DNA of 24,000 nt from Pseudomonadota bacterium (GCA_049325095.1 JBMOPO010000040.1:10341-34340); one strand, 5' to 3'; counted from the stretch's first letter, positions 1-24,000 are shown. Made by a program: numbers and translations. The notes: generated by a model not told the origin, from the letters alone.

Positions 1-2
1 GG

Positions 3-1973
3 GACACCCACATGGCCAAGTACTACGCCCCCAAGAATTTCAACTTCTGGTATTTCTTCGGCGTGCTTTCGCTGCTGGTGCTGGTCAACCAACTGGTCAC
101 TGGGATCTGGCTCACCATGAGCTACGAGCCGACCGCTGAGGGCGCGTTCGGCTCGGTCGAATACATCATGCGCGATGTCGATTACGGCTGGATCCTGCGC
201 TATCTGCACTCCACCGGCGCCTCGGCCTTCTTTCTGGTGGTCTATCTGCACATGTTCCGCGGCCTGCTGTACGGCTCCTACCGGGCGCCGCGGGAACTGG
301 TGTGGCTGTTCGGCATGGCCATCTACCTGGCGCTGATGGCGGAGGCCTTCCTGGGCTATGTGCTGCCCTGGGGCCAGATGTCCTACTGGGGCGCGCAGGT
401 GATCATTTCGCTGTTCGGCGCCATTCCGTATTTCGGCGACGCCATCGTCGAGTGGGTGCGGGGCGACTACCTGATTTCCGGCATCACCCTGAACCGCTTC
501 TTCGCCCTGCACGTGGTGGCGCTGCCGATCGTGCTGCTGGCGCTGGTGGTGCTGCATATCCTGGCCCTGCACGAGGTCGGCTCCAACAACCCCGATGGCG
601 TGGAAATCAAGAAAAACAAGGACGCCAACGGGATTCCGCTGGACGGCATTCCGTTCCACCCCTATTACACGGTGCACGACCTGGTGCCGGTGGTGGTGTT
701 CCTGTTCGTGTTCTGCTTCATCGTGTTCTTCATGCCGGAGATGGGCGGCTACTTCATCGAGAAGGCCAATTTCGAGCATTCCAATCCGCTCAAGACGCCG
801 CCCCACATCGCGCCGGTCTGGTACTTCACGCCTTTCTATTCGATGTTGCGTGCGGTACCCGACAAGTTCATGGGCTTCCTGGTGATGGCGGCCGCGGTGG
901 CCATCCTGTTCGTGCTGCCCTGGCTGGATCGCAGTCCGGTCAAGTCAATTCGCTACAAGGGCGTTGTCAGCCGGGTGGCGATCCTGGTATTCGCTGCGGC
1001 GTTCATCATCCTGGGCGTCCTGGGCGTCAAGCAGCCCACACCGGCCCGCACTTTCCTGGCGCAGCTCTGTACCGGGCTCTACTTCGCCTTCTTCGTGCTG
1101 ATGCCGGTGTGGACCAGCATCGAGAAGACCAGGCCGGAGCCCCAGCGGGTGACCATGGACGGGGGCATGGGTTTCTGGCGTTCGCTGGGCGTGCTCGCCA
1201 TCGTCGCGGCCCTGGTGTTCATTCCGCTCCAGGCGGTGGGCGCCGAAGCCGAACACGAGTGCGGCACCATTCCCTGCGACCCGGTCGAGATCGATCACGG
1301 CGACCAGGCTTCCCTGCAGCGGGGCGCGCGGATTTTCGCCAACTACTGCATGGGCTGTCACAGCGCCAAGTACGCCCGCTGGGAGCGGACCGCCGACGAT
1401 CTCGGCATCCCCCACCAACTGGTGCTGGAAAATCTCGCCTTCGGGGATCGCCGGATCGGCGACCTGATGACCATCTCGATGCCGGAAAAGGCGGCGAAGA
1501 AGTGGTTCGGAGCCGCGCCGCCGGACCTCACCCTGGTCACCCGCGCCCGATCGCCGGAATGGGTCTACACCTATCTGCGCAATTTCCACGCCGACCCCAG
1601 CCGGCCGTTCGGCGTCAACAACAAGGTCTTCAAGGATGTGGGCATGCCCCACGCCCTGCTCGATCTCCAGGGATTGCCGGCCTGTGCTCCGGGTCCTTCG
1701 TTCAATCCGGACGGCGGCATGCGGGTCGATCCGCTGACCAGCGAGCCGCTCAATGACGACCCCTGCGGCAGTTACGAACTGGTCACCCAGGGCGAGCTGG
1801 CGCCGGCCGAATTCGACGCCGCGGTCCGGGACCTGGTCAACTTTCTGAGTTATCTTGCCAACCCCGTGGCCGACGAAAGCCGCAGAATCGGCATGGGCGT
1901 GCTGCTCTTTCTGGCCTTCCTGTTCGTATTTGTCTGGTTGTTGAACCGCGAATACTGGAAGGACGTCCACTGA
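3..1973 (+). CDS. cytochrome bc1 complex: cytochrome b fused in frame to cytochrome c1 (5'-partial, open to window start)
   Basis: The frame is open from nt 3, and the ATG at 12 is internal because canonical cytochrome b starts about 30 aa earlier. The first ~375 aa are cytochrome b: multi-TM, heme-ligand His regions 'LRYLHSTGAS' and 'FFALHVV...LHILALH', and Qo motif 'APVWYFTPFY'. From ATG 1155 there is a signal-peptide-like 'MDGGMGFWRSLGVLAIVAALVFIPLQAVGA'. Cytochrome c1 follows, with heme motif 'ANYCMGCHS' and the C-terminal anchor 'GMGVLLFLAFLFVFVWLL'. No stop codon separates the two parts. Confidence 0.9.
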   Translation, partial: DTHMAKYYAPKNFNFWYFFGVLSLLVLVNQLVTGIWLTMSYEPTAEGAFGSVEYIMRDVDYGWILRYLHSTGASAFFLVVYLHMFRGLLYGSYRAPRELVWLFGMAIYLALMAEAFLGYVLPWGQMSYWGAQVIISLFGAIPYFGDAIVEWVRGDYLISGITLNRFFALHVVALPIVLLALVVLHILALHEVGSNNPDGVEIKKNKDANGIPLDGIPFHPYYTVHDLVPVVVFLFVFCFIVFFMPEMGGYFIEKANFEHSNPLKTPPHIAPVWYFTPFYSMLRAVPDKFMGFLVMAAAVAILFVLPWLDRSPVKSIRYKGVVSRVAILVFAAAFIILGVLGVKQPTPARTFLAQLCTGLYFAFFVLMPVWTSIEKTRPEPQRVTMDGGMGFWRSLGVLAIVAALVFIPLQAVGAEAEHECGTIPCDPVEIDHGDQASLQRGARIFANYCMGCHSAKYARWERTADDLGIPHQLVLENLAFGDRRIGDLMTISMPEKAAKKWFGAAPPDLTLVTRARSPEWVYTYLRNFHADPSRPFGVNNKVFKDVGMPHALLDLQGLPACAPGPSFNPDGGMRVDPLTSEPLNDDPCGSYELVTQGELAPAEFDAAVRDLVNFLSYLANPVADESRRIGMGVLLFLAFLFVFVWLLNREYWKDVH

Positions 1974-2016
1974 GCCTAGCAGCGGGATTCACAGTCTTCG
2001 GCCGACCGAGGTGAGT

Positions 2017-2649
2017 ATGGCGGTAGCGCCCAGGCGATCGACCATGACCCTGTTCTCCGACTCCGCCTGCCAGCGCAGTCACCGGGTCCGCATGGTGCTG
2101 GCCGAGAAGGGCGTGAGCGTCGAGATCGAGGAGGTGGTGCCCGGCGTCGTCTCGGAAGAGCTTGCCGAACTCAATCCTTACGGCACCGCGCCCACCCTGG
2201 TGGATCGCGACCTGACGCTCCACCACACCCTGGTGATGATGGAGTATCTGGACGAACGCTTCCCGCATCCGCCGCTGCTGCCCGTCTATCCGGTATCCCG
2301 GGCCCACAGCCGCCAGTACATGCACCGCATCGAGCACGACTGGTGCCTGCCGGCGGAGGAAATCCTGAGCGGCGAGGATGCCCGGCGCGCCGAGCGGTTG
2401 CGGAAGGAGCTGCGCGACAGCCTGTTGGGCGTGGCGCCGCTGTTTGCCGAGAAGCCGTTCTTCATGAGCGATGAATTCACCCTGGTCGACTGCTGCATGG
2501 CGCCCCTGCTGTGGCGGCTGGACGTGCTCGGCGTCAAGCTGCCCAATGTGCGCCAGGCGCGGCCTCTGGTGGCCTACATGCAGCGGCTCTTTGATCGGCC
2601 GGCGTTTCGTGCCAGTCTGACCGATACCGAGCGCAGCATGCGCGGCTGA
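2017..2649 (+). CDS. sspA: stringent starvation protein A (GST-like RNA polymerase-associated protein)
   Basis: Nearly colinear with E. coli SspA as I remember it: 'MAVA..R..MTLFS', '[16 protein letters not shown]', '[19 protein letters not shown]', '[13 protein letters not shown]'. ATG 2017 is preceded by GAGGTGA. The track ORF starts at GTG 2011. Confidence 0.93.
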
Positions 2650-2669
2650 CCGGCCCGCCGGGGAAGACC

Positions 2670-3065
2670 GTGACGACCATGACTTCCAACCGCCCCTACC
2701 TGATCCGGGCGCTGTATGAATGGATCGTCGACAACGACTGTACGCCGCACCTGATCGTCGATGCGGATGCCCCGGGGGTGATGGTGCCGAGGAGCTATGT
2801 TCGCGACGGCAAGATCGTGCTCAACATCGCGCCCCGCGCGGTCAGCGCGCTCGCCCTGGGCAACCAGGCGATCGCCTTCAGCGCGCGTTTCGGGGGCTCC
2901 CCGATGCAGGTATCGGTTCCGGTGGGCGCGGTGGAGGGCATCTACGCCCGGGAGAACGGCCAGGGCATGGTGTTCCAGGCCGAATCCGGGGCTCCGCAGC
3001 CGCCGGGCTCCGGCCCGGGTGGCGGTCCCGCCGGCAAGGGCTCGCGGCTGCGGGTGATCAAGTGA
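2670..3065 (+). CDS. sspB: stringent starvation protein B (ClpXP specificity adaptor)
   Basis: Motifs '[25 protein letters not shown]', '[10 protein letters not shown]' and '[24 protein letters not shown]'. A Gly/Pro linker precedes the C-terminal ClpX-binding-type tail 'RLRVIK'. It lies directly after sspA. An alternative start is ATG 2679. Confidence 0.9.
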
Positions 3066-3089
3066 TTCGAGCAAACGGGGGCAACAGCG

Positions 3090-4268
3090 ATGAATGATCC
3101 GGTAGTGATTGTGGGAATGGCCCGCACCGCGATGGGCGGCATGCTGGGTGCGCTGGCCGGCGTGCCGGTCGGCGAGTTGGGGGCGACGGCCATCCGGGCG
3201 GCGCTGGAGCGCGCCCGGGTCGCGCCCGATCAGGTCGACGAGGTACTGATGGGCTGCGTGCTGCCGGCCGGCGTGGGGCAGGCGCCGGCCCGCCAGGCAG
3301 CCCTGGGCGCCGGCATTCCGGTGGGCACCTGCGCGACCACGGTCAACAAGATGTGCGGGTCGGGCATGAAGACCGTGATGATGGCCTGCGACGCGCTGCT
3401 CGCCGGGCAGGCCGGGGTGCTGGTCGCCGGCGGCATGGAGAGCATGAGCAACGCGCCCTACCTGCTCGCCAGGGCGCGCGGCGGCTATCGCCTGGGTCAC
3501 GGTGAACTGCTCGACCACATGTACACCGACGGCCTCCAGGACGCCTATTCCGGCGGCCTGATGGGCGTGTTTGCCGAGCAATGCGCCGGCAAGTACCAGT
3601 TCACCCGCGAACAGCAGGACGCCTATGCGGTGGAATCCCTGCGCCGCGCCAACGCCGCCATCGCCGAGGGCAGGTTCAAGGCCGAAATCGTGCCCGTGGC
3701 GGTGAAGAGCCGTGCCGGAGAGCAGCTGGTGGATACCGACGAACAGCCGGGCAATGCCCGCATCGACAAGATCCCCAGCCTCAAGCCGGCGTTCAAGAAA
3801 GACGGTACCGTCACCCCGGCCAATGCCAGCTCGATCTCCGACGGCGCCGCCGCCCTGGTACTGATGCGCCGGAGCCAGGCCGAGGCGCGCGGCCTGCGCC
3901 CGCTGGCCGTGGTGCGTGGCTATACCCAGTTCGCGCAGGAGCCCGAGTGGTTCACCACCGCACCGGTGGGCGCGCTCAAGCGGCTGTTCGGACAGATCGG
4001 CTGGAGCCCTGCGGAAGTCGATCTCTATGAGATCAACGAGGCCTTCGCGGTGGTGGCCATGGCCGCCATGCGCGAACTTGACCTGCCGCACACCAAGGTC
4101 AATGTCCACGGCGGCGCCTGCGCCCTGGGCCACCCGCTGGGGGCCAGCGGCGCGCGCATCATCGTCACCCTGCTCGCGGCCCTGCAGACCCATGGGCTGC
4201 GCAAGGGGGTCGCCAGCCTGTGCATCGGCGGCGGCGAGGCCACCGCGATCGCCGTAGAGCGGCCCTGA
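3090..4268 (+). CDS. acetyl-CoA C-acetyltransferase (thiolase II)
   Basis: 392 aa. Active-site Cys context '[10 protein letters not shown]'. Also 'NEAFA', '[18 protein letters not shown]' and 'CIGGGEATA', which are typical thiolase C-terminal motifs. Confidence 0.9.
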
Positions 4269-4536
4269 GCGGGGCTGCCCGACGGATTCGGCGCGCGCAT
4301 GGAACCGGATATCCGTCAACCGATGTAGAAAGGCGGACGGCGCGCGCCGCGGCGAGGGGATTGATTCGGCAGATACATCGTGACCTGGATCACAGTTTGC
4401 GGGCGGCCATGGGCTTAGGCTAGGTGACCGCGGGCGGGCAGCGCCCGCAAGTTCAGCCCGCCGCGGAATAACGGAATGGTCGGCGCCGGCTGGCGGAAGG
4501 GGCGTTGTCTTCCGGCGGCAACAGGGAGCGGCCAGG

Positions 4537-5967
4537 ATGGAAAAGGAGTTCCGCGGCGGTTCGCCGCAGGAGGGATCCATGGCAAGATCTATGGAAATAT
4601 GCTTTAAAAACAAGGAAATAAAGTCACTTATCCTGATTTCGGACAAGCAGTCGCAAGGCACGGCCAGCGCGCTTCGGCGGTTGTTGCCGCACTGGACATG
4701 GCGGGTGGAGGATGACCCCGCCCGCCTTCCGGAGCAGCTCGACCCAGACACCCCGGTAGGCATCCTCATCGCCCCGCAGGCTCTGGACGCCGGCACCCTG
4801 GCCTGGGTCGAACGCGCCACCCAGTCCTGCCCCGGGATGCTCTGGATCGCGATCGTCGGCGAGCACCATTGCGCCGATCCGGACTTCATGAGGGTCGTGG
4901 CCGCCACCTGCCATGATTTCATCACCACCCCGCTGGCCGATGCGGCTGACCTGATCCCGGGCCTGCTGGCCCATGCCGTGAGGTTGGCCCGCCTGCGCGC
5001 GCACCTGCTGCACGGGCAGTCCGGCCGGGACGAGATGGCCGATATGGTCGGCAGCTCCCCGCCCATGAAGCGGTTGGGCAGACTTATCCCGAAGTTTGCC
5101 CGGGCCGATGCCCCGGTCATGATCTGCGGCGAGAGCGGCACCGGCAAGGAACTGGTTGCCCGGGCGATCCATCGCGCCTCGGCTCGCGCCGCGGGCCCCT
5201 TCGTTGCGCTCAACTGCGGCGCCATTCCCGAAAACCTGCTGGAGTCCGAGCTGTTCGGGCACGTCAGGGGGGCTTTCACCGGAGCGGTCCAGGACCGGGC
5301 CGGCCGCGCCGAACTGGCCGATGGCGGCACCCTGTTTCTGGACGAGATCGGCGATCTCCCCCTCTCGCATCAGGTCAAGATCCTGCGCTTTCTCCAGGAG
5401 GGCTGCTTCGAGCGCGTGGGTTCCGGCCGTTCCATTCGGGTGGACGTGCGCATTGTCGCCGCCACCCACAGGGATCTCGAGGCCGGGGTCCAGGCCCAAA
5501 CCTTCCGCGAAGACCTGTTCTACCGCCTGAACGTGCTGCGCATCGAGGTGCCCCCGCTGCACGAGCGGGGCGCGGACATCGAATCGCTCGCCGAGCACTT
5601 TCTGGCGCAGGCGAGGGCCAAGACCGGCACCACCGCCAGCGGCTTCAGTATCGAGGCGCGCCAGGCCCTGCGCCGCTACCGGTGGCCCGGCAATGTACGG
5701 GAGCTGATCAACCGGGTGAGCAAGGCGGCCATCCTGGCGGAGGGCTCGCTGATCAGCCCGGCGGATCTGGACCTGCCGGATCCGCGCGAACCCGGCGGCG
5801 CCCGGGTCATCAACCTGCAGGAGACCCGGGAGCAGGCCGAACGCGCGGCCGTCGAAAGCGCCCTGCGCGATGCCGACTACAATATTTCCCGCGCGGCCAG
5901 CCTGCTGGGCGTGTCCCGCATGACCATCTACCGGCTGCTGGACAAGCACGGCATCGAGATCTCCTGA
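4537..5967 (+). CDS. sigma-54-dependent transcriptional activator (bacterial enhancer-binding protein) with atypical receiver-like N-terminal domain
   Basis: AAA+ core with Walker A 'GESGTGKE', the sigma-54 contact loop 'GAFTGA' and Walker B 'LFLDEIG'. C-terminal Fis-type HTH '[21 protein letters not shown]'. The N-terminal ~150 aa resemble a receiver fold but lack the usual Asp/Thr/Lys (see findings). An alternative start, ATG 4579, has a better SD (AGGAGGG). Confidence 0.9.
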
Positions 5968-6068
5968 CCCGGGTTCCCGCGGCCCTGCCGCCGACTGCCC
6001 GGCCGCCGTGGCCCCTGCATTCATGCCGCCGCTGCCGCCAGCGCGCGGTTTGGTGCCGGCCGGTGGTT

Positions 6069-6088
6069 CTGTAGGACATTGCCTACAG
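6069..6088. promoter_or_regulatory. perfect 7-6-7 palindrome CTGTAGG-ACATTG-CCTACAG, candidate enhancer (UAS) for the adjacent EBP
   Basis: The inverted repeat is read directly from the sequence. It lies ~100 nt after the EBP stop and ~250 nt upstream of the -24/-12 promoter, a typical UAS position. Confidence 0.3.
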
Positions 6089-6320
6089 CAGATTCCGGAA
6101 AACTCCTACCCCCGCGGCCCGCGGTTTGTGCGCGACCAGCAACGATTGCAACACCATCGAGACACTCGAAAAATCCGTCGCAATACACTGTTTTCAAAAA
6201 GGATTCCTCTCATTCCTGTTGTGATCTGTGTCACGTTTGCGGGACGCCGGCGGCCCATACGACTGGTCTGAAAACCCGAGCGATCTGGACTTTCTGTTTA
6301 TTTTCAAATGGTTGCGAATC

Positions 6321-6336
6321 TGGCCCGGGGATTGCC
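6321..6336 (+). promoter_or_regulatory. sigma-54 (-24/-12) promoter TGGCCC-GGGGA-TTGCC
   Basis: Matches the TGGCAC-N5-TTGCW consensus with the invariant GG and GC separated by exactly 10 nt. An AT-richer patch (about 6170-6315) lies upstream. A co-oriented EBP gene is immediately upstream, and the fap-like operon lies downstream. Confidence 0.6.
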
Positions 6337-6595
6337 GCTTGTCGGGCGAAAGCTACCGGCCGTCGCCGTGTTCCCGGCACCGGATAGCGGGAGGTTGCGG
6401 GACGGGAGCACAGAAGATCCGAGAACGAGAAGACGGCGCGCAGGCGCGAACGAAGCAGCGGTGTGCTTGCGCAGGCGTGACGACGGCGGAGGTCACCGCA
6501 GTCCGGGCTTCGACGGCCGGCTGCGCGGGCCGCGGCCCCGGGATCCGGATGATCCGGACCAGGGTGGTGACAAGGGATAGCGCGTGAGGAGAGGG

Positions 6596-7384
6596 ATGAT
6601 GGGCATGCGGGCGAATCGGGAACAGAAGGGCCACCGCCGGATGGATCCATCGCTGGCCGGAGAACGCGCTCCGGGCCAGCGGCACGGCGCCGGGCGGGCG
6701 GACAGCGCCCCGGGACCGGCGCCCGGCAACCGGTCGCGGACCGCCTTTGCCCGGTTCTGTCTCGCGCTTCTGGCCGCCTGCCTGGTGCAGGGGGCCGCCG
6801 CGCAGACCGACGCTGAGGTCGAGGTGACCGATGCCCAGGGGACTGCGGGCAGTGCGGCGGCGAGCAGCACCCTGGGTCCGGTGCTGCAGGGCTCCACCGG
6901 CCTGGTGACCCTGAACCAGACCGCCGGCGACGGCAACGTCCAACAGAACTCCGCCGCCCTCGCCGAGAGCGAGGGACACAGCGTCGCCGCGGTCAATGCC
7001 GTGCAGGTACTGGAGCGCGTCGTCCCCACCGCCGATCAGTGGCTGACCGCCGACATCGAGTCCGGCGCCTTCGACGACGCGCAGGGCATCTACTTGGTCA
7101 ATCAATCCGCGGGTGCGGGCAACAGCCAGTTCAACGGCGCGGCGCTCGCCGTCGGCGGCGTGTCGGCACTCGCCATCGTCCAGTTGGACGATACCCGGTT
7201 GCAGGAGCAGAGCCCAGGCAGTGCCGCGCCCTTGCTCCCCGCAGAAGGTGGCGCGCAGGTTTCGGCCGGCGCCAACCTGGCCCCGGACGCCTTCGCGGGC
7301 GCCCGGGGTCTGTTTCTGGTGAACCAGGCCGCCGGCAACAACAACGCCACGGCCAACACCTTCACGTTCTCGTCTCCCCCCTGA
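6596..7384 (+). CDS. fapB: FapB-like secreted amyloid-repeat protein (three imperfect N/Q/G/A repeats)
   Basis: Three repeats: 'GLVTLNQTAGDGNVQQNSAALAES' (~6884-6964), 'GIYLVNQSAGAGNSQFNGAALAVG' (~7058-7150) and 'GLFLVNQAAGNNNATANTFTFS' (~7280-7369). They share a motif with the next gene. Signal sequence 'FARFCLALLAACLVQGAAA'. The start is uncertain: GAGGAG SD at 6586-6591, with candidate starts ATG 6596/6599/6605/6641 and the track ORF at GTG 6584. Confidence 0.6.
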   Translation: MMGMRANREQKGHRRMDPSLAGERAPGQRHGAGRADSAPGPAPGNRSRTAFARFCLALLAACLVQGAAAQTDAEVEVTDAQGTAGSAAASSTLGPVLQGSTGLVTLNQTAGDGNVQQNSAALAESEGHSVAAVNAVQVLERVVPTADQWLTADIESGAFDDAQGIYLVNQSAGAGNSQFNGAALAVGGVSALAIVQLDDTRLQEQSPGSAAPLLPAEGGAQVSAGANLAPDAFAGARGLFLVNQAAGNNNATANTFTFSSPP

Positions 7385-7552
7385 CCGCCGTTTGCTGCCG
7401 AGGTAACGCCGTGTTTGCCATCTGTGTCTCACCAATGCCCCTACCGGCGGCGGAGTGCACAGGGCCAACCGTGCCTTGGCGAGGCAGCTTGGTTGGGCGG
7501 GGTGTGGCCGGGGGCGTGACTCTGACCCATATCATCATCAAGGAGAACGAAG

Positions 7553-9280
7553 ATGAGTAACTTCAAGAGGCTGCCGCTTGCGGTGGCAGTGGCCATGGCC
7601 ATGGGAGCGGGTTTCAGCCACGCGGAGGTGGGGCTGGAAGACGTTCAATCCATGGACAACTATGGCAGACGCAGCCATAGCGATATCGACATCGACAAGA
7701 CCGTCGACGTCGATTACAACCTGAGCTACCACGGCCAGATCTACACCCTGGGCCTGGTGCTGGTGGATTCCAGCGCAGCTGCGTTTTCCGAGGTCAACCA
7801 GAAGGTCCACGACAACAAGCTGAGCAAGCTGGAAGTCGATGAGAACGGCGCCGTGCTGTCCACCCCGGGCAGCCTCAACACCGACAACAACGCCACCCTG
7901 AGCGGCAATGTGTTGTCCGACGCCACCGGCAACGCGGGCGTCAACGTCGCTGCCGGCGACAACAACGTGCAGCAGAACTCGGTGGCCATCGCCGAGGGCG
8001 ACTCGCTGAACAGCACCCACACCATCGACATCGACTTCAGCGCCAGCGACGACTACGTCAACAACGAGTCCGGCACCTGGACCAAGGACGTGCACTTGGG
8101 GGCCACCGCCGATACCTCCTACACCGAGACCGAGAGCGACACGCTCAACAGCTCCAGCGAGGCCCATCTGGACGTCGATCTCGATGTGGACAACGAGATC
8201 GCGGTGGAAACCCCGGACGGAGAGTACTCCGTCAGCAGTGTGGTCGGCGGTGCGGCGCTGGGTGAATTCGAAGCCGACATCGGCGGCGACGTGATGAGCT
8301 CCATGGGCGGCGAACAGGATGACCTCAACGCCCTTTCCGCCGAAGGCGAATTCGCCGCCGGCGGCCTGCTCGGCATCGAGGATGGCACCATCGACTACGG
8401 CGTCGCCGGGCGCGATGACCAGTCCTGGACCGGTTCCAAGTCGTACTCGGAAAGTGAGCACGAAGAGTTCTCCCTCGACTACAGCGAAGACGGTAGCTGG
8501 GAAGTCGTGGACGAGGAGCACTACGCGTTCAGCGCCAGCTTCGACATCAACCTGCTGTTCGGCGGCGCCGCGGAGGCGGAGACCTTCTCCGACCAGTACT
8601 CCTACAACAACGAGAACCCCTCCTCCGGCACCAACGATGCCTGGGTGGGTGACAGCGTGGGCTCGGGCTTCTCGGGCAACATCGGCGTCAACGTGGTAGC
8701 GGGCAACAACAACGCCCAGGCCAACCAGTTGGCGCTGGCCGAGAACTCCGGCGTCATGGCGCTGGCCACCGCTTCTTCGAACCAGGCCGTCTTCAACAAC
8801 CTCTCGGTGGGCCAGGGCTCGACCGAAGCCAGCGAAATGGAGATCGCCCTCACCGGCACGGCCAGCGGCACCTACGAAGGGATCGCCGACCAGCGCGGCG
8901 ACCAGTACCTGGATACCTGGGAAGAGCAGACCCATCCGGGTGGCGTCAACACCGGTCACGTCGATGTCGACAGTGCGGTGCAGGGCGCTCAGGATGATCT
9001 GGGTGACGGTGGCGCCTTCGTGTTCACCGAGCTCGGAACCATCGAGCTGGATGAGATCGAGCTGACCGCAAACCTCCCGGTGGTGGTGGTCGATCCCAAC
9101 GCCGTGGTGAACAACGCCACGCTCACGGGTGACGCCTTCAGCGAGGCGAGCGGCAACATCGCCATCAACGTGGCGGCCGGCTATGGCAACCTGCAGGGCA
9201 ACGCTCTGGCGATTGCCAGTATTCCCACGCCGGCGGTGGTTCCCCCGCCCCCGCCCGGTGGTGGTGGCGAGACGCCGTAA
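7553..9280 (+). CDS. fapC: FapC-like major functional-amyloid subunit with very long acidic linkers
   Basis: SD AAGGAG lies before ATG 7553. Signal peptide 'MSNFKRLPLAVAVAMAMGAGFSHA'. Three imperfect repeats carry the core G(V/I)NV(A/V)AGxxNxQxNxxA(I/L)A, separated by linkers of ~212 aa and ~120 aa. This three-repeat-plus-linker layout is the defining FapC architecture. Confidence 0.75.
   Translation: MSNFKRLPLAVAVAMAMGAGFSHAEVGLEDVQSMDNYGRRSHSDIDIDKTVDVDYNLSYHGQIYTLGLVLVDSSAAAFSEVNQKVHDNKLSKLEVDENGAVLSTPGSLNTDNNATLSGNVLSDATGNAGVNVAAGDNNVQQNSVAIAEGDSLNSTHTIDIDFSASDDYVNNESGTWTKDVHLGATADTSYTETESDTLNSSSEAHLDVDLDVDNEIAVETPDGEYSVSSVVGGAALGEFEADIGGDVMSSMGGEQDDLNALSAEGEFAAGGLLGIEDGTIDYGVAGRDDQSWTGSKSYSESEHEEFSLDYSEDGSWEVVDEEHYAFSASFDINLLFGGAAEAETFSDQYSYNNENPSSGTNDAWVGDSVGSGFSGNIGVNVVAGNNNAQANQLALAENSGVMALATASSNQAVFNNLSVGQGSTEASEMEIALTGTASGTYEGIADQRGDQYLDTWEEQTHPGGVNTGHVDVDSAVQGAQDDLGDGGAFVFTELGTIELDEIELTANLPVVVVDPNAVVNNATLTGDAFSEASGNIAINVAAGYGNLQGNALAIASIPTPAVVPPPPPGGGGETP
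7886..7999 (+). repeat. FapC-like amyloid repeat R1 (protein-level imperfect repeat)
   Basis: aa 112-149: NNATLSGNVLSDATGNAGVNVAAGDNNVQQNSVAIAEG. Confidence 0.7.
8636..8749 (+). repeat. FapC-like amyloid repeat R2
   Basis: aa 362-399: DAWVGDSVGSGFSGNIGVNVVAGNNNAQANQLALAENS. Confidence 0.7.
9110..9220 (+). repeat. FapC-like amyloid repeat R3
   Basis: aa 520-556: NNATLTGDAFSEASGNIAINVAAGYGNLQGNALAIAS. Confidence 0.7.
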
Positions 9281-9302
9281 GCCTGGCGTTGCTCATGCTC
9301 GG

Positions 9303-9369
9303 CCTTCCCTCCGGCGTTCCGCCGGAGTGGAAGGCACCTGTATCCGGGGGCGGGTTTCCGCCCTCGGAT
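9303..9369 (+). terminator. tandem GC-rich stem-loops after fapC-like gene (possible attenuator or mRNA-stabilising element; no U-tract)
   Basis: Hairpin 1, 9303-9334: CCTTCC/GGAAGG plus TCCGGC/GCCGGA arms with a 1x2 internal loop and a 5-nt loop. Hairpin 2, 9342-9369: ATCCGGGGGCGG / CCGCCCTCGGAT, 12 pairs including one G-U, loop GTTT. Both were paired by hand. Confidence 0.35.
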
Positions 9370-9517
9370 GCACACTTCAGAAGGTTCGCTGAGCAGGAAC
9401 GAAAAGGATTCTGGTGTGGAAAGTTCGAACCCCCACATGTGGCACGGCAAGCGGCATCGGCCCGCGGGGCCGGGCTCGGCTGCTGATCGGGCCACGACTT
9501 GCCCGGAAGGATCCGGA

Positions 9518-10285
9518 ATGAATACCTCCAACCACTCACTGCCCGTCTGGTTTTTCCGGGGGCTTTTCCGGTCGGGGTTTCGCGCCCTGCGGCTGACCCT
9601 GCTGGCGGCGATGCCAGCGATCATGATGCTGCCGGTGACTCCCGCGATTGCCGAGGGCAGCCTGCATTCGTTCTACGATCTGGGCGAGGTTCCCCAGTTC
9701 CACAAGCGCGTGGTGAGCCTGCGTGAGCGCCGCTATCAGGACATCGTCCAACAGCGCTTCGATTTCAGTTGCGGCGCCGCGGCGACCGCCGCCATCCTGC
9801 GCCATGCCTACGGCCTCGACGTCAATGAGGTGGATGTGATTCTGGGTCTCGCCCAGGTCGCGGACGAGGAACTGGCCAAGGAGAAGGGCTATTCCCTGTT
9901 GGATATCCGGCATTACGTCGAAACCCTCGGCCTGCGCGGCCGGGGCTACGAACTGCCTGCGGAGATGCTCGCCAAGCTGCGTATTCCCACCATCGCCCTG
10001 CTGGATCTGCGCGGCTACAAGCACTTCGTGGTGATCCGCAAGGTCACCGAGGACAGTGTTTACGTCGGCGATCCGGCGCTCGGCAACCGCATCATGCCCA
10101 TGAAGGACTTCATGGCGAGCTGGAACGGCTCCGTGTTCGCGATCCTGGGCCCGGGTTTCGACCGCGACACCGTGCTGAGCCGGCCGGCCCCGCCGCTGAC
10201 GGCACGCAAGTTTCTGTACGACCACACTCCGCTTACCGACAGCGAGCTGCTGGATTTCGGCTTCACCCACGCCGACCTGTTTTGA
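9518..10285 (+). CDS. fapD: FapD-like periplasmic C39-family cysteine peptidase
   Basis: Signal/anchor 'LRLTLLAAMPAIMMLPVTPAIA'. Catalytic Cys context 'QQRFDFSCGAAATAAIL'. His context 'GYKHFVVIRKV', followed by 'VYVGDPALG'. There is no fused ABC transporter domain. GGAAGGA lies 5 nt before ATG 9518; the track ORF begins at 9368. Confidence 0.8.
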   Translation: MNTSNHSLPVWFFRGLFRSGFRALRLTLLAAMPAIMMLPVTPAIAEGSLHSFYDLGEVPQFHKRVVSLRERRYQDIVQQRFDFSCGAAATAAILRHAYGLDVNEVDVILGLAQVADEELAKEKGYSLLDIRHYVETLGLRGRGYELPAEMLAKLRIPTIALLDLRGYKHFVVIRKVTEDSVYVGDPALGNRIMPMKDFMASWNGSVFAILGPGFDRDTVLSRPAPPLTARKFLYDHTPLTDSELLDFGFTHADLF

Positions 10286-10335
10286 ATCCATATTGCAAGT
10301 GCTTTCACGGAATGGATAACGAGGAGGAAAGGACC

Positions 10336-11166
10336 ATGAACGCAACCAACAGCACAGCCTGGAACGGACTGCGCAAGCCCCTGGCCGTCGCCGTCGCCGC
10401 AACTTTGCTGGCACAGGCGCCCCTGGCGGGCGCCGCCATCTTCAAGGAACTCTCCACGGCGCAACTCGCCGAGCTGCGCGGCAAGTTCGTCGTCGGCCGC
10501 CACGTGCAGTACTTCGGCATGTCCGTGACCACCAGTTGGACGAACCCCGAGGCGGTGGTCGACACCGCCTCCCATGCGCGCGCCACCGCCGGCGCGCTGG
10601 CCGCAGGTCCGGCCGCGGCTCCGGCAACCCATACCGCCAGCCTGGATCTGCAAGTCGACAATTCCGGGCACGAGACCCGGGTGTCCTACCAGGTCGGCGG
10701 TACCCTGGGCGAGCCGGTGTCCGACGTTGCGGCGCCGGACCCCAATCCGGCCCTGACCCAGATCGACGGCGCGGTGCAGGCCATTCAGGTGGCGGGCTCC
10801 GACAATGTGGTGAAGAACAACGTCGGCTACGCAGTGATCCCGGCCGGCGCCGCGCCCGTGCTGGATGATGCCCAGGTGGCGTCCGCGCTGCCCGCGGATC
10901 AGACCTTCCGGAATGGCGACATGGTCACCCAGTTCACCACCACCGGCGGTGTGGGCTTCACCATCACCTCCCAGGGCAATCAGGTCACCCAGCGCCTGGG
11001 CATGAATCCGGTCACCAACCACAATCAGTTGCTGCAGGCGGTCCGCCTGGAGGGCGACGGCCATCGCATCGTCAACGACCTGATGCTGCAGGTCGCTTTC
11101 GAGAATGCGCTGTCGCAATCGGATGGCCTGCGCTTTCGTGCCGACCGCGTCATGAATCTGCTCTGA
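10336..11166 (+). CDS. fapE: FapE-like secreted protein (position-based, carries one amyloid-repeat-like segment)
   Basis: AGGAGG SD lies before ATG 10336. Signal peptide 'LRKPLAVAVAATLLAQAPLAGA'. It occupies the fapE position between the C39 peptidase and the OM channel. The segment 'GAVQAIQVAGSDNVVKNNVGYAVI' resembles the FapB/C repeat core. Confidence 0.55.
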   Translation: MNATNSTAWNGLRKPLAVAVAATLLAQAPLAGAAIFKELSTAQLAELRGKFVVGRHVQYFGMSVTTSWTNPEAVVDTASHARATAGALAAGPAAAPATHTASLDLQVDNSGHETRVSYQVGGTLGEPVSDVAAPDPNPALTQIDGAVQAIQVAGSDNVVKNNVGYAVIPAGAAPVLDDAQVASALPADQTFRNGDMVTQFTTTGGVGFTITSQGNQVTQRLGMNPVTNHNQLLQAVRLEGDGHRIVNDLMLQVAFENALSQSDGLRFRADRVMNLL

Positions 11167-11190
11167 GATCGCGGCTTGGAGCTTGATCGC

Positions 11191-11226
11191 GCCTGCCCCG
11201 CCGGCAGCAGTGCCGGCGGGGCAGGC
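11191..11226 (+). terminator. perfect 16-bp stem / 4-nt loop hairpin between fapE-like and fapF-like genes (intra-operon attenuator or processing/stability element)
   Basis: GCCTGCCCCGCCGGCA-GCAG-TGCCGGCGGGGCAGGC, exact complementarity checked base by base. It is followed by ATTTGTT, a weak U-tract. It lies 25 nt after the fapE-like stop and 30 nt before ATG 11256. Confidence 0.45.
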
Positions 11227-11255
11227 ATTTGTTCGACATCAATGGGATCAGGGAT

Positions 11256-12527
11256 ATGAAACCAGGGAAACTCGCCACTCCAGCCGCACTGCTCGCCTCG
11301 CTCGCACTGGGTCTTCCCGCGCTGGCGCAGGAGACCGCCGCGCCGGCGGAGCAGGCCGCTGCGGGGGACATCCGCGCCGAACTGGAGCAACTCAAGCGCA
11401 TCAACGCTCAGTTGATGCGCCGGGTGCAGCTCCTGGAAAACCGCGTCGGCGCCACCCCGCCACCGCAGCGCCGGCCCGCCCTGCAGGCCCCGCCTCCGCC
11501 GCCCGGAACCGCCCAGGACGGTACCGCCCAGGCCGCCGCCCCCGGGGATACCCCGACCCGCAAGAGCCCCGGCGCCAGCCGCGGCGTCGAGGACCTGGTG
11601 CTCGAGGAACACACCCTGTTCGACCAGAAGTTCTCCGCCGAACTGGGCTTCGAGTTCGCGCACTTCGACCGCAGCCAACTGGTGTTGAACGGCTTTCTGG
11701 CGCTGGATGCGATCTTTCTCGGCGACATCAGCATCGACGAGATCGACTCGGACATCCTCACCACAAACCTGACCGGTCGCTGGACGGTGACCGACCGCCT
11801 GCAACTCAATCTGAATGTGCCCTTCGTGTATCGCGAGACCACCACCCGATCCGGCGGGCAGGAGTTGTCGTCGATACTCGAATCCGAGAAGAAGGTCGAC
11901 GACAGCGACCTGGGCGATATCACCCTGGGCGTCAGCTACCGCCTGTTTCCGGAGACCCCGACCCGGCCCGACATCGTCTGGAACACCAGTGTCATCGCGC
12001 CCACCGGCCGCGACCCCTACGGCATCGACTTTCTGGAAGACCCGCTCAACACCAATCTGGAGTTTCCGGAGGAACTGCCCACCGGCAGCGGCCTGTGGGG
12101 CGTGCAGACCGGGCTGTCTTTCCTGAAGACCCTGGATCCCGCGATTCTGTTCGGCAGCATCTCCTGGCGGCACTACTTCGAGGACAGCTTCAACGACCTG
12201 GGCAGCGATCCGGAGGCGTTGCCGTCCCCCGGCGACGTACAGCTCGGCGACCAGTACCAGTTTTCGCTGGGGATCGCCTTCGCGCTCAACGAGCGCACCA
12301 GTCTCAGCACCTCGTTCACCCAGCGCTTCATCGACGACACCGAGATCACCCGGCCGGGATTCGGCACCCAGACGGTGGTCGGTTCGGACACCACCACGGG
12401 CACCTTCGACATCGGCGTGACCTATGCGATGACCGACCGCCTGTCGGTGGTGAGCAATCTGGGGATGGGGCTGACCAACGATGCGTCCGATTACACATTC
12501 GCGCTCAAGTTTCCCTATCGGTTCTGA
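11256..12527 (+). CDS. fapF: FapF-like outer-membrane amyloid secretion channel (coiled coil + Pro-rich linker + beta-barrel)
   Basis: Signal peptide 'MKPGKLATPAALLASLALGLPALA'. Heptad-like 'DIRAELEQLKRINAQLMRRVQLLENRV'. Pro-rich linker 'ATPPPQRRPALQAPPPPPG'. The rest shows alternating-pattern beta-strands and ends in the OMP signature 'FPYRF'. This matches the known FapF domain order. Confidence 0.75.
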   Translation: MKPGKLATPAALLASLALGLPALAQETAAPAEQAAAGDIRAELEQLKRINAQLMRRVQLLENRVGATPPPQRRPALQAPPPPPGTAQDGTAQAAAPGDTPTRKSPGASRGVEDLVLEEHTLFDQKFSAELGFEFAHFDRSQLVLNGFLALDAIFLGDISIDEIDSDILTTNLTGRWTVTDRLQLNLNVPFVYRETTTRSGGQELSSILESEKKVDDSDLGDITLGVSYRLFPETPTRPDIVWNTSVIAPTGRDPYGIDFLEDPLNTNLEFPEELPTGSGLWGVQTGLSFLKTLDPAILFGSISWRHYFEDSFNDLGSDPEALPSPGDVQLGDQYQFSLGIAFALNERTSLSTSFTQRFIDDTEITRPGFGTQTVVGSDTTTGTFDIGVTYAMTDRLSVVSNLGMGLTNDASDYTFALKFPYRF

Positions 12528-12645
12528 TCGATGCAGCGACCTGCCGCCGGTTGCCGAACGGGGTGCGGGCTGCGAGCGGAAGTTCCCCGTCGCAGCCTCG
12601 CGGGGCGGGCGGCGGCCCGGGTGATGACTGACCAAGGAGGAGAAG

Positions 12646-13062
12646 ATGGAAGTCCACAAAGTGCTGGGTTTGTTGTTCCGGGTCTGCTGTCTGGTGGCGG
12701 CGATGAGCGCCGTGGCGGCGCCGGAGCAGCAGGTGACGGTCGATCTGGAGGCCCTGCAGCGCAACGCCCAGGCCGGCGATCGGGTGGCGCAGTACAACCT
12801 GGGCGTGGTCCACGAAACCGGGCGATTCGGCGTGCCCATGGACAAGGCCGAAGCGGCACGCTGGTACCGCAAGTCCGCCGAGCAGGGTTACGAGAATGCC
12901 CAGTACAACCTGGGGGTGCTGTATCTGCGCGGTGAGGGTGTGGAGCAGGATCGCGCGGCCGCGCTGCACTGGCTCGGCCTTGCCGCCGAGCAGCTCAACC
13001 CCGCGGCGATTGCTGCCCTGGAGAAACTGGGGGTCGAGAAACCCGATCCCGCCGGGCAATGA
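12646..13062 (+). CDS. periplasmic Sel1-like (SLR/TPR-family) repeat protein
   Basis: Strong SD AAGGAGGAG lies before ATG 12646. Signal peptide 'LLFRVCCLVAAMSAVAA'. Two clear Sel1 repeats: 'GDRVAQYNLGVVHETGRFGVPMDKAEAARWYRKSAEQG' and 'YENAQYNLGVLYLRGEGVEQDRAAALHWLGLAAEQ'. Confidence 0.8.
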   Translation: MEVHKVLGLLFRVCCLVAAMSAVAAPEQQVTVDLEALQRNAQAGDRVAQYNLGVVHETGRFGVPMDKAEAARWYRKSAEQGYENAQYNLGVLYLRGEGVEQDRAAALHWLGLAAEQLNPAAIAALEKLGVEKPDPAGQ

Positions 13063-14710
13063 TCCGATCTTCGGGCCCGCTCTGAAGTTCGGAGTCCGGG
13101 ATCGACCGGGACGGATCACCGCCGTCGCCGTCGAGCACCAGATGGCGCAGCACCGGCGGCGCGCCGGCCAGCTCCGCCAGCTCTGATTCGAGCATCCGGT
13201 CCGCGCCGGTCAGCCGTTCCTGCAGGCGCAGATAGGCCAGCCAGGAGGGCACCCGGAAGGACTCGCGCAGCATTGCCGGCGGCCCGGGCAACTCACAGGC
13301 CTGCCAGCACTCGGCGCCGGCGCGCAGGCGCGCCAGCCGCAACCGCTGGAGCCGTTCGCGCATCGCTGCGCGCCGGCCGGCGCGCAGCGGATAGTCCAGG
13401 GTGACCAGCAGCGGGCCGCGCTGCAAGTCCGGTTCCGAAACGGGCGCCACCGGCGGAACCGCCGGCGTGCCCAGATTGCGATGCCCCTCCTGGGGAATGG
13501 GATAGCGGCGGCCGAGCAGCAGCGACAGCAGCATTCCCGAAACCGCGACGCCGATGCTGGCCTGGACGCTGAACAGGTCCGACAGCCAGCCCCAGAGCGC
13601 GCTGCCGGCGGCGACGCTGCCACCGTAGACCAGCATCACCAGCGCCAGCACGCGGGCCATCACCCAGGCCGGGGCGGTGGCCTGGGAAGCGACCACCAGC
13701 GACGAAAACAGCATGATCCAGCAGATGCCGACCACCAGCCCGAGCAGGCCCAGGGCGGCGTAGTTGCGGGTCCAGGCCATGGCGAGTACCGCCAGGGCGA
13801 AGATCGTGGAGGCGGTACCGAACACCTGGTTGCGGGTCAGTCGCCGCAGCAGCACCGGCAGCAGGTTGGCGCCGAGCAGCGAGCCGATCCCGGTGGTGCC
13901 CACCAGCAGCCCGTAGGTTTGCGGCGAGCTGCCCAGCTCGCGCAGGACGATGACCGGCAGCATGGACCAGAACACGCTGATGAACACGAAGCTGGCGGCG
14001 CAGCGCACCAGCACCGCGCGCAGTTCGGGGTCGTGGCGGGTGTAGCGCAACCCGCCGCGTAGCGCCGCGGAAAAGGTTTCCGGGGGCAGCCGGGTGTCGA
14101 CGTGAAAGGCTCGCGGGTGACGCCGGATCAGGGTGCCCAGCACGAACAGAAAGCTCAGGGCGTTGAGCGCAAAGACCGCCACCGGTCCGGCCGAGGCGAC
14201 CAGCAGGCCGCCGATCGCCGGGCCCGCCGCCTTGCTCAGGTTGGTGCTCAGCGAATTCAGGGTGATGGCGTTGGCCAGTTCACCGCGGGGTGCAAACGAG
14301 GGAATGTTGGCGGTCCAGGAGGGCCGCATCATGGCATTGCCCGCACCGAGACAGAAAGTCAGCAGCAATAGCCACCATTCGGTGGTGAGCTCCCGCGCGG
14401 TGATCAGGGTCAGAGCCACGGCTGAGGCCAGCAGCCAGACATGCAGCGCGATCAGCACCGTGCGGCGGTTGCAGATATCGCCCATCACACCGGCCGGATA
14501 GGAGAGCAGGAAGAACGGCAGCGTGGTCGCGGTCTGGATCAGCGCCACCATCAGGTTCGACGGCGCCATGGTGGCCATCAGCCAGGTGACCCCGACCTCG
14601 TTCATCCAGGTGCCCAGATTGGAAACCGTCATCCCGAGCCACATCACCCGGAACAGGGGATGCTTCATCGGCGACCAGATCGAGCGCGAAATGGGTGGCG
14701 GCTGGCCCAT
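12995..14710 (-). CDS. MFS transporter with ~165-aa soluble C-terminal extension
   Basis: About 12 hydrophobic helices, for example 'LFRVMWLGMTVSNLGTWMNEVGVTWLM' and 'PAGVMGDICNRR' (MFS loop 2-3 type motif). The C-terminal part after 'LLGRRYPIP' is hydrophilic. An alternative start is ATG 14668 (MKHPLFR). Confidence 0.85.
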   Translation of the reverse strand: MGQPPPISRSIWSPMKHPLFRVMWLGMTVSNLGTWMNEVGVTWLMATMAPSNLMVALIQTATTLPFFLLSYPAGVMGDICNRRTVLIALHVWLLASAVALTLITARELTTEWWLLLLTFCLGAGNAMMRPSWTANIPSFAPRGELANAITLNSLSTNLSKAAGPAIGGLLVASAGPVAVFALNALSFLFVLGTLIRRHPRAFHVDTRLPPETFSAALRGGLRYTRHDPELRAVLVRCAASFVFISVFWSMLPVIVLRELGSSPQTYGLLVGTTGIGSLLGANLLPVLLRRLTRNQVFGTASTIFALAVLAMAWTRNYAALGLLGLVVGICWIMLFSSLVVASQATAPAWVMARVLALVMLVYGGSVAAGSALWGWLSDLFSVQASIGVAVSGMLLSLLLGRRYPIPQEGHRNLGTPAVPPVAPVSEPDLQRGPLLVTLDYPLRAGRRAAMRERLQRLRLARLRAGAECWQACELPGPPAMLRESFRVPSWLAYLRLQERLTGADRMLESELAELAGAPPVLRHLVLDGDGGDPSRSIPDSELQSGPEDRIIARRDRVSRPPVSPGQQSPRG

Positions 14711-14849
14711 CGGATGACATCATGGCGGTGCCGGCGGCCGGCGGGAAGGTAGTGCCGCCCGACCCCGGGCGGCTGTCATCAAGCGGTCACAGTATAGCGG
14801 CGGCGCCGGCCCCGGAGCCCTGTCTCCGGGCCGGCGTCAGCGGGCTGTT

Positions 14850-16583
14850 TCAGGCCTGAGCGGCCGGAATCGGCACCGTCTCGGTATCGCGGCCGGAGCG
14901 CAGCACCTGCCCCGGGCGCTGGCCGGTGAGACTGTTGTCACGGACGATGGTCTCGCCCCTGACCATCACCCGGTGGATGCCCTCGGCTTCGCAATACAGG
15001 CGGCCGGCGCCGCCGGGGAGGTCGAACCGCATCGCCATGGCGCCCTTGCCGACTCGCTCGGGGTCGAACAGGACCAGGTCCGCAAGCCAGCCGACCGCAA
15101 TGCGACCCCGCTCCCTGAGTCCCATGAAACGCGCCGGCAGGTCGGTGATCTGGTGGACACCTTCCTCCAGGGTCAGCAGCCCGCGTTTGCGCACGCCTTC
15201 GCCGAGTACCGTGGTGCTGAACGCAAAGGTGTCGATCATGTCGAGGTGGGCGCCGGCATCGGAGGCGCCCACCAAGGTGCGGGGATCCTTCCACACCGCG
15301 CCGCGCAGCGCCCAGCTCTCCTCGTCATCGCCGCCCAGGCGTGGCAGGAAGCAGGTTTTCAGCTCGTCGGCCAGGGCGATATCGAAGAAAGCATCCGCCG
15401 GGCTCTGGCCCCGCTCGGCGGCGACCTCGGCCAGGGCGCGGCCCTGGTAGGCCCGGTTTTGGGGCGCGAAGGTCTGCTCGATGGTCATGGCGTTGAAGTT
15501 GCCCATCGCGCGCAGCAGCACCGGCACCTCGGGATGCGCCGCGCTCTCGATCAGCCGCGCCCGGGTGGCCGGATCGGCCAGCGCGCGCATCCGCTCCGGC
15601 ACCGGCAGGCCCAGCACCGCCGCCCAGCCGGGCAGGGCGTCGAGGCCGAAACCGCTCAGCAGGTTGAGGCGCAGCGAGACCGGCTGCGCAAAGGTCAGCG
15701 CGCGGATGGTGGCGCCGCGCGCGGCGGCGTAGTCGGCCGCCTGGATCTGGTTTTCGTAGATGGCGCGGGCGCCGGTGTTGACGATCAGCACGTTCCAGTT
15801 CAGCGAGCGCTGCGCTGCCAGCGACATGTCCGTCATCAGCTGCATATGCCGTTCTTCGAACGGCCCGACGGTGGGGATGAACTCCAGCAAGGTGCCGGGG
15901 TGCTCGCGCAGGCAACCGCTCAGGGCGATGAGTTCCGCGGCGTCGGCGGCGCGGGAGGGCACCGGATGGCCGGCGCCGTCGTTGTGGGTGGGCGCCTGGG
16001 AGGAGGAAAACCCCATGCCGCCCTCGGCGAGCGACTGGTGCAGCAGCCGTTGCATGGCTTCGAGTTGCGCGGGACTCGCCGGCCGATCCACCGCCGCTTC
16101 GCCCATCGCTGCGCGGCGCAGTGCCGAGTGGCCGACCAGGAACCCGATGTTCACCGCCGGGCGCTGCTCCTGGACGCGCTCCAGGTAGCTGCCGAAGGAG
16201 GTCCAGTTCCAGGGTACGCCGTCGCGCAGGCTCGCCAGCGGCATGCCCTCGACGCGCGCCAGCATGCGCATCAGGTAGTCGCTGCCCTCGGCGGTGAGCG
16301 GCGCCACCGAAAAGCCGCAGTTGCCGGCGAACATGCTGGTCACCCCGTGATAGCACGACGGGCTGAGCGCCGGATCCCAGAACACCTGGGCGTCGTAGTG
16401 GGTGTGGATGTCGACGAAGCCCGGCGACACCACCAGGCCGGTGGCGTCGATGGTTTCCCGTGCCGGCTCGTCGACCTTGCCGATGGCCGCGATACGTCCG
16501 CCCCTGATGCCGACATCGCCCCGGTAGCCTGGGCTGCCGGTGCCGTCGACGATGGTTCCGCCTTTGATCACTGTGTCCAACAT
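14850..16583 (-). CDS. N-acyl-D-amino-acid deacylase (D-aminoacylase) family amidohydrolase
   Basis: N-terminus 'VIKGGTIVDGTGSPGYRGDVGIRGGRIAAIG', metal-binding 'PGFVDIHTHYD' and 'GVTSMFAGNCGFSVAP'. 577 aa, typical for this family. Confidence 0.85.
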   Translation of the reverse strand: MLDTVIKGGTIVDGTGSPGYRGDVGIRGGRIAAIGKVDEPARETIDATGLVVSPGFVDIHTHYDAQVFWDPALSPSCYHGVTSMFAGNCGFSVAPLTAEGSDYLMRMLARVEGMPLASLRDGVPWNWTSFGSYLERVQEQRPAVNIGFLVGHSALRRAAMGEAAVDRPASPAQLEAMQRLLHQSLAEGGMGFSSSQAPTHNDGAGHPVPSRAADAAELIALSGCLREHPGTLLEFIPTVGPFEERHMQLMTDMSLAAQRSLNWNVLIVNTGARAIYENQIQAADYAAARGATIRALTFAQPVSLRLNLLSGFGLDALPGWAAVLGLPVPERMRALADPATRARLIESAAHPEVPVLLRAMGNFNAMTIEQTFAPQNRAYQGRALAEVAAERGQSPADAFFDIALADELKTCFLPRLGGDDEESWALRGAVWKDPRTLVGASDAGAHLDMIDTFAFSTTVLGEGVRKRGLLTLEEGVHQITDLPARFMGLRERGRIAVGWLADLVLFDPERVGKGAMAMRFDLPGGAGRLYCEAEGIHRVMVRGETIVRDNSLTGQRPGQVLRSGRDTETVPIPAAQA

Positions 16584-16714
16584 GGTTCACCCCCTGGGGA
16601 TTGTGGTTGGCATGCGTGGAAGGAATGTCGCTTCCAGCATAGCCCTCGGCGATTTCCGGGGGAAGCGTGATCCAGGGATCCGCAACAGGGGACGACGCGA
16701 AGTGGGGTCGCGGA

Positions 16715-17083
16715 TCAACCATCCGGTCGCGGGTCGGCTGCGAACTCCAGCGGCCCGGCCCAGATCGCCAGCACCACGCAGCCCTCGTCGCTGACCACCG
16801 CGTGCCGACTGCCGGGCGGGCTCACCAGCAGGGTTCCGGCCGGATAGTGCCCAGCGCCGTCGCGCTGCGAGCCGCGCAGCACCAGGATGTGCTCGTAGTC
16901 GGTGTGGTGGTGTGCGGGTACCGCGGCGCCCGGCGCGTAGCGCAGCAGGGCCGCCGCCGGGCCCTGTCCGGGTCGGCCGTACAGCGCGTGGAAGTCCACC
17001 CCCGGCCGCAGCGGCTGCCAGTCCAGTTGCTCGGGGTCCGCGGCGCGCTGCAGCAGCTCGAGAAACGCCTGTGACTGCGCCAC
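16715..17083 (-). CDS. cupin domain protein (ChrR-like cupin)
   Basis: '[17 protein letters not shown]....[53 protein letters not shown]' carries the two-His cupin motifs. The only plausible start is GTG 17083. The rest of the 371-aa track ORF upstream is out-of-frame shadow of the hydrolase gene. Confidence 0.65.
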
Positions 17084-17769
17084 CAGGCCGCCAGCGCGGC
17101 GAGCAACGCCGCCGACTCGGCCACCGCGCCGAACACCCCGCCCTGCATGGTGACCATCTTGAGCGCCGCCAGGTGATTGCCGTGGTCGGTGGCGCCGCAG
17201 CAGTCGGCCAGGATCAGGCACTCGAAGCCGCGGTCGTTGGCCTCGCGCATGGTGGTGTGCACGCACACATCTGTGGTGATGCCGGTCAGCACCAGGTTGC
17301 GGATGCCGCGCGTGTGCAGCAGCAGTTCGAGATCCGTGGCGCAGAACGAGCCCTTGCCCGGCTTGTCGATCACCGGCTCGCCGGGCAGCGGCGCCAGCTC
17401 CGGGATGATTTCCCAGCCCGGTTCGCCGCGCACCAGAATCCTGCCGCAGGGGCCGGGGTCGCCGATGCCGGCGCCGATGCGCTGCGAGCGCCAGCGCTTG
17501 TTGGCCGGCAGGTCGGCAAGATCCGGCCGGTGCCCCTCGCGGGTGTGGATGATGTGAAAGCCGCCGGCGCGAAACGCCGCGAGTACCGCGCGCAGCGGCT
17601 CGATCGGCGCGCGTGTCAGCGAGATGTCGTAGCCCATGGCATCGACATAGCCGCCCGGCCCGCAGAAGTCGGTCTGCATGTCGATCACGATCAATGCCGT
17701 GTTGGCCGGGCGCAGGTCGCCGTCGAACGGCCAGGGGTAGGGGTTGGCGTCGATGTGCAGGGGGGGCAT
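16822..17769 (-). CDS. isochorismatase-family cysteine hydrolase (amidohydrolase; biuret hydrolase/RutB-like by context), with aberrant 3' extension
   Basis: GGAGG SD lies before ATG 17769. Catalytic triad contexts '[10 protein letters not shown]' (Asp), '[10 protein letters not shown]' (Lys) and '[13 protein letters not shown]' (Cys). The recognisable domain ends near 17086 ('[12 protein letters not shown]'). The remaining ~87 codons are Arg/Ser/Thr/Cys-rich and overlap the cupin gene out of frame. Confidence 0.8.
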
Positions 17770-17857
17770 TGCATCCTCCGGATTGGCCGCCGGTCCGGGC
17801 CCCGAACCGGCGGGTATGGTAATTGGCCAAGGCAACTTTCGCGCCCGGCCCTGATGT

Positions 17858-19408
17858 TCAATGGCCGTCCGCCATGTGGCGGCCGATCTCGGCGCGGTCG
17901 CAGGCGGCGCTGTCCGCCTCGTGGACGATGCGCCCGCCGCGGATCACCAGCAGGCGGTCGGCGAGAGCGAGCAGTTCGTCGAGATCGTCGCTCGCCACCA
18001 GCACCGCGGCGCCGGCATTGCGCGCCGCGATGAGGCGGGCATGGATGTCCGCGGCGGCGCGAAAGTCGAGCCCGAAGCTGGGGTTGGCGACGATCAGCAC
18101 GTTCACCGGCGCGGACAGCTCGCGGGCCAGCACCGCGCGTTGGACGTTGCCGCCGGAGAGGGTCTCGATCGGGCGCAACGGGTCGGGCGGGCGGACATCG
18201 AACGCGGCGATGCGCTCGCGTGCCTGAGCGCGGATCGCCGCGTGCGAGACCAAGGCGCCTGCGCGGCGGATCGGCGGCCGGTCGAAGTTGCGCAGCGCCA
18301 GGTTGTCGGCCACCGACAGCCCGCCGACGCAACCCTTGAACAGCGGCTCCTCGGGAAGCGCGAACACGCGGTGGCGGTGCATCTGCGCGCGCGTCGCGCG
18401 GTACGGCGCGCCGTCGATCGTCAGCGTGCCGCCGCTCGCCTCGCGCTGGCCGCTGAGCGCCTCGATCAGCTCCTTCTGGCCGTTGCCGGCAATGCCGGCC
18501 AGCCCCACCAGCTCGCCGCCATGCACCCTCAGCGAAACCTCGTGCACGCGCACCAGGCCGCGATCGTCGAGCACCCGCAGCCGCTCGACGACGAGCCTGG
18601 GCGCGCCCCTGCCCGGCCGCCGCGGCAGCGCGCGCGTGCCCTCGCCGGCGGCGACCGGCGCCTCGGCCTCGCCCATGATCCATTGCGCCAGCTGCTGCGG
18701 CGTCGTGCCGGCCACCGGCGCCTGCGCAACGCGGCGGCCGCGGCGCAGCACCGTCACCGCGTCGGCGTAGGCGAGCACCTCGCGGAACTTGTGCGTGATC
18801 AGCAGCACGCTGATGTCGCCGGCATGCGCCATATCGCACAGGAGCCCCAGCATCTCGTCGGCTTCCTGCAGCGTCAGCACCGAGGTGGGTTCGTCGAGGA
18901 TCAGCAGCCGCTGCCGGAGGTAGAGCTGTTTGAGGACTTCGAGCTTCTGCTTTTCGCCGGCACTGAGACTCGCCACCGGTGCCGCGAGCGGCACCCGGAA
19001 CGGCGCGCCGGCCATGAAGGCTTCCAGCTCGGCGCGCACGCGCCGCCAACCGATCCGCAGCGGCAGCCGGTCGCGCGCGAGCAGCAGGTTCTCGGCGACC
19101 GACAGGCCCGGCGCCAGGGTGAAATGCTGGTACACCATGCCGATGCCGAGCTGCTGCGCGGCGCGCGGATCGGCGATGTCCACCTCGCGGTTGTCGAGCA
19201 GGATCTGGCCCTGGTCGAGCCGCTGGTAGCCGATCAGGCCCTTGACCAGGGTGCTCTTGCCGGCGCCGTTCTCGCCGAGCAGCGCGTGCACGCTGCCCGG
19301 CGCCACGCGCAGCGAAACATCATCCAGCGCGCGGAAGGCGCCGAACGACTTGCCGGCGCCGATTATTTCGAGCGTGCCGGCGCGCGCGCTGTGGGCGGCT
19401 TCGCTCAT
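17858..19408 (-). CDS. ABC transporter ATP-binding protein, tandem NBD (sugar/nucleoside-BMP type)
   Basis: NBD1: Walker A 'GENGAGKST', signature 'LSAGEKQK', Walker B 'LLILDEPT'. NBD2: '[10 protein letters not shown]', '[15 protein letters not shown]', '[11 protein letters not shown]'. The start is ATG 19408 (MSEAAH). The longer track ORF to 20242 is shadow over the permease gene. Confidence 0.9.
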
Positions 19409-19413
19409 CCTCG

Positions 19414-20334
19414 TCACCGCGTCAGCGACAGTTCGCCGGGTGCGCCGGCCAGCGTCTGTCGCGGCCTGGAGCTGGCGATCATGATCGCCAGCGTCAGCGC
19501 GTAGGGCGCCGCGTTGAACAGGTGATAGCCGGCCGAGTAGCCGATCGCCTGCAGCGCCGGCCCCAGCGCGCCGGCGGCGCCGAACAGCAGCGCGGCGGCC
19601 AGGCAGCCGAGCGGCCGCCAGCGGGCGAAGATCACCAGCGCCACCGCCATGATGCCCTGGCCGCTCGACAGGCCCTCGCTCCAGGAGCCGGGGTAGACCA
19701 GCGACAGGTAGGCGCCGCCGATGCCGGCGCAGGCGCCGCCCGCGGCCGTGGCGAGGATGCGCACTAGGCGCACCGGACAGGCCAGCGCGCGGGCCGCGCC
19801 CTCGTGATCGCCGACCAGGCGCAGCACCAGACCGGGCCGGGTGCTGCGCAAGCCCCAGTGCAGCACTCCGGCCAGCAGCAGCCCGAGCGGAAACAGTGGG
19901 TTGACCGCCAGTGCCGTGCGCCAGCGGGGGTCTTCGAGCCAGGTGCCCAGGGGCAGGCTGGCGAGCTGTGGTGCCTGCGGCTGGATGTAAGGCTTGCCGA
20001 GAAAGAATGCGAGCCCGGTGCCGAGCAGCATCAGCGCGATGCCGAAGGCGATGTCGTTGACCCGCGGCAGCGAGCACACCAGGCCGTGCAGCAGTCCGAG
20101 CAGCAGGCCGACCCCCGCGGCGCACACCACCCCGGTCCAGGCCGACTGGCTGAGGTAGGCGGCGGCATAGGCGGACATGGCGCCCGCCACCAGGATGCCT
20201 TCGAGGCCCAGATTCACCCGCCCGCTTTTCTCGGTGATGCACTCGCCGAGACTGACGAACAGGTAGGGGGTGCCGACCCGGATCGCGCCGCCGACGATGC
20301 CGATGGCCAAAGTGGTCAGGGCGTCCTCAGCCAT
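19414..20334 (-). CDS. ABC transporter permease (BMP/simple-sugar family)
   Basis: 306 aa, multi-TM. 'TPYLFVSLGECITEKSGRVNLGLEGIL' is typical of this permease family. Its start overlaps the upstream permease stop by 8 nt. Confidence 0.88.
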   Translation of the reverse strand: MAEDALTTLAIGIVGGAIRVGTPYLFVSLGECITEKSGRVNLGLEGILVAGAMSAYAAAYLSQSAWTGVVCAAGVGLLLGLLHGLVCSLPRVNDIAFGIALMLLGTGLAFFLGKPYIQPQAPQLASLPLGTWLEDPRWRTALAVNPLFPLGLLLAGVLHWGLRSTRPGLVLRLVGDHEGAARALACPVRLVRILATAAGGACAGIGGAYLSLVYPGSWSEGLSSGQGIMAVALVIFARWRPLGCLAAALLFGAAGALGPALQAIGYSAGYHLFNAAPYALTLAIMIASSRPRQTLAGAPGELSLTR

Positions 20335-21076
20335 GGCGCGGCTCCGCGCTCGGCCCCAGCCGCAGCCGCCAGGTGCCGACGCGCCCTTGCAGCGCCTCCC
20401 AGGCCAGCAGGTTGGCGAAGATCAGCCCTTGCAGCACCAGGGTCGCCGCATCGGGCAGATCGAGCCGGCGTTGCAGCAGGCTGCCACTGGCGCCTATGCC
20501 GCCGACCAGCACCGCGCACAGGATCACCGCGAGCGGGTTCTGGTGCGCCGCGAAGGCCACCAGGATGCCGGCGGTGCCGTAGCCGGACAGCAGCGAGGCA
20601 TTGGCGCTGCCCTGCACCGCGGCGACCTCGAACATGCCGGCGAGCCCGGCCGCTGCGCCGCCGGCCGCGCAGGCGCCGATCACCAGCCAGCCGGCCAGCA
20701 TCGCGGCGAGCGCCATCAGCGGCAGCGCCAGTGCGGCCGGCAGGCCGGGCGCGACGATCGCCAGCGTACCGGCGGCCAGGCCACCGAGCGCCAGCGTGCC
20801 CTCGCCGCCGATCACGATCAGCCCGGCACGCGCAGGCAGCAGCACGCACAGCGCCGTCAGCATCAGCGGCGCCGCGCGCTGCAGGGTGTTGGCGAGCGCG
20901 AACGGCGAGCCGAAGGCGCCCCGCCACATTAGGCCCAGGGCCTGCGCCGCCGACACGCCGTGCAGCTCCAGAAACAGCGCAAACAGCGCCAAGGCCGCGG
21001 CAGTGGCCAGCGTCGTGGGCAGTGCGCCGGCTGCCGCACCGGCCGCCCGGCGCAGGGCGGGAGCCGCCGGGATCAT
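20327..21076 (-). CDS. ABC transporter permease (BMP/simple-sugar family), unusually short
   Basis: 249 aa starting at 'MIPAAP'. ATG 21076 overlaps the binding-protein stop as ATGA. Family motifs present: 'TLQRAAPLMLTALCVLLPARAGLIVIGGEGTL' and 'GYGTAGILVAFAAHQNPLAVIL'. The upstream part of the 475-aa track ORF is shadow. Confidence 0.8.
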   Translation of the reverse strand: MIPAAPALRRAAGAAAGALPTTLATAAALALFALFLELHGVSAAQALGLMWRGAFGSPFALANTLQRAAPLMLTALCVLLPARAGLIVIGGEGTLALGGLAAGTLAIVAPGLPAALALPLMALAAMLAGWLVIGACAAGGAAAGLAGMFEVAAVQGSANASLLSGYGTAGILVAFAAHQNPLAVILCAVLVGGIGASGSLLQRRLDLPDAATLVLQGLIFANLLAWEALQGRVGTWRLRLGPSAEPRHG

Positions 21077-22179
21077 CCCGGGATCGAGCCGATGACGCCT
21101 TCGACCAGGTAGTTCATGCTCTCCAGCGCAAGGTCGGTCTGCTTCAGCGTCGTACCCGCGGCGATCACGGTGTTGCCGCCGTTGTCCTTGAGCGGTCCTG
21201 TGAAGATGTCGAAGCTGGCGGCCAGCATCGCCGCCCGGGTCTGGTCGATCTGGGTGCGGGCGGGCGCCGGTGTCGCCGCGGTGTAGGCGGACATCCTGAC
21301 GAAGCCCTCCCTGAGGCCGCCGCGGGTGAAGTTCGAAAACGGCGCGCCGGACTGCGCGGCGGCGACGTACTGTCGGTAGACCGTCTCCCAGTTCCATTCG
21401 GCGCCGGTCAGGTAGTGCCTGGGCGCGAGCACCGACTGGTCGGCGTGGTAGCCGCACACGAACAGGCCGCGCCGGGTGGCGGTCTCGACCAGCACCTTGG
21501 GACTGTCGACGTGGCAGGTGACGACGTCGACACCCTGGTCGGCGAGCGAGTTGGTCGCCTCGGCTTCCTTGACCGGCAGGGACCAGTCGCCGGTGAAGAT
21601 CACCTGGGTGGTGATGTCCGGCCGCACCGAGCGCGCGCCCAGGGTGAAGGCATTGATGTTGCGCAGCACCTGCGGGATCGGCTTGGCGGCGACGAAGCCG
21701 AGCTTGCCGGACTTGCTGGCGTGGCCGGCGGCGATGCCGTTCAGATACTGGCATTCGTCGATGTAGCCGAAGTAGCTGCCGACGTTGGCCGGATCCCTAC
21801 CGGCCTGCCACAACCCGCCGCAGTGGGCGAAGCGCACCGCCGGATACCTGGGTGCGAGCTTGACCACGTGGGGGAAATAGCCGAACGAGGTCGCGAAGAT
21901 CAGCCCGGCGCCGTCCTCGACGATCATGGCTTCCATGACCTTCTGCACGGCGACGGTCTCGGGCACGTTCTCCTGCTCGACGACCTTGACGCCGGCCAGG
22001 CCTTTGAGCTTGGCGACCGCCTGCGCGTGCGCCTGGTTGTAGCCGTAGTCGTCGTGGGGGCCGACGTAGAGCGCGCCGACCACCAGCGGTTCCGCGGCGC
22101 GCGCGCGCCCGAACGGCAGTGCCGCGGTGGCCGCCAGCGCGGCGGTGGACGCGAGAAAGCGACGGCGATCGATGTTCAT
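21073..22179 (-). CDS. BMP-family ABC transporter substrate-binding protein with Tat signal
   Basis: GAGGAG SD. Twin-arginine signal 'MNIDRRRFLASTAALAATAALPFGRARA'. Body motifs 'GALYVGPHDDYGYNQAH' and 'GFVAAKPIPQVLRNINAFTLGA' are typical of BMP/PnrA-like binding proteins. Confidence 0.9.
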   Translation of the reverse strand: MNIDRRRFLASTAALAATAALPFGRARAAEPLVVGALYVGPHDDYGYNQAHAQAVAKLKGLAGVKVVEQENVPETVAVQKVMEAMIVEDGAGLIFATSFGYFPHVVKLAPRYPAVRFAHCGGLWQAGRDPANVGSYFGYIDECQYLNGIAAGHASKSGKLGFVAAKPIPQVLRNINAFTLGARSVRPDITTQVIFTGDWSLPVKEAEATNSLADQGVDVVTCHVDSPKVLVETATRRGLFVCGYHADQSVLAPRHYLTGAEWNWETVYRQYVAAAQSGAPFSNFTRGGLREGFVRMSAYTAATPAPARTQIDQTRAAMLAASFDIFTGPLKDNGGNTVIAAGTTLKQTDLALESMNYLVEGVIGSIPG

Positions 22180-22268
22180 GGGTTAAAGCTCCTCTGGTAA
22201 TGAACGGTTGCGGGACCCTGCACCGCCCCGGCCCGCGGGCCGAGAGCGCGGGCGGAGGATGGAACCTG

Positions 22269-24000
22269 TCATGGGGACGCCAGCCACGCCCGCCAGCCGC
22301 CGCAGGCGGTGATGTCATGCGCACCGGCGAGCGCCGCGGCTTCGCACAGAAAGCCTTTTACGCTGCGGCCGTCGGCGAGTTCGACGGTGCCGATGGCGAG
22401 CGGTGCCGGCACGCCGGCCAGAAAGCCGCCGACCGCGGCCAGCGGCAGGCGCCAGACCTCGACCTCGATGGCGCCGCCGCCGGGCTCGCGCACCAGGCCG
22501 GGGCGCGGCGGCTCGAAACCGGCCAGCGCGTACAGCCGGTAGGCCGCTGCGGTGTGCGTGCGTTCGACCAGGCGCGCACCGCGATCGGTGAGTTCGTGGT
22601 TCAGCGGCAGGCCCTGCAGATGGCCGCCGCACACCGCGATGTCGAGCGCGGCGACTTCGTCGCGCGGTGAGAGCGGCGGGGTGTCGGCGAGCACCAGCCC
22701 GGCGGCGCCCGCGGTGACATTGAGCACCCGGTGCAGGCGGTCGCCCAGCGCCAGCAGCGCCCGGTCGTGCCCGGCCGGCGCCTGCAGCGTCACGCCGAAC
22801 GGCAGGCCGCCGGCGAGAAACCCCGCCGGCACCGCCAGCGCGCACAGGTCCAGCAGGTTGACGTGGTTGCTGTAGTGGCCGAGGCGCGTGTTGCTGGCGA
22901 TGGGGTCGGCGAGCACTTGCGCCCGCGTGTACGGGCGTGGAAGCGTCGGTGTGACCAGGCAGGCGATGTCCCGCCACAGGGGCTCGATGGCGCGGCGCAG
23001 CGCGCGCAGGCGGTAGTCGGCGGCGAACAGCGCGGCCGCGGTGTAGCGGTCGGCGCCGAGGATGATGTCGCGCACCACCGGGAGCACGGCGTCCGGCCGG
23101 CGGTCCAGGAAATCGCCCAGCGCCAGGCGCCGCTCGGCCAGCCACGGGCCCTCGTAGAGCAGTAGCGCGGCTTCGCGGAAGGGTGCGTAGTCGATGGGCT
23201 TCGCACTGCCGCCGAGCGCTTCGAGCGCCGCCACGGCGCGCGCGAAGGCGGCCGCGCCCGCGGCGTCGCCGTCGAAGTCGAGCTGCTCCGGCCGCGGCAC
23301 GCCGAAGCGAAAGCCCGCTCCGGGCGCCGGCACATCGGGCCAGTCGGCGCGCGCGAAGGGATCCTCGGCATCGAAGCCGGCGATCACCTCCAGCACCGCG
23401 GCGGCATCGGCGCAGGTCAGCGCGAACACCGACACGCAGTCCAGCGAGCGGCAGGCGGGCAGCACGCCGCGGCTGCTGACCAGGCCGCGGCTGGGCTTCA
23501 GACCGATCAGATTGCCCAGCGCCGCCGGCACCCGGCCGGAGCCGGCGGTGTCGGTGCCGAGCGCAAAGCTGACCAGCCCGTGTGCCAGCGCCAGCGCCGA
23601 ACCCGAGCTCGACCCGCCGCAGATGTAGGCCGGATCGAAGGCGTTGGCCGGCGCGCCATAGGGCGTGCGGGTGCCGGAAAGACCGGTGGCGAATTGGTCC
23701 AGATTGGTCTTGCCGACCAGTAGCGCGCCGGCGTCGAGCAGGCGCTGTACGGCGGGCGCGGTCAGCTCGGGTACATAAGCAAAATCCGGGCAGGCGGCGG
23801 TGGTCGGCAAGCCGGCGACGTCGAGGTTGTCCTTGACCGCGAAGGGCACGCCGTGCAGCGGCCCGCGCGCCGCCGGCGGCAGCGCGTCGAGCGCGGCGGC
23901 GCGCTCGCGCAGCGTCGCGTCCCCAACCTCGCTGATCCAGATGCCGTCGGCCGCTGTCGCGCGGCGCCGGGCGATGAGCTGTTCGGCCAGCGCCGCGACG
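22269..24000 (-). CDS. allophanate hydrolase (amidase-signature enzyme with C-terminal allophanate-hydrolase domain), 5'-partial at window end
   Basis: Amidase signature 'GGSSSGSALALA...GTDTAGSGRVPAA' and 'LHGVPFAVKDN'. The track 'M' at 23849 is an internal GTG Val. I translated upstream to nt 23999 without meeting a stop ('...ADGIWISEVGDATLRERAAALDALPPAARGPLHGVPF'). The C-terminal ~130 aa ('IAVCGGHLQGLPLNHELT...YRLYAL...GFLCE') match the extra domain of allophanate hydrolases. Confidence 0.88.
   Translation of the reverse strand, partial: VAALAEQLIARRRATAADGIWISEVGDATLRERAAALDALPPAARGPLHGVPFAVKDNLDVAGLPTTAACPDFAYVPELTAPAVQRLLDAGALLVGKTNLDQFATGLSGTRTPYGAPANAFDPAYICGGSSSGSALALAHGLVSFALGTDTAGSGRVPAALGNLIGLKPSRGLVSSRGVLPACRSLDCVSVFALTCADAAAVLEVIAGFDAEDPFARADWPDVPAPGAGFRFGVPRPEQLDFDGDAAGAAAFARAVAALEALGGSAKPIDYAPFREAALLLYEGPWLAERRLALGDFLDRRPDAVLPVVRDIILGADRYTAAALFAADYRLRALRRAIEPLWRDIACLVTPTLPRPYTRAQVLADPIASNTRLGHYSNHVNLLDLCALAVPAGFLAGGLPFGVTLQAPAGHDRALLALGDRLHRVLNVTAGAAGLVLADTPPLSPRDEVAALDIAVCGGHLQGLPLNHELTDRGARLVERTHTAAAYRLYALAGFEPPRPGLVREPGGGAIEVEVWRLPLAAVGGFLAGVPAPLAIGTVELADGRSVKGFLCEAAALAGAHDITACGGWRAWLASP

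Follow-up and report, generated by a model that had tools for sequence, protein, structure and literature searches.

A predicted fapA-less Fap functional-amyloid system followed by a Sel1-repeat gene in a Porticoccaceae-like gammaproteobacterium

Genes and regulatory features of the locus

Six co-directional genes were found on the + strand of the window (the whole stretch of 24,000 nucleotides that was analysed). Five of them, fapB, fapC, fapD, fapE and fapF, together span 6596-12527, and the sixth encodes a secreted Sel1-repeat protein (Table 1). A sigma-54 activator gene and a -24/-12 promoter lie upstream. Gene starts were taken from an independent gene call on L087, a contig identical to the window. 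The host organism is a Porticoccaceae-like gammaproteobacterium that is known from metagenomes only.

Table 1. Coordinates of the genes and regulatory features in the window
Feature	Position	Strand	Evidence
Sigma-54 enhancer-binding protein gene, BrfA-type	4537..5967	+	Pfam domains, alignment
Perfect inverted repeat CTGTAGG-N6-CCTACAG	6069..6088	.	~250 bp 5' of the sigma-54 promoter
Inverted repeat TGTGATCTGTGTCACG (TGTGA-N6-TCACG)	6220..6235	.	Centred ~100 bp 5' of the promoter
Sigma-54 -24/-12 promoter TGGCCCGGGGATTGC	6321..6335	+	Consensus scan, conserved position
fapB, minor/nucleator amyloid subunit	6596/6599-7384	+	NCBIfam FapB 3e-15
fapC, major amyloid subunit	7553..9280	+	NCBIfam FapC 1e-39
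Two tandem GC-rich hairpins directly 3' of fapC	9302..9372	+	Fold of 9270-9520, z = -3.8
fapD, periplasmic C39 cysteine peptidase (predicted)	9518..10285	+	NCBIfam C39_FapD 5e-76
fapE, secreted accessory and minor fibril component	10336..11166	+	NCBIfam FapE 7e-14
16-bp hairpin (14 G-C pairs) in the fapE-fapF spacer, then ATTTGTT	11191..11226	+	Terminator scan
fapF, outer-membrane amyloid secretion channel	11256..12527	+	NCBIfam FapF 1e-117
Secreted 138-aa protein with two Sel1-like repeats	12646..13062	+	Pfam Sel1 5.8e-21

The first-pass annotation of this DNA had recognized a Fap-type operon of five co-directional genes with signal peptides, the fourth of which was left undescribed. All five proteins matched NCBIfam Fap models, the fourth being FapE, and the gene order is exactly fapBCDEF. 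The matches of the second, third and fifth genes to the FapC, FapD and FapF profiles were all significant. Signal-peptide-like N-termini were seen by inspection in all six proteins, the Sel1 protein included. The bit scores, set against the NCBIfam equivalog cut-offs, were 56/190 for FapB, 137/195 for FapC, 255/330 for FapD, 52/250 for FapE and 393/700 for FapF. As all five fall below the cut-offs, the NCBI pipeline is not expected to name these proteins as Fap. It seems that the cut-offs are suited to close Pseudomonas-like orthologues, and the E-values obtained here are still highly significant.

FapB, which comprises 261 aa in the L087 gene call and follows a strong AGGAGA Shine-Dalgarno sequence, matched positions 23-185 of the 190 in its model with residues 91-260. 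Its presequence extends over ~68-70 residues to the predicted cleavage site, which is unusual for a Sec substrate, and has a long, Arg/Pro/Gly-rich and poorly conserved n-region. The odd N-terminus described previously is thus real, but it does not support a divergent variant, as the extension is poorly conserved and FapB of the relatives L082 and L085 has an ordinary signal peptide. FapC comprises 575 aa, with a pI of ~4.05, 95 Asp+Glu versus 12 Lys+Arg, no Cys, and long acidic linkers between three imperfect repeats. A regular expression found all three repeats in FapC (at residues 128, 377 and 536) and two in FapB; the third FapB repeat, GIYLVNQSAGAGNSQFNGAALA, was found by eye in the translation. 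The three Asn/Gln/Gly/Ala-rich repeats reported for each of the first two genes were therefore confirmed as imperfect Fap repeats (N-x-x-A-G-x-G-N-x-Q-x-N), and this number is near-universal in both proteins (PMC12822426). The cryo-EM structures of FapC (PDB 9nqd and 9u4u) matched the window protein at 1e-8 with the repeats aligned. The very large, acidic FapC, previously counted as a divergence, is a true feature of the gene, but lengths of 560-600 aa with a pI of ~4 are common to all Porticoccaceae-like loci, and 575 aa is inside the published 377+/-143 aa.

The description of the third gene as a C39 Cys peptidase and of the fifth as an outer-membrane barrel preceded by a coiled coil was also upheld. 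FapD covers positions 29-224 of the 224 in the C39_FapD model and also matched Pfam Peptidase_C39 (2.5e-19). Its single Cys belongs to the segment FDFSCGAAA, and the His motif KHFVVI and the Asp motif VGDPA are present. FapE, encoded between fapD and fapF, matched positions 6-230 of the 247 in its model with residues 36-281. FapF matched positions 12-420 of 420 and the solved FapF structure (PDB 5o65) at 2.3e-87. It consists of an N-terminal coiled coil (heptad segment IRAELEQLKRINAQLMRRVQLLENRV), a Pro/Ala-rich linker, a plug helix and a barrel with a PTG motif, in which P258, T259 and G260 are invariant (alignment A1).

Hairpins lie on the 3' side of both fapC and fapE. The second of the two after fapC, CCGGGGGCGGGTTTCCGCCCCCGG, is kept in L001, L003, L005, L081 and L082; these hairpins may act as an attenuator or mRNA stabiliser. 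The hairpin between fapE and fapF has a fold energy of -56.7 kcal/mol (z = -5.5) and shows compensatory changes in L001 and L005; L082 and L085 have a hairpin of different sequence at the equivalent position. Stems of at least 12 bp were found in 9/29 fapE-fapF spacers versus 1.8% of control windows. This hairpin is likely to be a partial terminator or attenuator.

When the window was scanned for TGGCAC-N5-TTGC with one mismatch allowed, the promoter TGGCCCGGGGATTGC was the sole match. L001 and L003 have perfect TGGCACGGCTGTTGC sites in alignment with it, and its position is kept in L001, L003 and L005. Comparable sigma-54 sites precede the first fap gene in 26/65 loci versus 0.03 expected per locus. 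The rest of the intergenic region diverges, but the core of the perfect inverted repeat, GTAGGACATTGCCTAC, is kept in L001, L003 and L005; this repeat is a candidate regulator-binding site. In the window and these three loci, the repeat closer to the promoter lies at an equal offset (-99 to -101), and L003 has it in a perfect form, TGTGAGCTGTGTCACA; repeats of this type have a background rate of 0.08 per 330 nt. It may serve the activator as an upstream activating sequence, or be a CRP/Vfr-family site.

The activator comprises a VpsR-like pseudo-receiver N-domain, an AAA+ domain and a Fis-type HTH, and translation probably starts at Met15 or Met19. It matched Pfam Sigma54_activat (5.5e-71), AAA_lid_14, HTH_8 and, weakly and below the gathering score, VpsR (8e-4). 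The Walker A motif GESGTGKE (residue 198) and the GAFTGA motif (residue 245) are both intact. All ten aligned fap-adjacent activators, Pseudomonas included, matched PF20161 VpsR, and their N-domains are collinear. Over residues 97-473, the window protein is 48% identical to the Pseudomonas fap-adjacent activator in L056.

Absence of fapA and comparison with known systems

The previously reported lack of a fapA at 5968-6583 was borne out. A FapA HMM built from 8 loci, which recovers FapA in 43/80 related loci, found none at E<=10 when all six frames of the window were searched, the gap upstream of fapB included, and the four ORFs at 6008-6587 had no NCBIfam match. However, this absence is not a non-canonical trait. 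We surveyed the 59 loci with fapB detected, out of 80 loci fetched, and fapA was missing from 22; in 19/59, an activator gene is followed by fapBCDEF, the same full layout as in the window. In published surveys, fapA was absent in 6/16 genera (PMC3792158), and >90% of 1602 GTDB clusters were fapABCDEF or fapBCDEF (PMC12822426). The loss of fapA is the commonest known Fap variation, and fapBCDEF is one of the two canonical syntenies. Because fapBCDEF counts as a standard form in the literature (PMC12822426), the lack of fapA does not exclude the window from the Fap systems. FapA, a periplasmic chaperone encoded by the first gene of the canonical six-gene form, is dispensable for fibrils (PMC6173800).

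A sigma-54 promoter with its own enhancer-binding protein had also been listed as a departure from the textbook operon. Both are present, but this is the experimentally established BrfA-RpoN control of Pseudomonas fap (PMC9207406, PMC13101488). In P. fluorescens PF07, RpoN and BrfA are needed for fap expression, the -24/-12 promoter of fap was mapped by 5'-RACE, and brfA adjoins fapF (PMC9207406). A VpsR-domain activator flanks fap in 49/59 loci, most frequently upstream and co-directional (33/59). Three relatives, L082-L084, have no upstream activator, so the linkage between activator and fap is not obligatory.

BrfA (PMC9207406; Guo et al. 2024, as cited in PMC13101488) shares with the window activator the VpsR-like N-domain, the sigma-54 AAA+ domain with GAFTGA and the Fis-type HTH. 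Both adjoin fap and they are of similar size (441 aa versus ~460), but their position and orientation differ and their N-domains are only ~25% identical. Synteny and domain collinearity suggest that the two are orthologous.

The window resembles fapABCDEF of Pseudomonas (P. fluorescens UK4/PF07, P. aeruginosa PAO1) in its B-C-D-E-F order, three imperfect repeats each in FapB and FapC, a C39 peptidase as FapD, a FapF with coiled coil and barrel (2e-87 to 5o65), and a sigma-54 promoter with a VpsR-domain activator encoded beside the cluster. It differs in the lack of fapA, in the upstream co-directional activator (downstream and on the opposite strand in Pseudomonas), in the long presequence of FapB, and in FapC, which is longer (575 aa versus ~250-340) because of its acidic linkers. 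It also differs from Pseudomonas in its strong hairpins after fapC and fapE and its Sel1 gene after fapF. Its synteny is identical to that of the fapA-less operons described by Dueholm et al. 2013 (PMC3792158) and the 2025 GTDB screens (PMC12822426). The available parts of these two sources name Aeromonas, Shewanella, Vibrio, Chromobacterium, Laribacter and others as fapA-less, and we found no mention of Porticoccaceae among the genera named there. Curli (csgBAC-csgDEFG of Enterobacteria) is alike in that its nucleator and major repeat subunit leave, still unfolded, via a dedicated outer-membrane channel, and periplasmic factors block premature aggregation. However, the proteins are unrelated, no csg homologues were found in the window, and curli is regulated by CsgD/RpoS.

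The Sel1-repeat gene and alternative readings

The Sel1 gene is real, secreted and lineage-specific, being confined to one Porticoccaceae subclade. It lies 3' of fapF in L001-L003, L005, L081-L087, L090 and L091. Its reported strong Shine-Dalgarno sequence was confirmed as AAGGAGG before the ATG. The two repeats matched by Pfam qualify the protein as one with tandem alpha/alpha SLR motifs of ~36 residues, and its AF2 model (pLDDT 86) has six helices after the signal peptide. In a Foldseek search with this model, generic SLR proteins came out on top with TM-scores of 0.6-0.66 normalised to the query. We found no mention of an appended Sel1 gene in the literature searched on Fap, and among the five differences listed in the first-pass annotation it is the only undescribed trait.

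We considered two readings that would change the identity of the locus. A fapA might be hidden in it, frameshifted or highly divergent in 5968-6595, or fused to FapB as the N-terminal extension. The activator gene and fapB are 629 nt apart, which could house such a gene, and the ~45-50 residues ahead of the hydrophobic core of FapB are unexplained. However, beyond the negative HMM search of all six frames, no ORF of the gap has a signal peptide. The gap contains the conserved promoter and inverted repeats, and elsewhere it aligns with indels that are not multiples of three. It is likewise short (~470-770 nt) in L001, L003, L005 and L009-L016, and FapA was found in none of them. The conserved N-terminal motif of FapA, G-x-I/V-V-L-x-R-x-V-x-P-R, is missing from the FapB extension; the sequence of the extension differs between the window and L001, and ordinary short signal peptides replace it in L082 and L085. 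A hidden fapA thus seems highly improbable. It is equally hard to believe that the cluster is not Fap at all but a related system of a C39 peptidase and a COG4313-like barrel, either the Fil putative pilus (FilB/FilC) or an uptake channel for hydrophobic substrates. FapD does match NCBIfam pilus_FilB (7e-26), FapF matches pilus_FilC (6e-20) and Pfam Phenol_MetA_deg, and the sub-cut-off scores of all five proteins would favour such a reading. Yet the Fap models outscore the Fil models by 255 versus 91 bits for FapD and 393 versus 72 bits for FapF. The imperfect repeats of FapB and FapC, alignable to solved FapC, the presence of FapE in the exact order fapBCDEF, and the coiled coil of FapF, which is missing from uptake channels (sequence, alignment A1), all argue for Fap.

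A separate question is whether the Sel1 protein is a dedicated Fap accessory, either a periplasmic holdase replacing FapA or a protein that serves FapF as adaptor or pilot. The gene is on the same strand as fapF and 118 nt after it, with the strong Shine-Dalgarno sequence and no terminator detected between, and the two are probably co-transcribed. All orthologues have a signal peptide and are under purifying selection (dN/dS 0.13-0.28). In every subclade member examined, down to ~60% Sel1 identity, the gene follows fapF, and L082-L084 retain it there despite a different upstream context. SLR/TPR proteins are often adaptors for secretion machines, and AlgK was among the weaker fold matches. On the other hand, the fold is a generic SLR without a specific functional match. 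The survey of gene neighbourhoods found the gene after fapF throughout the subclade but at none of the other fapA-less loci examined (L004, L006, L008-L016), so it does not stand in for FapA generally. In the Sel1-bearing genomes, synteny extends equally to the downstream genes for MFS_3 and an amidohydrolase, which implies that the adjacency of Sel1 and fapF may be mere vertical inheritance. In the sister MAG GCA_019090225.1, the closest Sel1 homologue has unrelated neighbours and is located on a different contig (L089). The Sel1 protein may have a role in Fap biogenesis, and it is adjacency alone that ties it to Fap. We regard a dedicated accessory as rather doubtful. That the protein is a new Fap accessory in this subclade, co-transcribed with fapF 3' of a conserved attenuator hairpin and serving as a subunit holdase in the periplasm instead of FapA or as an adaptor of the FapF coiled coil, appears unlikely.

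Proposed working of the system

We are confident that the locus is a complete, chromosomal, fapA-less Fap functional-amyloid system (fapBCDEF) of a Porticoccaceae-like gammaproteobacterium, which would work like that of Pseudomonas. We infer that the BrfA-type, VpsR-domain enhancer-binding protein encoded upstream activates the sigma-54 promoter of fap. It would probably respond to c-di-GMP, by analogy with BrfA, which senses c-di-GMP according to work cited in PMC13101488. The subunits would stay unfolded in the periplasm, with the C39 peptidase FapD required for secretion, and leave through the trimeric coiled-coil/barrel channel FapF. Outside the cell, they would assemble into FapC fibres with FapB as nucleator. 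The conserved hairpins 3' of fapC and fapE probably fix the proportions of subunit, helper and channel transcripts, which is consistent with the induction of fapA-E, but not fapF, in PF07 (PMC9207406).

The locus had been read as a divergent Fap variant with different chaperoning and regulation. This reading was not supported: the lack of fapA, the large acidic FapC and the sigma-54 control are known or common among Fap systems, and the long FapB N-terminus is a poorly conserved presequence. Nearly every trait taken as non-canonical is already familiar in Fap, and the Sel1 gene is a lineage-specific extra whose relevance to Fap is unproven. The Sel1 gene, the conserved fapE-fapF hairpin and the conserved upstream inverted repeats are leads of minor weight. 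If the Sel1 protein were a dedicated Fap accessory, this Fap locus would differ from the others in mechanism and count as a true variant.

Identity and surroundings of the cluster

The first-pass annotation had read this locus as a Fap-type functional-amyloid operon, and the identification was correct. All five proteins matched their NCBIfam Fap models (FapB 3e-15, FapC 1e-39, FapD 5e-76, FapE 7e-14 and FapF 1e-117), with scores that were all under the curated equivalog cut-offs; the FapD, FapE and FapF matches spanned most or all of the model. FapF also matched the solved FapF chains 5o65, 5o67 and 5o68 (about 1e-87). It has a heptad segment and the barrel motif PTG, which was invariant across our FapF alignment. 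The repeats of FapC aligned with FapC as solved by cryo-EM (9nqd and 9u4u). FapB and FapC have three imperfect repeats each (FapB repeat 2 was read from the translation), and the C39 Cys, His and Asp motifs are present in FapD (Pfam C39, 2.5e-19). Two other identities, FilB/FilC in NCBIfam and Phenol_MetA_deg in Pfam, were far weaker matches than the Fap models. The locus is a genuine and complete fapBCDEF system under sigma-54 control of the BrfA type, BrfA being the Pseudomonas fluorescens PF07 counterpart of the sigma-54 enhancer-binding protein encoded directly 5′ of fapB (the activator).

Seven co-directional genes lie on the + strand within 4537-13062. Their starts were checked against an independent gene call on the identical public contig L087 (L numbers denote the fap-bearing or related public loci used for comparison). 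The nearest public relatives were Porticoccaceae MAGs. The flanks are ordinary chromosomal genes: cytochrome bc1, GST, thiolase, MFS_3 transporter, amidohydrolase, isochorismatase, ABC transporter and allophanate hydrolase. One flanking ORF joins the Pfam domains Cytochrome_B and Cytochrom_C1 in a single 653-aa product, an apparent cytochrome b-c1 fusion. The fusion may be real or may reflect a frameshift or a missed stop, and has no bearing on fap.

Features of the fap locus and its surroundings (window coordinates)
Feature	Position	Strand
Cytochrome b-c1 ORF	12-1973	
Activator	4537-5967	+
7+7 inverted repeat	6069-6088	
CRP-like inverted repeat	6220-6235	
Sigma-54 promoter site	6321-6335	
Predicted 5′ UTR	6336-6595	
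fapB	6596/6599-7384	+
fapC	7553-9280	+
First post-fapC hairpin	9302-9335	
Second post-fapC hairpin	9339-9372	
fapD	9518-10285	+
fapE	10336-11166	+
fapE-fapF hairpin	11191-11226	
fapF	11256-12527	+
Sel1-repeat gene	12646-13062	+
Overlap of Sel1 gene and MFS_3 ORF 3′ ends	12995-13062	+/-

Departures from the textbook operon

The operon had also been called non-canonical on five grounds: a missing fapA, an odd FapB N-terminus, a large acidic FapC, a Sel1-repeat gene after fapF, and a sigma-54 promoter with its own activator. All of these except the Sel1 gene proved to be documented or common variation. As the listed departures represent known variation, the finding should not be ranked as a new system.

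The absence of fapA is genuine. We built a FapA profile HMM from eight loci whose ORF before fapB has the conserved N-terminal motif. Run over all six frames, it detected FapA in 43 of 80 related loci, but had no match in the window or in L001-L016. NCBIfam likewise gave no match in the four ORFs of 6008-6587, between the activator and fapB, or in the FapB N-terminus. These searches rule out a hidden fapA. None of the ORFs in the gap (5968-6595) has a signal peptide, and the gap instead contains regulatory DNA that is also conserved in L001, L003 and L005. Such an absence is not unusual, however. Dueholm et al. found 6 of 16 genera without fapA (PMC3792158), and a review describes fapA loss as the commonest genetic variant and FapA as the sole Fap protein not vital to fibres (PMC6173800). 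In a 2025 GTDB screen, more than 90% of 1602 clusters were fapABCDEF or fapBCDEF (PMC12822426).

FapC is indeed large and acidic (575 aa, pI about 4.05). FapC in all Porticoccaceae-like and neighboring loci had 559-606 aa and a pI of 4.05-4.4, the median pI over 61 loci was 4.43, and published FapC sizes are 377±143 aa, driven by the linkers (PMC3792158). Its size and charge are a clade trait inside known variation. The length of FapB is due solely to its presequence of some 68-70 residues, preceded by a strong Shine-Dalgarno sequence, and the mature protein of about 192 aa is normal. The oddity is real, but its sequence is not conserved. The FapB start is aligned in L001 and L003 with a different extension sequence, and signal peptides of the ordinary kind are present in L082 and L085; a conserved domain was rejected on these grounds. 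In our view, the extension reflects drift of the start codon or a long n-region.

The Sel1 gene, which encodes a small secreted Sel1-repeat protein, is genuine. A strong Shine-Dalgarno sequence precedes it, and its product carries a signal peptide and two Sel1 repeats and gives a confident AF2 model (pLDDT 86); dN/dS is 0.13-0.28 against seven orthologues. The 3′ end of the gene overlaps that of the convergent MFS_3 ORF by 68 nt, and no terminator-like element was found between the two. The gene lies 3′ of fapF in all subclade members examined (L001-L003, L005, L081-L087, L090 and L091). This adjacency is not independent evidence of a link to Fap, because these genomes also conserve the MFS_3 and amidohydrolase genes further downstream. 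A general role as a FapA substitute was rejected: neither the next-closest Porticoccaceae (L004 and L006) nor the other fapA-less loci examined have a Sel1 gene after fapF, and those other loci have no comparable small secreted gene there. In the sister MAG GCA_019090225.1, the closest Sel1 homologue is surrounded by unrelated genes on another contig; as the fapF contig stops 31 nt past fapF, a second copy there is possible. Comparison of the AF2 model with the PDB by Foldseek gave only generic Sel1-like repeat proteins, which indicated no specific function, and the literature searched held no paper linking Sel1 or TPR proteins to Fap. Sel1 is a lineage-specific neighbor, confined to one subclade and of unproven relevance to Fap. 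The arguments for a functional link are weak, and it is unlikely that Sel1 is a dedicated new Fap accessory factor.

Among the other loci, Halomonas sp. NO4 (L063) carries two tandem fap clusters on one contig. The first (1589-4019) comprises fapB-C-D following an activator fragment, and the second (6336-11002) is full, with FapA. In L018, L019, L022, L034, L035, L048, L054 and L059, from Methylotenera, Methylophilaceae and others, fapF lies 5′ of the activator and the other fap genes or several kb away. This is the arrangement mentioned as 'separated fapF' by Dueholm et al. 2013 (PMC3792158).

Promoter and activator

No site in the window other than TGGCCCGGGGATTGC comes within one mismatch of TGGCAC-N5-TTGC. 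Its aligned counterparts are perfect in L001 and L003 and have one mismatch in L005. No sigma-70 promoters were found in 5900-13400. The activator has intact GAFTGA and Walker A motifs, and its N-domain is collinear with those of fap-adjacent activators from Pseudomonas, Halomonas, Aeromonas, Marinobacterium, Amphritea and Methylophilaceae. All 10 aligned fap-adjacent activators matched Pfam VpsR. The usual position of the phospho-acceptor Asp is not conserved in the aligned N-domains, which is consistent with a ligand-sensing pseudo-receiver.

The promoter site and activator gene are real, but do not depart from usual Fap regulation. Among the 59 loci with fapB detected (out of 80 fetched with FapF), the activator was upstream and co-directional in 33, of which 19 lack fapA, like the window. 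It was downstream on the opposite strand, the Pseudomonas type, in 13, in other adjacent arrangements in three, and not adjacent or not found in 10. Sigma-54 sites (≤1 mismatch, ≤500 nt 5′ of the first fap gene) were present in 26 of 65 loci, against a background expectation of 0.03 per locus. Therefore, sigma-54 with a dedicated activator is the Fap norm rather than a variant. The window agrees in both elements with P. fluorescens PF07, where fapA-E has an RpoN-dependent -24/-12 promoter mapped by 5′-RACE and requires the activator encoded by the adjacent gene brfA (PMC9207406). BrfA was subsequently found to sense c-di-GMP (work cited in PMC13101488 and also discussed in bioRxiv 10.64898/2026.01.27.702051).

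A VpsR-domain activator and a -24/-12 promoter accompany fap in Halomonas, Marinobacterium, Methylophilaceae, Aeromonas and Porticoccaceae. The window thus supports a general association that reaches well beyond Pseudomonas and that we did not find explicitly stated in the literature searched. It points to BrfA-RpoN control as an ancestral trait of the Fap system. L082, L083 and L084 have fapBCDEF-Sel1 without an upstream activator and with a DUF1329 gene in its place (about 2160-3990), so the linkage of activator and fap was broken at least once inside the subclade.

Two inverted repeats upstream are candidate binding sites. The first, a perfect CTGTAGG-N6-CCTACAG about 100 nt past the activator stop codon, keeps its core in L001, L003 and L005 amid otherwise divergent DNA. 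The second, the CRP-like TGTGATCTGTGTCACG (TGTGA-N6-TCACG), lies about 100 bp 5′ of the promoter and at an equal offset in L001, L003 and L005; the L003 form is perfect (TGTGA-N6-TCACA). It could be the upstream activating sequence of the activator or a CRP/Vfr-family site. Both repeats are specific to the subclade of the window. An activator-binding palindrome common across taxa was rejected, as upstream inverted repeats were lineage-specific and TGTGA-N6-TCAC occurred only in this subclade. The predicted 5′ UTR is unusually long (about 260 nt), GC-rich and poorly conserved. Rfam (E ≤ 1, 5800-13300) gave only two chance-level matches, none in the 5′ UTR, and no riboswitch or sRNA.

Hairpins and transcript architecture

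A 16-bp GC-rich hairpin fills the fapE-fapF spacer (z = -5.5). L001 and L005 carry compensatory changes in it, and L082 and L085 have a hairpin of different sequence at the same position. Stems of at least 12 bp were found in 9 of 29 measurable fapE-fapF spacers, compared with 1.8% of control windows. The hairpin recurs across taxa (L001, L002, L005, L006, L007, L021, L025, L037, L082 and L085), with a terminator-like T tail in L006 and L007. We infer that it is likely an attenuator separating fapB-E from fapF(-Sel1). Two tandem hairpins, both conserved, directly follow the fapC stop; five relatives conserve the second (CCGGGGGCGGGTTTCCGCCCCCGG). The pair may serve as an mRNA stabilizer or a partial terminator for the major-subunit gene. 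These putative roles fit the observations that induction of fapA-E in PF07 does not extend to fapF (PMC9207406) and that fapC and fapA expression is partly decoupled in SBW25 (bioRxiv 10.64898/2026.01.27.702051).

The main value of this analysis is negative, in that the deviations listed in the first-pass annotation fall within known Fap variation. It adds a well-preserved Fap example from Porticoccaceae, an uncultured and environmentally common family, and the recurrent fapE-fapF hairpin could account for the regulation of fapF apart from fapA-E in P. fluorescens.
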